DNA of 64,000 nucleotides from Candidatus Gastranaerophilales bacterium. Lineage in GTDB: Bacteria > Cyanobacteriota > Vampirovibrionia > Gastranaerophilales > Gastranaerophilaceae. The notes beneath the pieces were generated by a model. The model did no database searches. It worked only from the letters and a program-made list of their open reading frames with translations, and was not told where the DNA came from. Shown one piece after another: positions 1-64,000 of this stretch. Position 1 is the stretch's first letter, and every line of letters starts with the position of its first letter. The stretch lies in NCBI GenBank assembly GCA_944325705.1, contig CALVBB010000001.1, positions 67,223 through 131,222 of the forward strand. The letters run 5' to 3'. Made by a program: the position numbers and the translations under genes.

Positions 1-25
1 ATAGGCCCGGTAGTATTAATTTTTT

Positions 26-102
26 CAACACGCTCCCGCTATCGTTTCTAAAACAAAGTCTTTATTGTTGAGCCCTTCACTCCTTACTTTTCACTCTTCG
101 CC
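26..102 (+). repeat. Partial copy of the prepilin-locus upstream module: a GC-rich unit (caacacgctcccgctatcgtttctaaaac) followed by a degenerate TCAC heptad run (gttgagcccttcactccttacttttcactcttcgcc)
   Basis: Manual alignment to units at 22629-22668 and 22746-22785, and to the heptad run at 23075-23112 (TCAC every 7 nt). Confidence 0.6.
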
Positions 103-105
103 TTT

Positions 106-333
106 TCAAATATTCATATTCAAATTCAATAAGTCCTCCAGTTTTACCTCAAGAAATTCCGAGAGGTTTTTCATATACAGTAAGGTGGGATTGGTGAGCC
201 CCCGCTCAACTTTGCTGTAGTAACTTTTGTCTATATCAAGCTTATTTACAATATCGTCCTGTGAAATTCCCTTGAGAGACCGTATAACTTTGAGTTTAAG
301 CCCTACCTTTTTTAGAAATTCTTTGTTATCCAT
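106..333 (-). CDS. XRE-family helix-turn-helix transcriptional regulator (75 aa)
   Basis: ISQDDIVNKLDIDKSYYSKVERG fits the HTH_3/XRE pattern. Its ATG is back-to-back (12 nt) with a decayed prepilin stub. Confidence 0.8.
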   Translation of the reverse strand: MDNKEFLKKVGLKLKVIRSLKGISQDDIVNKLDIDKSYYSKVERGLTNPTLLYMKNLSEFLEVKLEDLLNLNMNI

Positions 334-345
334 AATTTCAATTTT

Positions 346-567
346 ATGGGGTTGACTTGAAGCTCCGGAAAGCGGGTATACTAATCATAACTCATTATTT
401 TCGGTCTGGATGTAAACGGATTAAAAGGGCCGAACAGGTGGGGTTATGATTTATTTTATCTTAATCTATACAGAGAAAACGCAAGAAAACCTGTCATCGG
501 TTTGACATTCGTATGCGAACTTATAGAAAAAGGCGGTCAGTCCGCGGAAGATATTTTGCTGAAATAA
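346..567 (+). pseudogene. Decayed prepilin-like gene, copy 1: a degenerate MG-FTL stub plus an intact-looking 55-codon C-terminal cassette (FGLDVNGLKGPNRWGYDLFYL...)
   Basis: The C-terminal frame 400-567 is closed upstream by TAA at 388-390 and has no ATG. The DVNGxKxPNxxGxDxF motif is shared with the prepilin at 61594-61845. It is about 92 percent identical to the inverted copy at 2993-3179. Confidence 0.6.
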
Positions 568-568
568 C

Positions 569-1387
569 TTAAAAATTCCGCAGCTGTAAATAATCATGCA
601 GTGCTGCCTGCCAGTTGCGGCAGAGGTTTTGGTTATTCATTACGCTGTATTCAGGACGTTTTGCAAGACGCGGGAATTCTTCCGTTTTACATGGCAGCAA
701 ATTTACATCAAGCCCGGTCTGAGCAAAAATTTCTTTTGCAAAACCATACCAGCTAACAGCACCGGTTCCGCAAATATGGTATATTCCGTAAGGTTTTGAT
801 AAAATCTTTAAAATTCCGTTTGCAAGTTCAACCGTCCACGTCGGGCAGCCTTTCTGGTCATCCACAACCATGATAGTTTCCTGCTTTGCAAGCGAAAGCA
901 TTGTTTCAACAAAATTCTTGCCGTAATGTCCGTAAAGCCAGCTTGTACGTGCAATATAGTATTTTTTACAGAATTTTTTAATGGCTTCCTCACCTGCAAG
1001 TTTTGTTTTTCCGTAAACATTCAGCGGTGCAGGGGTATCATCAGGAGTATAAGGTGTTCCTTTTTTGCCGTCAAACACGTAATCCGTTGAAATATACACA
1101 ACAGGAATTTCCAAACTGCCGCATGTTTTTGCGATATTTTCAGTTCCTTTTACATTTATAAGTTCTGCCTGCTCAGGCTCAGTTTCGGCTTTATCTACAT
1201 TAGTGTATGCGGCACAATGAATTACAATATCAGGATGAATGTCAGAAATTGCCCTATTAACTGCATCAACATCCGTAATATCCAGACTGTCGCGGTCTGT
1301 TTCTATAACAAAAGCTCCGGCATCTTCAAAAACAGGACATAAATCCTGCCCGAGCATTCCGTTTGCACCTGTCACCAGAACCTTCAT
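569..1387 (-). CDS. rmlD: dTDP-4-dehydrorhamnose reductase
   Basis: 272 aa. Has the GANGMLG Rossmann motif and the YTNVDKAE and YGKTK motifs. Overlaps rmlB by ATGA. Confidence 0.9.
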   Translation of the reverse strand: MKVLVTGANGMLGQDLCPVFEDAGAFVIETDRDSLDITDVDAVNRAISDIHPDIVIHCAAYTNVDKAETEPEQAELINVKGTENIAKTCGSLEIPVVYISTDYVFDGKKGTPYTPDDTPAPLNVYGKTKLAGEEAIKKFCKKYYIARTSWLYGHYGKNFVETMLSLAKQETIMVVDDQKGCPTWTVELANGILKILSKPYGIYHICGTGAVSWYGFAKEIFAQTGLDVNLLPCKTEEFPRLAKRPEYSVMNNQNLCRNWQAALHDYLQLRNF

Positions 1388-2370
1388 TGAAACAACCCTG
1401 TATTTTTTCTGTCAATTACTTTACTCAGCCATTTTCTGTTATTCATATACCAGTCAATCGTAAGTAAAATACCTTCTTCAAATGTAGTTGTCGGCTCCCA
1501 GCCGAGTTCGTTTCTAATTTTGTCATTACAAATCGCATAACGTCTGTCATGCCCAAGTCTGTCCTGAACATACTCTATACAGCTTTCATCCTTGTTCAGA
1601 GCATTAAGAATAAGTTTTGTAATTTCAAGATTAGTTTTTTCATTATGACCGCCGATATTGTAGATTTCGCCGGCTTTGCCTTTATGAAGAACAGTATCAA
1701 TCGCCGAGCAGTGATCAAAAACGTAAAGCCAGTCGCGCACATTCATCCCGTCGCCATATACAGGAACCTTCTGACCGCTCATGAGCTTTGCAATAAAGCT
1801 CGGAATTAGTTTTTCCGGATACTGATAAGGACCGTAGTTATTAGAGCAGCGCGTAATTACTGTCGGAAGCTTAAATGTTTCATGGTAAGCTCTTACAAGC
1901 AAATCCGCTCCGGCCTTTGACGCAGAATACGGGCTGTTAGGTGCAAGCGGGGATTCTTCCGTAAAATAGCCTTCCGCCCCGAGGCTTCCGTAAACCTCAT
2001 CGCTTGAAATCTGTACAAACTTTTCAATATTAAATTCTTTTGCTGCCTGCAAAAGGGAAAGAGTTCCTTTTACATTAGTTTCAATAAAGATTTCCGGACC
2101 TGTAATAGAGCGGTCAACATGGGTTTCCGCCGCAAAGTTCACAATTGTGTCAACACCTGAAACAACTTCGTACACCAAATCTTTATCACAAATATCCCCC
2201 TGAACAAATTCGTAATTAGGGTTGTCTTTTACATCGTAAAGGTTTTCGATATTTCCGGCATAAGTGAGTGCGTCATAGTTTAAAATTTTATAATCGGGAT
2301 GATGTTCAAGCATGTGTCTGATAAAACAGCTTCCGATAAATCCTGCGCCGCCAGTTACTAATATTTTCAT
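1384..2370 (-). CDS. rmlB: dTDP-glucose 4,6-dehydratase
   Basis: 328 aa. Has GGAGFIGS, YSASKAGADLL, and the typical RmlB length and context. Confidence 0.93.
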   Translation of the reverse strand: MKILVTGGAGFIGSCFIRHMLEHHPDYKILNYDALTYAGNIENLYDVKDNPNYEFVQGDICDKDLVYEVVSGVDTIVNFAAETHVDRSITGPEIFIETNVKGTLSLLQAAKEFNIEKFVQISSDEVYGSLGAEGYFTEESPLAPNSPYSASKAGADLLVRAYHETFKLPTVITRCSNNYGPYQYPEKLIPSFIAKLMSGQKVPVYGDGMNVRDWLYVFDHCSAIDTVLHKGKAGEIYNIGGHNEKTNLEITKLILNALNKDESCIEYVQDRLGHDRRYAICNDKIRNELGWEPTTTFEEGILLTIDWYMNNRKWLSKVIDRKNTGLFQ

Positions 2371-2924
2371 AAAAGCTCCTTTTTATTTATTTCCTTTAAT
2401 GTTGGTTGCACTTTATCCTTTTCGCTGAGAACCGGCTCAAAGTCAATTTCCCAGTTGATATTAATATCTTTATCATTCCATAAAACACCTCTATCAGCGT
2501 CTTTGTTGTATTCTCCGCCTGCTTTATAACAGAGTTCGGCTTCTTCTGAAAGAACAACAAATCCGTGGGCAAAACCTTCCGGTATAAAAAGCATATTTTT
2601 GTTTTCTTCTGAAAGTTCGACTTTAACGTATTGCCCGAAGGTTGCAGAATCCAGTCTTATGTCAACTGCAACATCGTAAATTCTGCCGCGGACACACCTT
2701 ACGAGTTTTGCCTGTCCGTAAGGTTTCGCCTGATAGTGAAGTCCTCTTAAAACGTGAGCCGAGGATTTTGAGTGGTTATCCTGATTAAATTCAACATCAA
2801 TTCCGTTTGCCACGAACTCTGATTTTTTATATGTTTCCATAAAAAATCCGCGATTGTCGCCAAAAACTTTCGGTTTTACAAGGATTACATCCGGAATAGA
2901 TTGTCTTTCAAATTCAAACGGCAT
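2367..2924 (-). CDS. rmlC: dTDP-4-dehydrorhamnose 3,5-epimerase
   Basis: 185 aa. Cupin with the RGLHYQ and GFAHGF motifs. Overlaps rmlB by 4 nt. Confidence 0.92.
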   Translation of the reverse strand: MPFEFERQSIPDVILVKPKVFGDNRGFFMETYKKSEFVANGIDVEFNQDNHSKSSAHVLRGLHYQAKPYGQAKLVRCVRGRIYDVAVDIRLDSATFGQYVKVELSEENKNMLFIPEGFAHGFVVLSEEAELCYKAGGEYNKDADRGVLWNDKDININWEIDFEPVLSEKDKVQPTLKEINKKELL

Positions 2925-2947
2925 ACAGGCTCCTTAATTCTGAAAAC

Positions 2948-2977
2948 ATTATAGCATAAAACCTGTAACATGGTTAA
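2948..2977 (-). promoter_or_regulatory. Candidate sigma70-type promoter of rmlC-rmlB-rmlD
   Basis: Minus strand reads TTAACC-N18-TATAAT, followed by an AAGGAG RBS 5 nt before the rmlC ATG. Confidence 0.4.
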
Positions 2978-2992
2978 TTTTTGTAAGATTAT

Positions 2993-3266
2993 TTATTTCA
3001 GTAAAATATCTTCCGCGGACTGACCGCCCTTTTCTGTAAGTTCGCATATGAATGTCAAACCGATAACAGGTTTTCTTTCATTTTCTCTGTATAGATTAAG
3101 ATAAAACAAATCATACCCCCACCTGTTAGGCCCTTTTATACCGTTAACATCCAGACCGAAAAATAATGAGTTATGATTATAATAATACTTCTGCAAGTGT
3201 AAATGCAATTTTACAGCTATCTTCTCTCAATAAAAATTCTCCAGTTGTAAATCCTCTTTTAATCAT
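2993..3266 (-). pseudogene. Decayed prepilin-like gene, copy 2: a 29-codon N-terminal stub (MIKRGFTTGEFLLREDSCKIAFTLAEVLL*, 3177-3266) and an out-of-frame C-terminal cassette (2993-3208)
   Basis: The stub has a GGAGA RBS and the FTLAEV prepilin motif but stops where the hydrophobic helix should begin. The C-terminal frame has only a TTG start, which lies inside the stub codons. This is the inverted repeat partner of 382-567. Confidence 0.6.
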
Positions 3267-3279
3267 ATATATCTCCATA

Positions 3280-3459
3280 ATGTAAAGTTGGAATAAAGTT
3301 AAGTGGTATCAGCTGGCAGAATCAACGGATTTAAGCACCGCAACAATATCAAAGCTTATGAAGGGTGAGAATATTGATGTAAAGCTCAGTACAATAAATA
3401 AGCTATGTAATTATTTAAAATGTGATTTAAAAGACATACTGGAATATACACCGGATTAG
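3280..3459 (+). pseudogene. XRE/Cro-like HTH gene with a stop at codon 2 (ATG TAA, then SWNKVKWYQLAESTDLSTATISKLMKGENIDVKLSTINKLCNYLKCDLKDILEYTPD)
   Basis: The frame is otherwise open for 57 codons and shows the small HTH regulator pattern (LAExTxLSxxTISKLxxG...L..L). No alternative in-frame start is visible. Confidence 0.45.
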
Positions 3460-4250
3460 AGCCTTATCCAGCTGTCAAGCAGGAGATTATCTGATTGCGG
3501 GGAATCCTTAAACCAGTGTTCGGGGCAGACAACAATTTTGTCAGGGTTTTCATTCAGCCAGGCGGCCCACCAGGAAAATGTTGAGTTAGGAATAATATTA
3601 TGCTTGCAATTTTTCATTAGAAATAAATCTTTATAGCAGTCATTACCGGTGTTAAAGTCAACATAGTCATATGGAAAATTAATTTCTGTAAAATTCTTTT
3701 TTACATAATCCATATCATCAGAAAAGAAGAAGAAACATGGATTTTTAATTTTTTCGGTAATATATTTTATAGCCCTTTTGTAGTATTCCAAATCTGTATC
3801 AATATTTAAATCAACATAATCAGTTCTTCTGATGTGGACAGAAACGGATGTTGTTGAGTTTATTTTATTAAGCATATCAGTATTAGTTTTATCCAGCCTT
3901 TTCTTTGGCGTAAATTCTTTTAGAAGGTCATTTCTATACTGTTTAAAATATTTTTCATTCTGGAAATATCCTTCGTAAACAATGTTTTCAGCAGCCGGAA
4001 GCTTTAGCAGTTCCGGAGTAAAAACCCACTGTTGAGATTCTTTTATAAGAGTGAAATTTTTTACGGATGGTGTAAACGGATGAAAAAACTTATTGTAGAT
4101 TTTTACATTGCAGTTGAATTTATTTAAAACAAGAAACCTAATATTCTTTTTGGAGAGGTCACAGAACTGAACATCATCCCCGAAATTTTTAGCAAAAGCG
4201 TATTCAAACATCTGGTTGCCAAGCCCGCCTAAAAGTTTTACCAGTAGCAT
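3456..4250 (-). CDS. Glycosyltransferase family 11 (alpha-1,2-fucosyltransferase-like)
   Basis: 264 aa. Has GGLGNQMFEYAFA near the N-terminus, plus HIRRTDY and NSTFSWWAAWL, which are GT11 hallmarks. Confidence 0.85.
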   Translation of the reverse strand: MLLVKLLGGLGNQMFEYAFAKNFGDDVQFCDLSKKNIRFLVLNKFNCNVKIYNKFFHPFTPSVKNFTLIKESQQWVFTPELLKLPAAENIVYEGYFQNEKYFKQYRNDLLKEFTPKKRLDKTNTDMLNKINSTTSVSVHIRRTDYVDLNIDTDLEYYKRAIKYITEKIKNPCFFFFSDDMDYVKKNFTEINFPYDYVDFNTGNDCYKDLFLMKNCKHNIIPNSTFSWWAAWLNENPDKIVVCPEHWFKDSPQSDNLLLDSWIRL

Positions 4251-4316
4251 CAGTTTTTCCTCCAGCGGGAAATTGATGCTGAAATGCAGTAATAGCGGTT
4301 ATTTAGGCTGTTTGAG

Positions 4317-4327
4317 CCCCCCCCCCC
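4317..4327. repeat. Homopolymeric C11 tract in the divergent futC-like / rmlA intergenic region
   Basis: Counted directly: 4 C at 4317-4320 plus 7 C at 4321-4327. Confidence 0.95.
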
Positions 4328-4401
4328 TCTCCGGTTTTAAAGCTATAATTATGTTTTGCATGCGCTTGTTTTCTCCCTTCTTTTTAAAACTTATCACCCA
4401 T

Positions 4402-4430
4402 TTGAAAATATTTCAAGAACCTGCTATAAT
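4402..4430 (+). promoter_or_regulatory. Candidate sigma70-type promoter of rmlA
   Basis: TTGAAA-N17-TATAAT, 33 nt upstream of the rmlA ATG. Confidence 0.6.
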
Positions 4431-4462
4431 AGTGCCGGAAACAGAATTAACGAGGAAGCAGG

Positions 4463-5338
4463 ATGAAAGGCATTATATTAGCGGGCGGAACAGGTTCAAG
4501 GCTTTATCCGGAAACGATTGCGGTATCCAAGCAGCTTCTGCCTGTTTTTGACAAGCCTATGATTTACCATCCGGTTTCAGTGCTTATGCTTGCCGGTATA
4601 AGAGAAATTCTTGTAATCTCGACGCCTGCAGATTTACCAGCTTTTGAGAGGCTTCTTGGGAGCGGTGAACAATTCGGGGTAAAATTTTCCTATAAAGTTC
4701 AGGAACGGCCGGAAGGGCTGGCGCAGGCTTTTATTATCGGAGAAGATTTTATTGCAGGTAATGATGCAGCGCTTGTTCTCGGGGATAATATTTTTTACGG
4801 TCCCGGATTTTCAGGGAATCTTAAAAAAGTTGTTAGACGTACCGGTCAACAAGGCGGGGCATCAATTTTTGCCTATCAGGTAAAAGATCCGCAGCGGTTC
4901 GGTGTTGTTGAGTTTGATGAAAATAAAAAGGCTGTTTCTATTGAAGAAAAACCCGCTGTGCCAAAGTCAAATTATGCAGTCACAGGGCTTTACTTTTATG
5001 ATAAAAATGTAGTTGAATATGCAAAATCTCTGAAGCCTTCTGCAAGGGGAGAGCTTGAAATAACCGATTTGAACAATATTTATCTTGCACAGGGAAAGTT
5101 GAATGTAGAAATTTTAGGGCGCGGGTTTGCATGGCTCGACACAGGAACTCCGAAATCGCTACTGCAGGCTTCCCAGTATGTGAACACCATTGAAGAAAAT
5201 CAGGGGATTAAAATTGCATGTCTTGAAGAGGTCGCCTACAGAATGGGATTCGTTGACAAAAATGATTTGATTAAACGTGTTTCAAAATATAAAAATAATG
5301 ACTATTATGATTATGTTCTTAAAATTTTAAATAAATAA
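4463..5338 (+). CDS. rmlA: Glucose-1-phosphate thymidylyltransferase
   Basis: 291 aa. Has the [17 protein letters not shown]-terminus and the typical RmlA length. Confidence 0.93.
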
Positions 5339-5370
5339 ACTGTTTTTTTATTTTTTGCTATAATTTTTGT

Positions 5371-6513
5371 ATGGACAGAGAAAAATTTATTGAAGCAAAG
5401 CGTATTGTTATAAAGTTTGGTACAAATATTCTGAGAGGCGATGACGGAACTGTATCACTGCCGCGTGTATTTTCGTTTATAGAAGATATTTCGCATCTTG
5501 TGAAATCCGGTAAAGAGGTGATTGTCGTAACCTCGGGTGCTGTCGGACTCGGCAGAAAACGTTTGCGGCTTGAGGGGACGGAAGGAACTGCGCTTAAGCA
5601 GGCATGTGCTGCTATCGGACAGGGTAAACTTATGTCTATTTATGAGGGCGGATTTGATGCTTACGGACTGATTGCTGCGCAAATTCTGTTGACAGAGGAT
5701 GATTTCGGTATCAGAACAAGGTATTTGAGCCTCAGAACAACCTTAAACAAGCTTCTGGAACTTGGAACTGTACCTATCATCAACCAGAATGATACGGTTT
5801 CTACAATAGAAGTGTCGCCGTCAGCTGCACAGATGCAGGTTTGTTTTACTGATAACGACAAACTTTCTGCCCTTGTTGCAAGCGAGCTTGATGCGGATTT
5901 GCTTATAATACTGTCTGATGTTGACGGACTTTATGATTCCAATCCGAAAGAAAATCCTGACGCAAAAATTATTAAAGAAGTTGATGAAGTAACGGATGAA
6001 ATTTGTGCACTCGGAACAGATGCTTCTGACGGCGGACGCGGCGGAATGCGTACCAAGCTAAAGGCTGCCCGTCTGGTAACCCGTTTCGGCGGGAAGGTTT
6101 TGATTGCCAATGGAAAAATTCCTTATGTAATCAAAAAAATCTTTAACGGTGAGGAATTAGGCACAATGTTTCTTCCGCAAACCGAGGGGCTTTCTGATAA
6201 AAAGCGCTGGATCGGATACGCCACAAATATTATCGGTAAACTCGTCGTGAATAACGGCGCTAAAAAAGCACTTGTCGAAAAAACCAAAAGCCTTCTGCCG
6301 ATTGGTGTTGTGGATGTCGTTAATACTTTCAGCAAAGGAGATGTTGTCTCAATTGTCGATGAGAACGATAATGAATTTGCCCGCGGAATTGTGAATTATG
6401 ACTCCGAATCCTGCAAAAAGGTTATGGGCTGCCACTCCAAAGATATTATTAATATTTTGAACTTCAAAAACTACGATGCAATCATAACCCGTGATAATAT
6501 AACTATTCTTTAA
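5371..6513 (+). CDS. proB: Glutamate 5-kinase with a C-terminal PUA domain
   Basis: 380 aa. Amino-acid kinase fold motifs (VVKFGT, VTSGAVG, NDTVS), followed by proA. Confidence 0.9.
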   Translation: MDREKFIEAKRIVIKFGTNILRGDDGTVSLPRVFSFIEDISHLVKSGKEVIVVTSGAVGLGRKRLRLEGTEGTALKQACAAIGQGKLMSIYEGGFDAYGLIAAQILLTEDDFGIRTRYLSLRTTLNKLLELGTVPIINQNDTVSTIEVSPSAAQMQVCFTDNDKLSALVASELDADLLIILSDVDGLYDSNPKENPDAKIIKEVDEVTDEICALGTDASDGGRGGMRTKLKAARLVTRFGGKVLIANGKIPYVIKKIFNGEELGTMFLPQTEGLSDKKRWIGYATNIIGKLVVNNGAKKALVEKTKSLLPIGVVDVVNTFSKGDVVSIVDENDNEFARGIVNYDSESCKKVMGCHSKDIINILNFKNYDAIITRDNITIL

Positions 6514-6522
6514 GGAGAGATT

Positions 6523-7773
6523 ATGGATTTTGTAAACATTGCAAAAAATGCTAAAGAAGCGTCTTTGAAAATTGCCGATTTGCCGGAACAGGTTAAAAAT
6601 GAAGCTTTGTTAAAAATAGCTGATGCTATTGAAGCTGAAAAAGATGAAATTTTCAGCGCAAATTCAAAAGATCTGGCAGAGGCAGAAAAACTTGTTGCCT
6701 TAGGTGAGATTACAAAATCTGTATTTAATCGTCTTAAACTTGATGAGAACAAAATGCGAGATATGATTAAAGGTATCAGAGATATTGCAGCATTACCGGA
6801 TCCTGTAAACAGAAAGCTTTTAGTGCGGGAACTTGATGAGGGGCTTACGCTTTATAAAGTTTCATGTCCTATCGGGGTTCTCGGGATAATTTTTGAGGCA
6901 AGACCGGATGTTATTGCACAAATTTCTTCTCTTGCTATAAAATCAGCGAATGCCGTAATTCTTAAAGGCGGAAAAGAATCAATCAATACAAATAAAAAGA
7001 TTCTCAGGGTCATAAATTCTGCGCTGGCATTGGTGAAAGGATTCCCGGAAAATGTTATACAGCAGGTGTTTACCCGTGAGGATGTTGCGGAAATGTTAAA
7101 GTGCGACAAATATATAAATCTTATTATCCCGCGCGGCGGCAATAAGCTTGTAAAATTTATCAAAGAAAATACAAAAATACCTGTTCTAGGGCACGCTGAC
7201 GGTATCTGTCATATTTTTGTGGATGAAAGTGCTGATTTAAAAATGGCAGAAAAAATTATTGTTGATGCAAAAACACAGTATCCGAGCGCCTGCAATTCCG
7301 TTGAAACCCTTTTAATCCATGAAAAATTCCCTTACAGGGATGAACTTCTTGCCTCTTTGCAGCTTTCGGAAATTAAACTTATAGATAAGCCGGAAAGCTG
7401 GGCGTTTGAGTACGGCGACAAAATCCTTGCTTTCAAAACAGTTAAAAGTATTGACGAGGCTATAGAACACATAAACACTTACGGTTCGGGGCATACTGAC
7501 TGCATAATTACCGGAAGCGTTGAAAATGCAGAAAAGTTTATGAATAAAGTTGATTCCGCGGGCGTTTACAGGAATGTGTCAACAAGATTTGCGGACGGGT
7601 TCCGCTATGGCTTCGGCGCCGAGGTAGGAATTTCAACAAACAAAACACACGCAAGGGGGCCGGTAGGGCTTGATGGTTTGACCATATACAAGTATAAGCT
7701 TATTGGAAACGGACAGATTGTAAAGGATTACGCGGACGGCACAAAGCAGTTCCATCATAGAGATATTATCTAA
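6523..7773 (+). CDS. proA: Glutamate-5-semialdehyde dehydrogenase
   Basis: 416 aa. ALDH-like, with the PSACNSVETLL catalytic Cys region. Lies 9 nt after proB. Confidence 0.9.
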   Translation: MDFVNIAKNAKEASLKIADLPEQVKNEALLKIADAIEAEKDEIFSANSKDLAEAEKLVALGEITKSVFNRLKLDENKMRDMIKGIRDIAALPDPVNRKLLVRELDEGLTLYKVSCPIGVLGIIFEARPDVIAQISSLAIKSANAVILKGGKESINTNKKILRVINSALALVKGFPENVIQQVFTREDVAEMLKCDKYINLIIPRGGNKLVKFIKENTKIPVLGHADGICHIFVDESADLKMAEKIIVDAKTQYPSACNSVETLLIHEKFPYRDELLASLQLSEIKLIDKPESWAFEYGDKILAFKTVKSIDEAIEHINTYGSGHTDCIITGSVENAEKFMNKVDSAGVYRNVSTRFADGFRYGFGAEVGISTNKTHARGPVGLDGLTIYKYKLIGNGQIVKDYADGTKQFHHRDII

Positions 7774-8635
7774 CTTCAGTGCGCCATGGTTCATCAGGTT
7801 TGATGTACCGGAGGCTGATTTCGCGGTAAGCCATATTCCCGTCTTTAACATCTCTTGTGCCTGTGCACCGGAAACTTGAGCAGCGGTCAAACACGATTTC
7901 ATCAACCGGTTTGCCGTTTGAGTAATGATGTGTAAGCCGTGAAACCCTTGACCCTTCATCCACATCAATTATCATTTTGATGCCTCTATTGTTGGTCAGG
8001 TAGTAAGCAGCAAAATCAGAATCCATTTTGGCTGCATCATCGGCAACTGCTGCATAAGGATACCCGTTCAGCCGGATAGTGTCGCCATTTTTCACTGCAA
8101 GAAGTCTCTGATAAGCTTTATAATCTGATGACCAGTCCGGTTTTTCGCCTATACACCTGATTGCCGTGAGTTTTTCTTTTATTGGTTTTAACCTTTTAAA
8201 CTCAAATGATGTTTGGGTAATCATCTCACGCGGGGTAAGCTTTGGGTCTATCACATTAAATGGCATATCCATGTGTTTGGGATAAGGGCTTGCGCTGACA
8301 AGATGGTGGTTAATCCCGTTAAGATGCCAGTGCAGCGACACGGATTCGGATCTGAGCGGACGCAAAAGTCCTTCCTTTTGCGCATCTGCCCAGTATTCAT
8401 GGCAGAATAGAGGTTTGTTTTTTGTCTGTTTTATAACTTCATGCACTACATCCGCTGCAGTTTTGTTTGTACTTTGTGCGGCAGCTTTATCTGCGCCTGT
8501 GATAATCCCCTTTATGGCTTTTCCAAATCCGGTTCTGTTAATAATTTTCCCTACATTCATATATTCATTAAAACAAATCAAAAGACAAAATTGCTTGTTT
8601 TTGATAAAATTAAAATCGTAGCATACCGGCGGCAC
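7766..8635 (-). CDS. Hypothetical protein whose C-terminal half tentatively resembles an ADP-ribosyltransferase toxin fold
   Basis: 289 aa from a GTG start (alternative ATG at 8560), with no clear RBS. GYPYAAV...KMIIDVDEGSRVSRLT...VDEIVFDRCSSFRCTG parallels the C3-like layout (Gx-STS ... G-S-x-x-IS ... ExE-VL-x-x-S-F) with non-canonical residues. Overlaps the proA stop by 8 nt. Confidence 0.5.
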   Translation of the reverse strand: MPPVCYDFNFIKNKQFCLLICFNEYMNVGKIINRTGFGKAIKGIITGADKAAAQSTNKTAADVVHEVIKQTKNKPLFCHEYWADAQKEGLLRPLRSESVSLHWHLNGINHHLVSASPYPKHMDMPFNVIDPKLTPREMITQTSFEFKRLKPIKEKLTAIRCIGEKPDWSSDYKAYQRLLAVKNGDTIRLNGYPYAAVADDAAKMDSDFAAYYLTNNRGIKMIIDVDEGSRVSRLTHHYSNGKPVDEIVFDRCSSFRCTGTRDVKDGNMAYREISLRYIKPDEPWRTEVR

Positions 8636-8669
8636 CTGAAAGTGCCAGGCGATTTAAAAGGGAAAATTT

Positions 8670-9422
8670 ATGACGAAAATAGGTGTTATAGGACTCGGAC
8701 TAATCGGCGGTTCTATTTTTAAGGACTTGAAAGCTCGGGGGTATGATGTTATTGCTGTTTCAAAGTCGCAGGATGGCGAAAATATTTTTAAAAGTTATGA
8801 AGTTTTGAAGGACTGCGGGCTTGTTTTTGTGTGTACAGCAATGAATAAAACGCTTGCCGTGCTTGATGAACTGGAAAATGTTTTATGTCCGGAAACGGTT
8901 GTTACAGATGTTTGCAGCCTGAAAGAGTTTGTCTGCAGGAAAAAACGCCCTTATCGCTTTGTCCCTTCACATCCTATGGCAGGAACCGAGCATAAAGGGT
9001 TTGAAAATTCTTTTGCAGGGCTTTTTAAGGGTGCAAAGTGGGTTCTGACGCCATGTTTTGGAGAAAGTACCGAACTTGTGGATATAATAAAAAAACTCGG
9101 TGCAAAGCCGGTTATAACTACCCCTCAAAAACATGACGAGGCTGCTGCCATGATTTCGCACATGCCTATGCTGCTTGCGCAGGCGCTTTTTCTTGCAGCA
9201 AGTGAAAACCCGCTTGCGCTCGAAATTGCCTCGAGCGGTTTTCGTGATATGACGCGGCTTGCACTTTCAAATGAAGAAATGGCCTGCGATATGGTTTCAA
9301 TGAACCATAAAAATATTGAAAATTCTATTTTGAAATTATATAAAGCAGTCGGAGAATTAACATCAGGGAATTATCCGGAGATGATTGCAAAGATTAAGTT
9401 AGAGCGGGCCAAGATGTTTTAA
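8670..9422 (+). CDS. tyrA: Prephenate/arogenate dehydrogenase
   Basis: 250 aa. Has IGVIGLGLIGGS Rossmann motif and SHPMAG motif. Confidence 0.85.
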   Translation: MTKIGVIGLGLIGGSIFKDLKARGYDVIAVSKSQDGENIFKSYEVLKDCGLVFVCTAMNKTLAVLDELENVLCPETVVTDVCSLKEFVCRKKRPYRFVPSHPMAGTEHKGFENSFAGLFKGAKWVLTPCFGESTELVDIIKKLGAKPVITTPQKHDEAAAMISHMPMLLAQALFLAASENPLALEIASSGFRDMTRLALSNEEMACDMVSMNHKNIENSILKLYKAVGELTSGNYPEMIAKIKLERAKMF

Positions 9423-9433
9423 AAAAAAAATAA

Positions 9434-9469
9434 AGAGTATTCCATGGTGGGGTGGAATACTCCGGTTTT
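9434..9469. terminator. Bidirectional rho-independent terminator between convergent genes
   Basis: agagtattcca / tggaatactc stem with an A-run upstream and cggtttt downstream. Confidence 0.7.
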
Positions 9470-9513
9470 GAAAAAATAATATGATGCTTATTTTTTCTGA
9501 CATTAAAATTTTG

Positions 9514-10041
9514 TTATGCGTCGGTTCTGAGGATGTTATGAATAAGTCCGGCTGCAAAACCTACCGCAGCACCTGCTGCTATAAATGTTCCGGTGTGGCG
9601 TGTGCGTTTTACTGCGCCCTCATAGGCTTTTGCGCAGCGCTGGAACATCTCGCCCGCCTTTTCATTAACATTTGAAATTATGCTTCTCAACTGTATTTTG
9701 TCGGTCGCTGAAAGTTTTGCTTCTTCAAGAACTTTTTTCATTTTGCCTGCTCTGCCGGCTTTTGTCAGACCTTCGCTGTTTTCAACATCTACCATCTTTA
9801 TGAAAGTATCCTGAGCTGGAGTTTTATTGGCAATTTTTCTTATCGAATCAATTGATTTTGCTTTAGCTTTTTTTGATTCGGTTTTGATAATATTCATTGC
9901 ACCTTTAAATTCATCGTCCATTTCATCAGATGTTAAAGGAAGCATGTATTTTGCAGCGTAACCTGCAATACCGCCTACTGCTGTAGCTTTCACAATTGTC
10001 GGGAATGTCTGTTCATTTGAATGTATAGCGTGTGTCTTCAT
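9514..10041 (-). CDS. Hypothetical protein with hydrophobic segments at both ends
   Basis: 175-aa ORF with no recognisable family. Confidence 0.55.
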   Translation of the reverse strand: MKTHAIHSNEQTFPTIVKATAVGGIAGYAAKYMLPLTSDEMDDEFKGAMNIIKTESKKAKAKSIDSIRKIANKTPAQDTFIKMVDVENSEGLTKAGRAGKMKKVLEEAKLSATDKIQLRSIISNVNEKAGEMFQRCAKAYEGAVKRTRHTGTFIAAGAAVGFAAGLIHNILRTDA

Positions 10042-10323
10042 AGTTAATAAACCTTTACTTAACTAATACCCTTAACCTATTGCCATATACGACCTGCTCA
10101 TTGAGATTTTTGTGAACAATCTCAATTGAAGTGTATATGAGTGGATTTGCACTTAAATATTTTAAATAATTCAGGTCATCCCTGTAAAAGTCTATTTCTA
10201 CAAGCAAGCTTTTTAAATTCTGCAGCCCATCTGCTGCCTGCTCTGACCATTTTCTGTTTTGATGCCCCGTTCACTATTAATTAAAACTGAGTAATCAAAT
10301 CCATCTTGCATAATAACATAACT

Positions 10324-11355
10324 TTATTTTTTTGTCAATACCTTGATGAAGTTTAGTAACAACATGATAATTACTGTTGCAAGAATAAAAATAAAATAAT
10401 GTTTTATTGTATTTTCTCCCATTAGAAGCGATGCCAGAGCGCCGGCAATAATTGCAACCGACGTAAGAATTACAACGGTTTTTTTCTGGGAAAATCCGGC
10501 ATGCAGAAGTTTGTGGTGAATATGTTCCGCATCAGCTACAAAAGGAGATTTTCCTTTTGAGATTCTTCTCAGAGAAGAATAGGTAATATCCATAATCGGT
10601 ACGGCTAAAACCACAAACGGAAGTAAAATTGCAAAGGTTGCGGCTTTCATAATACCTGTTATTGAAATGGTGGCAAGCAAAAAGCCGGAGAAAAGTGCTC
10701 CGCTGTCGCCCATAAAGATTTTTGCAGGATTAAAGTTGTAGGTCAAGAATGCAAGCATAGCACCGGCAAGAATAAAGCCTACAAGTGCAATAATAGGATT
10801 TGGCGGTGTCATTGCAACCGCAATAATCGCAAGGGTTATAGCATTAACTGTAGTGACAGAGCCTGCAAGTCCGTCTACACCGTCAATAAAGTTCAAGGCA
10901 TTGCTTATACCTACTATCCAGAGAATTGTTATCGGATAAGACAATAGCCCTAAATCCCCGAGAAACGGAATTGAATCTATTCTTACTCCGAGCAAATACA
11001 CAAGTGTTGCTATTGAAATCTGGATAAAAAGTTTAAATTTTGCATCAAGGTTGTAAATATCATCAACAAGCCCTAATAGGAACATTAAAGAACTACCTAG
11101 AAGGATGCCTGACAGAAGGCTTCCGTAAGGGTAATAGCTTAAAAATACAAGACACAAAAATGTAAGCATTGTGCTTGTCCAGATTGCAACTCCTCCTATC
11201 CTCGATATTGGTGTTGTGTGGATTTTTCTTTCGTTCGGAACATCTACCAGTCCTTCTTTCTTAGAAAAGTTAATAACGAGAGGCACAAGAAATACCCCGA
11301 ATATATATGCGATAATTGTTCCTATTATATGTGCATGTGTTAATTTAATAATCAT
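10324..11355 (-). CDS. wecA: MraY/WecA-family polyprenyl-phosphate N-acetylhexosamine-1-phosphate transferase
   Basis: 343 aa, polytopic. Has PNERKIHTTPISRIGG, NFIDGVDGLA and MGDSGALF motifs. Confidence 0.85.
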   Translation of the reverse strand: MIIKLTHAHIIGTIIAYIFGVFLVPLVINFSKKEGLVDVPNERKIHTTPISRIGGVAIWTSTMLTFLCLVFLSYYPYGSLLSGILLGSSLMFLLGLVDDIYNLDAKFKLFIQISIATLVYLLGVRIDSIPFLGDLGLLSYPITILWIVGISNALNFIDGVDGLAGSVTTVNAITLAIIAVAMTPPNPIIALVGFILAGAMLAFLTYNFNPAKIFMGDSGALFSGFLLATISITGIMKAATFAILLPFVVLAVPIMDITYSSLRRISKGKSPFVADAEHIHHKLLHAGFSQKKTVVILTSVAIIAGALASLLMGENTIKHYFIFILATVIIMLLLNFIKVLTKK

Positions 11356-11372
11356 TTTTTATTCTCGTTTTA

Positions 11373-12617
11373 CTATTGGTATAAAGGATATTTTTTGCAA
11401 AGTTTTAATGATCGTTCTCTGAGATTTTTCAATCCTGTTTCATTATCTGATGCGTAAATTGCCGACGCTATAATTTTTGCAACCTCAATCATATCATCTT
11501 CTTTAAAACCTCTTGTCGTAACGGCAGGTGTCCCAAGCCTTATGCCGGAAGTTATAAACGGGCTTTGAGGGTCATTCGGAACAGTATTTTTGTTTGCTGT
11601 AATACCGACTTTTTCCAGAACATTTGCCATATCTTTACCGGTTTTGCCTGTCTTTCTCAAATCAAGTGTCATAAGGTGGTTTTCAGTCATTCCGCCGACA
11701 ATGTCCATCCCTTCATCCATTAAACCCTGCGCAAGAGCTTGAGCGTTTTTAATAATTTGTTTTGCGTATTCTTTGAATTCAGGTTTGGAAGCCTCGAGAA
11801 GTGCTACGGCTTTGGCTGCAATAATATGCTCAAGCGGGCCTCCCTGCATTCCGGGGAAGATTGCCTTATCTATTCCTGCGGCATGTTCGGCCTTGCACAT
11901 TGTAATTCCGCCTCTCGGGCCTCTTAATGATTTGTGGGTTGTTGTTGTTACAAAATCTGCGTAAGGAGCCGGCGACGGGTGAAGTCCTGCAACAACAAGT
12001 CCTGCAATATGTGCAATGTCAGCCAGCAAATATGCTCCGGCTTCATCTGCTATTTCGCGGAACTTTTTAAAGTCAATGATTTTAGAATAATTGCTTGCCC
12101 CGCAGATTATGAGTTTTGGTTTATGGCTAAGAGCCATTTCTCTTACATTGTCGTAATCTATATTCCCGTTTTCATCAACGCCGTAGCTTTTTACGTCAAA
12201 ATAAAGTCCTGAAAAATTGACAGGAGAACCATGAGAAAGGTGTCCGCCGTTGGACAAATCCATTCCGAGGACTCTGTCACCGGGTTTGAGGCAATACATA
12301 AATACGGCCATATTTGCCTGAGCTCCGCTGTGAGGCTGAACATTAGCATGATCCATTCCGAAAAGTTCGCATGCTCTTTTCTGGGCAATTTCTTCAATAA
12401 CATCAACGTGTTCGCAACCGTTATAAAATCTTTTGTGAGGTTTTCCTTCTGCGTATTTGTTAGTTAGAACGCTGCCTGCAGCTTCCATAACTGCTTTGGA
12501 TGTAATGTTTTCGCTTGCAATAAGTTCTATAGTTTCCTGTTGTCTTTTCAATTCAAGCTCAATTTGTTCTGCCACAACAGGATCTGTCTTTTTAAGATTT
12601 TCCAAATTCATAATCAC
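11373..12617 (-). CDS. glyA: Serine hydroxymethyltransferase
   Basis: 414 aa. Has [14 protein letters not shown], the PLP-lysine motif. Confidence 0.95.
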
Positions 12618-12637
12618 CTCACACTTTCCCTGAAAAA

Positions 12638-12666
12638 ATTATAGTGGAAATATTTTTTTCTGACAA
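12638..12666 (-). promoter_or_regulatory. Candidate sigma70-type promoter of glyA
   Basis: Minus strand reads TTGTCA-N17-TATAAT, with a GTGAGGTG RBS before the ATG at 12617. Confidence 0.6.
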
Positions 12667-12720
12667 TAAGTTCATATTATTTTTACATAATATATGTTAG
12701 GAGTATATGTTCGGTTTCTT

Positions 12721-12877
12721 TTCTTTTTTAGCGGAAAAAAGAAACAGAACCAAAGAAAAGAAAAATCGGCAAAAGAACACAGCGTCGTAAAGCGCCGCAA
12801 AACCAAACGGAAGCAGTTAAATGCTAACGCATTTAACATTTAAAGCAGTGCTATCGCAGCAAGGCTGCACGCACTGC
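12721..12877. other. Three consecutive short perfect hairpins in a GC-enriched intergenic island
   Basis: ttctttttt/aaaaaagaa at 12721-12743. gttaaatgc/gcatttaac at 12816-12837. gcagtgc/gcactgc at 12845-12877, with a nested gcagc/gctgc. Confidence 0.7.
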
Positions 12878-12893
12878 GACCGGTTCCGATTTA

Positions 12894-13078
12894 GCGACCG
12901 CGCAGGAGAATAAAAATTCAACCTAACGGAAAGAACAGCCGGTGTTAAGCGAAACATGTTCAAAAGCAGGTACTGTTTGAGGAACGTATGTGACGAGTTT
13001 ACCTGCTCCGGGTTGAGCTTTTTACATCCGGCTAGTGATTGCAGTTCGAGTTGAATTTTTATTCTCCTGCGCGGTCGC
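12894..13078. repeat. 185-bp palindromic element with perfect 29-bp terminal inverted repeats (MITE/ERIC-like, invertible-switch-like or long-hairpin RNA)
   Basis: gcgaccgcgcaggagaataaaaattcaac at 12894-12922 is the exact reverse complement of 13050-13078. The inner pairings (gccgg.../...ccggc and agcaggta/tacctgct) share the same centre near 12986. Confidence 0.85.
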
Positions 13079-13108
13079 GTTCATTTCCGATAACATATTT
13101 TATGAGAT

Positions 13109-13137
13109 TTGCACATAGAAAAAATACGTTATATAAT
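13109..13137 (+). promoter_or_regulatory. Candidate promoter of alr that would give a near-leaderless mRNA
   Basis: TTGCAC-N17-TATAAT ends 9 nt before the ATG at 13147. No Shine-Dalgarno sequence lies between them. Confidence 0.5.
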
Positions 13138-13146
13138 AAAAAAGCT

Positions 13147-14268
13147 ATGAAAAATATTAGACAAACAAACGTAAATATTCACAGGGATTCCTGGGTTGAG
13201 ATAAATGTTGGAAACCTTGCACACAACGCAATTGAGATTAGAAAAAATGTTCCGGCAGATATAAAGCTTCTTGCTGTTGTGAAAGCTGATGCCTACGGAC
13301 ATGGTTCTGTAATGCTTGCCCCGACACTCCTTGCATCAGGCTTTGATATGCTGGGTGTTGCCTCTATTGATGAGGGTGTTGATTTAAGAAACGCCAAAAT
13401 CACCTGCGATATACTTGTTCTCGGGGCAGTTCCGGTCTGGGCTGTGGAAAGTGCAGTTGATGCAGATATTTCAATAGCTGTGTTTTCGGAAGAACACCTT
13501 AATGCCTGCCGGCAGGTTTATGAACGAACTGGCAAAAAAGTTAAGGTTCACATAAAACTTGATACCGGAATGAACAGAATTGGGGTTTCTCCGGATTCTG
13601 CGGTTGAATTTATTAAGGAAGCCCGGAGTGCTGAATACTTGAATCTTCAGGGGATATTTACCCATTTTGCAAATGCTGAAAACAGGGAAAAAACACAGCT
13701 TCAAATTGATAAATGGAATAATGTTTTATCTCAGATTGATACTACAGGGCTTTTGCTTCATATTCAAAATACTGTCGGAACAATGTGCTACGACATTCCC
13801 AAGTCCAATATGAGAAGGGTCGGCATAGCTCTTTACGGTTTGTGGACTGATATGCCGGATGATAAGGGTTTTAGACCTGATTTGAAACCTGTTATGTCTG
13901 TGAAAGGCAGGATTGTTAATATTCATACTGCAAAAGACGGAGAGGGTGTCAGTTACGGACATACATTTATTGCAAAAGGCGACAGAACCATTGCCACAAT
14001 TCCGATAGGATATGCTGACGGTGTTTCAAGGGGGCTTTCAAATAAGATTTGCGGGGTGCTCAACGGGAAAAAAGTTCCGCAGGTCGGCAATATTACAATG
14101 GATCAGATGATGTTTGATATTACTGGAGTTGAGGCTGAAATCGGCGATATTATCACTCTTATTGGCGACGGAATCTCAATTGATGAATGGGCACATATTC
14201 TCGGTACTATTAATTATGAGCTATGCTGCCGTCTAAAGGTCAGATTGCCGCGTATTTATACCAGATAA
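13147..14268 (+). CDS. alr: Alanine racemase
   Basis: 373 aa from the ATG (MKNIRQTNVNIHRDSWVEINVGNL). Has VVKADAYGHG, the PLP-lysine motif. The track TTG start at 13039 lies inside the palindromic element. Confidence 0.9.
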   Translation: MKNIRQTNVNIHRDSWVEINVGNLAHNAIEIRKNVPADIKLLAVVKADAYGHGSVMLAPTLLASGFDMLGVASIDEGVDLRNAKITCDILVLGAVPVWAVESAVDADISIAVFSEEHLNACRQVYERTGKKVKVHIKLDTGMNRIGVSPDSAVEFIKEARSAEYLNLQGIFTHFANAENREKTQLQIDKWNNVLSQIDTTGLLLHIQNTVGTMCYDIPKSNMRRVGIALYGLWTDMPDDKGFRPDLKPVMSVKGRIVNIHTAKDGEGVSYGHTFIAKGDRTIATIPIGYADGVSRGLSNKICGVLNGKKVPQVGNITMDQMMFDITGVEAEIGDIITLIGDGISIDEWAHILGTINYELCCRLKVRLPRIYTR

Positions 14269-14280
14269 GCAAGGAGAATT

Positions 14281-15519
14281 ATGGTTCAAAGTTTTGATTT
14301 CGGAATAATCGGTGCTGGGCCGGCAGGGTACACTGCAGCTTTACATGCCGCAGCAAAGGGGATGAGTGTTGTGATGTTTGAGAAAGACTGCATTGGCGGA
14401 GTTTGCCTTAACCGCGGCTGTATCCCGACAAAAGCAATTTTACATTCCGCTGAACTTTTTGAAGAAATGCAAAATGCACAAGCCGTTGATATACGCTGTG
14501 AAAATCTTTCTGTTGATTATAAAGCTGTTGTTGAGCATAAAAACAGTGTGGTAGAACGCCTGCGAAAATCTCTTGAGTTATCGTTAAAGAACGGCAGCGT
14601 TGTGATTAGAAATTCGAAGGCAAAAATTAAATCACGAACAGAGATTGAGGCTGATGGCGAAATATACACCTGTAAAAATATTATTGCAGCGTGCGGAGCT
14701 TCCCCGAGAGTTTTGAAAGGGTTAGAGTTTGACGGTGAATTCATTTTAAGCTCGGATGATATTCTTAAACTGGAAACACTGCCTGAAAGTATTTTGATAG
14801 TCGGTTCGGGTGCTATAGGTATGGAATGGGCGCGTATTTTTGCTGCTTTCAGGGTTCATGTAACAGTTGTTGAGGCTTCGGAAAACTTGCTTCCGGCAGC
14901 AGATATTGAGGTTTCAAAACGCATTGAGAGAATTTTTAAATCAAAGAAAATTAGGGCTTACAAATCAACGGTTGCAGAAAAAGTTATTGACAGAAAGGTT
15001 TATCTCTCAAACGGAGAAGTCCTTACTCCGGAGGTTGTCCTTGTCGCGGCAGGACGGGTTCCTAATAGCTGCGAAAAAGTTGAAGGGGTAACTTATCTCG
15101 GTGATATATGCGGCTCTATCCAGCTTGCGCATTTTGCCATAAAGCAGGCAGTGGAACTTGTTGACGGGATTCCTTTTGATAAAACTCTCGTGCCGTCTGT
15201 GGTTTACGGAAATCCTGAAATCGCGTGGATAGGAAAACGTGAGCAGGAGCTGGAAGAAGGCAGCTATAAAAAATCAATGCTTCTTGTGTCAGCTCTTGGA
15301 AAATCTCACTGTGACAATGCGTCTGAAGGTTTTATTAAAATACTATCAAAGGATGATAAAATTATCGGGGCTCATATTGTATCAAAAGAGGCTTCCGCTA
15401 TGATTCAGGAAATACTTATAGCCATGCAAAACAATATCTCTGTCAGCAGGCTGAAAGAGATATGTTTTGCGCATCCGACCTATTCGGAAGGAATTTTTGA
15501 AAGTCTGTTTAAGCTTTAA
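14281..15519 (+). CDS. lpdA: Dihydrolipoyl dehydrogenase-family flavoprotein disulfide reductase
   Basis: 412 aa. Has GAGPAGY FAD motif, GGVCLNRGCIPTK redox disulfide and a C-terminal HPTYSE. Confidence 0.75.
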   Translation: MVQSFDFGIIGAGPAGYTAALHAAAKGMSVVMFEKDCIGGVCLNRGCIPTKAILHSAELFEEMQNAQAVDIRCENLSVDYKAVVEHKNSVVERLRKSLELSLKNGSVVIRNSKAKIKSRTEIEADGEIYTCKNIIAACGASPRVLKGLEFDGEFILSSDDILKLETLPESILIVGSGAIGMEWARIFAAFRVHVTVVEASENLLPAADIEVSKRIERIFKSKKIRAYKSTVAEKVIDRKVYLSNGEVLTPEVVLVAAGRVPNSCEKVEGVTYLGDICGSIQLAHFAIKQAVELVDGIPFDKTLVPSVVYGNPEIAWIGKREQELEEGSYKKSMLLVSALGKSHCDNASEGFIKILSKDDKIIGAHIVSKEASAMIQEILIAMQNNISVSRLKEICFAHPTYSEGIFESLFKL

Positions 15520-15627
15520 CACTCCGGAGAATTCCGCTTCCGTTACTTATTCAGGAATTGTTTTTAACGGAATTTGGATGTGTGGCCGTAGTGCGTTGAG
15601 CCGGCGGAAATCCGCGCAGCGGATTAA

Positions 15628-15948
15628 CTACCATGTGCTCAAGGAGGAACCATTTTTGAAAGCTCCGCCGGTACCGAATTTTACGCCGCCCATATTCCAG
15701 TAAGTATTTTTATCCATAGGCGGTTTTTTACCTACGTTAATTTTCCTTTCGTAAGTTGTTGTCTGCGGCTCTGTGAGGCTTTCTTTTGTGACGGTTGTTG
15801 TTTCGAGTTTCTCTGTGAAACTTTTATCTGTAAATAACCCGTCACTTGTATTAGTTACCGAGTCCACATCATAGTTAGGTGCATCCATTGCGAAAACGCA
15901 GCAGGGTGTAAATGCCAGCAGACTTAAAATAATTGCTAATTTTTTCAT
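15628..15948 (-). CDS. Small secreted hypothetical protein
   Basis: 106 aa with the signal peptide MKKLAIILSLLAFTPCCVFA. Confidence 0.6.
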   Translation of the reverse strand: MKKLAIILSLLAFTPCCVFAMDAPNYDVDSVTNTSDGLFTDKSFTEKLETTTVTKESLTEPQTTTYERKINVGKKPPMDKNTYWNMGGVKFGTGGAFKNGSSLSTW

Positions 15949-16061
15949 ATAAAATTCTCCTTTTCCCTTTATTATAACTGATTTTTACATCAAAAATCAA
16001 CTTTTTAAAACTATTATTTAAAAATATTTAAATAAAAATTTTTGAGTATATAATTAAAAAT

Positions 16062-16904
16062 ATGAGAGAACGGCTTCCTGAATATTTAAAACGTCCTATA
16101 ATAGATACAGATATGACAAGAAACGTCAGAAAAATTTTAAAAAACAGATGTTTGAATACAGTTTGTGAGAATGCCAGATGTCCTAACAAAAATGAATGCT
16201 ACAGTGCAAATACAGCAACTTTTTTGATAATGGGAAATGTCTGCACACGCAACTGCCGTTACTGCAATATAAGCTGCGAGCGTCCACAGCCTCTGGATGA
16301 GGAAGAGCCGCTGCATATTGCGGAAGCCGTGAGAGATTTAGGGCTAAAATATACGGTTATAACCTCTGTAACCCGTGATGATTTACCAGATGGCGGTGCT
16401 TCTCATTTTGCAAGATGTATTCAGGAAATAAGGCGTCTTACACCCGGGGTGAAAATCGAAATCTTAACACCTGATTTTAAAGGCGATATAAATGCACTTG
16501 ATGTTATAATCAATGCAAAGCCTGATGTTTTTAACCATAATATCGAAACTGTCCGGCAGGTGTTTAAAAAAGCAAGACCGCAAGGGGATTATGATTTGTC
16601 ACTTTCGGTTTTAAAGTATATAAAAGAAAACAGTTCTATAGTTACCAAATCCGGTTTAATGGTAGGGCTTGGCGAAACAATGGAAGATATTAAGGAAACT
16701 TTTACAGACTTAAAAAATTGCGGCTGCAATATTGTGACTGCCGGACAGTATATTCAGCCTTCCAAAAAGCATCTGGAGGTTTCGAAATATTATACTTTAG
16801 AGGAATTTGATGGGATAAAACATCTTGCGCGGGAGTGCGGAATAGAGGATTATGCTATCGCTCCTCTGGTAAGAAGTTCATACAAGGCTGCAGAACTTGT
16901 GTAA
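16062..16904 (+). CDS. lipA: Lipoyl synthase
   Basis: 280 aa. Has the radical-SAM CTRNCRYC motif and the N-terminal CENARCPN cluster motif. Confidence 0.92.
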   Translation: MRERLPEYLKRPIIDTDMTRNVRKILKNRCLNTVCENARCPNKNECYSANTATFLIMGNVCTRNCRYCNISCERPQPLDEEEPLHIAEAVRDLGLKYTVITSVTRDDLPDGGASHFARCIQEIRRLTPGVKIEILTPDFKGDINALDVIINAKPDVFNHNIETVRQVFKKARPQGDYDLSLSVLKYIKENSSIVTKSGLMVGLGETMEDIKETFTDLKNCGCNIVTAGQYIQPSKKHLEVSKYYTLEEFDGIKHLARECGIEDYAIAPLVRSSYKAAELV

Positions 16905-16977
16905 TTTTAGATTAAAGGCGGATGCTAATATAAAAACCATAATTAAAAAATAACATGTAACGAAATGTAAAGATGAA

Positions 16978-17006
16978 TTTAAAAATGCCTGAAATTCAAT
17001 TATACT
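16978..17006 (+). promoter_or_regulatory. Candidate promoter that would start transcription at the pentanucleotide repeat
   Basis: TTTAAA-N17-TATACT. The -10 element ends 4 nt before the first GATAG unit. Confidence 0.35.
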
Positions 17007-17010
17007 CTGA

Positions 17011-17050
17011 GATAGGATAGGATAGGATAGGATAGGATAGGATGGGATGG
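17011..17050. repeat. Pentanucleotide tandem repeat (GATAG)6(GATGG)2
   Basis: Counted directly. Lies 79 nt upstream of the ATG at 17129. Confidence 0.95.
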
Positions 17051-17128
17051 CGGTATAGCAATTCATTGTAGCTGATTTTTTTATTAACTGTGTAAGGGAT
17101 ATTAAAAGAAAGGAAAGGAAAAATTATT

Positions 17129-17809
17129 ATGGGGAACACAGTTGAAAGAGTAAATGCAGCACACACAGCAGCAGTATCATCAAAAGAAAATGAAGCACCG
17201 AAGGCTAAGAAAACAAAACTCGAAATAGGTGCAGCATTAATTCATCAGGACGGTTTTAAACCGGGTATTACAATTGGTCTTGATCAGACTTTGTTAGAAA
17301 AGAACGGTTCAAAATTGACAATCGGCGCAGAAGCCGGCGCCTATCTTAAAATGGGCAGAGTTGGAGCAGATTTGACTTATACAAAAGAACTTAATCCTAA
17401 CCTGAAACTCGGCGGAGCTCTTGAAGGAAGCTATGATTTCAGAGAAACAAAGAAAGAAAATGTATATCTAAAAGGCAATCTGCCGGATGGTTATATTATG
17501 CACAAACAGAATAAAAGTAAGGGTTATGCTTTAGGTAAAGCGTTTGTTGAATACTCACCATCTTCAAAATGGAATTTGAAGGCAGGCGTTAATGCAGGTG
17601 AAGTATTCAATGATAAGAATTACAGCTCAGAGATGACTATTATGGATAGACACTCAACAGAAACTACGCAGTCTGTACTGAAAAAAAATAAATTTAAAGC
17701 GGGTGCTTTTGCAGAAGCTTCTTATAACATCAACGATAATTTAAAAATCGGTGCATACGGAGATTCTCTTAAAAAAGAAGGCGGCATAAGTTTTAAATAT
17801 ACATTTTAA
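17129..17809 (+). CDS. Hypothetical beta-barrel-like (outer-membrane-like) protein
   Basis: 226 aa. Has alternating hydrophobic beta-strand patterns and a C-terminal ...ISFKYTF aromatic terminus, but no obvious signal peptide. Confidence 0.5.
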   Translation: MGNTVERVNAAHTAAVSSKENEAPKAKKTKLEIGAALIHQDGFKPGITIGLDQTLLEKNGSKLTIGAEAGAYLKMGRVGADLTYTKELNPNLKLGGALEGSYDFRETKKENVYLKGNLPDGYIMHKQNKSKGYALGKAFVEYSPSSKWNLKAGVNAGEVFNDKNYSSEMTIMDRHSTETTQSVLKKNKFKAGAFAEASYNINDNLKIGAYGDSLKKEGGISFKYTF

Positions 17810-17839
17810 TAATTAGAAATGACTTGGTTGAAATAATGA

Positions 17840-17874
17840 AAAACGGACTCTGAATTTTAAAGAGTCCGTTTTTG
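17840..17874 (+). terminator. Rho-independent terminator
   Basis: acggactct/agagtccgt stem followed by TTTTT. Confidence 0.8.
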
Positions 17875-17937
17875 TTATTATTTGCAAAAAATGATTATAT
17901 CTGGTAATATTATTTATTATAATAGAGGGTTAGGGTA

Positions 17938-19491
17938 ATGAAGAATACGATGAAAAATTTTGTTGTTATGCTGTCGCTTGCGGTGTGTTTATCTTCTGCG
18001 GCATTTGCAGCACCGGTGCATATAAATGATTTGCGCAGCAAGTTCCTTAATAATTCCGCGATAATTTATGCGATAAATATCAGAACGTTTAACGCGCAGG
18101 ATACAAACGGAAACGGTATTATAGACTTTAACGAAGGGGAAGAAAGCGGAAACTTTCTTAATGCAATAGCAAACCTTGATGAACTTAAGCTAAAAGGAGT
18201 TAATGCAATTCATATTCTTCCGATTACTCCTGTCGGGAAGGTTAAGGCGCTCGGAACGGCCGGTTCTCTATATGCTGCGGCAGGTTTTAATTCGCTTAAT
18301 CCGCAGTTAAAAAGTGAAAATACCATGCTTTCTATTGAGGAGCAGGCAAGAAAATTTATTCAGGAAGCCCACGACAGAGGTATTTCCGTAATCGTTGATG
18401 TACCGGCATGCGGCTCTTATGACTTGTTTCTTCAAAGACCTGAACTTTTTGTAAAAGATAAATCCGGAAAAGCTGTTATCCCTGCTGACTGGACTGATGT
18501 GCGGCTGCTTAATGCAGGCGATGAAAATCAGGTTAATAAAGATGTTCTGAAATTATATAAAGAATTTGTGGATTATATGCTTGACCTTGGTGTTGATGGA
18601 ATTAGAGCTGATGTAGCACATTCTAAGCCCGCAAAATTCTGGAAAGAATTAATTGATTATTCAAGGAAGAGAGATCCGCAGCTTCTCTGGCTTGCGGAAT
18701 CTTCGAACTCATGGAAAGATGCCGTGTCTGAATATGCCGTCTACACTCCCTATGACAAACTTCTGGAAGCGGGTTTTGACGGATACTACGGAAGCTACTT
18801 CAACATGAAAGACTGGAAAACTTCTAAAGAATTTATGAACCAGATAAAACTTGACCGGTCTTTAACAAAAAAATTAGGTACGCCTAAGAGTGTTATCGGA
18901 AGTTTTACAACTCATGATGAACTGAGTCCACTTCTGATTAACGGCAGGAACTACAGCGAGATGATTTTGTGGCTCAATTCAACTTTGCCTCTGAATGCTT
19001 ATTACGTAGACGGTTTTGATACTGGTGATAATTATATCTACTTCTGGGCTAATAAAAAAGCTCCGAAAACCTTTACGGATGATGAATACTACTTTGCCCA
19101 CCGCGGGAAAATTGATATTTTCAACTTTTCAAGACGTCCGGGAGGGTCAGATAAAGATTTAGCAGAGGATTTTAAAATCGCAAATACGTTTAAAAAAACA
19201 TACACTGCACCTTTGAATGCAAAGGGCAATTTTATTCCGCTAAAAACAAATAATCCTTCGGTGTTTGCTTTTGCAGTGAGCGATACAAAAGAATCCTTTA
19301 TTGTAATCGGAAATATGAATTTTAACTCGGATAATGAAGCTGATGTTCGTATTCCTAAATTCAAAGGTAATGAGGATGTAATTATTATCAAAACAACTAC
19401 TATTCCGACAGCCGGAAAAGGGAAAATGACTGTACGGCTTGAACCGGGCGAAATTCAGGTTCTTGTTCTCAGCAGTTTTCCTATAAAATAA
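17938..19491 (+). CDS. Secreted GH13 alpha-amylase-family glycoside hydrolase
   Basis: 517 aa with a signal peptide. Has GVDGIRADVAH, LWLAES and FTTHDE conserved regions. Confidence 0.8.
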   Translation: MKNTMKNFVVMLSLAVCLSSAAFAAPVHINDLRSKFLNNSAIIYAINIRTFNAQDTNGNGIIDFNEGEESGNFLNAIANLDELKLKGVNAIHILPITPVGKVKALGTAGSLYAAAGFNSLNPQLKSENTMLSIEEQARKFIQEAHDRGISVIVDVPACGSYDLFLQRPELFVKDKSGKAVIPADWTDVRLLNAGDENQVNKDVLKLYKEFVDYMLDLGVDGIRADVAHSKPAKFWKELIDYSRKRDPQLLWLAESSNSWKDAVSEYAVYTPYDKLLEAGFDGYYGSYFNMKDWKTSKEFMNQIKLDRSLTKKLGTPKSVIGSFTTHDELSPLLINGRNYSEMILWLNSTLPLNAYYVDGFDTGDNYIYFWANKKAPKTFTDDEYYFAHRGKIDIFNFSRRPGGSDKDLAEDFKIANTFKKTYTAPLNAKGNFIPLKTNNPSVFAFAVSDTKESFIVIGNMNFNSDNEADVRIPKFKGNEDVIIIKTTTIPTAGKGKMTVRLEPGEIQVLVLSSFPIK

Positions 19492-19549
19492 TCCGCAAAA
19501 AATTATTTTCAGGAGTTTTACAAATCGAAGAGAATATAAATGAGGCGTC

Positions 19550-20614
19550 ATGACAAACACATTGCTTAACACAATCGGAGCGGGAAGCAGAAATTTTTCA
19601 AATATGAATTACATGCTTCCCCCGCAGAAAGATTTTTTTATAGCGAAGAAACAGTCAATTCTGCCGCAGCCGGCGGCATCCCTGCCAGCCGTTGAAAATC
19701 CGGCTCCCGCAGCAAAAAAAGAGAAGTTTATAAAAGACGATAAAACAAAAATGCTTCTGGCAGGACTGGGCGGTCTTGCCGTAATAGGCTCCGGTGCTGT
19801 TCTGGTTTACAACAGGCTTAAGAAAGGAAAAACCTCCGGCACTCAAAGTTCTCCTCTTGATGCGGCCAAAAACAAAGCAAGAGATGAGTTTAAAAAATTA
19901 AAAGAATCTATGCTTGATGAATTTAACGAAAATCTTCCTGATGAGTTGAAGGTAAGAACGGGCGTAACCTTTAAATCGTCAAAAGAGCTTGAAGATTTTA
20001 AAGAGGCACTCAAAACTGGAGATGATTTCAGTGTAGAAAAATATGAAACAATGCGCGCTGAAACTTCAGCAAATGTTAAATCACAGCTTCAAAAGCTTGA
20101 GGGCGACAGTGAGTGGCAGGAGCTTAGAAAAATGCGTAAAGCTCTTATAAAATCCGCAGATACTCAGGATGATGCAGGAAAAATTGCGCGAGAAAAGATT
20201 TCTATAATTAATGACCTGATGTCATATAAGGTTGACCCTTCTCGCGAACAGGTTTTCAAAAACCGCAATATGATGGACGTGAGTGACGGTTTTGCACTTG
20301 TAAGACGTGATTTTAAATCGGCTGACGAGTTTTATGCCGAAAAAGAAAAAGTCACAAAGTACGATTTCGATTTTGATATTGGTGAAGGCTTCTTTGCCGG
20401 ACACAAGCCACTTACAATAAATGATTTGTTTGAAGATGAGCAGGATACCTACAACTTTGCAAAGGATAACCTCAAAAAAATAGAAACTATATGTAAGGAA
20501 GTTATTCCAAAAGCCAAAGAAACTCTTCATCAAAAATTAAGCGAACTTGCACAGGGTTTCAGAACTTCTGAATTTATTGAAAACCTGCACAGTTTTACCC
20601 GTAAATCTGCATAA
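19550..20614 (+). CDS. Hypothetical single-pass membrane protein
   Basis: 354 aa. One TM (MLLAGLGGLAVIGSGAVLVY) and a charged helical C-terminal region. Confidence 0.55.
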   Translation: MTNTLLNTIGAGSRNFSNMNYMLPPQKDFFIAKKQSILPQPAASLPAVENPAPAAKKEKFIKDDKTKMLLAGLGGLAVIGSGAVLVYNRLKKGKTSGTQSSPLDAAKNKARDEFKKLKESMLDEFNENLPDELKVRTGVTFKSSKELEDFKEALKTGDDFSVEKYETMRAETSANVKSQLQKLEGDSEWQELRKMRKALIKSADTQDDAGKIAREKISIINDLMSYKVDPSREQVFKNRNMMDVSDGFALVRRDFKSADEFYAEKEKVTKYDFDFDIGEGFFAGHKPLTINDLFEDEQDTYNFAKDNLKKIETICKEVIPKAKETLHQKLSELAQGFRTSEFIENLHSFTRKSA

Positions 20615-20632
20615 TCCATGAAGTTCTAATTC

Positions 20633-20660
20633 TTGACAACCCCCTTTGAGCACGTACAAT
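20633..20660 (+). promoter_or_regulatory. Strong candidate sigma70 promoter of the NifU-like/GGGtGRT operon
   Basis: TTGACA-N16-TACAAT, with a GAAGGGAG RBS before the ATG at 20693. Confidence 0.65.
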
Positions 20661-20692
20661 TTACTTGTATATAACCGAAGGGAGTATAGAAA

Positions 20693-21397
20693 ATGTTGGA
20701 TCGTATACAAATTACTAAAGAAGTAGAAGAAATGTGCTGCGTAAAACGCGGCGTTAAAGGTGAACCTGCTCCTATCCCTCAGGAAGGAGAATGGACAAAG
20801 TCTAAAGAAATTAAAGATATTTCAGGTTTAACACACGGCTGTGGCTGCTGTGCACCTCAACAGGGCACCTGCAAATTAACTCTTAACGTTAAAAACGGTA
20901 TTATCCAGGAAGCGTTAGTTGAAACTCTCGGCTGCTCCGGTATGACTCACTCGGCTGCTATGGCTGCTGAAATTCTTCCGGGCAAAACAATTCTTGAAGC
21001 TTTAAATACTGACCTTGTCTGCGACGCAATTAACGTTGCAATGAGAGAATTGTTCTTACAAATCGTTTACGGACGTACCCAAACAGCTTTCTCAGAAGGC
21101 GGACTTCCGGTAGGCGCCGGTCTTGAAGATTTAGGCAAAGGCCTTCGTTCTCAGGTTGGCACAATTTTCTCAACTAAGCAGAAAGGCCCTAGATACCTTG
21201 AAGTTGCTGAAGGTTACGTGCTCGAACTCGGACTTGACAAAAACGATGAAATCATTGGTTACAAGTTCGTTCACTTAGGTAAATTTATGGAAGCCGTTAA
21301 AAAAGGCATGGATCCTAAAGAAGCTCTGGAAAAATTCACTGGTACTTACGGTAGATTTGCTGAAGCTGTGAAGAAAATCGACCCGAGAGTGGAATAA
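20693..21397 (+). CDS. NifU/IscU-like Fe-S scaffold-domain protein with a C-terminal extension
   Basis: 234 aa. CGCCAP...LGCSGMTHSAAMAAEILPGKT resembles the NifU N-terminal domain. Confidence 0.65.
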   Translation: MLDRIQITKEVEEMCCVKRGVKGEPAPIPQEGEWTKSKEIKDISGLTHGCGCCAPQQGTCKLTLNVKNGIIQEALVETLGCSGMTHSAAMAAEILPGKTILEALNTDLVCDAINVAMRELFLQIVYGRTQTAFSEGGLPVGAGLEDLGKGLRSQVGTIFSTKQKGPRYLEVAEGYVLELGLDKNDEIIGYKFVHLGKFMEAVKKGMDPKEALEKFTGTYGRFAEAVKKIDPRVE

Positions 21398-21400
21398 GCG

Positions 21401-21527
21401 TTAGCCGGTGTGAGCGCGGTGCCGGCTTGCTGTAGAGCAAGACGGGCAGACGCGAACATAACGATACCGCCGTTGCGACAGGAGCGTAAGCGGATGGAGC
21501 GAAGCAATCTTTGATTGCACAGGCGGT
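21401..21527 (+). promoter_or_regulatory. GC-rich structured spacer between two co-oriented operon genes
   Basis: Four stems: agccgg/ccggct, ttgct/agcaa, gcaatc/gattgc, and an enclosing accgcc/ggcggt. The GC content is clearly above the surrounding sequence. Confidence 0.4.
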
Positions 21528-21566
21528 TAATATTTAAAAGTATTTAAAATTTAAGAGGAAAATAAA

Positions 21567-22571
21567 ATGACAGTAAAATTTGAAGGACAGGACAGACGTC
21601 AGGCTAAATTAAACAAAGTTTTGCCTGAGTACGGTTTCAAATCTTTAGAAGACGCTAAGGCATTATGCGATTCTAAAGGCGTTAACGTTGATGAAATCGT
21701 TAAAGGAATTCAGCCTATTGCATTTGAAAATGCTGTTTGGGCTTATACTCTAGGCGCTGCAATTGCAATCAAAAAAGGCGCAAAAGATGCCGCTGAAGCT
21801 GCAAGCTTAATCGGTGAAGGCTTACAGGCTTTCTGCGTACCGGGATCAGTCGGCGACACAAGAAAAGTTGGCTTAGGCCACGGTAATCTTGCCGCAATGC
21901 TTTTGAGAGAAGAAACAAAATGCTTCTGTTTCTTAGCCGGCCACGAATCTTTTGCAGCAGCAGAAGGTGCTATCGGTATTGCAAGAAACGCTAATAAAGT
22001 AAGAAAAGAACCTTTAAGAGTAATCTTGAACGGTCTTGGTAAAGACGCAGCTTATATCATCTCAAGAATTAACGGCTTTACCTCTGTTGAAACACAGTAC
22101 AACTACAAAACAGGCGAATTAAAAATTGTTAAAGAACAGCCGTTCTCAGATGGTGAAAGAGCAAAAGTTAAATGTTACGGTGCTGATGATGTATCAGAAG
22201 GTGTTGCAATTATGATTCACGAGGGTGTTGATGTTTCTATTACAGGTAACTCGACTAACCCTACTCGTTTCCAGCATCCTGTAGCAGGTACATATAAAAA
22301 ATGGTGCTGGGAAAACGGAAGAAAATACTTCTCAGTAGCATCAGGTGGCGGTACAGGCAGAACCCTTCACCCTGATAATGTTGCCGCAGGCCCTGCATCT
22401 TACGGTATGACTGATACAATGGGCAGAATGCACGGTGATGCACAGTTTGCTGGTTCATCATCAGTTCCTGCACACGTAGAAATGATGGGTATCATTGGTA
22501 TGGGTAACAACCCTATGGTTGGTGCAACTGTTGCAGTAGCTGTTGCTGTTGCAGGCGCTTTGAACAAATAG
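21567..22571 (+). CDS. GGGtGRT-family protein (function unknown)
   Basis: 334 aa. Contains the eponymous SGGGTGRT motif and has a strong AAGAGGAAA RBS. Confidence 0.8.
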   Translation: MTVKFEGQDRRQAKLNKVLPEYGFKSLEDAKALCDSKGVNVDEIVKGIQPIAFENAVWAYTLGAAIAIKKGAKDAAEAASLIGEGLQAFCVPGSVGDTRKVGLGHGNLAAMLLREETKCFCFLAGHESFAAAEGAIGIARNANKVRKEPLRVILNGLGKDAAYIISRINGFTSVETQYNYKTGELKIVKEQPFSDGERAKVKCYGADDVSEGVAIMIHEGVDVSITGNSTNPTRFQHPVAGTYKKWCWENGRKYFSVASGGGTGRTLHPDNVAAGPASYGMTDTMGRMHGDAQFAGSSSVPAHVEMMGIIGMGNNPMVGATVAVAVAVAGALNK

Positions 22572-22584
22572 TTTTTATAAAACT

Positions 22585-22618
22585 AAAAAAAGCCTTCTTA
22601 TTCCAGAAGGCTTTTTTT
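22585..22618 (+). terminator. Rho-independent terminator
   Basis: agccttct/agaaggct stem followed by TTTTTTT. Confidence 0.85.
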
Positions 22619-22628
22619 ATTTGTTCTC

Positions 22629-22668
22629 AAACACGCCCTCGTATTGCTTCCGCTATCGCCTCAAAAAG
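22629..22668 (+). repeat. Dispersed GC-rich unit, copy A
   Basis: aaacacgccctcgtattgcttccgctatcgcctcaaaaag aligns with copy B (22746-22785) and the shorter copy at 26-54. Confidence 0.6.
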
Positions 22669-22682
22669 TTTTTTATTACATG

Positions 22683-22711
22683 TTGAAAAGAAGCGGAAGA
22701 TTTGATATAAT
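22683..22711 (+). promoter_or_regulatory. Candidate promoter of the prepilin locus, with an extended -10
   Basis: TTGAAA-N17-TATAAT preceded by TGa. Confidence 0.6.
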
Positions 22712-22722
22712 TAAAGTAGAGA

Positions 22723-22800
22723 GGACAATCTATAAATGATTTCTTGAACACGCTCCCGCACTGCTCTCGCTATCGTCTCGAAAACATATATAGATTGTCC
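22723..22800 (+). other. 12-bp perfect inverted repeat (ggacaatctata / tatagattgtcc) enclosing GC-rich unit copy B (22746-22785)
   Basis: Read directly. It lies in the predicted 5-prime UTR downstream of the promoter at 22683-22711. Confidence 0.7.
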
Positions 22801-22872
22801 AGAGAAAAGTAATAAAAAGAATAAAACAAAGGAGATTAAACAATGGAAAAGTCAAGTATAGCAAGGATTTTC

Positions 22873-22883
22873 GGGGGGGGGGG
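22873..22883 (+). repeat. Homopolymeric G11 tract between a strong RBS-ATG (22843) and the prepilin reading frame
   Basis: Counted directly: 8 G at 22873-22880 plus 3 G at 22881-22883. Confidence 0.95.
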
Positions 22884-22948
22884 CAAGTAGTTTAAGCTCC
22901 TTAACCGGCACAGAGCAAGGGATACAGGCAGCCGAAGAGAGTAAAACC

Positions 22949-23827
22949 TTGAGCTGGCGTGCATTTTTGCAGAAACTGATGGGAATAAAATCCCCCCTGC
23001 CCCACTTTATCAAAGGGGGTAATGCCAAAGACCTCCCTTGTAATGGAGGTGGTACAATTGTGCCGGAGGGTTTTGTTGAACCCTTCACTCCTCACCATTC
23101 ACGCTTCACTTCTAAAAAGGTCGCTTTTACATTGGCAGAGGTGCTGATTACCCTTGGAATTATCGGAATTGTTGCCGCGATGACTATGCCGGCGCTTATT
23201 CAAAAAAACAACAACAAAGTTGTGGAAACGCGGTTAAAGAAGTTTTATTCAGCAATAAATCAGGCAGTACTGATGGCGGAAAAGGATTACGGAGATAAAA
23301 AAGTCTGGTACGAAGATTTAGCAGGAGCGGATGTCGATGAAGAAGGAAATATTATAGAGGGCTCATCTGAGGCTGAAGTATGGTTTAGAAAGTATCTTGC
23401 ACCGTATATGAAGATTACTAAGATGGAAACACTGTCTGACGGCTCTTTTGTAGCTTATTTTGCTGACGGGGGAGCTTTGAGAATGCGACTTACTGATTCT
23501 ACAAGAGATTGGGATTATTTCCCGGGGAATGTAAACAAATGTTTAAGTAAAAACAGCAGAAGCAGTTATATAAGAGAATCAACCGGCAAATGCGCATTTA
23601 CATTTATTTTTAACCCTGCAGTTAATTCTGAAGGGTGGAAATATCATTACAATAAGGGTTTTGAACCATATAAAGTAACATGGGATGGAAATATAGAAAC
23701 ACTAAAAACAAAAAGTAACTATGGATGTAATTCAAATCCAAGCAGTTATAGGCAATATTGTACAGCATTAATTCAGATGAACGGCTGGAAGATTCCAGAT
23801 GATTATCCATTTAAGGTAAGTTATTAG
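22949..23827 (+). CDS. Prepilin-type N-terminal cleavage/methylation domain protein (type IV pilin / pseudopilin-like); start uncertain
   Basis: KKVA-FTLAEVLITLGIIGIVAAMTMPAL class III signal, with the F codon at 23126. Candidate starts are TTG 22949 (the track start), ATG 22979, GTG 23060 (GGAGG 9 nt upstream), or ATG 22843 if the G tract were G10. Confidence 0.8.
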   Translation: MSWRAFLQKLMGIKSPLPHFIKGGNAKDLPCNGGGTIVPEGFVEPFTPHHSRFTSKKVAFTLAEVLITLGIIGIVAAMTMPALIQKNNNKVVETRLKKFYSAINQAVLMAEKDYGDKKVWYEDLAGADVDEEGNIIEGSSEAEVWFRKYLAPYMKITKMETLSDGSFVAYFADGGALRMRLTDSTRDWDYFPGNVNKCLSKNSRSSYIRESTGKCAFTFIFNPAVNSEGWKYHYNKGFEPYKVTWDGNIETLKTKSNYGCNSNPSSYRQYCTALIQMNGWKIPDDYPFKVSY

Positions 23828-23853
23828 CAGATGAAAAACATCAATTAATTAGT

Positions 23854-23890
23854 AAAGAGGGCGCTTAATAAAGGCGCCCTCTTTAAAAAA
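23854..23890. terminator. Bidirectional rho-independent terminator
   Basis: aaagagggcgc/gcgccctcttt stem flanked by A and T runs, between convergent genes. Confidence 0.8.
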
Positions 23891-23891
23891 T

Positions 23892-24941
23892 TTATTTCAC
23901 ATTTGCGGACAGGCAGGTCTTTTCGTAGTGGAGCCTGTTGTTAAACGCGTTTATCCTTGACATAATATCTTTGAACATAGGAATTGTAAGGCTCTGCTTT
24001 CCGTCCGATAAAGCGTTCTCAGGATCGTGGTGAACCTCTATCATAACACCGTCGGCGCCGACAACAAGCCCTGCTTTTGCCATAGGCTCAATTAAATACC
24101 TCTGTCCTGTACCATGGCTCGGATCTACTATTATCGGCAGGTGTGAATATTTCTTTATCACAGGGATTGATGCTATGTCCATAACATTTCTTGTAAATGC
24201 ACTGTCAAAACTTCTTATCCCGCGTTCGCAGAGTATTACTTTAGAATTCCCCTGATACATAATGTGTTCGGCCGCAAGAAGAAATTCTCTGATTGTGCTT
24301 GCAAGTCCGCGCTTAAGGATTACCGGCTTGCTGCATCTTCCGACTGCCTGTAAAAGTTTGAAGTTCTGGACATTCCTTGCTCCAATCTGCAGAACATCAA
24401 CGTAATCAAGCATCATTGGAAGATCAGAAGCGTCCATAATTTCAGATACTGTCAAAAGTCCGGTTTCTTCACTTGCACGCTTCAGGTAACGCAGAGCCTT
24501 TTCACCGTATCCCTGAAAGTCGTAAGGAGAAGTTCTCGGCTTAAACGCACCGCCGCGGAGAAATTCGCAGCCCATTTCTTTTGCTGCAACTGCAACTTTT
24601 AATAGTCCTTCGTAATTGTTTTCTACCGAACACGGCCCAACCATCGCGACCGGCTTATTATTTCCGCCTATTTTTACCCCGTTAGGAAATTCTATTACGG
24701 TGTCCTCCGGCTTTCTGTCTCGTGAAGCAAGTCTGAACGGTTCTCTAATAACTTTAACCTCTTTTACTCCGTCAAGTGCTGCCACTCTGCCAGGCGTAAC
24801 TGTGGTTTTATCTCCTATAGCATCAATAACTGTATGAATATTGCCGACATTGCATCTTACTTCAAACCCGTTGTCCTTGAGCAAATCTATAACACGCTGG
24901 ATTTGAACCTTGGTAGCATTACGCTCCATTATGATAATCAT
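23892..24941 (-). CDS. 3-deoxy-7-phosphoheptulonate (DAHP) synthase, type I-beta, with an N-terminal regulatory domain
   Basis: 349 aa. KDO8PS-like core (GPCSVE, RGGAFKPRTSPY, DPSH) preceded by a roughly 70-aa ferredoxin-like domain. Confidence 0.88.
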   Translation of the reverse strand: MIIIMERNATKVQIQRVIDLLKDNGFEVRCNVGNIHTVIDAIGDKTTVTPGRVAALDGVKEVKVIREPFRLASRDRKPEDTVIEFPNGVKIGGNNKPVAMVGPCSVENNYEGLLKVAVAAKEMGCEFLRGGAFKPRTSPYDFQGYGEKALRYLKRASEETGLLTVSEIMDASDLPMMLDYVDVLQIGARNVQNFKLLQAVGRCSKPVILKRGLASTIREFLLAAEHIMYQGNSKVILCERGIRSFDSAFTRNVMDIASIPVIKKYSHLPIIVDPSHGTGQRYLIEPMAKAGLVVGADGVMIEVHHDPENALSDGKQSLTIPMFKDIMSRINAFNNRLHYEKTCLSANVK

Positions 24942-25008
24942 CCTTTTCTATCTCCTTAATCTGTTAATTACGTAGTAAATGTATTAATTAGTGTAATATA
25001 AACAATTC

Positions 25009-25611
25009 TTATTGGCAATTTAATTTAAGCTTTCTTTGAAGATTTATTGCGGGAAAATATTCCGGCAGCACGCCGAGGCATTTGTTTATGTAAGTTCCGG
25101 CATTTTTAATATCGTTTTTATTAAAATAATATTCTGCAAAAAGATAATGAAGCTCCGGATCGTTGTAAAAATAGTTTTCCGCCTGCTGCAGAAAATATAA
25201 ACCTTCTTTTTCATAGCCGGATTTCAAAAGAACCCGTCCGATGTATTTGTGAACTTCCGGATTAATTGTGCAGAGCCAGTCAACGTACCTTATAATATTC
25301 TCAAAGTAATCGCCTTTGTAATATTTTAACAAAAGATTTAAGTCAATCTCAAGAAAGTTTCTCAGCTGCAAATATGTCGGGTATGTATTGACTTTTCCTG
25401 CGGCAAGGTCGCAAAGAAATAAGCCCCATTGAGCGCGCACATCTTTTTCCGCGCTTCTTGCAAAAAGTTCTTTAGCATTTTTCAAATCATCTTCCATCAA
25501 ACAGCAGTATGCAGCTTCAAGATTATAACCGTTATCCTCAAAAAATTGCCGGCATCCGTCAATGTCAGATGCCAACAATTTATTTTTTGCAAGTTTATAA
25601 TTTAGGTCCAT
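25009..25611 (-). CDS. TPR-like repeat protein
   Basis: 200 aa with helical-repeat patterns (AEYYFNKNDIKNA). Confidence 0.5.
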   Translation of the reverse strand: MDLNYKLAKNKLLASDIDGCRQFFEDNGYNLEAAYCCLMEDDLKNAKELFARSAEKDVRAQWGLFLCDLAAGKVNTYPTYLQLRNFLEIDLNLLLKYYKGDYFENIIRYVDWLCTINPEVHKYIGRVLLKSGYEKEGLYFLQQAENYFYNDPELHYLFAEYYFNKNDIKNAGTYINKCLGVLPEYFPAINLQRKLKLNCQ

Positions 25612-25615
25612 AAGA

Positions 25616-26764
25616 TTAATTGTTTGTATTAACAGGATTCATATTGTTTAAACTGTTCATCATAGAATTCATCATCATTGCCTGAATAACTTTCGGGTCA
25701 ATATTCTGACCGTTGTTAGCGTTCATCATATATGGAAGCATATACATCATAGGATCAGGGCTTGTATTATTTCCTCCGTTAAGCATCATGCTCATCTGCT
25801 GCATTTGCAGATCCGGAGTGTAAGCCATAGGGTTCTGTGCCGGCTGAACTTTAGGTGTCTGCGCTGCAGATTGTGCTTTCTGAGCGGCTTCTACCTGAGG
25901 CTCTGTTTGAATGGATGCTGTTTGTGCCGATATATTTACTCCCGCACGCTTTAATACATCCAGAGCTTCTAATACTTCGGAGTTTGAAGGTGTTTTAGAG
26001 TTTTTTTTTGAGCCGTTGTCTGCAAATGCCAGTTTATCAGTTGAAAGAATTTGTGATTTATTAAGCTGTTTCATTTTTTCAACTTCTTCCGGAGTAAGGG
26101 TTTTTCCGTTATTAATTTTGTTCTGGATTGCTCTGAGCTGCATTTTTTTCCAGTCTGTATTAAACTCGTCAGAAAACCCGTTGCCATAAGGCGATGCTAT
26201 AAATTCATCCATCTCGTCTGTTCCTTCTCCTGTTGAAGCACCTGTGCAGGAAGCATCTCCGTTTACGCAGGCTTTCCCTCTTACCGAGTATTCAACAAGC
26301 ATAGGATTTTTATTCAGGTTGATTACTCTCTGGTAAGCTGCAAGAGCCTGATCTTTCTTTCCTGCCTTTACGTAAGACATAGCAAGATAGTAGTATGCAA
26401 GTGAATTTTCAGGTTCTTTCTTCAATATGGAATATAGTTCCTGAATGCAGCCTGTGTAATTATGTTTTTTATACTTGGCTACAGCACTTTTCATTGTGGC
26501 TTTAGGATAGTATACCGGCAGTTCTGTATCTCCGAAAATTTGTTCATCGGTTACGGGCTCGCTTTCATCAATTGAAGGCTGCTGCTGAGCCTGTTCAGCC
26601 TGTTCACGCGCTTCTCTTTCACGTTTAAGCTGTTCTTTGCCTTTGTACAAATTTTCACCCGGAATACCTTCCGCATACGATAGGCTTGTCAGCTGTATGC
26701 CGGCTGCTGAGGTGAACATTATTGCTGCAATTAGTAAAGCCAGTTTTTTATTCATTTTCATCAT
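25616..26764 (-). CDS. Secreted TPR-repeat protein with a Q/N/M-rich C-terminal tail
   Basis: 382 aa with a signal peptide and TPR segments (AYYYLAMSYVKAGKKDQALAAYQRV). Confidence 0.6.
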   Translation of the reverse strand: MMKMNKKLALLIAAIMFTSAAGIQLTSLSYAEGIPGENLYKGKEQLKREREAREQAEQAQQQPSIDESEPVTDEQIFGDTELPVYYPKATMKSAVAKYKKHNYTGCIQELYSILKKEPENSLAYYYLAMSYVKAGKKDQALAAYQRVINLNKNPMLVEYSVRGKACVNGDASCTGASTGEGTDEMDEFIASPYGNGFSDEFNTDWKKMQLRAIQNKINNGKTLTPEEVEKMKQLNKSQILSTDKLAFADNGSKKNSKTPSNSEVLEALDVLKRAGVNISAQTASIQTEPQVEAAQKAQSAAQTPKVQPAQNPMAYTPDLQMQQMSMMLNGGNNTSPDPMMYMLPYMMNANNGQNIDPKVIQAMMMNSMMNSLNNMNPVNTNN

Positions 26765-26863
26765 CCTTCTCTTCCTAATTTAATGATTTTTTTTATAAAA
26801 TCAAGTTTCTCTCTTATTATTATATAACATTTTCGGGAAAGTTTCTAGTATAAATATATGATT

Positions 26864-27415
26864 TTATCTCAAACTGAATTTACATCCGCAGTAATTCTGT
26901 CTGTAAAGCCCGAGTTCTTTTGATATTTTGTTAGTTTTTAGAAATCCGTCTTTTTTCTTAAAATCTATGTCAAGGTAATTAAGATTGTATTTTTGCGCAA
27001 TATCTTTGCCGAGGGCGGACAGAAGTTTAAAATTTTTGTGCGGGCTAATGACTATTGAGGTTGAGAAATTTTCAAATCCGTTTTCTTTTGCATAAGCAGC
27101 TGTGTTTTCAAGCCTGAGCTTAAAGCATTCTGTGCAGCGTTTCCCTTTTTCAGGTTCATTTTCGAGTCCTTTTGCAGCCGTATAAAATTCTTCCGGATTG
27201 TAAATTTCTTCAATTAATTCAACCCCGAGGCTGCGGCAGAGTGTTCGTTCTGCGTCCAGTCTTTTTTGATATTCAGTATCCGGATAGATATTCGGGTTGT
27301 AGAAGTAAACACTGACAGAGTACCCTGCATCTTTCAAAAAAGACACAGGGTATCCAGAACATATTCCGCAGCAGGCATGAAGCAGTATTTTATTTCTTTT
27401 TTCCACCTTTTTCAA
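26864..27415 (-). CDS. queH: Epoxyqueuosine reductase QueH (DUF208)
   Basis: 183 aa. Has LLHACCGICSGYP, RCTECF and NYCGCKFS cysteine motifs. Confidence 0.8.
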   Translation of the reverse strand: MKKVEKRNKILLHACCGICSGYPVSFLKDAGYSVSVYFYNPNIYPDTEYQKRLDAERTLCRSLGVELIEEIYNPEEFYTAAKGLENEPEKGKRCTECFKLRLENTAAYAKENGFENFSTSIVISPHKNFKLLSALGKDIAQKYNLNYLDIDFKKKDGFLKTNKISKELGLYRQNYCGCKFSLR

Positions 27416-28598
27416 TTACCCATTTCTTTAAGTCCGGATAGGCTCTGAGTCCTATGTAGACATCGTTTCCTATTTTCATTGACGGGGTTGCATTGATGCC
27501 CTGTTTAAAGCTTTCGTCAATTTCATCAAGTATCTGTTGTCTAATTTCAGGACTATCTGCATCTTTTTTGAGTTGTTCCATATTCAGACCGAGATCTTCT
27601 GCAATTTTGAGCATTTTTTGTTCGTCAAAAGGTTCGTTTGCAGGAATGTTCTGGAAAAATGCGTTATCTATATCCCAGAGTTTTCCCTGTTTCTGTGCTG
27701 CAAGCGCATATCTGGCCATTTTGCAGGAGCCGTCATGGTAAGGCTGTGTGAGATATTTATTGCATTCTGTATCAAGCGGAAGATTTTTATGTATGATTTT
27801 AATATTTTTAATTTCTTTTGCAAGTTTATAAATCATCATGTTGTGAACTTTGCAGATAGGGCAGCGGTAGTCTGTGTATGAATAAAATATAATCTCTGCA
27901 TTTTCGTTTCCGAGAATATTACCGGAAACTGCATATTTATTTGTTTTTGCTTCAATAAATTCTTTGAAGCCTCTTGCATTTTTTACCTGCGGTGCAAATT
28001 TCATTGTGACAGTTGTGTATGTAAGCCCTCCTGCGGCAAGAAGCATTACAACGATAAACGCAATAAGGTAAGCTTTATTTTTTATTGCCTCAAGAAAATC
28101 TGTAACGCTCTGTTTGAAGGCTTTTACAACTCCGCCGTTTTTGTAATCCAGCGCGGTGAGTGCAATAAGTAAGTCAATAACATAAGTCAGCGCGCAGAGG
28201 ATACACAATTTTTTTATCTCAAAAAGGCTTATGCAAAGCAAAATCATTGAAATTGAAAATGCGATTATTCCTAGTGAGGCTATATAATCCAGCGGATTTT
28301 TAAACACTTCCATAAATTTAAAAAGTTTGATGTTTTTAAGTTTGTCTGCAATTAGCATAAGAAATATGAAAGCATATAAAAACAAGCCCCAGTAAGCAAG
28401 CGGTATCCCGAAAAACTGGGATTCCGGAGTTCTTGCAACACCGTCGCAGTCAATCAGATCATTTACCGAACAAAAACTCGGCAGCGCATAAGGATTAAAG
28501 TTTGCTTCGTGATAAATTACGGCAAGTTTTATTGTTGTTAAAAATCCTATCAATGCAAGTACAAAAACAGCTATCTTCTTCTTAAGTGTGGTTTCCAT
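27390..28598 (-). CDS. VKOR-family membrane protein fused to a DsbA/thioredoxin-like domain
   Basis: 402 aa. Has the VKOR loop CSVNDLIDCDGV, the CILC motif in a TM helix, and a C-terminal YRCPIC thioredoxin-fold motif. Confidence 0.8.
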   Translation of the reverse strand: METTLKKKIAVFVLALIGFLTTIKLAVIYHEANFNPYALPSFCSVNDLIDCDGVARTPESQFFGIPLAYWGLFLYAFIFLMLIADKLKNIKLFKFMEVFKNPLDYIASLGIIAFSISMILLCISLFEIKKLCILCALTYVIDLLIALTALDYKNGGVVKAFKQSVTDFLEAIKNKAYLIAFIVVMLLAAGGLTYTTVTMKFAPQVKNARGFKEFIEAKTNKYAVSGNILGNENAEIIFYSYTDYRCPICKVHNMMIYKLAKEIKNIKIIHKNLPLDTECNKYLTQPYHDGSCKMARYALAAQKQGKLWDIDNAFFQNIPANEPFDEQKMLKIAEDLGLNMEQLKKDADSPEIRQQILDEIDESFKQGINATPSMKIGNDVYIGLRAYPDLKKWVIEKGGKKK

Positions 28599-28687
28599 TA
28601 TTATATTCTCCTATTCCATAAGGCTATTTTACAATCTTTATTATTATAAATCAATACCGGAAAGTAGTAAAAATATTCTCAAAAACA

Positions 28688-28716
28688 TTGATTAATCTTT
28701 TGTTTTAATATATAAT
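28688..28716 (+). promoter_or_regulatory. Candidate sigma70 promoter
   Basis: TTGATT-N17-TATAAT, 17 nt upstream of the ATG at 28733. Confidence 0.5.
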
Positions 28717-28732
28717 CTATTTTGAGGTTTAG

Positions 28733-29482
28733 ATGAAGAAAAATATTTTTAACTTATTTCTGAGTAAATTGCTTGAGTATCCCCTCTGGGTTAAGCAGGT
28801 AGTATATTTAAAACTGCATCATAATATGCAGAACTATCACTGTGAGCGCTATATTGTTAAAAATTCCGATAAATTGTTTTCTACTTTTGTGCCGACTGTA
28901 ACTTTTATGGGCAAAACTGAAATGTGGAATAAGATGAGCGGGCTGGATACTAATATTTATAATTTTTTAAACCTCTGTTATGAAGGATATAGTATACTTG
29001 AAATTTCCCTTAATACATTTCTTTCAATGGAAGAAGTTGCTAAGCACTGTATATTCTGTATTGAGCAAAATTACATAGAAGTTCCTGACAGTGCGGAAAT
29101 TCTTGCAATGGCGGGATTTATTGCAGGAAAATTTAAAACCGGTGAATATTACAGAATTAACGGCTCTATAACCATAGATCAGCTGGATTATGCTATTATG
29201 GAGCAGCGCCGGCTTGATGACAGGATGGAGCACAAACTTTTCGGAAAAGTTCTTGTAGATTTAGGTTTTGTTACAGAAGAAAACGTAAAAACCCTTTTTA
29301 TTCTCAAAAATGATGCAAGAAGAAGATTTATTCTCGACAGTGACAAAATGGTATCTGCAAGACTCCCTGATCAGGAAAGAGAAGATTACGACAACGAGAT
29401 TGAAGAACTTAAAAAGGAAAACAAAGCTCTTAAACAAAGATTGATGCAGTTATTAGATCTTGTAAAGGATAAATATGATTAG
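28733..29482 (+). CDS. Hypothetical protein with a GspE/MshE-N-terminal-like segment and a coiled-coil tail
   Basis: 249 aa. LFGKVLVDLGFVTEENV resembles the T2SSE N-domain motif. Confidence 0.5.
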   Translation: MKKNIFNLFLSKLLEYPLWVKQVVYLKLHHNMQNYHCERYIVKNSDKLFSTFVPTVTFMGKTEMWNKMSGLDTNIYNFLNLCYEGYSILEISLNTFLSMEEVAKHCIFCIEQNYIEVPDSAEILAMAGFIAGKFKTGEYYRINGSITIDQLDYAIMEQRRLDDRMEHKLFGKVLVDLGFVTEENVKTLFILKNDARRRFILDSDKMVSARLPDQEREDYDNEIEELKKENKALKQRLMQLLDLVKDKYD

Positions 29483-30422
29483 TGAACCGGAACTTTTAGT
29501 TAAATATATAAGAGATGGGCTTGTTGAGCAGGCACATTCAGGTTTTGTATTAGTTTCTGATAAGGAACATGTTATAGACAGTAACGGCGAAACTAACGGG
29601 TATCCTTTCTATCTGCGTTCCTGTGCAAAACCTTTGCAGGCTGCACTTATTATTGATTACGGTATGGATATTAAATACAATATGACACAGGAAGAAATTG
29701 CTCTTTGCTGTGCTTCTCACGCCGGTGAAAAAATTCATGTTGAAACTGCGGTTAATCTTTTAAAAAAAATAGAGCTTGATGAAAGCTGCCTGCACTGCGG
29801 TTTGCATAAACCTATATCGAAAACCGAACAGGAAAAGCTTCTTCTGGAAGGCAAAAAAGAAAATATTTTCCAGAACAACTGTGTCGGTAAGCATATTATG
29901 ATGCTCGGGTTATGTAAAATGAACAACTGGAATTTGTCTGATTACGAAGATAAAGAGCATCCGCTTCAGGTTGCAATCAAAAAGCGTATTTCAGAGTTGT
30001 GCGGTCTTAAAAAAGAATACCCTGTGACAAAAGACGGTTGCGGTGTGCCTATTATGTCTATGCCTCTTGAAAATATGGCAAAGGGGTATTTGAATCTCTT
30101 TTGCAATCCGCGTTATGAAAAGATTAAGCTGGCGTTTCTTAATTGTCCTTACATAATCGGCGGTGAAAACAGACTGGATACAAAAATTATGGAAAATTCA
30201 GATAAACTTGTTGCAAAAGTCGGTGCTGGCGGACTATGTATAGTTGTTAATACAGAAACAGAAGAAGCTCTTGTTGTCAAAATCTGCGACAGTGATATGA
30301 AAGCACGTGAACTTGTTGTTCTTGATAGTCTTAAAAACCTCAGGTGGGCTAATATAGACGCCGACCATTCCATAAAAACACTTCACGGTGAAACGGTCGG
30401 CGAAATTGTTACCTGTTTATAG
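29475..30422 (+). CDS. Asparaginase II-family protein (PF06089-like)
   Basis: 315 aa with LRSCAKPLQA and CCASHAGE motifs. Confidence 0.7.
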   Translation: MISEPELLVKYIRDGLVEQAHSGFVLVSDKEHVIDSNGETNGYPFYLRSCAKPLQAALIIDYGMDIKYNMTQEEIALCCASHAGEKIHVETAVNLLKKIELDESCLHCGLHKPISKTEQEKLLLEGKKENIFQNNCVGKHIMMLGLCKMNNWNLSDYEDKEHPLQVAIKKRISELCGLKKEYPVTKDGCGVPIMSMPLENMAKGYLNLFCNPRYEKIKLAFLNCPYIIGGENRLDTKIMENSDKLVAKVGAGGLCIVVNTETEEALVVKICDSDMKARELVVLDSLKNLRWANIDADHSIKTLHGETVGEIVTCL

Positions 30423-31596
30423 TTTTTATTTTCCCGTCTGAAAATTCAAGTGCCTCTTTGTTGTAGCCTGCAAGCTGATTTAAGAAATACTGTTGCTGGG
30501 AAATTTTTGGATTTTTTAGCTTTTTATATCCCAGTGCACACTCTTTGCGCAGAAGTTCTACGCCATGGTTGTAAACCTTTTGCTGGGTGTTTATTATGGA
30601 CTGCGGAACGCTGCCTTTATACATTTTTGCAGCAGTAGAAATATCAAAGAGGCGACGTTTGCTTAATCCGCTCATTTCTTTGCCTTTCTGCGTCTTGTTG
30701 TTTGTCATAAGATTAATTGCAGCCTCATATTTACCGCTTTTAAGGGTCCAGACGAGGCCTTTTGTATCTTCAATTATTGCGGTGCCTTTATTGAAAGTCA
30801 TATCAAGAAGCGCTTCTTTTATACTCTGCGGAAGTTTGTCATAGTTCTTTTTACCGCCGAGAACGCTCCAGAGGTTTTCTTCCATTTTAAGCATATCATT
30901 TACAAACAGTTCAAGTACTTCTTTGTTGGAAAGTCTTGTTTTTTCGCCTCTTTGTAAGACATGTCCGATACCTATTGTCCTATTACCGGCGTCATCTATG
31001 TATGGAGTGTTATGGAATTGAGTGTCGGTAAAAGGTTTCCCGTCGGATTTGTTGCCGTCTTCAATTCTTTTTAACCTTTTTATAAAATCAGCGCTCACCC
31101 CCATTGCTTTTGCTGCATCGTTAAGATTATTAATGTTTTTTGCGTGTCTGCTGTCCGGAATTTTTAGAACATCACCGGGCTGTAATCTTGTTGCTGTCTG
31201 TTCATTCAGTCCGTTCAGGGATAGAATGTTTCTTTCTTCAACGTCAAATTTTCTTGCTATTGCCGAAGGGTTGTCGCCTTTTTGGATAGTGTAAGGCTGG
31301 TGTCTGGTTATTTTTATATATCGGGCTCTTGTGTTGTTCTGTTCAATTTGGGCATCAGAAATCTCGGGCATCATGGAAATCTCGTTCCGGTCTGTTCTGG
31401 TACCGCCTGACGGAATTGTCAAAATTTGACCGATAGAGAGTGTGTTTCCTTCGAGATTGTTGGCTCTTTTTAAATCTTCGACGGAAATACCGGCTGTTTT
31501 TGCAATAGAATATAGGGTTTCGCCAGCTTTAACTTTATGACCTTCTGGTTTTTGCTGCGGTGACTGACTTTTAAAATTAAAATTAATTTCTGTCAT
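30409..31596 (-). CDS. LysM-domain GH24 (T4-type) lysozyme
   Basis: Starts at the ATG at 31596 (RBS AAAGAGG). Has two LysM repeats, then IEDG...YIDDAGNRTIGIGH. The longer track start overlaps the upstream gene. Confidence 0.75.
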   Translation of the reverse strand: MTEINFNFKSQSPQQKPEGHKVKAGETLYSIAKTAGISVEDLKRANNLEGNTLSIGQILTIPSGGTRTDRNEISMMPEISDAQIEQNNTRARYIKITRHQPYTIQKGDNPSAIARKFDVEERNILSLNGLNEQTATRLQPGDVLKIPDSRHAKNINNLNDAAKAMGVSADFIKRLKRIEDGNKSDGKPFTDTQFHNTPYIDDAGNRTIGIGHVLQRGEKTRLSNKEVLELFVNDMLKMEENLWSVLGGKKNYDKLPQSIKEALLDMTFNKGTAIIEDTKGLVWTLKSGKYEAAINLMTNNKTQKGKEMSGLSKRRLFDISTAAKMYKGSVPQSIINTQQKVYNHGVELLRKECALGYKKLKNPKISQQQYFLNQLAGYNKEALEFSDGKIKTINR

Positions 31597-31609
31597 TCCA
31601 AACCTCTTT

Positions 31610-33481
31610 TTACTTAAGCATAGTTTCTTCAATTGCATTAGCAATACATTCCGCATATTTTTTCTGGTCAAAGTCTGAAAGCAGCGAATTTGTAATTTTT
31701 TCATTTGCAATGTTACCTATTTCAAGCAGTGATGAAGGGATTCCTTTAGCTGCTCGGTTGACATATAGATTATCCTGATCGGGAGCCGGTGTTAAAGCTC
31801 TGAACCCCTGATTTACATGTTTATAAATATTATCGGCAAGTTGTTTATCAATATCTTTTGTGTATCTGACAGTACATTTTTTTTCATCAGGTTTTTCCTT
31901 GGCTGATTCGACATGGACTGACAGAAATAACATATTGGATTTATCTGTGGAAGCCATTAAATCTCTTACACTGTCATCACCTTTTTTGCCCTCAAGCATA
32001 TTTTCAATATATTTTTGGGCAGCCATTCCGCCGTTTCTTACTGCACCGGATACTATAACTACGCTGGCACCGCGGCTTCTGAGATTATCGGAAAGCTTTT
32101 CAACATAGCTCTGGGCAACCCGCCATTCTTCAATCGGCATTTCTTCTCCTTCTGCATTTTTAACTGAAAGAACAGTACCGGCATCAAAATAGCCGTTTGC
32201 CTGTTGATAACCGCCATGTCCGGGGTTCAGTATAACAACTTTCCCGTTTAAACTGCCGCCGGATGTGGGTTCCAGCACCTCTGTTACCGCTTCAATTTTT
32301 CGGGTTTCGGTGTTGTAATTAGGAAGAGGCCGCATTATAAACGGATTTTTAACATCTTTAAAACCTTTATCTCTTTTGCCTCCGCTGATGGCCCAGGATT
32401 TTAATGTTCCGGCATTTACGTAGTTGCCCTCCCTGTCTTTTATAGAGGTCATTGTTGACGGGGTAATATCTTTACTTTTACCTCCGTTTGTCGAGTAGAA
32501 AATTTCATTTGGATAAGCTTTTCCGCTCAGGTGGGAAGCTGCGCTTCCGGTGTTGCCGGTGCGTGTTTTTGCGGATTTTTTCACCGGGGTTCCGTTGCTT
32601 TTTTCGGGATTTATCATTCCGTCAATGATTTTGTCCATTTTTTTTGTTGAGACAAAACCCCAGGAATCAAATTCATCATTAAGCTCTTTTATAAATTCTT
32701 CTCTTAAATTTTTGCTTGAATTTCCTGTTTCTTCTGCAACAAGGTCGAAAATTTTTGTCATGGCAGCTTTTCTTGCATCTTTGCTGCTGCTCCATTCGTC
32801 AGAAATCATATTAATTAAGCTTTTGCCGTTTTCTTCCCTGAAATTTTTAATAACATCAATGACGTTATTTTTGTTAATTTGTTTAAATACTTTATCAAAT
32901 GCTTCTTTTCCTACAGCTCCTCTGTAGTCATCGGCAGCCTGTTCCAAACCTGCTGCAATTTTTTCTGCACTCATAGAAGTCGCTTTAGGCGCAGGTTTTG
33001 GCTTTGGTGCAGCCTGTTTAGGTGCGGCTTTTGCAGGGGCTGCCTTTTGTGTTGATTTTGCGGCTTGAGACGGCTTTTGTTTGTTTTTGTTAGGAAAAAC
33101 ATAAAAGTACTCGCCTTTTTGCGGTTTGTAATTTTCTTTTATGCCGTTTAATTCGGTGAATTCTTTAAGAGTCATACCGTTTTTGCGGGCAAGTGCGGCA
33201 AGCCCCATTCCACTTTCTATTTTTGCTGTCGGAATATTTTTAATAACCTGACCTTTTTGAAGTGTATCTTTTGTAAGTCCTGTCATGTTTTTAAAATCTG
33301 TCAGTGACATTTTAAATTTTTGAGCGATTGCAAACAAACCTTTTTCGCTGCCGCTCAGACTTACAATATATTCTCCTCTTGCCTTTGCCTCTTTTTTTAA
33401 TTTTTCTGTATCTGTCTGCTGTGTTGCTGCTGATTTTTTAGCAGAGGCTGTGCTTTCGATTTTTAATTCCATTCCATACAC
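31610..33481 (-). CDS. LysM-domain N-acetylmuramoyl-L-alanine amidase (Amidase_3)
   Basis: 623 aa. Has N-terminal LysM repeats, an A/P/K-rich linker, and C-terminal VVILNPGHGG ... SVHVES. Confidence 0.75.
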   Translation of the reverse strand: MYGMELKIESTASAKKSAATQQTDTEKLKKEAKARGEYIVSLSGSEKGLFAIAQKFKMSLTDFKNMTGLTKDTLQKGQVIKNIPTAKIESGMGLAALARKNGMTLKEFTELNGIKENYKPQKGEYFYVFPNKNKQKPSQAAKSTQKAAPAKAAPKQAAPKPKPAPKATSMSAEKIAAGLEQAADDYRGAVGKEAFDKVFKQINKNNVIDVIKNFREENGKSLINMISDEWSSSKDARKAAMTKIFDLVAEETGNSSKNLREEFIKELNDEFDSWGFVSTKKMDKIIDGMINPEKSNGTPVKKSAKTRTGNTGSAASHLSGKAYPNEIFYSTNGGKSKDITPSTMTSIKDREGNYVNAGTLKSWAISGGKRDKGFKDVKNPFIMRPLPNYNTETRKIEAVTEVLEPTSGGSLNGKVVILNPGHGGYQQANGYFDAGTVLSVKNAEGEEMPIEEWRVAQSYVEKLSDNLRSRGASVVIVSGAVRNGGMAAQKYIENMLEGKKGDDSVRDLMASTDKSNMLFLSVHVESAKEKPDEKKCTVRYTKDIDKQLADNIYKHVNQGFRALTPAPDQDNLYVNRAAKGIPSSLLEIGNIANEKITNSLLSDFDQKKYAECIANAIEETMLK

Positions 33482-33593
33482 CTCTATTAACTTCTACACA
33501 GAAAAAATAACGGCAACTAAAAAATAAACTTTAAAAAATAAAGCAGTTTTTTTACATAATTTTACAATATGGAAATTAAAAGACGATAAGACG

Positions 33594-34244
33594 CTAAGTA
33601 TTAAAAATTCTATCGCCTGCATCGCCCATTCCCGGAAGAATATAGCCTTTGTCATTCAGGTGATCGTCAACCGCCGCTGTGATAATTTCAATATCCGGAT
33701 AAAGTTTGTGGATATTTTCAAGTCCTTCAGGCGCCGCGATTATGCAGATTATCTTAATATTATCAATAGGAATGCCTTTTTCAGCATAGAGTTTTATTGC
33801 CTCGATGAGTGTATTTCCTGTCGCAAGCATAGGATCTGTAAGGTAAATATAAAATTTTTCAGGCTCAGGTGCTTCCATCGGAACCTTATTATAGTACCAG
33901 ACAGGCTTAAGGGTTTTTTCATCCCTGTACATTCCGATATGCCGGATACAGGCCTGCGGAAGTATATCGATTGCCTCATCAGTAAAAATTAAACCGGCTC
34001 TTAAAATTGGCGAGATAATAAGGTTTATGTCAGGGTCAATTGTTTTTGTAGTAAATTCCATTAATGGGGTTGTTATTTTTATATCAACGAGCGGAAGATT
34101 TTTGGCAGCTTCATACAGAAGACAGCGTGTAATCTTCCTTGTGGCAATCCTCACCCCCTGCGAGTCTGTGTTTTTGTCGCGCATAGTACAGAGATTCTGT
34201 AGAATTACCGGATTATCAATTATTCTTACCTTCGCTTTGTTCAT
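33594..34244 (-). CDS. upp: Uracil phosphoribosyltransferase
   Basis: 216 aa with DPMLATGNT, the PRPP motif, and GMGDAGDRIF. Confidence 0.9.
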   Translation of the reverse strand: MNKAKVRIIDNPVILQNLCTMRDKNTDSQGVRIATRKITRCLLYEAAKNLPLVDIKITTPLMEFTTKTIDPDINLIISPILRAGLIFTDEAIDILPQACIRHIGMYRDEKTLKPVWYYNKVPMEAPEPEKFYIYLTDPMLATGNTLIEAIKLYAEKGIPIDNIKIICIIAAPEGLENIHKLYPDIEIITAAVDDHLNDKGYILPGMGDAGDRIFNT

Positions 34245-34869
34245 CTTTTTTTAACTCCTTTATTAGATTTTTAAATTTCAGGCGGTTTTGTCTGACAAGT
34301 TCAAGCTTTTCATCAAGATTGTCAAGGTTTTGCTGCTCATCCTCGATGGATACAGGTTCTTTAACAGGTGCAAATGCCGAAACCTCGCCCATAAAATGAG
34401 AACATCTTACAATGATTGAGCCTAGTTTATTAAACATGTCATCAAGGAGACTGAGTGCTTCGTTGAGGCGCATAGGCTTATTGACTGCAATAAGTTTGTT
34501 GGAAGCAAGGCTTTCTTTTGTCGGCTCGTAAAGTTCAAGTGATTTTGACCCCCCGAGTCCGTTAAATTCTACGGTTGCAATAACACCTTTGGGCAGGGTA
34601 AGATTTTTGTCCTCAAGTACAAACTTTACATAAACATGGTCTGCAACAATCTTAACTTTTTCAACATGTCCTATTTGCAGCCCCATCATTCTTACCGGCG
34701 AGCCAACAATAAGCCCGTCAACGTCTTGCAGAAATATTTGGTAAGTCTTAAGCTCTGCCTTCTTTTTGTAATTGTGATACCGGATGCCTCCTATAACAAG
34801 CGTCAGTATCAGCATCCACACAATTGCCTCTAGCCATAAAAATAATTGAAGCTTTGCTTTTTTATCCAT
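34216..34869 (-). CDS. MlaD/MCE-domain protein
   Basis: 217 aa. N-terminal TM followed by the VDGLIVGSPVRMMGLQIGHVEKV MCE pattern. Confidence 0.65.
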   Translation of the reverse strand: MDKKAKLQLFLWLEAIVWMLILTLVIGGIRYHNYKKKAELKTYQIFLQDVDGLIVGSPVRMMGLQIGHVEKVKIVADHVYVKFVLEDKNLTLPKGVIATVEFNGLGGSKSLELYEPTKESLASNKLIAVNKPMRLNEALSLLDDMFNKLGSIIVRCSHFMGEVSAFAPVKEPVSIEDEQQNLDNLDEKLELVRQNRLKFKNLIKELKKDEQSEGKNN

Positions 34870-35010
34870 GCCATAATTATACCTTAAGCCGGATTTTTTT
34901 ACTACTTGCGAAAAATTTTTTTATATTATATTATTAAAATACTAAAGGTGATTTGTACGCGGGATGCGTATACGCAAGCCGCAAACCGGATTAGAAATGT
35001 GAGGTTTAGA

Positions 35011-35250
35011 ATGGAACAGATTATAAAAGTAGCCTGGGATTTGAATGAAAATACCGAAAACAGATACCAGCTTGTTTATGAGATTGCAGAACTTGCAAAA
35101 AAATTAGTTGATGAAAATCAGGCTAAAAAAGCTCATGATGATTTTGTTTTTGAAGAAAATTACGATACAGGATACACAAGAGAAAATCCTGTGGAACATG
35201 CCATTATGGTAAAAGCATCTGAAGCTGATGATAACCGTCTGGTAGGTTAA
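35011..35250 (+). CDS. rpoZ: Possible RNA polymerase omega subunit
   Basis: 79 aa from the ATG with a GTGAGGT RBS. NRYQLVYEIAELAKKL resembles the omega signature. Confidence 0.45.
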   Translation: MEQIIKVAWDLNENTENRYQLVYEIAELAKKLVDENQAKKAHDDFVFEENYDTGYTRENPVEHAIMVKASEADDNRLVG

Positions 35251-35274
35251 TAAGTTTTTTAGAAGTTTGTAAAT

Positions 35275-35313
35275 AGCGGAATATTCAGCCATAAGTTGTT
35301 GTTCCGCTTTTTT
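35275..35313 (+). terminator. Rho-independent terminator
   Basis: agcggaa/ttccgct stem followed by TTTTTT. Confidence 0.65.
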
Positions 35314-35333
35314 AGTGATTAGGGAGTGTTTAT

Positions 35334-36134
35334 ATGGAAGATACAATTAAGTTTATTAATGAACGTACAGAGAATTTTAAACCGCAGGTTGGGATTATAC
35401 TTGGTTCCGGTCTTGGAGAACTTGCTGATGAATACTGCAAATTTGCCATACCTTACAGTGAAATTCCTAACTTTATAAAATCCACTGTTCAGGGACATAA
35501 AGGCAGACTTGTTTTTGCGGAAATTGCAGGAAAAAATGTTGTAATGATGCAGGGCAGAAATCATTTTTACGAAGGACATTCAATGCATGAAATTACCTAT
35601 CCTGTCAGGGTTATGAAGAAACTCGGCGTAGAAACGCTTATTCTCACCAATGCAGCTGGAGCAGTTAATGAAAGTTATGTTCCGTCTGATTTGATGCTTA
35701 TTAAAGATCATATAAACTTTATGGGTACAAATCCGCTTATCGGCCCGAATAATCCGGACTTTGGCGAAAGATTTCCTGATATGACAGAGATTTACAGAAA
35801 AGATTTGAGAAATGCAGCAAAAAAATGCGCGTCAGAACTTGGAATTGATATAAAAGAGGGTGTTTATCTTGCAAATTCAGGCCCGTCTTATGAAACGCCG
35901 GCCGAAATCAGGATGGCAAGGCTTCTCGGGGCAGACGCCGTCGGGATGTCAACAGTTCCGGAGGCAATAGTCGCAAACTATTGCGGTATGCGAGTTCTCG
36001 GTATCAGCTGTATTTCAAATACTGCAAGCACCCACGACGGTGAGAAACTCTCGCACGCAGAAGTTATTGACACAACAAATAAAACAAAAGAAAAGTTTAA
36101 AGCCTTAATCGTAAAAATTCTTGCAAATTTATAA
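35334..36134 (+). CDS. punA: Purine nucleoside phosphorylase (trimeric PunA type)
   Basis: 266 aa with GIILGSGLG, QGRNHFYEG and GMSTVPE motifs. Confidence 0.88.
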   Translation: MEDTIKFINERTENFKPQVGIILGSGLGELADEYCKFAIPYSEIPNFIKSTVQGHKGRLVFAEIAGKNVVMMQGRNHFYEGHSMHEITYPVRVMKKLGVETLILTNAAGAVNESYVPSDLMLIKDHINFMGTNPLIGPNNPDFGERFPDMTEIYRKDLRNAAKKCASELGIDIKEGVYLANSGPSYETPAEIRMARLLGADAVGMSTVPEAIVANYCGMRVLGISCISNTASTHDGEKLSHAEVIDTTNKTKEKFKALIVKILANL

Positions 36135-36270
36135 ATATTAAGTTTTGTAAATTGGCCTAAACCCCTGTTAAATAACCCCTTAAAGCGGGCATAATACATG
36201 TATGCAGGCAATTTTATATACTAATTAGTTTTTAAATATATATAAAGTATATAAAAGGAAAAAGGATACT

Positions 36271-36807
36271 ATGACACCAGGCGTAAACGGATTCAGTTAT
36301 ATGCGTCCCGCCGGCTCGATGGCTTCTAAAGGCATGCAATACGGCGGTGCTGCAGGCAATATTGTGAATAAATACAGTACAGTTGGAAATACAGGCATGA
36401 GCAGAGCCGAATTGAGTAACTCCGGAAGGGCTGCTTCTGCACAGTATCAGTATGAAGCTGGTATGCAGAAAACTGCCGAGTATGCACAACAGTTAACACA
36501 AACCGCACAGATGTGGGGAGTAAATAACTTTAACGCTATGATGGCCGATACTGACGGTAACGGCATGATTAGCAAAAAAGAATACAATAATATGGAAAAA
36601 CAGTTGCAAATGTATGCAATGCAGAATATGCGTACAGGCGGAGGCGGAGAAACCTCATCTACAGGGAATGTGTTCGGAATGTTAAACAGCATAACAGATA
36701 CTGCCGGAAATATTATGGGCGCAATCGGAGGCGGAAGCGATGGCAGCTCCGGCGGCGGTGGTTTTCTTGAAAAAGCCGGTAATTTCCTCGGCGGATTATT
36801 CGGTTAA
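36271..36807 (+). CDS. Hypothetical Gly/Met/Asn-rich protein with one EF-hand-like loop
   Basis: 178 aa. Has DTDGNGMISKKE and a Gly-rich C-terminus ending GGLFG. No signal peptide. Confidence 0.55.
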   Translation: MTPGVNGFSYMRPAGSMASKGMQYGGAAGNIVNKYSTVGNTGMSRAELSNSGRAASAQYQYEAGMQKTAEYAQQLTQTAQMWGVNNFNAMMADTDGNGMISKKEYNNMEKQLQMYAMQNMRTGGGGETSSTGNVFGMLNSITDTAGNIMGAIGGGSDGSSGGGGFLEKAGNFLGGLFG

Positions 36808-36952
36808 GATAGAATTATTAAGTCCTAATTATGCTAGAATGCTTGTAGTATGCAAGTTTTAACTTATTGTTAAATAACGTAAATTTTTTGCCCTTATGGA
36901 CTTGTCAAAATTTTCTTTTCGATTAAAAATATCTGAAGGGAAGGACAAGAAT

Positions 36953-39172
36953 ATGCTAGTAGGAAAAACGGAGTACATAATACGGCCAAAGCAAAAGGAT
37001 TACGGGATACTATCCCCTAATCAGGCTCCTGTTCCTTCCGTTCAAAAATTTAATAGAGATATTAAGAGACCTTTAAATAATAATTCAGCTGATTTATCAT
37101 TTAAAGGTCTTTCTATATCTAAAGCTGTTAACAAACTTATGTTTGCACAGGACAAAGAGGTTACATACAGCGCAAGCGTTCTTTTTGATAAAACCAAAGG
37201 GCATTTAGGCGACATGGTTAAAAAACATTATGACCATGTTAAATCCTCAAAATTGGCTGGGAAACTCGTCAGATTTGACGGTGATAAAATCACTTTCCGT
37301 AAAAAGACCATCCCTCATCTTATATGGGATGGTTTAATTTATCCGTTCAAAATTCTTCCGTTTGACATCCTTAACGGCGTTGTGGAACTTATCGGAAAAA
37401 TTAAGCCGTTTAAAAAATGGTCGCAGAAAGTTTTAGAAAAACCCTTTTTCAAAAATATAAGACAGCGTTCAAAAATCGAATCAGAAGTAAGTTCTCTTAA
37501 AGGTTTGTGCGAAACTGCTACAAAGTTGAAAGATAAACCTGATAGTGAGATTTCATCAAAACTTTTCCAGCAGTCGGTAAAAATGTTTGATCCTGCAACC
37601 GGAAATTATGATACCAAGCATGAAAGAGCGCTGTGTCGTATGGTGTCAGGCCTTCCGCCGGCAATTCTTTTAGCTACGGATGCTTATAACCTTTCCCGTA
37701 TGATGGATGATGATCCTGCTGCCGCTAAAAAAGAAAAGAAAGCAAGATTTCGTCAGGAAATGAGCCGCCTTGTTATGAACGCTTATCTGATGCTTGTAAC
37801 ATTTGGCGCATTAAATAAGTTTATCAACCAGTCTGCAGCAGGAAGTATGCTTATGACCGGAGCAACAACACTCTTTACGGAAACTTATTCCCGATTGAGA
37901 AATGGAAAACATATTACAAGACTTACACCGGAAGAAGCCCGCGCAGAAAATGAAAAGAACAATGCACCTGAAAAAGATATTAAGCCGCTCTCCTTCCAGT
38001 CTGATGCGAAACCTGCTTCCCGCCCTAAAGAGCCGCAAAAACCTCTCCTTTCATTCAATACCGTGATGAAAGCCTCCGCAGGGGTTATTGCAGCAGGATT
38101 TGCTGTGAAAGGCGCTAAAAAATACATTCCTGGGGTTGAGGATACTATAAAAATTATCACTGAACCATTTAAGAAAAAATACAAATCACTTACACAGATT
38201 CAGGATTTCAGAATTTCAGGCGAGAAGTTTGACGAAATTGTGAATGTATTAAGAGAAAATAATTTTACCGAACTTGCAGATAAGTATGAGCAGGTAGCCG
38301 CAACCGCAAGAAACGCTGACGGCTCAATCAGCCTCGGCGTTAAAGATAAAAAGACAAAACCTCTTGTAGATTTTGTAATTGCTCCGTTCAAGTTTGTCTG
38401 GAATACGGTTACACTGCCATATAAGCTGGTGGATAAAGGTATTAAAGCTATTACGAATAAGAAAACCCCGAAACCTCCGGTAAAAGATATTGCATCTCTT
38501 GCAAAAAGTATTGAAAAAATCGGGGCGGAAGCAACTAAGAAAGGCTATAGCAAAGAGAAATTCCAGGAATTTGTAAAAGATAATATTATGAAAGCCTTCA
38601 ATACGGATACAATGTCATCAGTTCCGAACCATGAACTTGCAAACCTTGCAAAAACTGCCGCAACAGCTGCTACTATGTGGTTCCTGATGACAGACAACTA
38701 TAATATGGTTATGCTAAAATCCAATGGAAATGACAAAGAAGGCGCTGAAACAAAAGCTAAAGAAAGATTTGTTCAGGAGTGTTCAAGATTGTTCTATTCA
38801 ACACTGTTGATTGACCTGTTCAACAATACATTCCAGAAACAGTACAACGCATCGCTTCTCGGTATGAGCTGGATTACACTCACAGATACAACGATAAGCG
38901 AAATCCTTACAAGAAAATCTGTAGGTATGACAATTACACCGCACACAAGGGATGAACTTCTTGCCATCGAAGAAAAGCAAAATAATGCAACCGGAGCTCT
39001 GAAAGGTTACTACAACTTTATGCAGAGATTAACCGGCAAACGTTCTATAAAATCTTATGAAGTTAAACCTAAAAATGCCGCTCCGGTTAAAGATGAAACT
39101 GAAAAAACTCATGAACCTTCAATGCTTGGAAACAACAGGAACAGTATTCTCAATCAAATGATTAAAGGTTAA
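36953..39172 (+). CDS. Large hypothetical protein with an internal two-fold repeat
   Basis: The ATG at 36953 has a GGAAGGA RBS; the track start at 36896 has none. KARFRQEMSRLVMNAYLMLVTFGALNKF... is repeated as KERFVQECSRLFYSTLLIDLFNNTFQKQ... Confidence 0.6.
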   Translation: MLVGKTEYIIRPKQKDYGILSPNQAPVPSVQKFNRDIKRPLNNNSADLSFKGLSISKAVNKLMFAQDKEVTYSASVLFDKTKGHLGDMVKKHYDHVKSSKLAGKLVRFDGDKITFRKKTIPHLIWDGLIYPFKILPFDILNGVVELIGKIKPFKKWSQKVLEKPFFKNIRQRSKIESEVSSLKGLCETATKLKDKPDSEISSKLFQQSVKMFDPATGNYDTKHERALCRMVSGLPPAILLATDAYNLSRMMDDDPAAAKKEKKARFRQEMSRLVMNAYLMLVTFGALNKFINQSAAGSMLMTGATTLFTETYSRLRNGKHITRLTPEEARAENEKNNAPEKDIKPLSFQSDAKPASRPKEPQKPLLSFNTVMKASAGVIAAGFAVKGAKKYIPGVEDTIKIITEPFKKKYKSLTQIQDFRISGEKFDEIVNVLRENNFTELADKYEQVAATARNADGSISLGVKDKKTKPLVDFVIAPFKFVWNTVTLPYKLVDKGIKAITNKKTPKPPVKDIASLAKSIEKIGAEATKKGYSKEKFQEFVKDNIMKAFNTDTMSSVPNHELANLAKTAATAATMWFLMTDNYNMVMLKSNGNDKEGAETKAKERFVQECSRLFYSTLLIDLFNNTFQKQYNASLLGMSWITLTDTTISEILTRKSVGMTITPHTRDELLAIEEKQNNATGALKGYYNFMQRLTGKRSIKSYEVKPKNAAPVKDETEKTHEPSMLGNNRNSILNQMIKG

Positions 39173-39173
39173 A

Positions 39174-39191
39174 TTTTTTTTTGGGGGGGGG
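39174..39191. repeat. Abutting homopolymers T9 then G9
   Basis: Counted directly. Starts 2 nt after the stop of the upstream gene, in a convergent intergenic region. Confidence 0.95.
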
Positions 39192-39237
39192 ACTGAGAAA
39201 TTTTAGTATTTAATACTGGGCTGCGGCTGGCTGGTTA

Positions 39238-39450
39238 TTATGCGGCTATTCCAATGACAGTACAGGCACTCTGCGGGGAAGAGGCTTGTGGTGCGGCGTT
39301 TCTGTTGTTAAACCAGAAAAATGCCCCGGCTGCAATTAACGCTACTATAATTATTACGAAAAGCATTTTTGTAAGTATTGCAAAGATTTTGCCGATGATA
39401 AAAAGTGCCGCAATAACTGCAATTGCAATAAGTATAACTGTATAATCCAT
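39238..39450 (-). CDS. Small two-TM membrane protein
   Basis: 70 aa with two strongly hydrophobic helices. Confidence 0.5.
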   Translation of the reverse strand: MDYTVILIAIAVIAALFIIGKIFAILTKMLFVIIIVALIAAGAFFWFNNRNAAPQASSPQSACTVIGIAA

Positions 39451-39459
39451 TTTTTTTAA

Positions 39460-40065
39460 TTACCTCACTTTGTTTTCTTCACCTTTAAGAAGCCGTTTGA
39501 TGTTGCTTCTGTGAAGCCAGATTATATAAACCGCTCCGAGTGCACAGTAAGCTATATATGCAGCCGGTGCACCAAACCACCACATTAAAACCGGCGACAA
39601 TGCAAGCGCTATAATCGAGCCGAGCGAAACATATTTTGAGGTATATGTAATAACAGCCCAAACTGCAGCAATTAACAGACCTACAATCCAGTTAAGCGCA
39701 AGAATAGTTCCGACGCCTGACGCAACGGACTTCCCGCCGGTGAACTTCAAAAAGATTGACTTGCTGTGGCCGAGAATTACGGCAATCGCCGCCACAACAG
39801 GCAGGAGTCCTATTCCTGTAAAGGTTGTTGTAAAAAATTTTGCTAAGATAACAGGCAGTGCACCCTTGAACGCATCAAGCAGCAGAGTTATGAAAAACCA
39901 TTTTTTGCCCATAACCCTTTTTACATTTGTAGCGCCGGTAGAGCCGGAGCCGATTGTTCTTATATCCTGTCCTGTAAAAGTTTTGACAATTATATATCCT
40001 GTCGGAATTGACCCTATCAGGTAGGCCGTTACAAATACCACTGCAAATTCGAAAAATTTTTCCAT
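39460..40065 (-). CDS. plsY: Glycerol-3-phosphate acyltransferase PlsY
   Basis: 201 aa, polytopic, with the GSGSTGATNV motif. Confidence 0.9.
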   Translation of the reverse strand: MEKFFEFAVVFVTAYLIGSIPTGYIIVKTFTGQDIRTIGSGSTGATNVKRVMGKKWFFITLLLDAFKGALPVILAKFFTTTFTGIGLLPVVAAIAVILGHSKSIFLKFTGGKSVASGVGTILALNWIVGLLIAAVWAVITYTSKYVSLGSIIALALSPVLMWWFGAPAAYIAYCALGAVYIIWLHRSNIKRLLKGEENKVR

Positions 40066-40173
40066 ACTCTCTCCTTGTCTGCTTTCAGATTATAACACAA
40101 CTAAAAACCTTATGGCAATATTGCTTTAAGTCAAAAAGTATGATATAAATATTTTAAAAGAGAATTGGTATTT

Positions 40174-40842
40174 ATGAATAGAAGATTAATAATTACGGGT
40201 ATTTTAATTTTGGCTCTTTCTATTGCCGGAAAACTTATATGGACAGGGTTGAAAAATGTTAAGGTGGACGATTTCAAACCGGCTGCGGTAATTTTTGTGG
40301 TGGATTCATCTGCTTCAAACCAGAAAAAGCTGCCGGAGCAGAAAAAACTTCTCAGACAAATCTGTAACATTCTTGATCCCGAGGATTTGATTAAAATTTT
40401 GAAAGTTTCGGAGGATTCCTATCTTATATACGAAGGTGCGCCGTTTAACGGTTCCGGAATTGAAAAAGCTATGGATGCCTTCACTGCTTATGATGAAAAA
40501 GATTACGGTACAGCTTACGGTGTAGGGTTAAAGAAGGCTTTTTCCCATGCGCTTGAGATGAAAAAGAATGGATACCTTCCGGCTGTTGTTGTTATCGGTG
40601 ATCTGGAAAATGAGGGAGCTGTGGAAAAACAGATTAACTGGGAAACGCTTCCTGAAAATGTAAAAAATGTTCAGAAATATGCTCCTGATCTTGCGATGAT
40701 GTTTTTATACGCCCATCCGGAAAAACTCGACAGGGTAAAAGAAACGCTTACTCCTGTTCTCGGCGAGAAAAAACTCATTGTATCTCCCGAACAAAATTCG
40801 GATAAGGCTGTAAAATCCTTTATTCACGCTCTTGACAGATAA
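40174..40842 (+). CDS. Membrane-anchored von Willebrand factor A (vWA) domain protein
   Basis: N-terminal TM followed by VVDSSAS (DxSxS MIDAS) and GTAYGVGL. Confidence 0.65.
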   Translation: MNRRLIITGILILALSIAGKLIWTGLKNVKVDDFKPAAVIFVVDSSASNQKKLPEQKKLLRQICNILDPEDLIKILKVSEDSYLIYEGAPFNGSGIEKAMDAFTAYDEKDYGTAYGVGLKKAFSHALEMKKNGYLPAVVVIGDLENEGAVEKQINWETLPENVKNVQKYAPDLAMMFLYAHPEKLDRVKETLTPVLGEKKLIVSPEQNSDKAVKSFIHALDR

Positions 40843-40858
40843 TTCTACGAGGTAATTT

Positions 40859-42469
40859 ATGACTATTGTAATTTCATCTTCAAAACAGGAAAAAACTTTT
40901 GAGGACAAAGATGTAATAAATATCGGCAATAACGAAAAATGCGACTTTAACATAGATACAGGCTATGATGTTTTGCTCACTGTGCAGGTGGATAGTATTA
41001 CCGGAAAATGCTTTGTAACAAATAACTTCCGCAATGAAAAAATTCTTTTTAAGGGCAGACCGCTGCAGAAGATTGAAGTTAACAATATTTGTAAAATTGT
41101 CTTTGCGGATACAACAGAATTTATTAGTGTAAAGGTTTTGGCTGCAGGAAACCCTGCTGTTTCAGGTTTTTCTTCCGTAAATCAGGATTTGAACGAAAGC
41201 GACCTTAAGCAGATTTACGGAAATGATGCGGCAGCGATAACCAGAGCAAAAATCGAAAAACAGCGCGAGCCTATTGAACATGCGCGTGTCGGGATTATAA
41301 AGCAGGTTGCTTATTCTATTAATGAGTTGAAAAATAAAATTTCCGCAAATACCAGAAACAGTATCTTTTTGCATATAGCACTTGCTGTGAGTGCAATTTT
41401 CAGCTCTTTTGCAGTGGCAAATTACTTAATGGGGCTTACTATTCAGGAGGCTGAAAAATACCTTTATCTTCCGACAAATATTAAAGTCTGGGCGGCTTAT
41501 GCGGTTATAGTTTTTGGTATCTGCCTTATGCTGAAGCAGGGCGTTTATCTTTACCTGCAGAATAATGTGGTGAAAGATCTTGCAAAAACCACAAGATTTG
41601 CACAGAATTTTATGCTTATTATTTCGACAATTTTTATTCTCGGAATTTATGCGGTGAACCTTGTTTATTTTATGAATTTGAATAATTTCATATCATTTGC
41701 ACTGTTTATATCGCTGTTCTTTGTCGGTATTATGGCTACACTTGCCATTAGCTGCGGGTATTTTAAATGCAACAATTCCGAATGGAGCGCTACATTAAAC
41801 AAATTTGAATACAGAGAGGATTTTGAAGCTGTTTTGAAAGCCTACAGACAGTGGATTGACCGGTACATAAACAGCCTCGGCAAAACTAAAATTCAAAACA
41901 TCAGGGACAGACTGTTTAATCTCCAGCTTAAGTCCGGAGGGGAAATCCTTGTTGGTATCTTAACAGCTCCTTTTCTGGCATACGGAGTATCAAATACCCT
42001 TGCTATGTGTTTCCCGGAGGCCGCAGGCTGGGTAAGGATTTCGGGATTGCGTTTCAGCCCGATATTTCTTGTTCTTGCAACATTTTTAATTATTTTTGCA
42101 TTTTTTGGATTTGTAAGTGCTTTTACGGCGTCCAAGAAAATTCAAGCCTCGCAGGTTATAAAGCAGGACGGCTTCAGCGATTACAGGCAGCATTCAGTAA
42201 ATATCTTCGGGCTTGAGGGTGTCAGAAAGCTTACCGCTGATAAAAACCGTTATCTTGCAATTGCTTGTTCTATAATATTTATTGAATTTTCAATGAACGT
42301 GTCATATTTTATGACAGAAATTGGCGGGGATTTGCAGGGAATAGGCCTTAGTGTTATTGCCGCACTTGTTCCGACCGCGCTTCTGATTGCGGAAACTTTA
42401 ATGCTCAGCCAGACGCAGTTTGATATTTATGCCTGCGATGAACTGCTTGCAAAAATAGATAAAGATTAA
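40859..42469 (+). CDS. FHA-like N-terminal domain fused to a polytopic membrane domain
   Basis: 536 aa. DVINIGNNEKCDFNI...LTVQVD...ILFKGRPL resembles FHA. At least 8 hydrophobic helices follow. Confidence 0.5.
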   Translation: MTIVISSSKQEKTFEDKDVINIGNNEKCDFNIDTGYDVLLTVQVDSITGKCFVTNNFRNEKILFKGRPLQKIEVNNICKIVFADTTEFISVKVLAAGNPAVSGFSSVNQDLNESDLKQIYGNDAAAITRAKIEKQREPIEHARVGIIKQVAYSINELKNKISANTRNSIFLHIALAVSAIFSSFAVANYLMGLTIQEAEKYLYLPTNIKVWAAYAVIVFGICLMLKQGVYLYLQNNVVKDLAKTTRFAQNFMLIISTIFILGIYAVNLVYFMNLNNFISFALFISLFFVGIMATLAISCGYFKCNNSEWSATLNKFEYREDFEAVLKAYRQWIDRYINSLGKTKIQNIRDRLFNLQLKSGGEILVGILTAPFLAYGVSNTLAMCFPEAAGWVRISGLRFSPIFLVLATFLIIFAFFGFVSAFTASKKIQASQVIKQDGFSDYRQHSVNIFGLEGVRKLTADKNRYLAIACSIIFIEFSMNVSYFMTEIGGDLQGIGLSVIAALVPTALLIAETLMLSQTQFDIYACDELLAKIDKD

Positions 42470-42473
42470 TCTT

Positions 42474-43265
42474 ATGACATGGCTTAAAGTTTTTGTAGTA
42501 ATTGCATTTGTATTTATTAACCTGTGCGTTCTGGCATTTGAGCCGTCCGTACATGCCCCGTTTGTAATGGAAAAGAAAGACTTTAAGCTTGCAAAATCCT
42601 ATCAGGAGCCGAAGTCAACCGGCAATATTAATTTATTTAAAATAGGATTTTCCGGTAAACCCGTGCAGGATACGCAGTCCGGAACAGAACTTGCACCTGT
42701 GGATTCCGCGCAGCCCGTTACAAGAGAAGTCCATATTGAGCCTTCTGAGTTTTACAGACAGGCGAGCGGGTACGGAATACGTAATGTTTCAAATACGCGG
42801 CAGAAGATTTCTGAAAGGGTTAAAACTCCTTCTGAAAATTCCGGTATTCAGACGCGGGTGGAAAATATTACAAATCCTGTTGAGGAAAAGCCTAAAAAGC
42901 TTACCCGCAGGGAAGAAACAATTGCCTGGAACAACTGGCGCAGCAGTCTGCAGAACAGAATTATGGATGAAAGCCAGATTGCGGCTCCTATGGGCACTCT
43001 TGTTACTTTCTCTTTTCGGGTAAGTAGCAGAAAAACTATTTCCAAGATAAAAGTAAACTGTACAAACTGGGGTTACTCTGAAAAAGTAAGAGAAGCAATG
43101 ATACCGCTTATACAAAGCTATGCAGGAAAAGATTTTCTGGCATTTCCGGAGGGTTCAGAGAGAAAATTTACAGACGTTAAAGGGGCGTTTTTAATCTGGT
43201 ATGAAACCAGTTATTCATCGCCTGATGATTATAATGATTTTGAAAGGGTGCACTGGTATGAGTAA
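42474..43265 (+). CDS. Membrane-anchored protein with a TonB-C-terminal-like domain (tentative)
   Basis: 263 aa. N-terminal anchor, then a disordered linker, then GTLVTFSFRVSSRKTISKIKV...IPLIQSY...AFP. Confidence 0.45.
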   Translation: MTWLKVFVVIAFVFINLCVLAFEPSVHAPFVMEKKDFKLAKSYQEPKSTGNINLFKIGFSGKPVQDTQSGTELAPVDSAQPVTREVHIEPSEFYRQASGYGIRNVSNTRQKISERVKTPSENSGIQTRVENITNPVEEKPKKLTRREETIAWNNWRSSLQNRIMDESQIAAPMGTLVTFSFRVSSRKTISKIKVNCTNWGYSEKVREAMIPLIQSYAGKDFLAFPEGSERKFTDVKGAFLIWYETSYSSPDDYNDFERVHWYE

Positions 43266-43392
43266 AAAAAATCTTGTTATACTGTTAATATGTGCGGCAG
43301 CTGGACTTGCTGTGATTACTGCATCAGTGGCTGTTTTAAAGCCTGATATTAACAAATCGGTTGTCTTACAGATTATAAAATATAAAAAATGA
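43258..43392 (+). CDS. Small single-TM protein (44 aa)
   Basis: Its ATG overlaps the upstream stop by 8 nt. Sequence begins MSKKNLVILLICAAAGLAVITASVAVL. Confidence 0.35.
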   Translation: MSKKNLVILLICAAAGLAVITASVAVLKPDINKSVVLQIIKYKK

Positions 43393-43500
43393 CAGCGAGT
43401 GAAAATATTGCAGTTTGCTTAAAAGATGATAAACTCAATAAATAAGTGAAGGGGGGGAATGGTTCTCACTTTTTGCTCACTTATTGTCTTAGCGTCTTTA

Positions 43501-44118
43501 TTATTTTATAAATATTTTTATCTCATCGTTGTTTGTATAAACATAAGCTTTTATTTTTTCGCCGGTGTAATCCGCAGGAGGGGTTTTATAAGAAGCCGTT
43601 TTTTTTAGCATGTCAAGAATAGTTTTGTTAAAAATTTTATCGCCCTGTCTTTTATACATTTTTCGGTTTGTAAGCGAACCGTCAGAGGCAATTCTGAATT
43701 CTATTTCACATTCTCCGGAGGATTGAATTGTTTTTGTTGCAAGGTTTGAGTAAAAAAGATTTTGCAGCCCTTTTTTATAAATATCTATTTCGCTTCCTCC
43801 GTTCGAAACTGTAGACTGAGCGGGGGTATTATCCCAGATACTGTCAATAGATGGAATATTTACGGCCTGAACAGTTTTTTCACGAACCGGTTCGGATTTT
43901 CTGTGTACATTTTTTGTGCCGGTAAAAAACAGCACGTATATAGAAAGTAAAATACAAACAGCAAAAATTCCCCGTGACAGTATATCCTGCAGAGTAAAAG
44001 TTTTCGGAGAATTCTGAGGTGCTGCCTCAACATGTATTTCCTCAAATGTATCGTTCCCGCAGTCGCAGTAGTCAACGCGGGCGGCATATAATCTTTGACA
44101 TACAGTACATCTGAACAT
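43501..44118 (-). CDS. Zinc-ribbon / TM / TonB-C-like domain protein (tentative)
   Basis: Starts at MFRCTVCQRLYAARVDYCDCGN, followed by a TM and then GECEIEFRIASDGSL...ILDMLKK...YKTPP. Confidence 0.5.
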   Translation of the reverse strand: MFRCTVCQRLYAARVDYCDCGNDTFEEIHVEAAPQNSPKTFTLQDILSRGIFAVCILLSIYVLFFTGTKNVHRKSEPVREKTVQAVNIPSIDSIWDNTPAQSTVSNGGSEIDIYKKGLQNLFYSNLATKTIQSSGECEIEFRIASDGSLTNRKMYKRQGDKIFNKTILDMLKKTASYKTPPADYTGEKIKAYVYTNNDEIKIFIK

Positions 44119-44247
44119 ATTTATAATTTTATTACAGCACTTATTTAGCGCAATCCTCTTAAATGTTGAATTTATAAAAAGGAAAAGATAAGTGGACGAT
44201 AAGTTCAAATTTATTGAACTTATTCTCCTCTTATCTTAACGCATAAT

Positions 44248-44421
44248 TTAAAGTGAGGTTACGTTGAAATCTCTTTCTGATTTTGAAGAAGAGTTTTCAA
44301 ATACAACTTTGAGGCATTTTTCAATAAAAGCTTCAATACCTGAAATTTCAGCTTTTAAAGCTTCGTAATTTTCTTGTTTTCTGCCTTCAATGGTTTCTTT
44401 AAGATTTTCGTAATCGTACAT
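44248..44421 (-). CDS. Small coiled-coil hypothetical protein
   Basis: 57 aa from MYDYENLKETIEGRKQ. Confidence 0.3.
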   Translation of the reverse strand: MYDYENLKETIEGRKQENYEALKAEISGIEAFIEKCLKVVFENSSSKSERDFNVTSL

Positions 44422-44509
44422 AATTAATACTCCTTTTAACTTCACAGGAAATTAAGACGGAGGATTTTTTGAAAATCTTTAATACTTACAGTTAAATTTT
44501 TACAAAACT

Positions 44510-44962
44510 TTAATTAAATGCGGGTAGATACTCCGGATCAATCTGAAAGCCCTTGCTGTAGTATTCTGAACGTTTGTATGTGCAGTTTTGCGGGTTTTGC
44601 ATGGCTTTTTGCCAGATTTCCTCTGTTTTGTTAATTCCCGCTCTGTAATCAGGTTTTATTAAAAGAGCATTATATAAATCCCTTGAAAGTGCTTCATTGA
44701 AAGAACAGCTTACCGTAAGAATTCCGTTTGCCGTTCCTGTAACCTGTAAATATTCGCAGTTTTTTCCGTTTCTGCCTAGTATTTGCTTGCTGTCGTGAAA
44801 TACTGTTCCGGCCATATTAAATGTGGCATTTTCTATATAAACATCACAGTTCTTGAATTTCTGCGTAAATTTTTTACTAAATCCGTTATCGGTGCGCTCG
44901 TTCGCAATTACACCGGCACAGCCAGCTGCTAATATAAGAATTAATAAAAATGACTTCTTCAT
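44510..44962 (-). CDS. Putative lipoprotein
   Basis: MKKSFLLILILAAGC contains a lipobox. Confidence 0.55.
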   Translation of the reverse strand: MKKSFLLILILAAGCAGVIANERTDNGFSKKFTQKFKNCDVYIENATFNMAGTVFHDSKQILGRNGKNCEYLQVTGTANGILTVSCSFNEALSRDLYNALLIKPDYRAGINKTEEIWQKAMQNPQNCTYKRSEYYSKGFQIDPEYLPAFN

Positions 44963-45094
44963 ATTTTTATTATAAGGCAATTTTTATAAATGAAAAGTTT
45001 TAATATTAATATAAATATAAAACTGTGCCGGTTTTAAATATCAGGGGAATAAACGGCACCGGGTTAATTGGGGAAAAAATAAAGGGGATAAGTT

Positions 45095-45805
45095 ATGGTT
45101 GACAAGGTTAAGGAACAGGCGTACATAAGTTACATGATGCAGAAGCTTCCGGATGTGAAGCAGGGGAAGGAGCACAAACTGCAAAAGGGCGACAGCCTCT
45201 GGGGGCTTGCTAAAAAAGAACTCAATAACCCTAAGGCTTCTAATCAGGAAATCAGCGAATACATGCTTCTTATCGCAAAACTCAATAATCTCGATACAAT
45301 AGATGAGATGAACAGTTTAAAAATTAATGACAAAATTAATCTGCCGGAACAGGCTTCGGCAAAATCTGCACTTTCATCTAGAACTAAGCCTGCGAAAACT
45401 CCTGCCGCAAAAAGGCAGCCTACAGATGCGGAAGAAAGTTTTGCAGATGTGAAAGATGCACTGTTTAATGATAAAACCATCCAAGTTGCAAAAGCATATC
45501 CGCGAGAATTAAATTTATTCCACGTATATCAGTATTATCATGATAAGGAAAGCGGCTACACAACAAATCGTCATCCGGTAGTATCTTTCAGGCTGGATAA
45601 GAACGGGAAGTTTGAAGATGCGTCATTTGAAGGAAAAAAGGATGTAAATTCATACGGATATGATTATAACATCGACAAAAACGGCGCGATTACACAGCGA
45701 AACAAATTTAGGGATAACGCGCGCGGCAGGGTTGATGCAGCAGATATGAATGAGGTTAAATCACGTCTGGAAGAATTATCAAAGCAGGCTGTTCTTTCTT
45801 ATTAA
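45095..45805 (+). CDS. LysM-domain protein
   Basis: 236 aa. HKLQKGDSLWGLAKKEL...INDKINLP is a LysM repeat. The C-terminal domain is unassigned. Confidence 0.6.
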   Translation: MVDKVKEQAYISYMMQKLPDVKQGKEHKLQKGDSLWGLAKKELNNPKASNQEISEYMLLIAKLNNLDTIDEMNSLKINDKINLPEQASAKSALSSRTKPAKTPAAKRQPTDAEESFADVKDALFNDKTIQVAKAYPRELNLFHVYQYYHDKESGYTTNRHPVVSFRLDKNGKFEDASFEGKKDVNSYGYDYNIDKNGAITQRNKFRDNARGRVDAADMNEVKSRLEELSKQAVLSY

Positions 45806-45846
45806 AATAAGCGCAAAAAAATATATTTACGGGTTTGTTATTCGGT

Positions 45847-46908
45847 ATGCAGATTTCTCCGTATAATAACAACCCCGCATTCAAAGGCTATGACGCAAGA
45901 CGCCTCAGGGCGCTTGCTATGACCAGCAACAGAGGAAATATCGCAAAAGAACTCAAAGAAATAGGCGACAGAAAAGGTTTTAAAGTCTGGCTTGCCAGAC
46001 ATGATGATCTGGTTGAGGATGGTTTTGAGAATGTTCTTGACCGGTATCCTTATACAACCTGCTGGGCTCAGGATATTGCAGGGGTTACACCTGACGGAAA
46101 GGTTTATTATCCGTGGCGGGCAGATGGTCTGGGGTGGCTTCTTTCAAATTTTAAAAAGTTTCAGGGTATTCTTGCTCAGAACCATGTTTCCGGAGGTAAC
46201 TATTTTATTGTTAAAAACGGGGCGAAAAACGATTTAATTGCCGGCAAAAATGCTGAATTACTGCTCGGGGTTGATAAATTGAAGTCAAGGTTCTGTGCGG
46301 AAAATGTCTGTATTATTCCGCAGATGGATTATCATATTGATTTAGGTATCAGGCCTTTGACTAACAAAAATGTTCTTGTCTGCGACGATGATTTAACGGT
46401 GGCAGAACTTGAAAAAGGCATAAAACGTACAGAAGATTTCAGAATTGTAAACGAAAACCTGAGAGTAATTCTGGCAAGATTTAAGGAGGCAGTCAGCAAA
46501 AATTTCCATGAAAAACCTTCTAAAACTGCAAAAGTCCTTTCTGACCACGGGTACAATCCGATTAGTGTGCCTGCAAGAATTTATGATGTAAAATTTAAAC
46601 CTTCTACAAAAAGTACAGGGCTTGTTTACAATTTGAATTATGTAAATGCCGTAGCTCTTGAAAACAACAAAAATGAGATTATTTATATTACAAATAAATC
46701 ACTGCTTGACAGGCAGTGTGGAATTACACCTGATACTGAACGCAGGACAGGATTCAGTTTTGAAAAAATGTTTAAAGACAGTTTAAAACCCTATGTAGAT
46801 GAAAACAATATATATTTTGTTTCCGGTGAAAATTATGAAATTGCAGATTATTTGACAAATTTTGACGGAGGCATACACTGTCTTTGCGCAGAAATACCTC
46901 AGCTCTGA
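45847..46908 (+). CDS. Guanidino-group-modifying enzyme superfamily protein (agmatine/peptidyl-arginine deiminase-like)
   Basis: WAQD, SGGNYF, DYHIDL and C-terminal GGIHCLC motifs appear in the canonical order. Confidence 0.6.
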   Translation: MQISPYNNNPAFKGYDARRLRALAMTSNRGNIAKELKEIGDRKGFKVWLARHDDLVEDGFENVLDRYPYTTCWAQDIAGVTPDGKVYYPWRADGLGWLLSNFKKFQGILAQNHVSGGNYFIVKNGAKNDLIAGKNAELLLGVDKLKSRFCAENVCIIPQMDYHIDLGIRPLTNKNVLVCDDDLTVAELEKGIKRTEDFRIVNENLRVILARFKEAVSKNFHEKPSKTAKVLSDHGYNPISVPARIYDVKFKPSTKSTGLVYNLNYVNAVALENNKNEIIYITNKSLLDRQCGITPDTERRTGFSFEKMFKDSLKPYVDENNIYFVSGENYEIADYLTNFDGGIHCLCAEIPQL

Positions 46909-48527
46909 TAAATCTGTTTCATCAAAGGCGGGATTGCAAGTTCGTCGGTAAAGATTTCTATATAACAGAGCTTATCCTCCACTGCAAGTTCAGCCTGACG
47001 GAGTGCGGCATCAAATTCTTTATTTGTTTTTGCCTGTGCAGTCCATATATTTCCGCCGAAATCTTCAGCGATTTTTGTGTAATTCCAGTCTGGGATATTG
47101 TTAAATTCCGCCTCTGGAGTTCCGGAAAGTACCCGTTCTATCGTGTAGCCGAAATTGTTCAGAACAATTATAACAGGTTTGATTTCATACCTGAGCATAG
47201 AGCTTAATGTCTGAAATGTAAGCTGATGTGCGCCTTCTCCGGTCAGTAAAATCATTCTTTTCTGCGGTTCTGCTAATTGCGCCCCGAATACGGCAGGTGC
47301 TGCCCATCCGATGGAAGCCCATAAAAGCTGTGAGTACCATATAGCATTTTCAGGCAAGTTTATACAAGGCATCATGTATGAAAATACGCCGGTATCTGTA
47401 AATATGCAGTCATCGGGGTTGAAAAATTCCTCCAGCCGCGAGGTTATGTATTCAAAGTCAAGCGGCTTTTCTTCATTAATAATTGAATGCGCAGGGCAGG
47501 ATTTATCTTTTATAAAATCAAGGTTTTGGGTTTTTATGTTTTGCGAAAGCTCATTCAGAAGCTCTTTCATCAGAATATTGTCATAGAGTTTTCCCTGAAT
47601 AATTGTATAGGTGCCCTGTATATTGATACCGTTATCGGGGGTGATTTGTATATCAAAATTAAGAGTATTAAAGTCGCTGAAGATTGTTCCCACACATATC
47701 GGGCAGTCTGAGTTGTTAACCTGATAATTTACATTCGGGTTTGCGTAATTTGCAAGATAGGTGCCGATGAAATTCTGACAGTTTTCATTAAGAAGCCCTT
47801 TCCCCATAAGAAGTGTTGTTGCAGGAAGCCCGCTTTTTGTCAGAAAGTCGTAAAATTCATTTTTGCTGTCATAGCGGACAATTAGAGAATCTCCTATAAC
47901 TATCGGGGATTGTGATTTTTCAATTAATTTAAGCGCATGTTCAACTGCTTTTTTTAATTTCTGTCTGTCACTCCGTACACTTTTAATTTCCGGAACTGCC
48001 TCTATTTCAATATCACAGACATCTTCCGGAATTGAAATATAGACAGGCTTTTTGTGTTTCCGGAAAAGATAAAGAAGCCGTTCAATTTCCTGTTTTGCAT
48101 TTTGTTCATTAAGTATTGCTGCACCCTGTGTGAAGCAGGAATATGCGTTAAAGCTTGCAAAATAATCTGGCGTACTGAAATTATGATGCAGAAGTGTATT
48201 ATTTTTTATATGTTTTGAGGATGGCATTCCGACTATATGAATTACCGGAACGCTTTCTGCCATAGCCCCTCCGATTGCGTTTATTGCAGAGAGTTCCCCC
48301 ACGTTGTATGTAGTAATCAGTGCTCCGTAGCCGTTCAGTCTTGCATAGCCGTCTGCTGCATATCCTGCGTTAAGTTCGTTTGTGCAGCCTACCCATTCGG
48401 TTTCCGGATTTTCAGTAACTGCATCTATTATCTTAAAACAGTAATCGCCCGGAAGTCCGAAAAAACGGCTTATGCCCAGGTTTGCAAGCTCCTGTATTAA
48501 AAAATCAACCACTTTAATCTTTGCCAT
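46899..48527 (-). CDS. Thiamine-diphosphate-dependent alpha-keto-acid (indolepyruvate/phenylpyruvate-type) decarboxylase
   Basis: 542 aa with a PDC/IpdC-like N-terminus (GLPGDY) and the GEGAHQLT ... NN.GYTIER TPP motif. Confidence 0.8.
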   Translation of the reverse strand: MAKIKVVDFLIQELANLGISRFFGLPGDYCFKIIDAVTENPETEWVGCTNELNAGYAADGYARLNGYGALITTYNVGELSAINAIGGAMAESVPVIHIVGMPSSKHIKNNTLLHHNFSTPDYFASFNAYSCFTQGAAILNEQNAKQEIERLLYLFRKHKKPVYISIPEDVCDIEIEAVPEIKSVRSDRQKLKKAVEHALKLIEKSQSPIVIGDSLIVRYDSKNEFYDFLTKSGLPATTLLMGKGLLNENCQNFIGTYLANYANPNVNYQVNNSDCPICVGTIFSDFNTLNFDIQITPDNGINIQGTYTIIQGKLYDNILMKELLNELSQNIKTQNLDFIKDKSCPAHSIINEEKPLDFEYITSRLEEFFNPDDCIFTDTGVFSYMMPCINLPENAIWYSQLLWASIGWAAPAVFGAQLAEPQKRMILLTGEGAHQLTFQTLSSMLRYEIKPVIIVLNNFGYTIERVLSGTPEAEFNNIPDWNYTKIAEDFGGNIWTAQAKTNKEFDAALRQAELAVEDKLCYIEIFTDELAIPPLMKQIYQS

Positions 48528-48616
48528 GTAATACTCCTTTTTGTTCAGTATTACATATTCTAATATCTTGAAAAATTTTTTGATATTAGAAAAGAGGTTA
48601 AATTTTTATAATAGTA

Positions 48617-48646
48617 GGGGCGCAGCCTGATTTCAGGCTGCGCCCC
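48617..48646. terminator. Perfect 13-bp GC-rich hairpin downstream of hsp20
   Basis: ggggcgcagcctg/caggctgcgcccc with a 4-nt loop. The U-tract is weak on the minus strand. Confidence 0.5.
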
Positions 48647-48676
48647 TTTCTATAGTTGAGATGTGAGATTTTAGAA

Positions 48677-49132
48677 TTACTTGACAGTTAATTTTTTAAT
48701 GCCTTCGGTTTCTGCTTTTACTTTTGGCGCAATGATAGAGAGAATACCGTGTTCAAGTTTAGCTTCTGTTTTTTCAACATCAATATCCATAGGGAAGTAT
48801 ACTGTTCTTGAGAAATCTCCGTACTTAAATTCGGATTTTCTGTAACCTTTAGTATCTTCTTCGTGTTCTTCTTCTTTTTTAGCGTTTATTGTCAGGTGGT
48901 TTTTGTCAATATCAATGTCAAGATCTTCTTTTTTAACTCCAGGGAGTTCAGCTTTTACGTAATATTCTTTATCTTTTTCTTTGATTTCTACAGGCATTGC
49001 AAATTTATCCATTTCTTCGGAGAAAATGTATTCAGGGAAGAAACTGTCAAAGTTACGGCTTAAAATAGAGCTGATTTCATCATTGACTGACTTAATAAAA
49101 CCATCCGGTGTTTTTTTTATTAGAAATTTCAT
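48677..49132 (-). CDS. Hsp20/alpha-crystallin small heat-shock protein
   Basis: 151 aa with PGVKKEDLDIDI ... FSRTV..P ... A.LEHGIL. Confidence 0.88.
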   Translation of the reverse strand: MKFLIKKTPDGFIKSVNDEISSILSRNFDSFFPEYIFSEEMDKFAMPVEIKEKDKEYYVKAELPGVKKEDLDIDIDKNHLTINAKKEEEHEEDTKGYRKSEFKYGDFSRTVYFPMDIDVEKTEAKLEHGILSIIAPKVKAETEGIKKLTVK

Positions 49133-49355
49133 AACCTACTCCTTTCGTTTCCATTTTCATTTCTTCTTACATTATTATTATTACTCTGTTTTTACACAAA
49201 CCTTTTATAATTAATCAATTTTTAACAATTCATAAAGTTTTGTAAAAAGTTTAATCCTCCTATTTTATAGCTTGCGGCATAATGACATTTGTATGTGAGT
49301 AAGCTCATTATAGGACGTAATTCGTATTCAGTTATCAGAAGATTAAAGAGGACAA

Positions 49356-51482
49356 ATGTTTAAAAGAAAAAAATATTATGCGGCCTTTGCCTGTCTGATT
49401 TTGATGCTGGCTGCAGTGCCGGTATTGGCGGAGAATTCTGACGCAGTACAGAGCAAATATCCTGATTATGCTTATCAGTATCTGGGGCGCGACAGGTTTG
49501 AAAACTTTAACAGAAAGATGTTTACATTTAATTCAAAGTTGAATAAATTTGTGATAAAGCCTGTTCATATTTTGTACGCATCTGTAATGCCGCAGTTCGG
49601 GATGGACAGGATAAAGTGTGCTTGTTCTAATATTGAATATCCGATAAGGCTTACAAGCTGTTTAATCCAGAGAGATTTTCCTGCCTCTGGGCGTGAAACC
49701 CTCAGATTTCTCACAAATTCCACAATAGGGTTAGGTGGTTTGTTTGACCCTGCAAAGAGATTTTTCCATTTGGAGCCTGTTGCAGAGGATATGGAGCAGG
49801 CGCTTGCAAAATGTAAAATTAAAAGCGGGCCTTATCTTGTTGTGCCGATTATATCATCAACCACACCGCGCGGGCTTGCCGGAAAGGCTCTTGATGCGGC
49901 GCTTAATCCTTCATGTTATATTGCAACCCCGATAATTGCAATTATAAAAGCGGGGCTTACTTTGAATAAATCAACTGAGATTCAGCCGCTTGCAAAGACG
50001 CTTGAAACAACTTATGCAGATCCTTACGAGGTTGCTCGGAAACTCTACGGACTTGATAATTTTATAAAAAATTCAAACCTTGACAGAAAAGAGGTGCTAG
50101 ACACACAGATTAACCTTTTTGACGGTGAAGAACTTGTTGAAAATAATGAGGACAATGAGGTTAACGTGACAGCGCTGGCGCCGGAAGAAGAAGCGGAGCC
50201 TGTTGATAAAATTGCGCTTAACGATATTTTAAAGGGCGGTGCTAATATGGATGATATTATACTGAAAAGCTATGATAACAAAAACTCAAAACTTCTTGCT
50301 GATATGATACTTTTTGATTACAACCCGCAAGGGCCTGTGATTGATGCTATGAGGACAGCGCTTTTTGATCTTCCGGAGATTAACGATTCTATATGGAATG
50401 AACTTTCTGTGTGGAACAGGTGTTTCAGCAAGAAAATTAAAACAGCTGCTGTTTCGATTGCTCCGGAGCGTGCAGACTACCGTTTCCGTTATATTATGCA
50501 GAAAGACAAAAATGCTCCTGTGGCGATTATTTATCCCTCAATCGGCGAGGGGATTATGTCTTATCATTCTGTTGTGCTGGCAAAACTTTTTTATGATGAA
50601 GGGTATTCTGTTATAATTCAGGGAAGCCACTTCCACTGGGAGTTTGTGAACAGTATGCCGGAAAATTATGCCCCGGGAATTCCATCCTATGATGCGGATT
50701 ACCTGAAAACCGTGACTGCAAAAATTATTGATAAGCTTCAGGCAAAATACGATTGCACATTCAGGGGAAAAGTGCTTATAGGTACATCTTTCGGTGCAAT
50801 GGAAACACTCTTTCTTGCCGCTAAAGAAGCCAAGAATAACACCCTCGGTATCGACAAATTTATCTCCATAAACCCTCCGGTGGAACTTATTTATGCGATG
50901 AAACAAATAGATAAAAACAGCGAAGAATGGAATAAAAGTCCGGAAAACTTTAATAATAATACAGCGGTTACTGCTGCCAAAGTTATGAGAATTTATAAAA
51001 TAAAGGCAGAAGATCCAGATAGGGAAATTAATGAACTGCCGTTTTCTGAGCGGGAAGCAAAACTTATTACAGGGTTTATTATGCACCAGAAACTTTCGGA
51101 TGTTATTTTTGCGATTGAACAAAAATCAAAAAGCAACAAGTGTTCGGATTTTTATCAAACAGTTAACAACACAAATTATCAGGACTATGCGGAAAAATAC
51201 CTTCTCTCCGGTGATTACAAAACCATTGAAGATCTTGAATATGATGCGAGTCTGCATTCAATTGCGGATTATCTTCAAAATAATGACAATTATAAAATCT
51301 ACCATGCGTTAGATGATTACCTTGCAGACCACAGCCAGCTTAAAAAGCTTAAACAGTATACAAAAGATAATTCCATGTATATGAGTAACGGTTCACACCT
51401 CGGGTTTTTGTACCGGAAAGAGTTTATTGATGATTTGAGAAAAGAAATTTCCTTAAGCCGTTCTGCCATTGCTTCAAAATAA
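49356..51482 (+). CDS. MlaA/VacJ-family lipoprotein domain fused to a C-terminal alpha/beta-hydrolase-like domain
   Basis: 708 aa. Has a signal peptide and FENFNRKMFTFNSKLNKFVIKPV...IEYPIRL (VacJ). The C-terminal half has the GTSFG nucleophile elbow and a late NGSHLGF. Confidence 0.65.
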   Translation: MFKRKKYYAAFACLILMLAAVPVLAENSDAVQSKYPDYAYQYLGRDRFENFNRKMFTFNSKLNKFVIKPVHILYASVMPQFGMDRIKCACSNIEYPIRLTSCLIQRDFPASGRETLRFLTNSTIGLGGLFDPAKRFFHLEPVAEDMEQALAKCKIKSGPYLVVPIISSTTPRGLAGKALDAALNPSCYIATPIIAIIKAGLTLNKSTEIQPLAKTLETTYADPYEVARKLYGLDNFIKNSNLDRKEVLDTQINLFDGEELVENNEDNEVNVTALAPEEEAEPVDKIALNDILKGGANMDDIILKSYDNKNSKLLADMILFDYNPQGPVIDAMRTALFDLPEINDSIWNELSVWNRCFSKKIKTAAVSIAPERADYRFRYIMQKDKNAPVAIIYPSIGEGIMSYHSVVLAKLFYDEGYSVIIQGSHFHWEFVNSMPENYAPGIPSYDADYLKTVTAKIIDKLQAKYDCTFRGKVLIGTSFGAMETLFLAAKEAKNNTLGIDKFISINPPVELIYAMKQIDKNSEEWNKSPENFNNNTAVTAAKVMRIYKIKAEDPDREINELPFSEREAKLITGFIMHQKLSDVIFAIEQKSKSNKCSDFYQTVNNTNYQDYAEKYLLSGDYKTIEDLEYDASLHSIADYLQNNDNYKIYHALDDYLADHSQLKKLKQYTKDNSMYMSNGSHLGFLYRKEFIDDLRKEISLSRSAIASK

Positions 51483-51653
51483 TATTGAGTTCTTTTTCTT
51501 GCAGGATTATTAATCTTTTTTACCAACTACTTTATATGATGGATGTGAGATAACCCAGATTTTTGTACCATATATAAAGGAAAAGTGTGCTATTGAGCAG
51601 CAGTGTGCACATGCGGCAGTGCAGAACTAACGATAATTAATATGGAGAAAAGT

Positions 51654-52805
51654 ATGAAACTAAGTTTGACAAGAAAACAGTTGGCAATAGTAGTTTTGCT
51701 GGTAATTATTGTTCCGATTATATATAATAAAGCATCAGGTTTTGTTGCTGCAATTATTCAGCGTCAGGCAATGATGATGCCAAAAGAAGTTGAGGTTGAC
51801 AATCCTCATATTGAAGCTGTTAATGTTTCTGCAGAGGCCACTGGCAGGGTTGAGGCAAAATATTCTGTTGATCTTGTTGCAAGGGTTCCGGGATTTTTGC
51901 TGAAAAAATATTTTAAAGAAGGTGATTTTGTCAAAAAAGGACAGACCCTTTTCCAGATAGATCCGCGTGAATACCAGATTGAGGTTAACAATTCAGCGGC
52001 AAACGTGAACCAGTACAGCGCACTTCTCAAAAACGCACAGCAGGAATTAAACAGAGCCAATGCGTTGATTAAGGAAGATTTAATCAGCCGTTCAGATGTT
52101 GATTCAAGCCTTGCTGCCAGAAACCAGAACAAGGCGCTTCTTGATGCGGCACGCCAGCAGCTTGAACTTGCAAAGGTAAATCTCAGCTACACAACTATTA
52201 AATCCCCGATTGACGGAAGAATTGGTAAGGTTAATATTACCGAAGGAAACTACGTCACTGCAACCTCGGGTTCGCTTGTTAACATTTCAAGCGTTAACCC
52301 TGTTTATGTTACTTTCAGTGTGAAAAATGATGACTTTGTTAATCTCTTGAAAGCAAGCAACCATCTGAAAGATGTTAAAGTTGAAGTCCAGTTTGACGGC
52401 GGAAACTGGTACGACAAAACAGGTACAATTAACTTTGTTGATAATAAAATCGATAAGGATTCCGGCTCTGTATATATGAGAGCTACTTTTGACAACTCGA
52501 AGATGTGGCTCGTTCCGGGCGCTTATATGAAAGTTAAACTCACAGCCCCGAAACTCGTCAAGTTTATCACTGTTCCGCAGGCCTGCACAAAAGGCGATGC
52601 AATGAGCGGATATTACGTCTGGGCTGTCGAAGATAACAAAGCTGTAAGAAAAAATATTAAAGTAAGCGAAAATATTAATAATAACTGGGTTGTAAACTCC
52701 GGACTTAATCTTTCTGATGTGGTTGTAGTGTCCGGTATCCAGAATATTGCCTCGGAAGGTCAGAAATTAAAAATTGTTGAAAAAAAAGATAAAGCAGATA
52801 AGTAA
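51654..52805 (+). CDS. RND efflux periplasmic adaptor (membrane fusion protein)
   Basis: The ATG at 51654 has a GGAG RBS. HlyD/AcrA-like coiled-coil and barrel motifs ([13 protein letters not shown]). Confidence 0.85.
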
Positions 52806-52822
52806 TAGCAGGGTTAAAATTC

Positions 52823-55800
52823 ATGAAAAGAATATTTGATAAAGACAAGTTATTTTTCTTTATAAGAAAACCGAGATTCGCGCTGGTAATATCACTTTGT
52901 ATCGTAATACTTGGTTTAATCTCTATTTTGAGCCTAAAGCAGGAGAGTTATCCAGATGTAACCCCGCCTCAGGTAAGGGTTTCTGCAAACTATCAGGGCG
53001 CGAGCGCCGAGGTTATTGAATCCACCGTTGCAACGATTCTCGAAAATAAGCTTAACGGTGTTGAAAATATGACCTATATGACGTCAACTTCAACTGACGG
53101 CAGCTATACTTTAACCCTCTACTTTAAAGTAGGTACGGATAAAAATATTAACCTTATGAACGTCCAGAACCTTATTCAGCGTGTTCAGTCACAACTTCCT
53201 GAGGATGTTCAAAGAACAGGTGTCACCGCAATCAGCCGTTCATCAGGCTCTGGTGCAATTATACTGACACTTTACCCTGAATCCGGCAACTGGACACAGT
53301 TAGACCTGACAAACTACGGTTCTATTTATATTAAAGACGAACTTAAACGTGTTGAAGGTGTTGCTGATGTAATGGTTTTCGGCGGCGGAAACTACTCTAT
53401 GAGAATCTGGCTTGACCCGCAGAAAATGGCGGGACTGAATATCTCGACAAGCGAAGTTGCAACAGCCATCAAAAACCAGAATACTCAGGTTGCAACCGGT
53501 GCCCTCGGACAGCTCCCGACAGATGAAAAACAGGCGCTCCAGATTACCCTGAAAACTCCGGGGCGTTTATCAGATGTTAAAGAGTTTGAAAATATAATTA
53601 TCCGCTCAAATATGGATGGCACCAATGTCAAAATTAAAGATATTGCACGTGTTGAGCTCGGTGCAGAATCCTATTCAAACTTAGGTCTTGTTAACGGAAA
53701 ACCTTCTGCGGTTGTTGTAATTTCACAGCTTCCGGATGCAAATATAATTAACCTTTCAAAAGCTGTTAAAGCAAAGGTTAACGAGTTGAATTCCAGACTG
53801 ACCAACGGTATTAAAATCCTTTATGTAAAAGATGATGCAGACTTTATCCACGAATCAATGAAGGAAGTTGAATTTACGATACTTCTTACTGCATTAATCG
53901 TTGTTATAATTATTTACCTGTTCCTCGGTGACGGTATGGCGACTCTTGTTCCGTGCGTTACAATTCCGGTATCATTAATCGGTACGTTTTTCGCGCTGAA
54001 AGCTATGGGGATGACGATTAACCTTCTGTCGTTGTTTGCGCTTGTACTTGCCGTTGGTGTTGTTGTTGATGACGCGATTGTTGTTATCGAAAACGTAAAC
54101 CGTCACATTGAAGAAGGTAAATCCCCTATTATTGCAACCCAGCTTACTATGGAAGAGGTAGGCTTTGCGCTTGTTGCAATGGCACTGGTATTGATGGCGG
54201 TGTTTGTGCCTATTATATTTATGACAGGCATGACCGGCGTTATGTATAAGCAGTTTGCTGTATGTATTGCTGTTTCTATTGCAATTTCAGCAATCTGTGC
54301 ACTTACTCTTTCTCCTGCAATGTGTTCGCACTTTTTCGGGCATAAAAATCAGGAGCGCCACGATTATTCTAAATATCCGTGGATGGAAACAGTTGACCGT
54401 ATAAAAGAAAGAATCGGCAGACGCACATCTGTTCTCGTTGTTAGATTTAATGAGATGTTTGCAAAGCTTGAAGATTTTTACCTCGAGTATGTAACGAAAT
54501 TTGTTTATAATAAAAAACTTGTTGTAATATTTTATGCCGTAATACTTGCGTTGACATTGATTTCATTTAAGACAATATCAACCGGCTTTATTCCGGATGA
54601 AGATCAGGGTGTATTGCTTGCCTCAATTACTTTGCCTGACGGTGCGTCGCTTTCAAGGACAGAAGAGGTTTCAAGACGTTTCACAGAGCAGATTAAAGAT
54701 ATTCCTGGCGTTAATCCTGAAAAGTTAACAGTATTCGGCGGAGACGGCGCGACAAACCAGTCAACCGTAATTATTCAGCTTAAGGATTACGCAGAAAGAA
54801 AGATGAATCCTGTAAAATGGGTTGTATATAAATTACAGGGCAAACCTACCGACCTTTCTCATGTTGCAATTTTGAATAAGGTCAGAGCGGTTGCTGCAAA
54901 CACAAAAGAAGCCTCAATTATGGCGTTTTCACCTCCGGCAATTAACGGTATGAGTATGATGGGCGGTTTTGAGTTCCAGATGCTCTCTCAGGGCGAATAC
55001 ACCGCTCAGGAACTTGAAACCTGGGCAAACAAACTCGTTGCCGCTGCAAATCAGAACCCGTCTTTATCAAGCGTATATACTTCATTTCAGGCAAACGTTC
55101 CTCAATATATCGTTGATATTGACTATGAAAAGGCGCTTGCGCAGAACATTGATTTGCAGGAACTTTATACAACTCTTTCTTCAATGCTCGGTACAAATTA
55201 CGTAAACGATTTTAACAAATATGACCGTGTATTCAAGGTTCAAATGCAGGCTGAAAGCGACTTTAGAAACAAGGCCTCCGATCTTTCCGGCATATATGTT
55301 AAAAACAAAAACGGTGTAATGGTTCCTATACTTTCTGTTGTAAAACTCAAACAGACAGTGGGTACAGCCTCAATATCAAGGTACAACCAGTACAAATCCG
55401 TGCAAATTCAGGGTCAGCAGGCAGCCGGCAAGAGTTCCGGAGATGCGATGACAGCTATGGAAGAAGTCGCAAAAAGCGTACTTCCGTCTGATATAACATA
55501 CGACTGGTCAGGTACATCAGCACAGGAAAGGGAAGCTTCCGGGCAGACTGCTATGATAGTAGGTATGGCGCTTATATTTGTATATTTGTTCCTTGTAGCA
55601 TTGTACGAAAGCTATACTATTCCGATTGCTGTACTGTTGATTTCGCCTATTGCGGCACTGGGTGCGTTAGTGTTCCAGATGATGATTAACCAGTCTTTCG
55701 ATATTTATTCTCAGGTAGGTATGATTACGTTAATCGGGCTTGCCGCAAAACAGTCAATCCTGATTGTTGAGTTCGCAAAAGAGGAACACGAAAAACACGG

Positions 55801-56086
55801 ACTTCCTGTAAAAGATGCTGCTATAAAAGCTGCAAAACTCAGGTTCAGGGCGATTATGATGACAGAGATGGCATTTATCTTAGGTGTAATGCCAATGTTA
55901 TTCGCAACCGGTGCAGGCGCAAACTCAAGAATTTCTGTAGGTTCTACAGTATTTGGCGGTATGATTGCTGCTGCAACTCTGGGTGCTGTTCTTACCCCTG
56001 CATTTTACGTAATAGTTCAGGAATTTGTTGATTTATTCCCGAAGAAAGAAATTACTGAAAAAGATTTGGAGATTTCAATAAAATGA
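52823..56086 (+). CDS. RND (AcrB/HAE1-type) efflux permease
   Basis: 1087 aa with the 12-TM architecture and [11 protein letters not shown] motif. Confidence 0.92.
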
Positions 56087-57606
56087 AGAAGATTTTGAAT
56101 ATACTTTTAATATGTTCGGTGCTTGCAATTTCGTCAGGAAGTGTTCTTGCAAAGGATGCAAAAACACAGGAGCCGGTGAATATTGCCAAGAAGCCTGAGG
56201 AAATTCATATTGTAAAACCTGAAAAGAAAAAGAAGGTTAGTAAGCGGCAGGAACGCAAAAAAAATGCTGAAAATGCCAAATCAAAACAGGAATCTTCTAA
56301 AGAAGCGGAAGGCATGTATGAAACAAAATTCCCTGTCATAAACAGCCAGATAGAATATGCTGATATGAACGGCGAGGTTACGCTTGTCGATTGTATCAAA
56401 CTTGCTATAACCCATCACCCTACAATTATGTCGGCAATAAGCAACGCTGAAATCTACAAATCCAGAATAGGTCAGGCATGGGCAAACTACTTCCCGACAA
56501 TCGGCGCCGGTGTAAGTTATTCCAGAAACGATACACTTATGACAATGAGCAGTTCTTACGCACGTATGATGTCGCAGAAATATAATATGTTCTATGCTCC
56601 TACCCTTTCTGCAAACATGCTTTTGTTTGATTTCGGCAAAACAAAAGCTTCTGCCGATATGGCAAAAAGAAATTACGAAGCTTCCAGATACGATGCCGAA
56701 ACAAGTATTGAGCTTGTAATTTATAACGTAAAGGTCGCATATTACAATCTGATTTTTGCAGAAATTCAAAAAACTGTATACGAAGATACAGTAAAAGATT
56801 TTGAACTCCAGCTTAAGCAGGCTCGCGCCCAGTATGAAATCGGCAGAAAAGCCAAAATTGATGTTACCACTGCCGAATACAACCTGGGCAATGCAAAGGT
56901 TAACCTTATTAAAGCAAAAAATACCCTTGAGCTTGCTGCGGCAGAACTTGCAAACGCTGTAGGTATTCCGGAACTTGAAGGGGTTTTCTTGAAAGATAAG
57001 CTGAACACAAAAGCTTATGACGTAAATTTAAAAGACCTGCTTGCAACAGCACAGGCTTCCCGTCCTGCGCTTCTTGCTTCAAAAAAACTTATGGACGCTG
57101 CAGAAATGAATGTAAGAGCTGCTAAAAGGGCTTTTGCACCTGACTTAAGCGCATTCGGTTCTTACAACAACGGCGGACGCCAGATTGATTCTGATTACGG
57201 CTATCAGTTCGGTGTACAGCTTAACTATTCGGCGTTAAATATTCTTCTGTTGAAAAAGCAGGTTGATGAAGCCAGTGCAACTTATAAAAAGTATGTTGCT
57301 GATTACGAACAGCAGAAGCAGAATGTCTATCTGGAAGTTAAAAGCGCTTATATAAATCTTTTGAACTCTCACGACAGTCTTGATGTTTCAAAACTTGCAC
57401 TGCAGCAGGCAAAAGAACGCCAGTATCAGGCATTCCGCCGTTATCAGGTAGGACTTGGCGATGCTATTGAGTTTAAAGATGCAGAAAATTCGTATCTGAA
57501 TGCCCAGCTTGATTACTATTCAAATGTTTTGAACTACAATATTAATGCCGCCGAGGTTGAAAGGGTTATCGGCGCACCTATTAAAGAATCCGATAAGGAT
57601 TTATAA
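56083..57606 (+). CDS. TolC-family outer-membrane efflux protein
   Basis: 507 aa. Has a signal peptide, a lysine-rich linker and two OEP repeats. Overlaps the permease by 4 nt. Confidence 0.85.
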
Positions 57607-57645
57607 TAAAAACTGTTTTTTAGTGAAGTATGAATTTGATTAAAA

Positions 57646-57680
57646 AAGGTTGAACGATTTTTCGTGCCGTTCAACCTTTT
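57646..57680 (+). terminator. Rho-independent terminator of the efflux operon
   Basis: aaggttgaacg/cgttcaacctt stem followed by TTTT. Confidence 0.8.
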
Positions 57681-57769
57681 AATAGATAGTGAGTTTTAAA
57701 GATAAGCGCTGCATATTTGCCCGGCTTAAAACCCTTCGGGCGCAGCTATCAATATTAATGTTCTGCCGG

Positions 57770-58240
57770 TTATTTTTTATTCTGAGGATTGTACTCTTCA
57801 TCAGTTACAGGCTCAAGCCATGTTGTTTCGTTATCAGGAAGATTTGTTTCAATTGAGATGTGTGCAAACCAGCTGTCAGGTGCGGCTCCGTGCCAGTGTT
57901 CAACATTAAGAGGTATTCTTACAACATCGCCTTTATGTAAAATCCGGACTGGCTGGCCTTTTTCCTGATAACGTCCTTCTCCGGCTGTTACAAGCAGTAT
58001 CTGACCTCCTGAGTGTTTGTGCCAGTTAGTTCTTGCACCGGGTTCAAAAGTTACGTTTGCAATAGATGAGTTCCAGGTTGTATCGTTTTCACTGAGCCGT
58101 GTAAGATACGTTGTGCCTGTGAAATATTTGTTAAAAGGGTTTACATCGCCTTTTTGAAAAGGCTGTTCAAGTTCATTCGCCATTGTTAATCCTCCTGTTA
58201 ATAATCCTGCCAGAGTTAATAATGCTAAAAGTTTTTTCAT
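57770..58240 (-). CDS. Secreted cupin-domain protein
   Basis: The ATG at 58240 has an AAAGGAGAG RBS. Has a signal peptide and NWHKHSGGQILLV...EHWHGA. Confidence 0.75.
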   Translation of the reverse strand: MKKLLALLTLAGLLTGGLTMANELEQPFQKGDVNPFNKYFTGTTYLTRLSENDTTWNSSIANVTFEPGARTNWHKHSGGQILLVTAGEGRYQEKGQPVRILHKGDVVRIPLNVEHWHGAAPDSWFAHISIETNLPDNETTWLEPVTDEEYNPQNKK

Positions 58241-58415
58241 TTTCAGCTCTCCTTTCATAATTTAAGTTTACTATATGAGAGCAGCTATCAGTCAAGTGTT
58301 TTTATTAGCTTAGATTTGTATATTCCAGCAGCGTATGTACAAATACTTTTGTCATTTTATTAAATTTTTTATCAAAATGTACCGGATTTTGTAATTTGTA
58401 GTATGCTGTTTAAAA

Positions 58416-59777
58416 ATGGAGGGCTTTATGAAAGATTTTATGAAGAAATTTTTATTAGGTATTTTAGGAGGTGTAATGATGTCTTTACCTGTATTCAGTC
58501 AGAACGGTTTGCCTGATGACAAAAAGCAGGAGCTTATCGGAAAACTTAATGATGCGTCGCTTGTTGTGTATAAGAATGATGAGATTAAAACATTTACCGA
58601 ACACGGACTGGCGCCACTTTTGATGTATCTGGAAGATTGTAATTTTAAAGATACGTATGTCTTTGATAGAACAGTCGGGAGGGCTGCAGCTTTTTTGTAT
58701 GTTTACGGAGATGCTGATTACGTTTATGCTGATACAATTTCAAAACCTGCAATTGAAATTTTGAAAGAAAATAAAATTACATACGAAGCAAAAAATGTTG
58801 TTGATGAAATTCAAAACAAAGATAAAACAGACTTGTGTCCGTTTGAAAAGCTTACAAAAAATGCAACAAGTTCGGCTCAGGCTTACGGTTTGATTTATAA
58901 AAAACTTCATCCTGATACAGCTGTAGTTTATTTTACGCCGGATATAACTTCCGATAAGCTTGTAGAAGTTTACAAAACTCTCGGGAAAAATCTGGATGGC
59001 AAAGTCGCGGTTAAGCTGCACTCCGGCGAACCCGGCGGGCACAACTTTTTGCAGCCGGATTTTGTGAAACCTCTTGTTAAATATCTGGATGCTACTATTG
59101 TCGAATGTAATACTGCTTACGAAGGCCGTAGAAACACAACAGAAAAACATAAGGAGGCTATTAAAGAACACGGCTTTGATAGAATTGCAAAAGTGGATAT
59201 TATGGATTCCGAGGGTCAGATGGAACTCCCTGTTCCTGATGGCAAGCAGATTAAAGTCAATTATGTCGGCTCTCATTTGAAAAACTATGACTCAATGCTT
59301 GTGCTTTCTCATTTTAAAGGTCATCAGATGGGCGGTTTTGGAGGTGCACTGAAAAATATGTCAATCGGGATTGCTTCATCTTACGGAAAAGCTTATATCC
59401 ACGGCGCAGGAGTGCCTGAAAATATCTGGACTTGCGAGCAGGATAAATTTCTGGAAGCTATGGCTGATGCAGATAAATCGGTTATGGACTATATGAAAGG
59501 CAACATAACTTTCATAAACGTAATGAGCAAGATGTCTATAGACTGTGATTGCAATAACAATCCAACCCCGCCTGAGATTGCTGATATTGGAATTTTAGGT
59601 TCTGATGACCCTGTAGCACTTGATCAGGCTTGTGTTGATCTTGTTTACAGCTCAAAAGATCCGGGTAAGGCTTCTCTTATCAAACGCATGGAAGAAAAAC
59701 ATGGTATCCACACTGTTGAAGCCGCTGCAGATTTAGGCGTAGGCATTAGAAAATATAAACTTATCGAAATGAAATAA
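58416..59777 (+). CDS. DUF362-like protein with an extra N-terminal domain and a signal peptide
   Basis: 453 aa; the start is possibly the ATG at 58428 after GGAGGG. Has KLHSGEPGG and a CDCNNNP Cys motif. Confidence 0.55.
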   Translation: MEGFMKDFMKKFLLGILGGVMMSLPVFSQNGLPDDKKQELIGKLNDASLVVYKNDEIKTFTEHGLAPLLMYLEDCNFKDTYVFDRTVGRAAAFLYVYGDADYVYADTISKPAIEILKENKITYEAKNVVDEIQNKDKTDLCPFEKLTKNATSSAQAYGLIYKKLHPDTAVVYFTPDITSDKLVEVYKTLGKNLDGKVAVKLHSGEPGGHNFLQPDFVKPLVKYLDATIVECNTAYEGRRNTTEKHKEAIKEHGFDRIAKVDIMDSEGQMELPVPDGKQIKVNYVGSHLKNYDSMLVLSHFKGHQMGGFGGALKNMSIGIASSYGKAYIHGAGVPENIWTCEQDKFLEAMADADKSVMDYMKGNITFINVMSKMSIDCDCNNNPTPPEIADIGILGSDDPVALDQACVDLVYSSKDPGKASLIKRMEEKHGIHTVEAAADLGVGIRKYKLIEMK

Positions 59778-59794
59778 TGATAAATAAAATTCTG

Positions 59795-59835
59795 AAAACG
59801 ACGGATTTCCGGCAGATGGTTGTCCGTCGTTTTTT
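59795..59835 (+). terminator. Rho-independent terminator
   Basis: aaaacgacgga/tccgtcgtttt stem followed by TTTTT. It covers the track alternative start at 59820. Confidence 0.8.
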
Positions 59836-59891
59836 GTAAATCAATAATCAGCGTGTATAATTTTATTTGTAATACTTGTGAAGGAATTTTT

Positions 59892-60497
59892 ATGTTAGAA
59901 AATTATCCGGCTTATTTGATGTTCATAAATGACAGGATTGCAAAGTTTTTTGAAATCCAAAAACCTTATATATCCTGTTCAAAAGGGTGCGCAAAATGCT
60001 GTAAAAATGCTCAGTTTCCGTATTCTGAAATCGAGATAAAGTATCTCCTGTCAGGTTTTTTGCAGCTTGATGAGGGTACAAAGGCTGTTATTGAAAACAA
60101 CATAAATAAAGTTCTGGAGCAGAAAAAGAATTTTAATGGGGAAGAATTTTTCTACGATTGTCCTTTTTTAATAAATGATGTTTGCTCTGTATATCATTAC
60201 AGAGGGCTTGTTTGCAGAACTTTCGGACTGCTTGCAAGAGGGGCTGACGGCAGAATGAAAATTCCTTTTTGCGCCTATGAGGGGTTAAACTATTCAAACG
60301 TTCTGGATTTAGAGAAAAGAGAAATTTCTAAAGAAAAAGTTGAAGCCTTAAATTTTCCGGAGAAACCTGCAGGTTTTAATATAAGCTATACATTTTTAAC
60401 GGATTCAGATTTTGAGAAAACTTTCAATTTTAAATTTGGGGAAAAGAAGTCGCTTATAGACTGGTTTATTCCGGAAAGTTCAGATGGTGTCGGTTAG
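59892..60497 (+). CDS. YkgJ-family cysteine-cluster protein
   Basis: Has CSKGCAKCC and CPFL..DVCSVYHYRGLVCRTFG motifs. Confidence 0.75.
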   Translation: MLENYPAYLMFINDRIAKFFEIQKPYISCSKGCAKCCKNAQFPYSEIEIKYLLSGFLQLDEGTKAVIENNINKVLEQKKNFNGEEFFYDCPFLINDVCSVYHYRGLVCRTFGLLARGADGRMKIPFCAYEGLNYSNVLDLEKREISKEKVEALNFPEKPAGFNISYTFLTDSDFEKTFNFKFGEKKSLIDWFIPESSDGVG

Positions 60498-60649
60498 AAT
60501 TCTGGCAGTATTGTTGTGCAAGTATGCCCAACCGACACTTTATTGTAATAACAACAAACTGGACATTAAAATCTGCTTTATCCGGACAAAACGTTTTAAT
60601 ATAACTAACCCCCGCTTTAGCTGACTGCCGGATGGAATTTTGTATAATC

Positions 60650-60720
60650 TGGGACGGAAGGATTCGAACCTCCGAATGGCTGGACCAAAACCAGCTGCCT
60701 TACCACTTGGCGACGTCCCA
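60650..60720 (-). tRNA. tRNA-Gln (anticodon UUG)
   Basis: Manual cloverleaf: acceptor TGGGACG/CGTCCCA, anticodon stem GCTGG/CCAGC with loop TTTTGGT, and T arm GGAGG-TTCGAAT-CCTTC. No CCA is encoded. Confidence 0.9.
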
Positions 60721-60738
60721 TTAATTGTCACATCTATT

Positions 60739-60766
60739 ATTGTACCTGATAAACCGGTATTGTCAA
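60739..60766 (-). promoter_or_regulatory. Candidate promoter of tRNA-Gln
   Basis: Minus strand reads TTGACA-N16-TACAAT, ending about 19 nt before the tRNA 5-prime end. The -35 overlaps the stop of the XRE gene. Confidence 0.55.
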
Positions 60767-60984
60767 TATTCTATTTCTTTGAAAAAGTCATTTATGTCAA
60801 CACGAAGAATTTTTGATAATTTGAAAATGACCAGTGCACTCGGTATGATTGTTCCACGTTCAAGTTTGCCAACGTAATTTATGCTCATATCAAGCAGTTC
60901 TGCAAGTTTATCCTGCGTGTAGTGCCGTCTTAGTCTTTCTGCTCTGATATTTGAACCTAACAGATACCCGAAATCGTTTTCCAT
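60763..60984 (-). CDS. XRE-family helix-turn-helix transcriptional regulator
   Basis: 73 aa from the ATG (MENDFGYLLGSNIRAERLRRHYTQDKLAELLDMSINYVGKLERG). Divergent from the prepilin gene. Confidence 0.8.
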   Translation of the reverse strand: MENDFGYLLGSNIRAERLRRHYTQDKLAELLDMSINYVGKLERGTIIPSALVIFKLSKILRVDINDFFKEIEY

Positions 60985-61003
60985 AATTATTAATTTTATA
61001 CTG

Positions 61004-61032
61004 TTGACAAAATCAAGCAAAGAGATTATTAT
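61004..61032 (+). promoter_or_regulatory. Candidate promoter of the prepilin-like gene
   Basis: TTGACA-N17-TATTAT in the XRE/prepilin divergent spacer. Confidence 0.5.
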
Positions 61033-61099
61033 AAAGAAAATATTTACTATAATAAATATTTAGGTTATTATTATAAATGTTTGCGAGGTGTATAGAATT

Positions 61100-61845
61100 A
61101 TGCGTAAAAACAAAGGAGCGTTTACTCTAGCAGAGGTTTTAATTACGCTCGGGGTAATGGGAATTGTTGCTGCTATGACGCTTCCGGCGTTTGTTCAGAA
61201 GCATAACGAAAAAGTAATAGTTTCAAAATTGAAAAAGAGCTATTCCACTATGCAGCAGGCATACTTGATGGCAGTTAAAGACAAAGGAACTCCTGATTTG
61301 TGGGGACTGGTCGATAATTTGACTAGTGAAAATGATGATATTTATGATGTCAATAATTTTTTGTACCACTTAAAAGATTATTTGAAAATAATAAAATATT
61401 GCGGTAAAGAGGCGAAAGGATGCTGGGCTGATACCAAAACTTTGTATGGAGTTTTGTTTCAGCACCACGAAAATGCTTCTAGGTATTCAAAAGCAGTTTT
61501 GGCTGACGGATCAAATATCCTTTTACATACGTCACAAATCCTGAATGCAGCGGAACTTCCGGATGGGTTAAGGATATATGTGGATTTTACAGGGTGGATG
61601 TAAACGGGAATAAAGAACCGAATTCTATGGGTCGTGACGTATTTACTTTCTATATAACAAAAAACAGAATTGTTCCGGCAGGTTCCCAGATGGAGGCAAA
61701 TGCCGGTTATAGTTTTGCAAAAAGCTGTCGAGATTCCAAAACCCAGGAAGGCAGAGGTTGCACAGCATGGGTTATTTACAATGAAAATATGGATTATTTA
61801 CACTGCAGCGACTTAAGCTGGGATGGCAAAAAGACATGTAAATAA
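61100..61845 (+). pseudogene. Prepilin-type N-terminal methylation domain protein interrupted by a -1 frameshift at the GGG run at 61592-61594
   Basis: MRKNKGA-FTLAEVLITLGVMGIVAAMTLPAF, with a GAGGTG RBS. Frame 1 stops at 61601-61603. Frame 2 (61594 onward) continues VDVNGNKEPNSMGRDVFTF, the conserved C-terminal motif. Confidence 0.75.
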
Positions 61846-61850
61846 TAGCA

Positions 61851-62549
61851 TCAATAGATAAACGGGCTTTTTTCCGCTGCGCGAACAGTTTCAATGTCCG
61901 GAAGAAGCTTTTCAAAGACTTCAAGAACCGGAATTTCACTTTCAAAATGTCCTGTATCAAAGAGCACAATCGGGCTTTCAAGTGCTGTGTGAAACTTTAT
62001 ATCACCGGTAATGAGTGCGTCTGCACTTTTTTCAAAGGCTTCTTCTATAAATTCAGAGCCGCTTCCGGCACAGAAGGCAAGTTTATTTAATTCTTTAACC
62101 CCGCGGTTATTTACATATCGGAGATTTGGTGAAAGTTTCAGAAGTCTGCCGCGCAGTTCATCTATAGAAATTTTTGCATCTGCAAACCTTAGAAAATCAG
62201 AGGTTTCACTCACCTCAAATCCGAGTTTTGCAACAAGTGTGTCTGTTGTTCCGCCCTGTGTGCGGTCGAGGTTTGTGTGGGCTGTGTAGATGTCAATATA
62301 CGGCTGCAGAGCTTCTGAAACAAGTTCAGAATGACAATTTATTGCGAACATCGGATGGTGGGAGATTATCATATCGCAATTTTGTTGAAGCGCCTGTCTT
62401 ATAATATCTTCTGTTACTGTGAGACAGAGCATAATTTTGTTAATTTCTGATCTGTTTGTTTCAACTGCCCATCCCGAACAGTCCCAGCTTTCCGCAAGTT
62501 CTGGCGGTGCAAAATCTTCAATCCTTTTTACAATTTCGTATTTATTCAT
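61851..62549 (-). CDS. Nif3-family dinuclear metal-centre protein
   Basis: 232 aa with WDCSGW, ISHHP and the typical NIF3 layout. Confidence 0.8.
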   Translation of the reverse strand: MNKYEIVKRIEDFAPPELAESWDCSGWAVETNRSEINKIMLCLTVTEDIIRQALQQNCDMIISHHPMFAINCHSELVSEALQPYIDIYTAHTNLDRTQGGTTDTLVAKLGFEVSETSDFLRFADAKISIDELRGRLLKLSPNLRYVNNRGVKELNKLAFCAGSGSEFIEEAFEKSADALITGDIKFHTALESPIVLFDTGHFESEIPVLEVFEKLLPDIETVRAAEKSPFIY

Positions 62550-63786
62550 TTATAACCTTTAAAATTTCACGTGCAATTTCGGTTTTGGATGCACGCTCAA
62601 GTTTTGTCATTTCTCCGTTTTTCTTGATGATTGTAACCTCATTATAATCACTTGAAAATCCGATGTCTTTTCTTGAAATGTCGTTTGCGATTAAGTAGTC
62701 GCAGCCTTTTTTTTGAAATTTTTCTTTTGCGTTCGCGAGGAGATTTTCACTCTCCGCGCAGAAGCCGACAATTATTTTGTCATTCTGAACTTGTTTGCCT
62801 TCTTTTGCTGAAAACTTGTTTTCGGGCAAAATGGCTTCTGGTGACAGAAGCTCTTCTCTTTTTCTTTCACAAAGTCCTTTTAAGATGTCCGGATTTTTAA
62901 CAAGTTCAAGCGTTAGGGTGTCATCATTTGTCTTTTTAATCTTTTGCCCTGATTTATTTTTCACCCTGTAATCAGCAACGGCTGCAGCCATTATTATAAA
63001 ATCAGCAGCTTCAAATTCCGAGTTGACAGTCTGCTGCATTTCGATTGCAGATTTTACTTTTATAATTTTGTAAGGTCTTGCGACATCGACAGTTGTGATT
63101 AATGTGACGTTATTGCCGCAGCGGTAAGCCTCATCCGCAAGTGCAATCCCCATTTTACCGGAGGAGTAGTTTGAAATATATCTTACAGGGTCAATATCTT
63201 CAATTGTTCCTCCTGCCGTGATTACATATTTTTTGCCTCTGTTTTTTGATGTAAGAATTGCGGCTGCTTCATCGTAAATTTTTTCTAAACTGCAAAGCCT
63301 GCCCTTGCCTTCATAGCCGCAGGCGAGGTAGCCGCTTTCAGGGGCAAGAATTTTGTAGCCGCGTGAGGAAAGTTTTTTTAAATTTTCCTGAATTGCAGGA
63401 TTTTCCCACATATTACAGTTCATTGCAGGAGCGATTATTACAGGCTTTTTAAATGCGCAGACAATGGATGTTAAAAGATTATCGCAGATACCCGAGGCGA
63501 TTTTTGAAATTGTATTTGCGGTTGCGGGCGCTATTATCATAATATCCGTTTCATCCGCGTAAGATATATGTTCCGGTTTGAAATCCGGAATGTCAAATTC
63601 TTCCACGCCGACTTCGTTCTGGCTGAGGTTCCGGAGGGTTAATTTAGTGACAAAGTTTAAAGCGTTCGGTGTGCAGACAACACGGACGTTTGCGCCTTTT
63701 CTTTTGAACATTCTTATAAGTTCGCAGATTTTATAAGCGGCTATTCCGCCGCAGATGCCGATTAGAATATTTTTCCCGCTCAGCAT
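62542..63786 (-). CDS. coaBC: Bifunctional phosphopantothenoylcysteine decarboxylase / phosphopantothenate-cysteine ligase
   Basis: 414 aa. N-terminal flavoprotein (GICGGIAAYK) and C-terminal DFP domain (SSGKMG). Confidence 0.9.
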   Translation of the reverse strand: MLSGKNILIGICGGIAAYKICELIRMFKRKGANVRVVCTPNALNFVTKLTLRNLSQNEVGVEEFDIPDFKPEHISYADETDIMIIAPATANTISKIASGICDNLLTSIVCAFKKPVIIAPAMNCNMWENPAIQENLKKLSSRGYKILAPESGYLACGYEGKGRLCSLEKIYDEAAAILTSKNRGKKYVITAGGTIEDIDPVRYISNYSSGKMGIALADEAYRCGNNVTLITTVDVARPYKIIKVKSAIEMQQTVNSEFEAADFIIMAAAVADYRVKNKSGQKIKKTNDDTLTLELVKNPDILKGLCERKREELLSPEAILPENKFSAKEGKQVQNDKIIVGFCAESENLLANAKEKFQKKGCDYLIANDISRKDIGFSSDYNEVTIIKKNGEMTKLERASKTEIAREILKVINE

Positions 63787-64000
63787 TTTTGTTCTCCGTA
63801 GATAATATTTTCTAAATCGCTGATTGCTTTATCAAGGTCATCGTTTACCACTTTATAATCAAAATTTTCGGCGCGTTCAAGTTCAGTTTTTACTTCCTGA
63901 AGCCGTTTTTGAATAGTAGCTTCATCTTCGGTATGGCGGCCCCTGAGCCGATTTTCCAGCGCTTCAATTGATGGCGGGCAGATAAAAATCAAGACTGCTT
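63780..64000 (-). CDS. gmk: Guanylate kinase, C-terminal part only (the gene runs off the window)
   Basis: IFICPPSIEALENRLRGRHTEDEATIQKRL is the typical Gmk segment. The ORF is open to the window edge. Confidence 0.75.
   Translation of the reverse strand, partial: AVLIFICPPSIEALENRLRGRHTEDEATIQKRLQEVKTELERAENFDYKVVNDDLDKAISDLENIIYGEQKC

Follow-up and report, generated by a model that had tools for sequence, protein, structure and literature searches.

The spacer between glyA and alr is enlarged from about 125 bp to 529 bp by non-coding repeat DNA, and a whole-genome search shows that two dispersed repeats, nested one in the other, fill it. The outer one, family B, is a mosaic, MITE-like element of hairpin modules, bounded by terminal inverted repeats (TIRs) and occupying 12686-13104; the inner one, a copy of family A at 12894-13078, stands in the window in place of the centre and the right half, or arm, of B. 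Family A, not described before, is a repeat family in which core and arms play unusually separate parts: at fixed loci the core is under strong purifying selection, and the arms evolve at a near-neutral rate yet remain paired. The explanation that best covers these observations, and that we hold to be probable though far from certain, is one of nested B and A repeats in which DNA exchange from arm to arm maintains the palindrome.

Positions refer to the window, that is, the whole stretch of 64,000 nucleotides analysed; in the other coordinates, C-numbers denote contigs. The genome itself (G000) is a MAG of 1.95 Mb in 44 contigs, 96% complete, from an uncultured gut Melainabacterium; the other G-numbers denote congeners or relatives, of which G005 is the closest congener, with about 94% DNA identity to G000. 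The features of the spacer are as follows.

12638-12666, minus strand: promoter-like site of glyA, TTGTCA-17-TATAAT (11/12 match), native, outside the repeats, conserved in G006, where the site is empty
12686-12706, plus strand: left TIR of the family-B mosaic element (CATAATATATGTTAGGAG...), with the same TIR at the orthologous G005 site
12705-12883, plus strand: left arm of family B, the 'hairpin array' of consecutive hairpin modules (nhmmer)
12709-12750, no strand: B module 1, with its perfect part at 12721-12743; the ends GTTCA...TGAAC are conserved elsewhere and the interior varies with compensated changes
12816-12837, no strand: B module 2, GTTAAATGC-TAAC-GCATTTAAC, found also in the copies on C3, C7, C12 and C25
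12845-12877, no strand: B module 3, GCAGTGC...GCACTGC with the inner hairpin GCAGC-AAG-GCTGC, read from the sequence
12894-12922, plus strand: left arm of the family-A element, whose outer 13 nt (GCGACCGCGCAGG) share homology with the hairpin at the centre of B elements
12923-13049, plus strand: core of family A, an imperfect, rod-like hairpin whose bulges and apical loop (CTGTYTGAG...CGAGTT) are conserved
13050-13078, plus strand: right arm of the family-A element, the exact reverse complement of the left arm
13084-13104, minus strand: right TIR of the family-B element (TTTCCGATAACATATTTTATG), with 1 mismatch to the TIR consensus
13108-13137, plus strand: promoter-like site of alr, TTTGCA-18-TATAAT (10/12 match), native, immediately outside B, present also in G006

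Translation supports the identity of glyA and alr, as do the Pfam labels that identical proteins carry in other assemblies. The promoters that the initial annotation had described as hugging the two genes are indeed there (12666-12638 on the minus strand and 13108-13137 on the plus strand), as are its three hairpins, exactly where it had placed them: that at 12721-12743 has a 9-bp stem and the loop AGCGG, that at 12816-12837 a 9-bp stem and the loop TAAC, and that at 12845-12877 a 7-bp stem enclosing an inner hairpin. The two short ORFs that it reported, starting at ATG 12694 and ATG 12707, exist as well; both are small and basic, other B copies do not conserve them, and a coding role for them was dropped for that reason. 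The comparison with relatives that it had proposed for the orthologous spacer was made with G006 and G005. In the former, about 125 bp separate glyA from alr with both promoters in place, which makes it an empty site, and in the latter a full-length B element, complete with both TIRs, fills the spacer, and A is absent. The arrangement of the window itself was found almost base for base in 8 conspecific contigs from other samples. At the glyA-alr locus the element sits upstream of both promoters and probably acts merely as a spacer.

Two further details concern this locus. A weak promoter-like match, TTTACA-18-TATGTT (9/12; window 12682-12711), lies in the left B TIR and faces the repeats, so that transcription of the hairpin array and the palindrome would start from it if it is active. 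In one conspecific assembly (L121, 844-2061), alr is given as 405 aa, against 373 aa, with a start within the repeat-filled spacer, and this longer N-terminus is probably a gene-calling artefact.

Family B was delimited by its TIRs, which bracket the spacer at 12686-12706 and 13084-13104 and had been missed by the initial annotation. Their 21-bp consensus, CATAAAATATGTTATCGGAAG, bounds B elements at C3:97461-98027, C7:19895-20551 and C25:5024-5578, and marks a right end at C12:13986; the TIR occurs with 0-2 mismatches at the ends of five elements, and the flanks read ...TTTA/CAT...ATG/TAAA... at most ends, the right-hand TA being missing at the window locus and at its G005 orthologue. In the genome, nhmmer finds about 18 hits to the B arm, mostly as inverted pairs forming mosaic elements of 420-700 bp. 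The modular hairpin motifs in variable combinations, with an A-type hairpin as a possible module, liken family B to the BIMEs of E. coli and the BOX elements of pneumococcus, from which it differs in its defined 21-bp TIRs and TA-like flanks, as in MITEs of the IS630/mariner type. No transposase was linked to either family.

The two families are connected by more than their nesting in the window, as the hairpin modules of B share the pattern of A, with conserved ends and compensated interiors. Moreover, G012 contains about 12 copies of a short A variant that covers model positions 31-120 only, and the copy inspected (L016, 1428-1781; G012:C21) is a short variant of the A apical domain within a complete B-type element. 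This variant has the same loop, CTGTCTGAGCGTAGCGAGTT, on a different, compensated stem, and its presence inside B indicates that A-type hairpins can be modules of B mosaics.

For family A, the initial annotation had recognized a 185-bp palindrome with perfect 29-bp arms, and this description holds in full: a repeat finder places the arms at 12894-12922 and 13050-13078, 100% complementary and 127 nt apart, and imperfect pairing continues through the interior about the same centre (AGCAGGTA/TACCTGCT). When the sequence is folded, a check proposed together with that description, both strands are far more stable than shuffled controls, at -92.5 kcal/mol (z = -9.7) and -84.9 kcal/mol (z = -10.3). 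It had also been noted that no second copy occurs in the window, which is correct for the window but not for the genome as a whole, where a genome-wide search gives 17 covariance-model matches to family A (16 full-length and one fragment) beside the arm-length hits of B. The palindrome is one member of a multi-copy family, which excludes a one-off insertion scar.

Every copy contains the conserved, asymmetric core of about 117 nt, to which the window copy adds an 8-nt loop insertion typical of the C1/C6a subfamily, and every copy is closed by a stem of its own sequence, nearly perfect within the copy, 20-34 bp long and worth -20 to -58 kcal/mol. RNAalifold predicts for the family a single rod-like hairpin in which bulges and apical loop are conserved. 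In the 35-sequence model alignment, 94.5% of the cells are paired, against 33-39% in slid controls, and 35 of the 50 pairs show changes on both sides. At 29 non-orthologous loci taken together, pairing of the arms extends to about 29 bp, although their consensus is weak and limited to the inner ~17 bp (TAAAA.AAAAT.T.ACC), which the inner ~17 nt of the left arm in the window fit; the outer ~12 bp are paired in 60-79% of cases, against a background of about 40%, with no conservation of sequence. A coding reading of the core was rejected, the start codon not being conserved and the frame being broken by 1-nt and 7-8-nt indels. An integron attC site, with conserved R and L boxes at its base (RYYYAAC...GTTRRRY), a variable tip and cassette arrays next to an integrase, was likewise set aside on inspection, since family A has a variable base and a conserved tip and its copies are single and dispersed, not in cassette arrays.

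When the covariance model was run on the congeners and on the remaining sampled genera of the family and order, family A proved to be confined to one genus of the Gastranaerophilales ('CAG:484'-type MAGs), with a weak hit in G020 (E = 6.5e-4) as the sole exception; the congeners carry between 0 and 23 copies, and 7 of 15 carry none. When about 186,000 species genomes were scanned for the pattern, true members turned up solely in Gastranaerophilales MAGs, namely 'Brachyspira sp. CAG:484', MGYG-HGUT-02153, two 'Ca. Gastranaerophilales' bins and SI.O36 bin 22, which is G005, and every pattern hit outside this order failed the covariance model. The one hit on a viral contig failed it too, and a viral origin was discarded. 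Within G000, all 16 full copies are intergenic, 13 of the 16 lie 25-91 nt from the 3' end of a gene, and their orientation relative to the neighbouring gene is unbiased (6 same, 4 opposite).

No general partner gene adjoins the copies in G000; pilin-like genes alone recur, at a minority of loci, and the survey of neighbours found no recombinase. Pilin-like genes flank the copies at C8:49508, C3:34741 and C11:42625. A cassette of about 1 kb, made up of a prepilin-type gene (FTLAEVLITLG...) and an A element 3' of it, occupies the same site in G005 (L040, 1458-2490; G005:C44, ~106 kb) and in G009 (L014; G009:C1), and is precisely absent from G000 at C10:64201-64202. Some A copies may have spread through the duplication of such pilin cassettes.

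The different evolutionary regimes of core and arms become apparent in the comparison of G000 with G005. Taking four-fold degenerate sites in the flanking genes as the neutral yardstick, 668 of 2620 positions differ (25.5%), against 1652 of 20394 (8.1%) for all coding sites; the arms of family A, with 138 differences in 638 (21.6%), approach the former value, and the core, with 66 in 1359 (4.9%), lies far below it (Fisher p = 2e-67 against the four-fold sites). This strong constraint on the core, for which a purely selfish or neutral repeat would not account, points to a sequence-specific role. In the arms, 13 pairs in 11 orthologous elements have changed from one Watson-Crick pair to another, where a rough estimate from the observed rate of single changes predicts fewer than one such double-changed pair by chance; in the C3a element, each of the four arm substitutions is compensated and the core is unchanged. 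On the other side stand 77 'broken' arm cells, counted in ungapped register and in part due to indels, and these many single uncompensated changes imply that homogenization or correction of the arms is intermittent. Within the species, variants were too few for a signal of paired double changes in either direction.

The same data could be explained at the RNA level, if family A were a structured ncRNA, either an sRNA or a cis-acting hairpin of the 3'-UTR or terminator-like type, whose stem and core are kept by selection on the transcript; once transcribed, it would form a dsRNA stem of about 30 bp cleavable by RNase III, as in Correia and ERIC. The very strong covariation in every helix, core included, is what such an RNA would leave, and so are the very stable folds and the strong purifying selection on the core at orthologous loci. 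The composition of the mispaired cells in the family alignment, nevertheless, does not favor it, as G·U (26) is no commoner than A·C (31), which argues for a constraint at the DNA level treating both strands alike and not for one on a single RNA strand, with the caveat that, in an element that flips, equal numbers would also be expected of an RNA hairpin functional both ways round. The location of 13 of the 16 copies shortly after a gene, where co-transcription would occur, speaks for an RNA; their random orientation to that gene speaks against it, as does the position of the copy in the window, upstream of the promoters on either side. No promoter or terminator is conserved among the copies, whose flanks are unrelated; half of the congeners do without the family; and the core has been inverted at 5 of 13 orthologous loci with its conservation intact. 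The Rfam scan proposed for the 12690-13090 region gave nothing above chance level: no covariance model overlaps the element in the window at E <= 10, and the sole overlap among consensus-like copies is snoR121, with 24.8 bits against a gathering score of 50 (E = 0.29). Taken together, these data make the ncRNA reading unlikely, and with it the RNase III-processed hairpin RNA that the initial annotation had named among its candidates.

The inversions just mentioned concern the 13 family-A elements that are orthologous between G000 and G005, five of which (C28, C20a, C2b, C3b and C6a) have the core inverted between collinear flanks. At C28, G005, G006 and G008 agree in orientation, which places the flip in G000. 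Within the species the picture is uniform: at the window locus and at three loci flipped between the species, conspecific contigs from independent samples all have the orientation of G000 (8/8, 6/6, 2/2 and 8/8; 24/24 in total), these contigs having been chosen by an identical flanking protein, and thus representing close strains, with orientation read at the consensus level. A metagenome scan with an arm 22-mer for strain-level polymorphism in orientation found nothing. At this consensus level, flipping is slow and is not phase variation.

The invertible switch suggested by the initial annotation is, in consequence, borne out only as far as the inversion between species is concerned. If family A were a programmed inverton, a site-specific recombinase acting at the inner arms would flip the core and so change the expression of a neighbour, which would suit a conserved core lying between inverted repeats, inverted at five of the 13 loci, and the weak consensus kept by the inner ~17 bp of the arms. 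As in the phase-variable promoters of gut bacteria, a segment between inverted repeats occurs either way round; unlike in these, there is no heterogeneity of orientation within the species in the 24 contigs, although three of the four loci differ between species, the core in the window contains no consensus promoter-like site, and the neighbours include no recurrent recombinase candidate, nor any recurrent partner apart from the pilin-like genes. Furthermore, the arm sequences vary between copies, which recombinase sites would not, and most copies lie at the 3' ends of genes. A programmed switch is accordingly considered highly improbable.

The history of the arms was traced at three sites where G005 carries an element and G000 looks 'empty' but keeps the outer 17-21 nt of one arm. 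At two of them, S1 and S4, four and three further congeners, respectively, have neither the element nor the retained arm, from which it follows that the G000 sites are deletion scars, to which the short repeats at the junctions of the 'empty' sites belong; at the third, S5, a truncated piece from the 5' part of the element survives in two congeners. Recent G005 paralogues, whose cores are 97% and 93% identical, have 80-86% of their arms in common, which shows that the arms travel with the element. The S1 and S4 outgroups, the S5 remnants and these paralogues together rule out that the arms are copied from the target flank at insertion. In the window, the outer 13 nt of the arm align with the central hairpin of B (GCGACCG--CGCAGG against GCGACCGACCGCAGG), an alignment that indicates that this stem was extended in situ from local sequence. 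Elsewhere, comparison of G000 C10:61071-61203 with the A-bearing L037 (G005:C44:102942-103093) shows an unrelated-looking 131-bp segment ending in ...TTAGCGAATGGAGTTCCTGACCAAATTTTTAT; this end resembles the 3' end of the A core with one arm and looks like a further partial deletion remnant.

The surroundings of the elements diverge as well. The 20-60 nt just outside the arms differ at 93 of 346 positions (~27%) between G000 and G005, in addition to indels (for example, G000 C3:71150-71560 vs L048 and C20:26040-26400 vs L039), and so diverge far more than the 1.5-kb flanks around them, in which the 700-nt segments are 82-98% identical (96-97% at C3b, 93-95% at C20a). A elements seem to be local hot spots of rearrangement.

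These filled and empty sites bear on another reading, in which family A is an active non-autonomous transposon whose hairpin is the substrate of an HUH/Y1 RAYT-like or other transposase, and whose arms derive from copied target DNA. Such activity would fit the range of 0-23 copies among congeners and the recent G005 paralogues with 97% core identity, but most G000 copies are old, being orthologous with those of G005, and the recent paralogues share their arms, which move with the element. The one arm found in the 'empty' site of all three filled/empty pairs could be taken as a footprint of insertion, were it not that the outgroups show these sites to be deletion scars and not virgin targets. 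As to the enzyme, G005, the genome with most A copies, has a partial Y1 (IS200-like) transposase match at a contig edge (G005:C10:152-361; L117), and fuller Y1 genes occur in G004, G009, G014 and G011, with no link to the repeats shown. G000, in contrast, with its 17 copies, has no match to PF01797 (Y1/RAYT), an absence that is not absolute in a MAG 96% complete, and the matches in 5 of 16 congeners bear no relation to copy number, on which grounds a RAYT/Y1 transposase was rejected as the mobilizer. Neither direct repeats flanking the copies, in agreement with the initial annotation, which had seen no target-site duplication (TSD) at the 185-bp element, nor an autonomous IS partner with matching ends were found. 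An active transposon of this type is very doubtful.

Among the three candidates put forward by the initial annotation, a MITE of the Correia or ERIC kind comes closest, in that family A is a dispersed, intergenic, genus-restricted family, small, non-coding, multi-copy and polymorphic for presence or absence; it does not agree with a MITE in having neither conserved terminal repeats nor a TSD, nor a cognate transposase. The ERIC or IRU sequences of Enterobacteriaceae are imperfect palindromes of about 127 bp that form one rod-like hairpin, strictly intergenic and often located just after genes; they occur in either orientation, are present or absent at orthologous sites among relatives, and are conserved above the expectation for non-coding DNA, and we know of no transposase for them. 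Family A resembles them in size, imperfect palindromy, rod-like hairpin, intergenic location that is often just behind a gene, either orientation, patchiness at orthologous sites, a conservation unusually high for non-coding DNA and the lack of a linked transposase, and differs in its unrelated sequence and phylum. In addition, ERIC copies follow one consensus over their full length, whereas in family A the core alone is shared and the closing stem of ~29 bp is specific to the copy. In-place inversion between orthologues has not, to our knowledge, been described for ERIC.

Similarly, the Correia elements of Neisseria (CREE/NEMIS) are multi-copy palindromes of 100-185 bp, with inverted-repeat ends of ~26-29 bp, long hairpins and a location near genes, in all of which family A is like them; their TIRs, however, are conserved between copies and accompanied by a TA duplication, whereas the arms of family A are not conserved and show no TSD. 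TIRs with TA-like flanks are seen in family B, not in A. With REPIN/REP sequences, family A shares the character of hairpin-forming non-coding repeats, long vertical persistence and halves kept complementary by selection or repair (PMC3116915); the difference is that REPINs have conserved arms, and family A has variable arms around a large, asymmetric, conserved core. Furthermore, REPIN/REP are accompanied by a RAYT, for which G000 has no match.

The preferred explanation, arm-to-arm exchange in DNA, would integrate these features as follows. The mobile unit of family A would be the core of ~117 nt with arms of ~17-20 bp. After insertion, the arms of each copy would drift at a roughly neutral rate, and exchange between them at the DNA level, either through replication template switching inside the quasi-palindrome or through recombination between the inverted repeats, would keep them complementary and even lengthen the stems. 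The same exchange would now and then invert the core between the arms, and would favor deletions of the core together with one arm, leaving the one-arm scar. The conserved core, in turn, may serve as a sequence-specific recognition site for a protein or as a structure acting on DNA; we infer that either is likelier than a discrete RNA or a programmed switch.

Template switching homogenizes the arms of inverted repeats, yields several compensatory changes per event, lengthens stems and flips loops or spacers (PMC5941160, PMC8794818, PMC8604942, PMC13100816). Arm correction, simultaneous compensation, stem extension and spacer inversion, the pattern of family A, are predicted by the quasipalindrome template-switch (Ripley) model (PMC5941160, PMC8794818, PMC8604942), which describes a mutational mechanism, not a family of elements, and refers mostly to short inverted repeats with short spacers, whereas family A has arms of ~29 bp and a spacer of 117-127 nt. 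The combination of perfect, concerted arms, stem extension, spacer inversion and one-arm deletions leads us to infer template switching or, equally, recombination between the arms as the molecular mechanism. The length of the 127-nt spacer in the window speaks against a simple intramolecular template switch, and RecA-type recombination between 29-bp repeats, or some recombinase, could do the same job.

A further, tentative possibility, to which we give a small but real chance, is that the ~117-nt core is a host-selected module working independently of orientation, either as a platform for a protein binding DNA hairpins or cruciforms or as a new class of dsRNA-forming elements of Melainabacteria; the long, paired stem free of sequence requirements would then itself be a functional requirement, and flipping in place would alter the effect on neighbours.

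In summary, the oddly long promoter spacer is accounted for by nested repeat DNA. On the practical side, elements of this kind break MAG assemblies and can mislead the prediction of promoters and sRNAs. In family A, from a little-studied, non-photosynthetic cyanobacterial lineage of the gut, nature offers a clear case in which a constrained core (4.9% vs 25.5%), near-neutral complementary arms and in-place inversion (5/13 loci) can be measured side by side, and in which the footprints predicted for template switching are seen with longer arms (~29 bp) and a longer spacer (~120 nt) than those usually studied. The constraint on its core makes family A a candidate for a DNA or RNA structure used by the host, and the finding would gain in interest if the core has a host function.

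Follow-up and report, generated by a model that had tools for sequence, protein, structure and literature searches.

Within the window, by which we mean the whole 64,000-nucleotide stretch analysed here, a gene for a pilin-like protein follows a GGGtGRT-family gene. Its 5' region comprises a ribosome-binding site with an ATG, a run of eleven G residues and a long stop-free segment that leads into the pilin. The features are compiled in Table 1.

Table 1. Features of the pilin-like locus, in window coordinates
Feature	Position	Strand	Remarks
Intrinsic terminator of the GGGtGRT-family gene (21567-22571)	22584-22619	+	15-bp stem, followed by a T run
Conserved GC-rich element of ~40 nt, copy 1, AACACGCCCTCGTATTGCTTCCGCTATCGCCTCAAAAAG	22630-22668	+	
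Promoter-like site TTGAAA-17 nt-TATAAT	22683-22711	+	TG before the -10; 11/12 consensus matches
Conserved element, copy 2	22747-22785	+	presumed 5' UTR; aligns with L035, L116, L179 and L193
Ribosome-binding site AAGGAG	22829-22834	+	8-nt spacer, then ATG 22843-22845; read from the sequence
G11 homopolymeric tract	22873-22883	+	first G 30 nt past the A of ATG 22843
3' part of the module, CAAGTAGTTTAAGCTCCTTAACCGG	22884-22908	+	ON frame ASSLSSLTG
In-frame leader expansion, ~72 codons	22909-23125	+	ends ...FTSKKVA at the predicted prepilin cleavage site
Possible internal start, GGAGG 23045-23049 and GTG 23060-23062	23045-23062	+	22-aa leader, 255-aa product
Mature pilin-like protein, FTLAEVLITLGIIGIVAAMT...	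23126-23827	+	Pfam DUF6613; stop 23825-23827

The deduced mature protein matches PF20318 (DUF6613) over profile positions 2-200 of 200 (E = 1.3e-27, 97.5 bits against a cut-off of 24.3), and a protein search returned more than 7,000 homologues of this pilin-like family. Its N-terminus follows the class III pattern, i.e. G or A at -1, F (or M/L) at +1, E at +5 and a hydrophobic stretch of about 20 residues (...KKVA/FTLAEVLITLGIIGIVAAMTMPALI, where the slash marks the predicted cleavage site). In a profile search of the PDB this F coincided with residue 1 of mature PilE/PilA chains, with E-values between 1e-5 and 0.07 and matches confined to the helix; precomputed Pfam matches to N_methyl were only faint. 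The AlphaFold model (pLDDT 86) consists of a helix spanning residues 5-57 and an alpha/beta head with five strands and short helices, and a Foldseek comparison of this model with the PDB gave no match at E <= 0.001 that would identify the head. The pilin-like N-terminus implies that the product would be exported and assembled into a filament or pseudopilus. Among those window ORFs that were scanned against Pfam, which are some of them, no pilus machinery was seen.

Upstream of the gene, the terminator marks where a separate transcription unit for the pilin begins, and the promoter-like site is the candidate promoter of the mRNA that the switch described below would control. The conserved element of about 40 nt also lies roughly 75 nt ahead of the ATG in the four paralogous loci named in Table 1. 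At the gathering threshold, Rfam returned no RNA element in the 5' region, its only hit being a tRNA at 60649-60720. A known RNA element was likewise sought in 22400-23300 with a permissive Rfam scan, which yielded sub-threshold matches only, due to the terminator.

A preliminary description of this DNA had proposed that the G tract acts as a translational phase switch for a prepilin that starts at ATG 22843 and has a very long leader, and this proposal is backed by the comparative data presented here. Its starting points, namely ATG 22843, the strong RBS and a frame that closes just past the G11 run, are read directly from the sequence: as assembled, the ATG opens a short peptide, MEKSSIARIFGGGGK, which ends at TAG 22888-22890. 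The flanks of the RBS-ATG (AAAGGAGATT..ATGGAAAA) are conserved in paralogues, and the 3' part of the module recurs in L020, L035, L116, L119, L163, L179, L192, L193 and L195. This latter part holds a stop for each of the two OFF frames (the TAG mentioned above and TAA 22893-22895). Consequently, G11 as found in the window assembly is OFF and the third frame also runs into an early stop, while G10 or G13 join the ATG to the pilin in one ORF of 327-359 aa. In the window-type allele such an ON product has a leader of 94 residues and a total length of 327/328 aa, and IFGGGASSLSSLTGTEQGIQAAEESK is one of the N-terminal or leader-derived peptides expected if translation begins at ATG 22843, which we take to be the true start of the prepilin. 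With eleven residues in the 5' coding region, the tract has the length of homopolymeric contingency loci (about 8 nt or more). The window holds three runs of 8 or more G, which give 10 overlapping 8-mer matches against 0.47 expected from 100 dinucleotide-preserving shuffles, none of which reached 10.

Followed upstream from the F codon at 23126, the pilin frame stays open as far as 22862 and thus through the tract, its first in-frame starts being TTG 22949, ATG 22979 and GTG 23060. The earlier statements that this frame has no ATG before 22979 and that the ON product carries 94 residues ahead of the cleavage site were both reproduced. Between tract and F the pilin frame is free of stops over 80 codons, while the other two frames hold 6 and 5. 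The expansion at 22909-23125 is slightly GC-richer and shows little constraint apart from its open frame. It is missing from the closest paralogues and also from L195, which occupies the same chromosomal locus as the window gene; judged by this comparison, the predicted 94-aa leader is a lineage-specific in-frame expansion. In a second allele (L003, L014, L019) it is swapped for an in-frame variant that exceeds it by 93 nt and shares little of its sequence, with no stop in 111 codons compared to 6 and 9 in the other frames and a predicted leader of 125 aa (L003). A third allele carries an in-frame insertion of 32 additional codons (P0002, P0136). All three independent leader indels are multiples of three and stop-free; indels 5' of the ATG have lengths that are not multiples of three. 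Substitutions in the leader among short alleles are mostly non-synonymous, about 6 to 2 by manual count.

In length and composition the leader departs from the typical form (5-30 aa, positive charge), as it comprises 94 aa if counted from ATG 22843 or 22 aa from GTG 23060, and its basic residues are confined to its end, SRFTSKKVA. The 3' part of the leader (23073-23118) is a dispersed repeat, of which a 46-nt second copy lies at 65-110 of the window. Nevertheless, an origin of the expansion as a high-copy MITE was only partly supported: when 22621-23125 was compared by BLAST with about 175 non-orthologous loci and the remainder of the window, no multi-copy element emerged, the matches being the 5' module, the upstream 40-nt element, a stretch of 39 nt in the leader of L039 and the copy at 65-110. 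A strongly structured leader RNA was not supported, as the C/G hairpin repeats pointed out earlier do not result in unusual folding (MFE -71.3 against -66.4 +/- 4.7 for shuffles, z = -1.04).

Across assemblies of this locus the tract is not uniformly G11. While G11 is present in nine of them (the window, L001, L002, L004, L005, L006, L011, L018 and L019), L003, L007 and L196 have G10 and L014 has G13; the contigs of L008, L015 and L016 break off within the tract. The ON frame is found in 4 of 14. Both lengths expected to join ATG and pilin in one frame therefore exist, and fused ON proteins of 327 aa (P0130), 358 aa and 359 aa are present in public data. A single SNP haplotype occurs with two lengths (G11 in L004, G10 in L007) and the second-allele haplotype with three (G10 in L003, G11 in L019, G13 in L014), from which it follows that the tract changes faster than point mutations accumulate. 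Hence tract length varies between equal flanks, on identical or near-identical haplotypes, the lengths being those of the assembly consensus rather than of reads. Differences between G10 and G13 in short-read assemblies can include consensus errors, and L196, the window-type ON contig, has a coverage of only 1.8x. The preliminary description had considered the window either OFF or mis-assembled. The OFF state stands, whereas mis-assembly is unlikely as the sole explanation since G11 recurs in nine independent assemblies. A DNA-pattern census of the tract lengths of this locus in JGI metagenomes gave 0 matches. With regard to the gene body, one strain (L004) has a nonsense mutation within the pilin, which shows that at times the gene can be done without; this exception aside, the mature part of 233 codons has stayed intact and almost unchanged in more than 15 assemblies. 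An intergenic T9G9 tract in the window that lacks an obvious function varies just as much, and thus variation by itself is no proof of function.

To place the locus in its family, 160 related loci from Gastranaerophilales were compared, 80 from GTDB and 80 from metagenomes. They contain 69 tracts of G8-G13 (33 in the GTDB set, 36 in the metagenome set), and about 40% of the pilin-like family carries the tract design. The tracts lie on the coding strand, 16-634 nt 5' of the F of the pilin N-terminus, and an RBS-ATG is found 11-35 nt ahead of nearly every one. Selection for an open frame is evident between tract and pilin: the pilin frame is open in 66 of the 69 loci (31/33 GTDB, 35/36 metagenome) and accumulates 10 stops as opposed to 309 and 223 in the other frames (7 against 165 and 127 in GTDB, 3 against 144 and 96 in metagenomes). 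Runs of at least 8 number 40 in the GTDB loci (267 kb), and every one of them is located upstream of a pilin N-terminus, none in gene bodies or 3' flanks.

Paralogues that lack the tract have an ATG 4-8 codons before the F and thereby the usual leaders of 4-8 aa, as exemplified by a gene at 61101 of the window (MRKNKGA/FTLAEV). In L020, the L035 class and L195, the RBS-ATG-poly-G module is situated within a leader of 20-47 aa. L020 (P0004) is in frame and reads RBS-ATG, 10 codons (9 before the run), G10, 7 codons and G/FTLAEV; the L035 class has a 41-aa leader with the conserved peptide ..LSSLTGIGAG..PF.. and synonymous third-position changes, and the leader of L195 measures about 47 aa. At the other end of the range, that of L046 is predicted to reach up to ~220 aa. 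The ON frame was encountered in 6 of 58 related loci where one third would be expected (binomial P = 5e-5), namely in 1/28 GTDB representatives and 5/30 metagenome contigs. Both OFF frames are represented (rel=1 in 24 loci, rel=2 in 28), and the modal lengths are G10-G11, usually exactly one base off ON. Such a depletion of ON is not predicted by simple neutral switching. Called proteins with 'M..GGG..' N-termini (P0032, P0040, P0068, P0100, P0115) were rejected as reliable ON alleles, because in L040 (P0068) the 'M' is a pilin-frame TTG just before the tract and not the RBS-ATG.

We consider it likely that the gene is a contingency locus, in which a pilin-like protein is switched by slipped-strand mispairing in a poly-G tract within its own class III leader. 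Transcription would probably start from the promoter-like site at 22683-22711, and ribosomes would load at the RBS-ATG 22843 and meet the tract 10 codons on. With G10 or G13 they would read through the 94-residue leader into FTLAEV and complete the 327/328-aa preprotein, from which prepilin peptidase would remove the leader after ...KKVA, presumably yielding a surface-exposed subunit. With G11 or G12, translation would stop at TAG 22888 or TAA 22893, at most 5 codons past the tract, such that no pilin, or a trickle from GTG 23060, would be made. Replication slippage may alter the tract length at high frequency, in which case the population would always be a mixture of ON and OFF cells. Since the leader would be discarded, the stretch from switch to cleavage site could tolerate frame-keeping insertions, and this tolerance might explain the present leader length of 94 aa (125 aa for another allele) compared to 20-47 aa in relatives. 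Immunity or pilus-specific phage may act as the selective agent.

Alternatively, translation might begin at the internal GTG 23060 with a 22-aa leader, so that ATG 22843 and the tract would form a uORF or 5'-UTR feature. Tract length would then be neutral or modulatory, e.g. through the position of uORF termination, mRNA stability or Rho-dependent polarity. We regard this as improbable, even though the GGAGG, 10 nt ahead of the GTG, makes it a plausible initiation site, in all G11 assemblies the gene is called from it (255 aa), and uORF-type control seems to be present in this genome, where in one tract state the uORF at the 4317-4327 tract ends at a TGATG overlap ahead of a GT11 gene. However, GTG and GGAGG are both missing from the L003/L014/L019 allele of the same gene, which reads GTA GTT GTT at this position and has its nearest in-frame ATG 80 codons 5' of the F. 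Furthermore, one frame is stop-free for 80-210 codons in 66 of 69 loci, which a UTR would not be, and of the 34 GTDB loci that bear a tract of G or C, 12 are without any other in-frame start codon. Relatives that carry the tract inside a 20-47-aa leader also run contrary to its placement in a UTR. Thus the site proposed earlier as an alternative start is there, but its role as main start is weakened by the allele without GTG, the open frames and the leaders of the relatives, and in the window allele it is probably a leaky start at most.

Even less credit is due to programmed recoding, in which the DNA is kept out of frame while RNA polymerase or the ribosome, slipping at the G run, produces a fixed in-frame fraction. 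Runs of at least 9 are known RNA polymerase slippage sites, established mainly for A/T runs, with slippage on G/C runs being less documented. The rarity of ON in assemblies, both family-wide and at this locus, and modal lengths one base from ON would suit such a mechanism. However, no single slippage direction could serve all loci given that both OFF frames occur, and ON alleles exist at the DNA level, where the tract itself varies. Finally, the gene might be a decaying or silent paralogue that lost its native start to insertions, with the tract as a hypermutable relic, lengths that are partly assembly noise and no regulated function. The premature stop in L004, the OFF majority of assemblies, the equally variable T9G9 tract and the excess of non-synonymous leader changes all go in this direction. 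Yet we find this very improbable, as the mature 233 codons are otherwise intact, the three leader indels are all in frame and stop-free, and decay would not preserve an architecture that is conserved across dozens of species.

A wider version of the contingency-locus reading is rather unlikely. It envisions clade-wide combinatorial surface variation, for which each lineage would keep dozens of DUF6613 paralogues behind a shared, portable cassette of RBS-ATG, short peptide, poly-G and double stop, with a related cassette at the GT11 gene of the window. The consensus would be held OFF at nearly all loci, through counter-selection (IgA, pilus-specific phage) or with expression via transcriptional slippage, while leaders stuffed with in-frame repeat insertions might still be cleaved at lengths of 100 to more than 200 residues.

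Comparable switches are known from other bacteria. The opa genes of Neisseria carry CTCTT repeats in the region coding for the leader peptide, whose frame shifts leave the mature protein unaltered; of this multigene family, a given cell has one or a few members ON and most of them OFF. The position of the repeat in the region coding for the cleaved leader resembles the tract described here; in contrast, the opa repeat is a pentanucleotide instead of a homopolymer, and opa codes for beta-barrel proteins of the outer membrane that carry Sec signal peptides. In pilC of Neisseria gonorrhoeae and N. meningitidis, RecA-independent frameshifts in a homo-G tract of the signal-peptide-coding region switch expression ON and OFF (PMC5354566). 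As in pilC, the G run lies a few codons past the start, within the N-terminal targeting peptide of a pilus-associated protein. However, PilC is a Sec-exported tip adhesin or assembly factor, not a pilin, with a signal peptide of ordinary length, whereas here the tract is part of the class III leader of a pilin-like subunit, a leader that comprises 94-125 aa in the window gene and whose module is repeated across a large paralogous family. For Campylobacter jejuni, two reports describe several poly-G contingency loci per genome that give combinatorial 'phasotypes' (PMC8437040, PMC5380846). The likeness lies in G8-G13 tracts in the 5' parts of surface-structure genes of a low-GC gut bacterium. 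The Campylobacter targets are mostly glycosyltransferase, capsule, LOS and flagellar modification genes without a conserved 5' cassette, while here about 40% of one pilin-like family bears a homologous module of RBS-ATG, peptide, G(n) and two stops.

With Type IVb and Tad-type prepilins (TcpA, CofA, BfpA, PilS; leaders of 13-30 aa) the protein shares a charged leader that ends in G/A, a hydrophobic helix and Glu at +5, but it differs in its predicted leader length (94 aa in the window, 125 aa in L003, up to ~220 aa in L046) and in having Phe at +1 and Ala at -1. To our knowledge, no prepilin leader of 94-125 aa has been characterised experimentally, and the predicted leaders are several-fold longer than any characterised one we know of. 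Rickettsia palindromic elements are in-frame repeats within ORFs that are tolerated since the affected segment is structurally unimportant. Here, too, short GC-richer elements were inserted into an ORF with the frame kept. In contrast to the Rickettsia elements, the insertions gather in the segment that would be cleaved off, and in the rest of the window a single further copy of just one segment turned up (65-110). Taken as a kind of switch, the arrangement is thus known from Neisseria pilC and Campylobacter, while the clade and the gene family are new; among the papers searched, none ties Gastranaerophilales to phase variation or names DUF6613.

Melainabacteria of the order Gastranaerophilales, which are related to cyanobacteria, are widespread in the gut and uncultured, and their interactions with host and phage are almost uncharted. 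If the switch operates as proposed, these commensals would share the contingency-locus strategy of Neisseria, Haemophilus, Helicobacter and Campylobacter, and their surface filaments would be under strong fluctuating selection. Leaders of such length that keep their frame would moreover probe the limit of N-terminal cargo on prepilin peptidase substrates. On the practical side, gene callers render tract-bearing genes as truncated or misstarted ORFs (255, 282, 313 aa and similar lengths) and assemblies break at the tracts, the lengths of which, determined from reads, could be used to mark the state of a population.

Besides the pilin-like gene, two further G tracts in the window likewise differ among assemblies. 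The tract at 4317-4327 has a uORF that remains separate from the GT11 gene behind it and, in one tract state, ends at the TGATG overlap. The GT11 glycosyltransferase is preceded by an N-terminal peptide similar to that of the pilin-like gene.

The pilin-like gene (mature part from the F codon of FTLAEV at 23126) is best explained as subject to slipped-strand phase variation at a homopolymeric tract in its leader-coding 5' end. Reading of the sequence bears out every feature of the preliminary description: the frame of RBS-ATG 22843 ends just past a run of eleven Gs, and the frame holding F is open through this tract, back to 22862. Over the 80 codons from tract to F, the pilin frame has no stops vs 6 and 5 in the other two. 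With G10 or G13 (ON), translation from ATG 22843 would yield a preprotein whose 94-aa leader is cut off after KKVA, and the product would presumably be surface-exposed and subject to some selective agent; with G11 or G12 (OFF), translation would terminate immediately. The OFF-frame stops in the window are TAG 22888 and TAA 22893, and in the window and its short-leader relatives the post-tract sequence stops both OFF frames within at most 5 codons. G runs of at least 8 nt occur at three sites in the 64-kb, 39% GC window, and 10 overlapping G 8-mer matches compare with 0.47 expected, a count reached in 0 of 100 shuffles. No Rfam family accounts for the switch region, and the hairpin repeats described earlier in the leader leave its RNA folding unremarkable (z = -1.04).

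Features of the window discussed in the text
Feature	Position	Strand	Remarks
GGGtGRT-family gene	21567-22571		flanking
Terminator	22584-22619	+
~40-nt GC-rich element	22630-22668, 22747-22785, 30-55		ACACGCTCyCGCmCTGCTyyCGCTATCGyCTCrAAAA
Promoter-like site	22683-22711	+	TTGAAA-17-TATAAT, 11/12 consensus matches
RBS AAGGAG	22829-22834	+	8 nt ahead of ATG 22843
Short ORF	from ATG 22843	+	MEKSSIARIFGGGGK; terminates at TAG 22888-22890, 5 bases past G11; sequence reading
G11 tract	22873-22883	+	sequence reading
Starts of pilin frame between tract and F	22949, 22979, 23060		TTG, ATG, GTG
GGAGG	23045-23049		10 nt ahead of GTG 23060
TTCAC-rich repeat	23073-23118, 65-110		TTGTTGArCCCTTCACTCCT.AC..TTCAC..TTC; copies 78% identical
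DAHP synthase	23892-24941		flanking
HTH ORF	106-333	-
Inverted repeat	377-567 / 2993-3184		170-190 nt, 92% complementary
rmlD-rmlB-rmlC	569-2924	-	within inverted repeat
Truncated pilin N-terminus	3177-3278	-	MEIYMIKRGFTTGEFLLREDSCKIAFTLAEVLL*
GT11 (fucosyltransferase-family) gene	3456-4250	-
Second G11 tract	4317-4327		in short ORF
Short ORF upstream of GT11	ATG 4361, stop 4301-4299	-	MQNIIIALKPERGGGLKQPK
T9G9 tract	39174-39191		between two convergent genes
Small XRE-type HTH gene	60763-61020	-	divergent, upstream of second pilin-like gene
Second pilin-like gene	61088-61845	+	broken near 61594-61603

The promoter-like site and the terminator suggest that the pilin gene would have its own, independent transcript. 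Paralogous loci in other species (L035, L116, L179, L193) have the conserved ~40-nt element as well, ~75 nt ahead of the cassette ATG; it might bind a regulator or act within the 5' UTR. In the interval from the promoter-like site to the element's second copy, ~100 nt upstream of the ATG (window ~22720), contigs L002 and L010 carry a 105-nt insertion with the hairpin repeat CATCCCTGAACTAGGTTCAGGATC, which recurs translated, as HPELVSGS, in long leaders of other paralogues.

The protein belongs to Pfam DUF6613 (E = 1.3e-27). A PDB-sequence profile search matched type IV pilins solely in their N-terminal helix, aligning F of FTLAEV with residue 1 of their mature chains. The AlphaFold model (pLDDT 86) combines an N-terminal helix of 53 residues with an alpha/beta head, for which no significant structural match was found in the PDB. 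We class the protein as pilin-like, with a class III signal peptide and an uncharacterised head domain. The second pilin-like gene lacks a tract and has a leader of ordinary length, 7 aa (MRKNKGA/FTLAEV); it is broken into ORFs of 171 aa and 83 aa, with a 1-nt frameshift around ACAGGGTGG as the probable cause, and the HTH ORF upstream of it is akin to the one at the window's left end.

Exact-protein look-ups of the two flanking genes recovered the same locus from many human-gut metagenome contigs, and later look-ups gave more. As short-read assembly consensus, the tract is G11 in the window, L001, L002, L004, L005, L006, L011, L018 and L019, G10 in L003, L007 and L196 (the last at just 1.8x coverage), and G13 in L014, while L195 has G10 on a short-leader allele, in which this length is OFF; L008, L015 and L016 terminate within the tract. 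Tract length is thus not uniformly G11 across related assemblies, and both lengths proposed to join ATG 22843 to the pilin, G10 and G13, occur. Fused ON proteins are among the gene-caller predictions (327 aa, P0130, of the window-type allele; 358 aa; 359 aa). One SNP haplotype occurs with two lengths (L004 G11, L007 G10) and another with three (L003 G10, L019 G11, L014 G13). Because identical haplotypes differ in this way, the tract mutates faster than point mutations build up; switching would presumably be frequent. L004 (= L013, contig BRZ_BK, one sample) carries a GGA to TGA nonsense mutation at Gly78 of the 255-aa form that cuts the pilin into ORFs of 77 aa and 139 aa, so outright loss of the gene is possible as well.

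An open, GC-richer frame had been considered weak evidence of coding, and initiation at GTG 23060 behind its GGAGG would place the tract in the UTR. Three independent alleles, all in frame and without stops, answer the former caveat and indicate that the stretch between tract and pilin is coding. In the allele of L003, L014 and L019 much of the leader is swapped for different sequence, 93 nt (31 codons) longer, with 0 stops in 111 codons vs 6 and 9 in the alternative frames; P0002 and P0136 represent another allele, with 32 codons inserted in frame adjoining FTLAEV. Indels 5' of the ATG, in contrast, measure 1, 1, 2 and 105 nt. As for GTG 23060, this start is present in the window, but the L003-type allele lacks both it and the GGAGG, reading GTA GTT GTT, with the closest in-frame ATG 80 codons upstream of F; the alternative start is thus not conserved. 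Leader substitutions number ~6 non-synonymous to 2 synonymous by our manual count, and the sole constraint on the leader seems to be that it stays open.

Two scans with a pilin alignment, the first of GTDB with a single genome for each species and the second of public metagenome contigs, gave 80 loci each; the GTDB loci came mostly from MAGs labelled Gastranaerophilales or Melainabacteria, and some labels (Brachyspira, Clostridium, Muribaculaceae, Heliobacteriaceae) look wrong. Coding-strand G tracts of 8 nt or more, at most 700 nt ahead of the pilin N-terminus, numbered 33 (GTDB) and 36 (metagenome); between tract and F the pilin frame was open in 31/33 and 35/36. Stops per frame, pilin frame first, were 7, 165 and 127 over 6,051 nt and 3, 144 and 96 over 4,017 nt, respectively; the locus with the greatest tract-to-F distance (634 nt) has 0 vs 15 and 13. 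The open frame is under selection. Every one of the 40 runs of 8 or more G or C in the GTDB loci lay upstream of a pilin N-terminus; gene bodies and 3' flanks had none. Nearly all tracts follow an ATG with a strong Shine-Dalgarno sequence at a distance of 11-35 nt, whereas paralogues without a tract have their ATG 4-8 codons ahead of F. Twelve tract-bearing paralogues lack any in-frame ATG, GTG or TTG and can therefore use only the upstream ATG. In L092, L095, L097, L101 and L105, C9-C10 on the coding strand replaces poly-G at the corresponding upstream position, 33-564 nt before F.

More than 7,000 homologues with DUF6613 and a prepilin N-terminus were found by protein search, typically of 230-240 aa with leaders of 4-8 aa; the sole named match is Candidatus Scatousia (Gastranaerophilales). 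P0004 (L020/L021) carries the window's module in frame, with the tract within a 20-aa leader: GAAAGGAG-ATG GGA AAC ACA CTA ATA GCG CGG ATT TCG-G10-CAG CAT AGC TTA AAG CCC GGG/TTT ACT. Seven closer paralogues (L035, L116, L119, L163, L179, L192, L193) share with the window AAAGGAGATT, ATGGAAAAC.., the tract (G9/G10 in the paralogues; L179 = G9) and CArrGTArTTTAAGCTCCtTAACCGG. They continue for 60 nt to G/FTLAEV, giving in frame a 41-aa leader whose peptide (..LSSLTGIGAG..PF..) is conserved via synonymous changes; the window diverges directly past TTAACCGG (22908). L195, at the same chromosomal position adjoining DAHP synthase, has only 105 nt from tract to F. Since these relatives have short leaders with the tract, the 94 aa of the window's leader arose by lineage-specific, in-frame expansion from a tract-bearing leader of normal size. 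Such growth would be tolerated as the leader does not end up in the mature protein, so that in-frame insertions between switch and cleavage site do no harm. The long leaders are pieced together from GC-richer repeats that are translated (HPELVSGS, AKRHRCKASI, KRTYSPVHLFSYSL), still open, and to our knowledge exceed any characterised prepilin leader several-fold. The TTCAC-rich repeat at the pilin locus translates to VEPFTPHHSRFTS, immediately ahead of the cleavage site, where other loci have similar translated repeats (ERFTPHPSRFT, KRTYSPVHLFSYSL).

At only 1/28 GTDB and 5/30 metagenome loci does the RBS-ATG share the frame of the pilin. Pooled, 6/58 scorable loci are ON vs 1/3 expected (binomial P = 5e-5, independence assumed), with 4/14 at the window's own locus; both OFF frames are occupied (24 and 28 loci) and the modal length is G10-G11. 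Counter-selection of ON cells, expression of few members per cell, or transcriptional slippage are possible reasons for this rarity.

Among known systems Neisseria pilC comes closest: a homo-G tract in its signal-peptide region turns it ON and OFF independently of RecA (PMC5354566). The leader repeats of Neisseria opa and the poly-G contingency loci of Campylobacter work in the same mode. Our literature search found no paper on phase variation in Melainabacteria or Gastranaerophilales, and none naming DUF6613. New here are the clade, the tract position in a prepilin leader, the conserved cassette in ~40% of a huge paralogous family and the length of the leaders.

The window holds two further tracts. 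The N-terminal peptide of the short ORF upstream of GT11 resembles pilin cassettes elsewhere (MQNTIIASKLRGGGG.., MQNSIIALKTQRGGG..). Its GGAGA+G(n) segment is 15 nt long in six assemblies, 16 nt in four, the window among them, and 17 nt in one; at 15 nt the ORF would reach a TGA overlapping the GT11 ATG (TGATG), which suggests a switchable translational coupling of GT11. The T9G9 tract, without obvious function, reads T8G11, T10G9 or T9G10 elsewhere. It is a useful control, as tracts vary whatever their position, and length variation alone is thus no proof of function. Finally, the rml segment within the inverted repeat could be invertible or transposed; GT11-rmlC spacing is identical in other assemblies, and the truncated pilin N-terminus lies just beyond the right repeat arm.

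What the first reader, a model, noticed from the sequence alone, without database searches (positions are those of the whole stretch)
60650..61845. Third XRE / prepilin divergent module, lying directly beside tRNA-Gln: a recurrent architecture
This is the intact-length version of the module seen decayed at 106-567 and 2993-3459. An XRE regulator (60763-60984, minus strand) is divergent from a prepilin-like gene (61100 onward, plus strand), with a TTGACA-N17-TATTAT promoter between them. The start region of the XRE gene and the spacer are recognisably similar to copy 1: tccataatt..aattttat..ttgac in both. The XRE stop overlaps the -35 of the tRNA-Gln promoter. Three copies in 64 kb of a dedicated small regulator paired with a pilin-like gene, in different stages of decay, suggest a mobile or rapidly turning-over family of regulated surface-filament subunits. 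The tRNA adjacency fits an insertion hotspot, but I found no integrase or direct repeat of the tRNA 3-prime end.
Basis: partly seen in the sequence, partly recalled or inferred. Interest (0 to 1): 0.6.

Follow-up and report, generated by a model that had tools for sequence, protein, structure and literature searches.

The report
Pilin-like gene with private regulator
In an uncultured gut bacterium (Gastranaerophilales), this is one of at least 44 places where a pilin-like surface-protein gene sits back-to-back with its own small DNA-binding regulator; the regulator is old and almost unchanged between species, while the pilin gene behind it is swapped, broken or deleted, which suggests an undescribed way of switching a large, fast-changing surface repertoire gene by gene.

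Summary
The module is real but it is not intact and not mobile. A 73-aa XRE/HTH_3 gene (60763-60984, minus) lies divergent from a prepilin-type gene (ATG 61100). Between them is a TTGACA-N17-TATTAT promoter and a 115-bp spacer that is strongly conserved. The pilin gene is split by a +TT frameshift at 61521-61524. Most conspecific metagenome contigs carry an intact 247-aa allele, and one carries an independent +C frameshift at the same site.

Genome-wide there are 123 pilin-like genes in 1.95 Mb. Of these, 44 have a divergent XRE within 600 bp (1.4 expected, P=4e-53). Many of the spacers carry their own palindromes or repeats. XRE front ends and poly-G leader front ends never occur together.

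At the orthologous tRNA-Gln|NIF3 site in 14 genomes of the genus:
- 5 carry the module.
- 2 carry deletion remnants.
- 1 has the XRE replaced by a G11 leader.
- 6 are empty.

XRE orthologues are 96-99% identical although synonymous sites are saturated (dN/dS about 0.01-0.02), and the pilin cargo differs between species. The tRNA adjacency is incidental: 1 of 44 modules lies near a tRNA, as expected by chance.

The most likely function is a private repressor, similar to an R-M controller (C) protein, acting on one expression site of a variable pilin-like repertoire. I found no published description of this.

The parts
60649..60720 (-). tRNA-Gln (anticodon UUG). It is a neighbour, not a functional part of the module.
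   Evidence: ARAGORN. Rfam tRNA 60.1 bits.
60739..60766 (-). tRNA-Gln promoter-like site TTGACA-N16-TACAAT. Its -35 hexamer contains the XRE stop codon TGA (60765-60763).
   Evidence: Promoter scan, 11/12. The TTGACA is kept in all genus genomes, including those with an empty site.
60763..60984 (-). XRE/Cro-CI-type HTH_3 regulator, 73 aa, HTH domain only with no sensor domain.
   Evidence: Pfam HTH_3 1.9e-13. Orthologues are 96-99% identical in 4 other species, with dN 0.006-0.048 and pS 0.60-0.82.
60985..61099 (.). 115-bp divergent control region. It is conserved between species far above the synonymous-site level.
   Evidence: Identity is 75-81% between lineages whose synonymous sites are saturated. 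72 of 115 columns are invariant.
61004..61032 (+). Pilin promoter-like site TTGACA-N17-TATTAT.
   Evidence: Promoter scan, 11/12. TTGACA is invariant in the orthologues.
61038..61062 (.). Candidate operators: two copies of AAATATTTA (61039-61047 and 61054-62). The core AAATATTT is a palindrome. They sit about 15 bp apart, just downstream of the pilin -10 and over the candidate XRE promoter.
   Evidence: Read from the sequence. The block TTTACTATAATAAA(T/C)ATTTA is nearly invariant across 5 species. The two-site arrangement occurs once in the genome. Binding is inferred, not shown.
61049..61077 (-). Candidate XRE promoter TTTATA-N17-TATTAT. This is a weak consensus match.
   Evidence: Promoter scan, 9/12. 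The assignment is uncertain in AT-rich DNA.
61085..61090 (+). Shine-Dalgarno-like GAGGTG, 9 nt before the pilin ATG.
   Evidence: Read from the sequence.
61100..61603 (+). 5' part of the pilin-like gene: a short class-III leader MRKNKG|AFTLAEVLITLG..., the alpha1 helix and part of the head. It ends at a premature TAA (61601-61603) caused by the frameshift.
   Evidence: ORF list. N_methyl. tblastn against an intact paralogue shows the frame change.
61521..61524 (+). Frameshift site. The window has T4 where the intact allele has T2 (ATATCC--TTACAT). Another strain has +C at the same CC|TT junction.
   Evidence: Alignment A1 of the window with 7 conspecific contigs. Gene calls of 247 aa versus 167+83 and 147+83 aa.
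61525..61845 (+). 3' part of the pilin-like gene in the shifted frame (...TYVTNPECSG...DVNGNKEPNSMGRDVFTF...WDGKKTCK, stop at 61843-61845).
   Evidence: Three-frame translation and tblastn. It matches residues 142-247 of the intact allele P0001.

Best explanation
The segment is one 'expression site' of a very large family of pilin-like genes in a gut Gastranaerophilales bacterium. The family was matched by Pfam DUF6613 in precomputed annotation.

Parts and proposed mechanism:
- A 73-aa XRE protein with only an HTH domain is transcribed divergently from the pilin-like gene.
- The XRE most likely binds as dimers to the two conserved AAATATTTA sites. These lie just downstream of the pilin -10 element and over the XRE's own candidate promoter.
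- Binding would repress the pilin promoter and autoregulate the XRE. This resembles a Cro or R-M controller (C) protein acting as a private, concentration-dependent on/off switch.

Evolutionary behaviour:
- The XRE and control region are ancient, vertically inherited and under very strong purifying selection.
- The pilin cargo behind them is exchanged, truncated or deleted. The invariant FTLAEVLITLGIIGVVAAMTLP coding segment offers shared homology for such exchange.
- A poly-G leader is an alternative front end for the same gene family, and the two front ends are mutually exclusive.
- In this particular strain the pilin is a recent +TT frameshift null allele.
- The tRNA-Gln next door is incidental.

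Shown: the anatomy, the genome-wide enrichment, the conservation pattern, presence/absence across species, cargo swapping, the frameshift polymorphism and the presence of pilus machinery. Inferred: DNA binding, the sign of regulation, switching behaviour and surface display.
For: 1. Pairing. 44 of 123 pilin-like genes have a divergent HTH_3 gene within 600 bp, against 1.4 expected (P=3.6e-53). At least 5 more XREs face pilin remnants.
2. Private operators. Spacers carry module-specific palindromes or direct repeats. These are enriched compared with the upstream regions of unpaired pilins (Mann-Whitney P=6e-4 and 2e-3). The long ones are unique in the genome. In a second module, a 13-nt-arm palindrome brackets the TATAAT of a TTGAAA-N17-TATAAT promoter and is conserved across 5 species.
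3. Constraint. XRE3 orthologues have dN 0.006-0.048 with pS 0.60-0.82, while neighbouring NIF3 has dN 0.03-0.24. The spacer is 75-81% identical, with 72 of 115 columns invariant. A second short XRE is 94-100% identical across species.
4. Cargo is not tied to the XRE. The Mantel correlation is r=-0.03, P=0.61. The same XRE3 fronts different pilin subfamilies in G014/G013, in G003/G015 and in the window. A third XRE shows cargo at 77%, 50%, 36% and 35% identity, or truncated.
5. Alternative front end. There is no overlap between XRE front ends and poly-G leaders in this genome (44 versus 21-26; P=3e-5) or in 68 genes from other species (20 versus 24; P=2e-5). At the orthologous site in G012 the XRE is replaced by RBS-ATG-G11 in front of the same pilin type.
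6. The proteins can be processed. The genome encodes a prepilin peptidase, a secretin, a GspE/PilB-type ATPase and PilT-like ATPases. The AF2 model has pLDDT 87.8 with a long N-terminal helix and a beta head, and its best PDB match is gonococcal pilin.
7. XRE3 matches R-M 'Control_protein' models over their full length (E=1.5e-7).
Against: - There is no expression, TSS or binding data.
- Promoter and operator calls are consensus matches in AT-rich DNA, where such matches are common: 12 were found against 4.4 in shuffles.
- The AAATATTT sites are short and low in complexity.
- Conservation of the spacer could reflect promoters or a 5'UTR rather than operators.
- A long-type XRE that I tested is only 60-92% conserved, so extreme constraint is not general.
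- 79 of the 123 pilin-like genes have no XRE, so the regulator is not essential to the family.
- The sign of regulation (repressor or activator) is inferred only from the position of the sites.
Confidence: 0.65

Rival explanations
1. The XRE is an activator, or a dual activator-then-repressor as true C proteins are, rather than a plain repressor. The pilin would then be on only when the XRE is made.
For: XRE3 matches the PADLOC Control_protein models. C proteins activate from a distal site and repress from a proximal site of two tandem palindromes (established knowledge). Two tandem sites are present here. The pilin promoter of the long-XRE modules is often weak or unrecognised.
Against: In module 3 both sites lie downstream of a near-consensus pilin promoter (11/12), which should not need activation. 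In the C6 module the palindrome brackets the -10 element, a classic repressor geometry.
Confidence: 0.2
2. The module is a mobile cassette or small island that inserted at a tRNA hotspot.
For: It is adjacent to tRNA-Gln. It is present in some genomes of the genus and absent from others.
Against: - It lies on the 5' side of the tRNA and shares the tRNA's -35 hexamer.
- There is no integrase and no direct repeat.
- XRE orthologues have saturated dS, consistent with vertical descent.
- Module-bearing genomes are scattered across the species tree, with internal-deletion scars in G005 and G010.
- Only 1 of 44 modules lies near a tRNA, against 1.1 expected.
- XRE paralogues are all deeply diverged, so there are no recent copies.
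Confidence: 0.03
3. The XRE genes regulate something else, either global targets or the neighbouring genes on their other side. Pilin-like genes would then simply accumulate next to them, for example because divergent promoter regions tolerate insertion.
For: Cargo is freely exchanged behind a constant XRE. 24 or more XREs have no recognisable pilin partner.
Against: The operator-like repeats lie between the XRE and the pilin, overlapping the pilin promoter, and are unique to each spacer. The strict exclusivity with poly-G leaders is hard to explain unless the XRE front end serves the pilin gene.
Confidence: 0.08
4. The pair is a toxin-antitoxin or anti-phage defence pair with an XRE-type antitoxin or controller.
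For: The XRE matches HTH models from defence and TA libraries.
Against: The genes are divergent rather than in an operon. The partner is a prepilin-type protein with no PADLOC match and a pilin-like fold. The HTH matches are generic and fall far below the curated cut-offs.
Confidence: 0.03

Closest known systems
Controller (C) proteins of type II restriction-modification systems (C.PvuII, C.AhdI, C.Esp1396I)
   Same: Both are XRE-type HTH proteins of about 75 aa with no sensor domain. Both have tandem short palindromic sites in their own promoter region, and both are expected to autoregulate and give switch-like control of an adjacent gene. XRE3 aligns over the full length of the PADLOC Control_protein models (E=1.5e-7).
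   Different: There are no R-M genes nearby. The target here is a divergent pilin-like gene, not a co-transcribed endonuclease. One genome holds 44 or more orthogonal copies. The sites do not resemble C-box sequences.
Homopolymer (poly-G) contingency loci of pilus genes, e.g. Neisseria pilC
   Same: Both serve to switch individual members of a surface-filament gene repertoire on and off. Poly-G leaders occur in 21-26 paralogues of this same family.
   Different: This module has no tract. XRE and poly-G front ends never coincide. They replace each other at an orthologous locus. Control by the XRE would be transcriptional and would not involve mutation.
The papI-papBA type divergent regulatory regions of E. 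coli fimbrial operons (from general knowledge)
   Same: A small regulator gene is transcribed divergently from a pilin gene, with a shared control region that gives heritable on/off expression of one fimbrial type among several.
   Different: The proteins are unrelated (PapI/PapB with Lrp and Dam methylation, versus an XRE HTH). The pilus class differs (chaperone-usher versus type IV-like). An E. coli genome has a handful of such loci, not dozens.
Type IV pilins and type II secretion pseudopilins (PilE/PilA, GspG-K, ComG)
   Same: The gene has a class-III leader with the G|FTLxE motif and a long hydrophobic alpha1 helix followed by a beta-sheet head. The prepilin peptidase, secretin and ATPases are encoded in the genome.
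   Different: The head domain has no close solved relative; the best Foldseek hit has E=0.05. There are 123 scattered paralogues rather than one pilus operon. Assembly into a filament has not been shown.
Large paralogous families of prepilin-headed proteins in other phyla (DUF1559/H-X9-DG proteins of Planctomycetes and relatives; PilE-like family of Elusimicrobium). Recalled from memory, not tested here.
   Same: Dozens to hundreds of genes per genome share a near-invariant prepilin N-terminus and have variable C-terminal domains of unknown function.
   Different: The C-terminal family is different. To my knowledge no private-regulator architecture has been reported for them.

Membership tests
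XRE / Cro-CI helix-turn-helix regulators (Pfam HTH_3, PF01381) | HTH_3 domain scoring above the Pfam gathering score | tested here: met
   50.7 bits against a cut-off of 23, E=1.9e-13, covering profile positions 1-55.
XRE / Cro-CI helix-turn-helix regulators (Pfam HTH_3, PF01381) | Sequence-specific binding to a (pseudo)palindromic operator | not testable with these tools
   Candidate sites 2x AAATATTTA lie at 61039-61062 and are conserved in orthologues.
Type IV pilin-like proteins (prepilin-type N-terminus) | Class-III signal peptide with G/A-F-T-L-x-E followed by a hydrophobic helix | tested here: met
   MRKNKG|AFTLAEVLITLGVMGIVAAMTLP. N_methyl scores 25.3 bits against a cut-off of 21.2. 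TIGR02532 scores 18.1 against 16.3.
Type IV pilin-like proteins (prepilin-type N-terminus) | Alpha1 helix plus beta-sheet head ('lollipop') fold | tested here: met
   The AF2 model has pLDDT 87.8 with a helix at residues 10-62 followed by beta strands. The only Foldseek hit with appreciable probability is gonococcal pilin 1AY2 (E=0.05, prob 0.75). The architecture is met, but head-domain homology is weak.
Type IV pilin-like proteins (prepilin-type N-terminus) | Cognate prepilin peptidase and assembly machinery in the genome | tested here: met
   Peptidase_A24 at C23:17801-18190, secretin at C7:25233-25769, T2SSE ATPase at C7:26638-27810, plus PilT-like ATPases.
Type IV pilin-like proteins (prepilin-type N-terminus) | Cleavage, methylation and incorporation into a filament | not testable with these tools
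   The organism is uncultured. No proteomic or imaging data were available.
Pfam DUF6613 (PF20318) | Match to the family model | tested here: inconclusive
   Precomputed hits list PF20318 for the intact and split products in conspecific contigs. The local Pfam copy returns only N_methyl, so the score could not be reproduced.
R-M controller (C) proteins | Small HTH protein matching C-protein models | tested here: inconclusive
   PADLOC Control_protein E=1.5e-7 over positions 8-70 of 77. Generic XRE models score as well or better, and these models have no curated cut-off.
R-M controller (C) proteins | Location within, and control of, a restriction-modification operon | tested here: not met
   The neighbours are tRNA-Gln, a pilin-like gene, NIF3 and a CxxCxxCC protein. 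There is no endonuclease or methyltransferase.
tRNA-targeted integrative element | Integrase gene, insertion at the tRNA 3' end, and a flanking direct repeat of the tRNA 3' end | tested here: not met
   There is no integrase among the ORFs from 59000 to 64000. The module is on the tRNA 5' side. Empty sites and scars show internal deletions, not excision. Modules are not enriched near tRNAs.
Poly-G/SSR phase-variable contingency locus | Homopolymer or short tandem repeat in the leader or promoter | tested here: not met
   None of the 44 XRE-paired genes has a G/C run of 7 or more within 250 nt upstream. The frameshift site is only a T2/T4 run.
Type II toxin-antitoxin pair with XRE antitoxin | Co-directional two-gene operon with a toxin partner | tested here: not met
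   The genes are divergent. The partner is a pilin-like protein with no toxin or defence model match.

The most novel reading that the evidence does not exclude
Gastranaerophilaceae may keep a library of about 50-160 pilin-like genes per 2-Mb genome. These would be served by interchangeable 'front ends' of two kinds: dozens of mutually orthogonal, C-protein-like XRE switches (epigenetic and bistable, needing no DNA change) and poly-G slippage switches. The pilin cargos would be shuffled behind these fixed expression sites by recombination at the invariant N-terminal coding segment. This would amount to a previously undescribed, individually addressable surface-variation system in a gut commensal lineage. 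It would also be a natural collection of orthogonal repressor/operator pairs.
Probability: 0.3. Interest if true: 0.8.

Novelty: new variant of a known kind. Interest (0 to 1): 0.6.

Why it matters
About 6% of the genes in this small gut genome belong to one pilin-like family, and a third of those have a private regulator. The family is very large: 14,220 cluster representatives at 50% identity match at E<=1e-3. It is confined to one family of Gastranaerophilales, with 40-160 copies per genome.

If the XREs are orthogonal switches, three things follow:
- It would explain how an uncultured, widespread gut lineage varies its surface, for example against host immunity or phages.
- It would be a non-mutational counterpart to classical contingency loci within the same gene family.
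- It would supply dozens of natural small repressor/operator pairs for synthetic biology.

The hypotheses can be tested directly in E. coli without culturing the organism.

Tried and rejected
- Exact look-up of the 73-aa XRE found nothing. The 85-aa TTG-start version was on record.
- DUF6613 could not be reproduced with the local Pfam copy.
- Duplication of XRE and pilin as a unit was rejected. The Mantel correlation is r=-0.03, and the nearest XRE and nearest pilin never coincide.
- A tRNA hotspot was rejected.
- A cross-regulating network through shared operators was rejected. The shared 11-mers between spacers are AT-rich or promoter words, and the long palindromes are private. One pair of modules shares a recently copied pilin 5'UTR only.
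- An RNA element in the spacer or 5'UTR was rejected. Rfam finds only the tRNA.
- A defence or TA role was rejected. The pilin has no PADLOC hit and the XRE hits are generic HTH matches.
- Structural homology of the head domain: no PDB match at E<=0.001.
- Truncated pilins are more frequent behind XREs (10 of 44 versus 8 of 79), but this is not significant (Fisher P=0.067).
- Extreme XRE conservation is not universal. A long-type XRE is only 60-92% identical across the genus.
- Literature searches for DUF6613, and for Melainabacteria or Gastranaerophilales with pilin or pseudopilin, found no description of the family or the pairing.
Full report
**What is at 60650-61845**

ARAGORN and Rfam place tRNA-Gln(UUG) at 60649-60720 on the minus strand. 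A 73-aa ORF at 60763-60984 (minus) is an HTH_3/XRE protein (E=1.9e-13). From ATG 61100 (plus) runs a prepilin-type gene, MRKNKG|AFTLAEVLITLGVMGIVAAMTLP. N_methyl scores above its cut-off, and so does TIGR02532.

The two best promoter-like sites in the region each score 11 of 12. One is TTGACA-N17-TATTAT at 61004-61032 (plus), in front of the pilin gene. The other is TTGACA-N16-TACAAT at 60766-60739 (minus), in front of the tRNA. The -35 hexamer of the tRNA site contains the XRE TGA stop codon.

The module is not intact, however. The pilin gene is split into 61100-61603 and a shifted-frame 3' part ending at 61845. tblastn with the closest intact paralogue puts the frame change between ...ADGSNIL and ...ECSG.

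**The frameshift is a strain polymorphism**

An exact-sequence look-up of the 85-aa XRE product found 23 conspecific metagenome contigs.
- In 5 of the 7 places shown the pilin gene is one 247-aa ORF. Those five places stand for 16 further similar contigs.
- Alignment A1 shows ATATCC--TTACAT in the intact alleles.
- The window and L033 have ATATCCTTTTACAT (+TT; the T-run is at window 61521-61524).
- L035 has ATATCCCTTACAT (+C).
- L033 is 100% identical to the window over 6.2 kb, so it is probably the same strain or sample.
- L031 differs by only 8 substitutions and carries the intact gene.

The +TT insertion is therefore recent, and a second independent frameshift hit the same dinucleotide junction.

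**The organism and the gene family**

Related loci come from records titled Candidatus Gastranaerophilales, Gastranaerophilaceae or Melainabacteria MAGs, some of them mislabelled Brachyspira or Clostridium sp. CAG.

The genome is 1.95 Mb in 44 contigs. It holds 123 ORF starts encoding [AG]FTLAEVLITLGIIGVVAAMTLP. The DNA pattern for FTLAEVLITLG occurs 40-160 times per genome in most sampled genomes of the window's own family. It is essentially absent from the other families of the class: one match in about 200 genomes, and zero in the reversed-pattern control. A full HMMER search finds 14,220 cluster representatives at 50% identity with E<=1e-3.

AF2 models the intact protein confidently (pLDDT 87.8) as a long N-terminal helix followed by a beta head. 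The only PDB match with appreciable probability is gonococcal pilin, and it is weak. The genome encodes a prepilin peptidase, a secretin next to a GspE/PilB-type ATPase, and PilT-like ATPases.

**The pairing is genome-wide**

The genome has 73 HTH_3 matches. Of the 123 pilin-like genes, 44 have one divergently oriented within 600 bp upstream. Only 1.4 are expected by chance (P=3.6e-53).

In 80 loci from other species, 20 of 68 evaluable relatives have a divergent XRE.

**Each spacer looks private**

The 44 spacers carry different palindromes or direct repeats close to the pilin promoter. Examples:
- CCCATATATGGG, twice
- ACATCTATACATG-TTATAAT-TACATGTATAGATGT
- CAATATATTGATA, twice
- TACAATATATATATTGTA

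Inverted and direct repeats are longer in these spacers than in shuffled sequence and than upstream of unpaired pilin genes (P=6e-4 and 2e-3). The long motifs occur nowhere else in the genome.

In module 3 the candidates are two AAATATTTA sites at 61039-61047 and 61054-61062. This two-site arrangement is unique in the genome.

**Evolution at the orthologous site**

I retrieved the tRNA-Gln|NIF3 interval from 14 genomes of the genus.

| State of the site | Genomes |
|---|---|
| Module present | window, G014, G013, G003, G015 |
| 188-nt scar joining the XRE 3' end to the pilin 3' end (an internal deletion of about 950 bp) | G005, the closest relative (NIF3 94% identical) |
| XRE 3' remnant only | G010 |
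| Pilin of the G003/G015 type, with the XRE and spacer replaced by RBS-ATG-G11 | G012 |
| Empty (54-85 nt) | G009, G007, G008, G004, G006, G011 |

On a NIF3+CoaBC tree the module-bearing genomes are scattered through both subclades. This implies an ancestral module with at least four losses.

XRE3 orthologues are 96-99% identical, while synonymous sites are saturated (pS 0.60-0.82, dN 0.006-0.048). For neighbouring NIF3, dN is 0.03-0.24. This points to very strong purifying selection, not recent transfer. The 115-bp spacer is 75-81% identical between these lineages, with 72 of 115 columns invariant, including TTGACA, CAAAGAGA and TTTACTATAATAAA(T/C)ATTTA.

The cargo, by contrast, differs. G014 and G013 carry a different C-terminal subfamily, and G003 and G015 carry a diverged one.

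Two further modules behave in a similar way:
- A short XRE (C6:44557) is 94-100% identical in 4 of 15 genomes. Its -10-bracketing palindrome is conserved, and its pilin has a highly variable middle region.
- A long-type XRE (C13:18011) is 60-92% identical in 6 of 15 genomes. Its cargo ranges from 77% to 35% identity, or is truncated.

Within the genome, XRE and pilin distances are uncorrelated (Mantel r=-0.03, P=0.61). No XRE pair is recent, whereas some pilin pairs are.

Taken together, the XRE and spacer behave as a stable expression site, and the pilin behind them is exchangeable.

**Two exclusive front ends**

Poly-G leaders precede 21 paralogues (G runs of 8 or more within 200 nt) or 26 paralogues (7 or more within 250 nt). 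None of these has an XRE (P=3e-5). The same holds in other species: 20 with an XRE, 24 with poly-G, none with both (P=2e-5). The closest relatives of this very pilin (64-68% identical) sit behind poly-G leaders, and one sits behind a different XRE. With the G012 replacement described above, this argues that XRE spacers and poly-G leaders are alternative control modules for the same cargo family.

**Mechanism: what is inferred**

XRE3 has an HTH domain and no sensor domain. Its candidate sites lie from about +1 to +25 of the near-consensus pilin promoter and over the best minus-strand promoter match for the XRE itself (61077-61049, 9 of 12). That geometry, and the -10-bracketing palindrome of the C6 module, favour a repressor that also represses its own gene.

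XRE3 aligns over the full length of R-M controller-protein models (E=1.5e-7). C proteins are therefore the closest functional analogue, but membership fails because no R-M genes are present. An activator or dual role cannot be excluded.

**What it is not**

- It is not a tRNA-targeted element. It lies on the 5' side of the tRNA, with no integrase and no repeats, and only 1 of 44 modules is near a tRNA against 1.1 expected.
- It is not a TA or defence pair.
- It is not an RNA element.

**Novelty**

Full-text searches found no paper on DUF6613, on the Gastranaerophilales pilin-like family or on its XRE pairing. Earlier AI notes from this scan describe the same 'private repressor' architecture in other Gastranaerophilales genomes. 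I treated them as leads and re-derived the pairing here.

- the exclusivity with poly-G leaders, including a front-end replacement at an orthologous locus
- dN/dS figures that contrast a frozen XRE and spacer with swapped cargo
- the deletion scars
- the two-allele frameshift site
- the rejection of the tRNA-hotspot and unit-duplication ideas

Noticed in passing
They form an inverted repeat around rmlD-rmlB-rmlC. Their XREs are unrelated: copy 1 is an intact 75-aa HTH_3 protein, and copy 2 is a 5'-truncated HTH_26-like remnant. Copy 2 also keeps a 33-aa pilin N-terminal fragment (about 3177-3278, minus).
   Followed up: partly
L008 (G012:C9) positions about 540-800 of the tRNA-Gln|NIF3 interval: At the orthologous site in another species, the XRE and spacer are replaced by GGAGG-ATG-...-G11. 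This sits in front of a pilin orthologous to the one that G003 and G015 keep behind XRE3.
   Followed up: partly
genome-wide, e.g. G000:C8:9293, C10:3841, C16:34313; C8:254, C17:42296, C22:28895; C4:79197, C8:45394: Many pilin-like genes that lack both an XRE and a G-run of 7 or more share one of three conserved long upstream leader sequences. Read in frame these are RIIRDVGKAWFSDTLRAGFA..., PLLPPVLDYSGCPKTQRFRTPYGLTPYRK... and ...EPFTPHxSRFTSKK. They look like repeated leader or 5' elements of unknown role.
   Followed up: no
G000:C12:18745 and G000:C26:6503: Two pilin genes at normalised distance 0.21, together with the pilin-proximal part of their 5' regions, are recent copies. They sit behind different XRE genes (107 and 117 aa). 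This is a within-genome example of cargo copying between expression sites.
   Followed up: partly
G000:C21:18068-23966: A cluster of four larger prepilin-type genes (286, 542, 549 and 197 aa) has different N-termini (GFSLAEMLL, GFSLIEMLL, GFTLAEMMV). They may be the core or minor pilins of the actual pilus or secretion machine.
   Followed up: no
G000:C1:27418-30012: An 864-aa ORF has a prepilin-like motif (RRGISLAEMLLALAIVGILAAILMP). It may be a giant modular pilin-like protein.
   Followed up: no
window 60763-60766: There is no terminator between the XRE stop codon and tRNA-Gln, and the stop lies inside the tRNA -35 hexamer. XRE transcripts should therefore read through into the tRNA.
   Followed up: no
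genome-wide: Truncated or frameshifted pilin-like genes are more common behind XREs (10 of 44) than elsewhere (8 of 79). The trend is not significant (Fisher P=0.067).
   Followed up: partly
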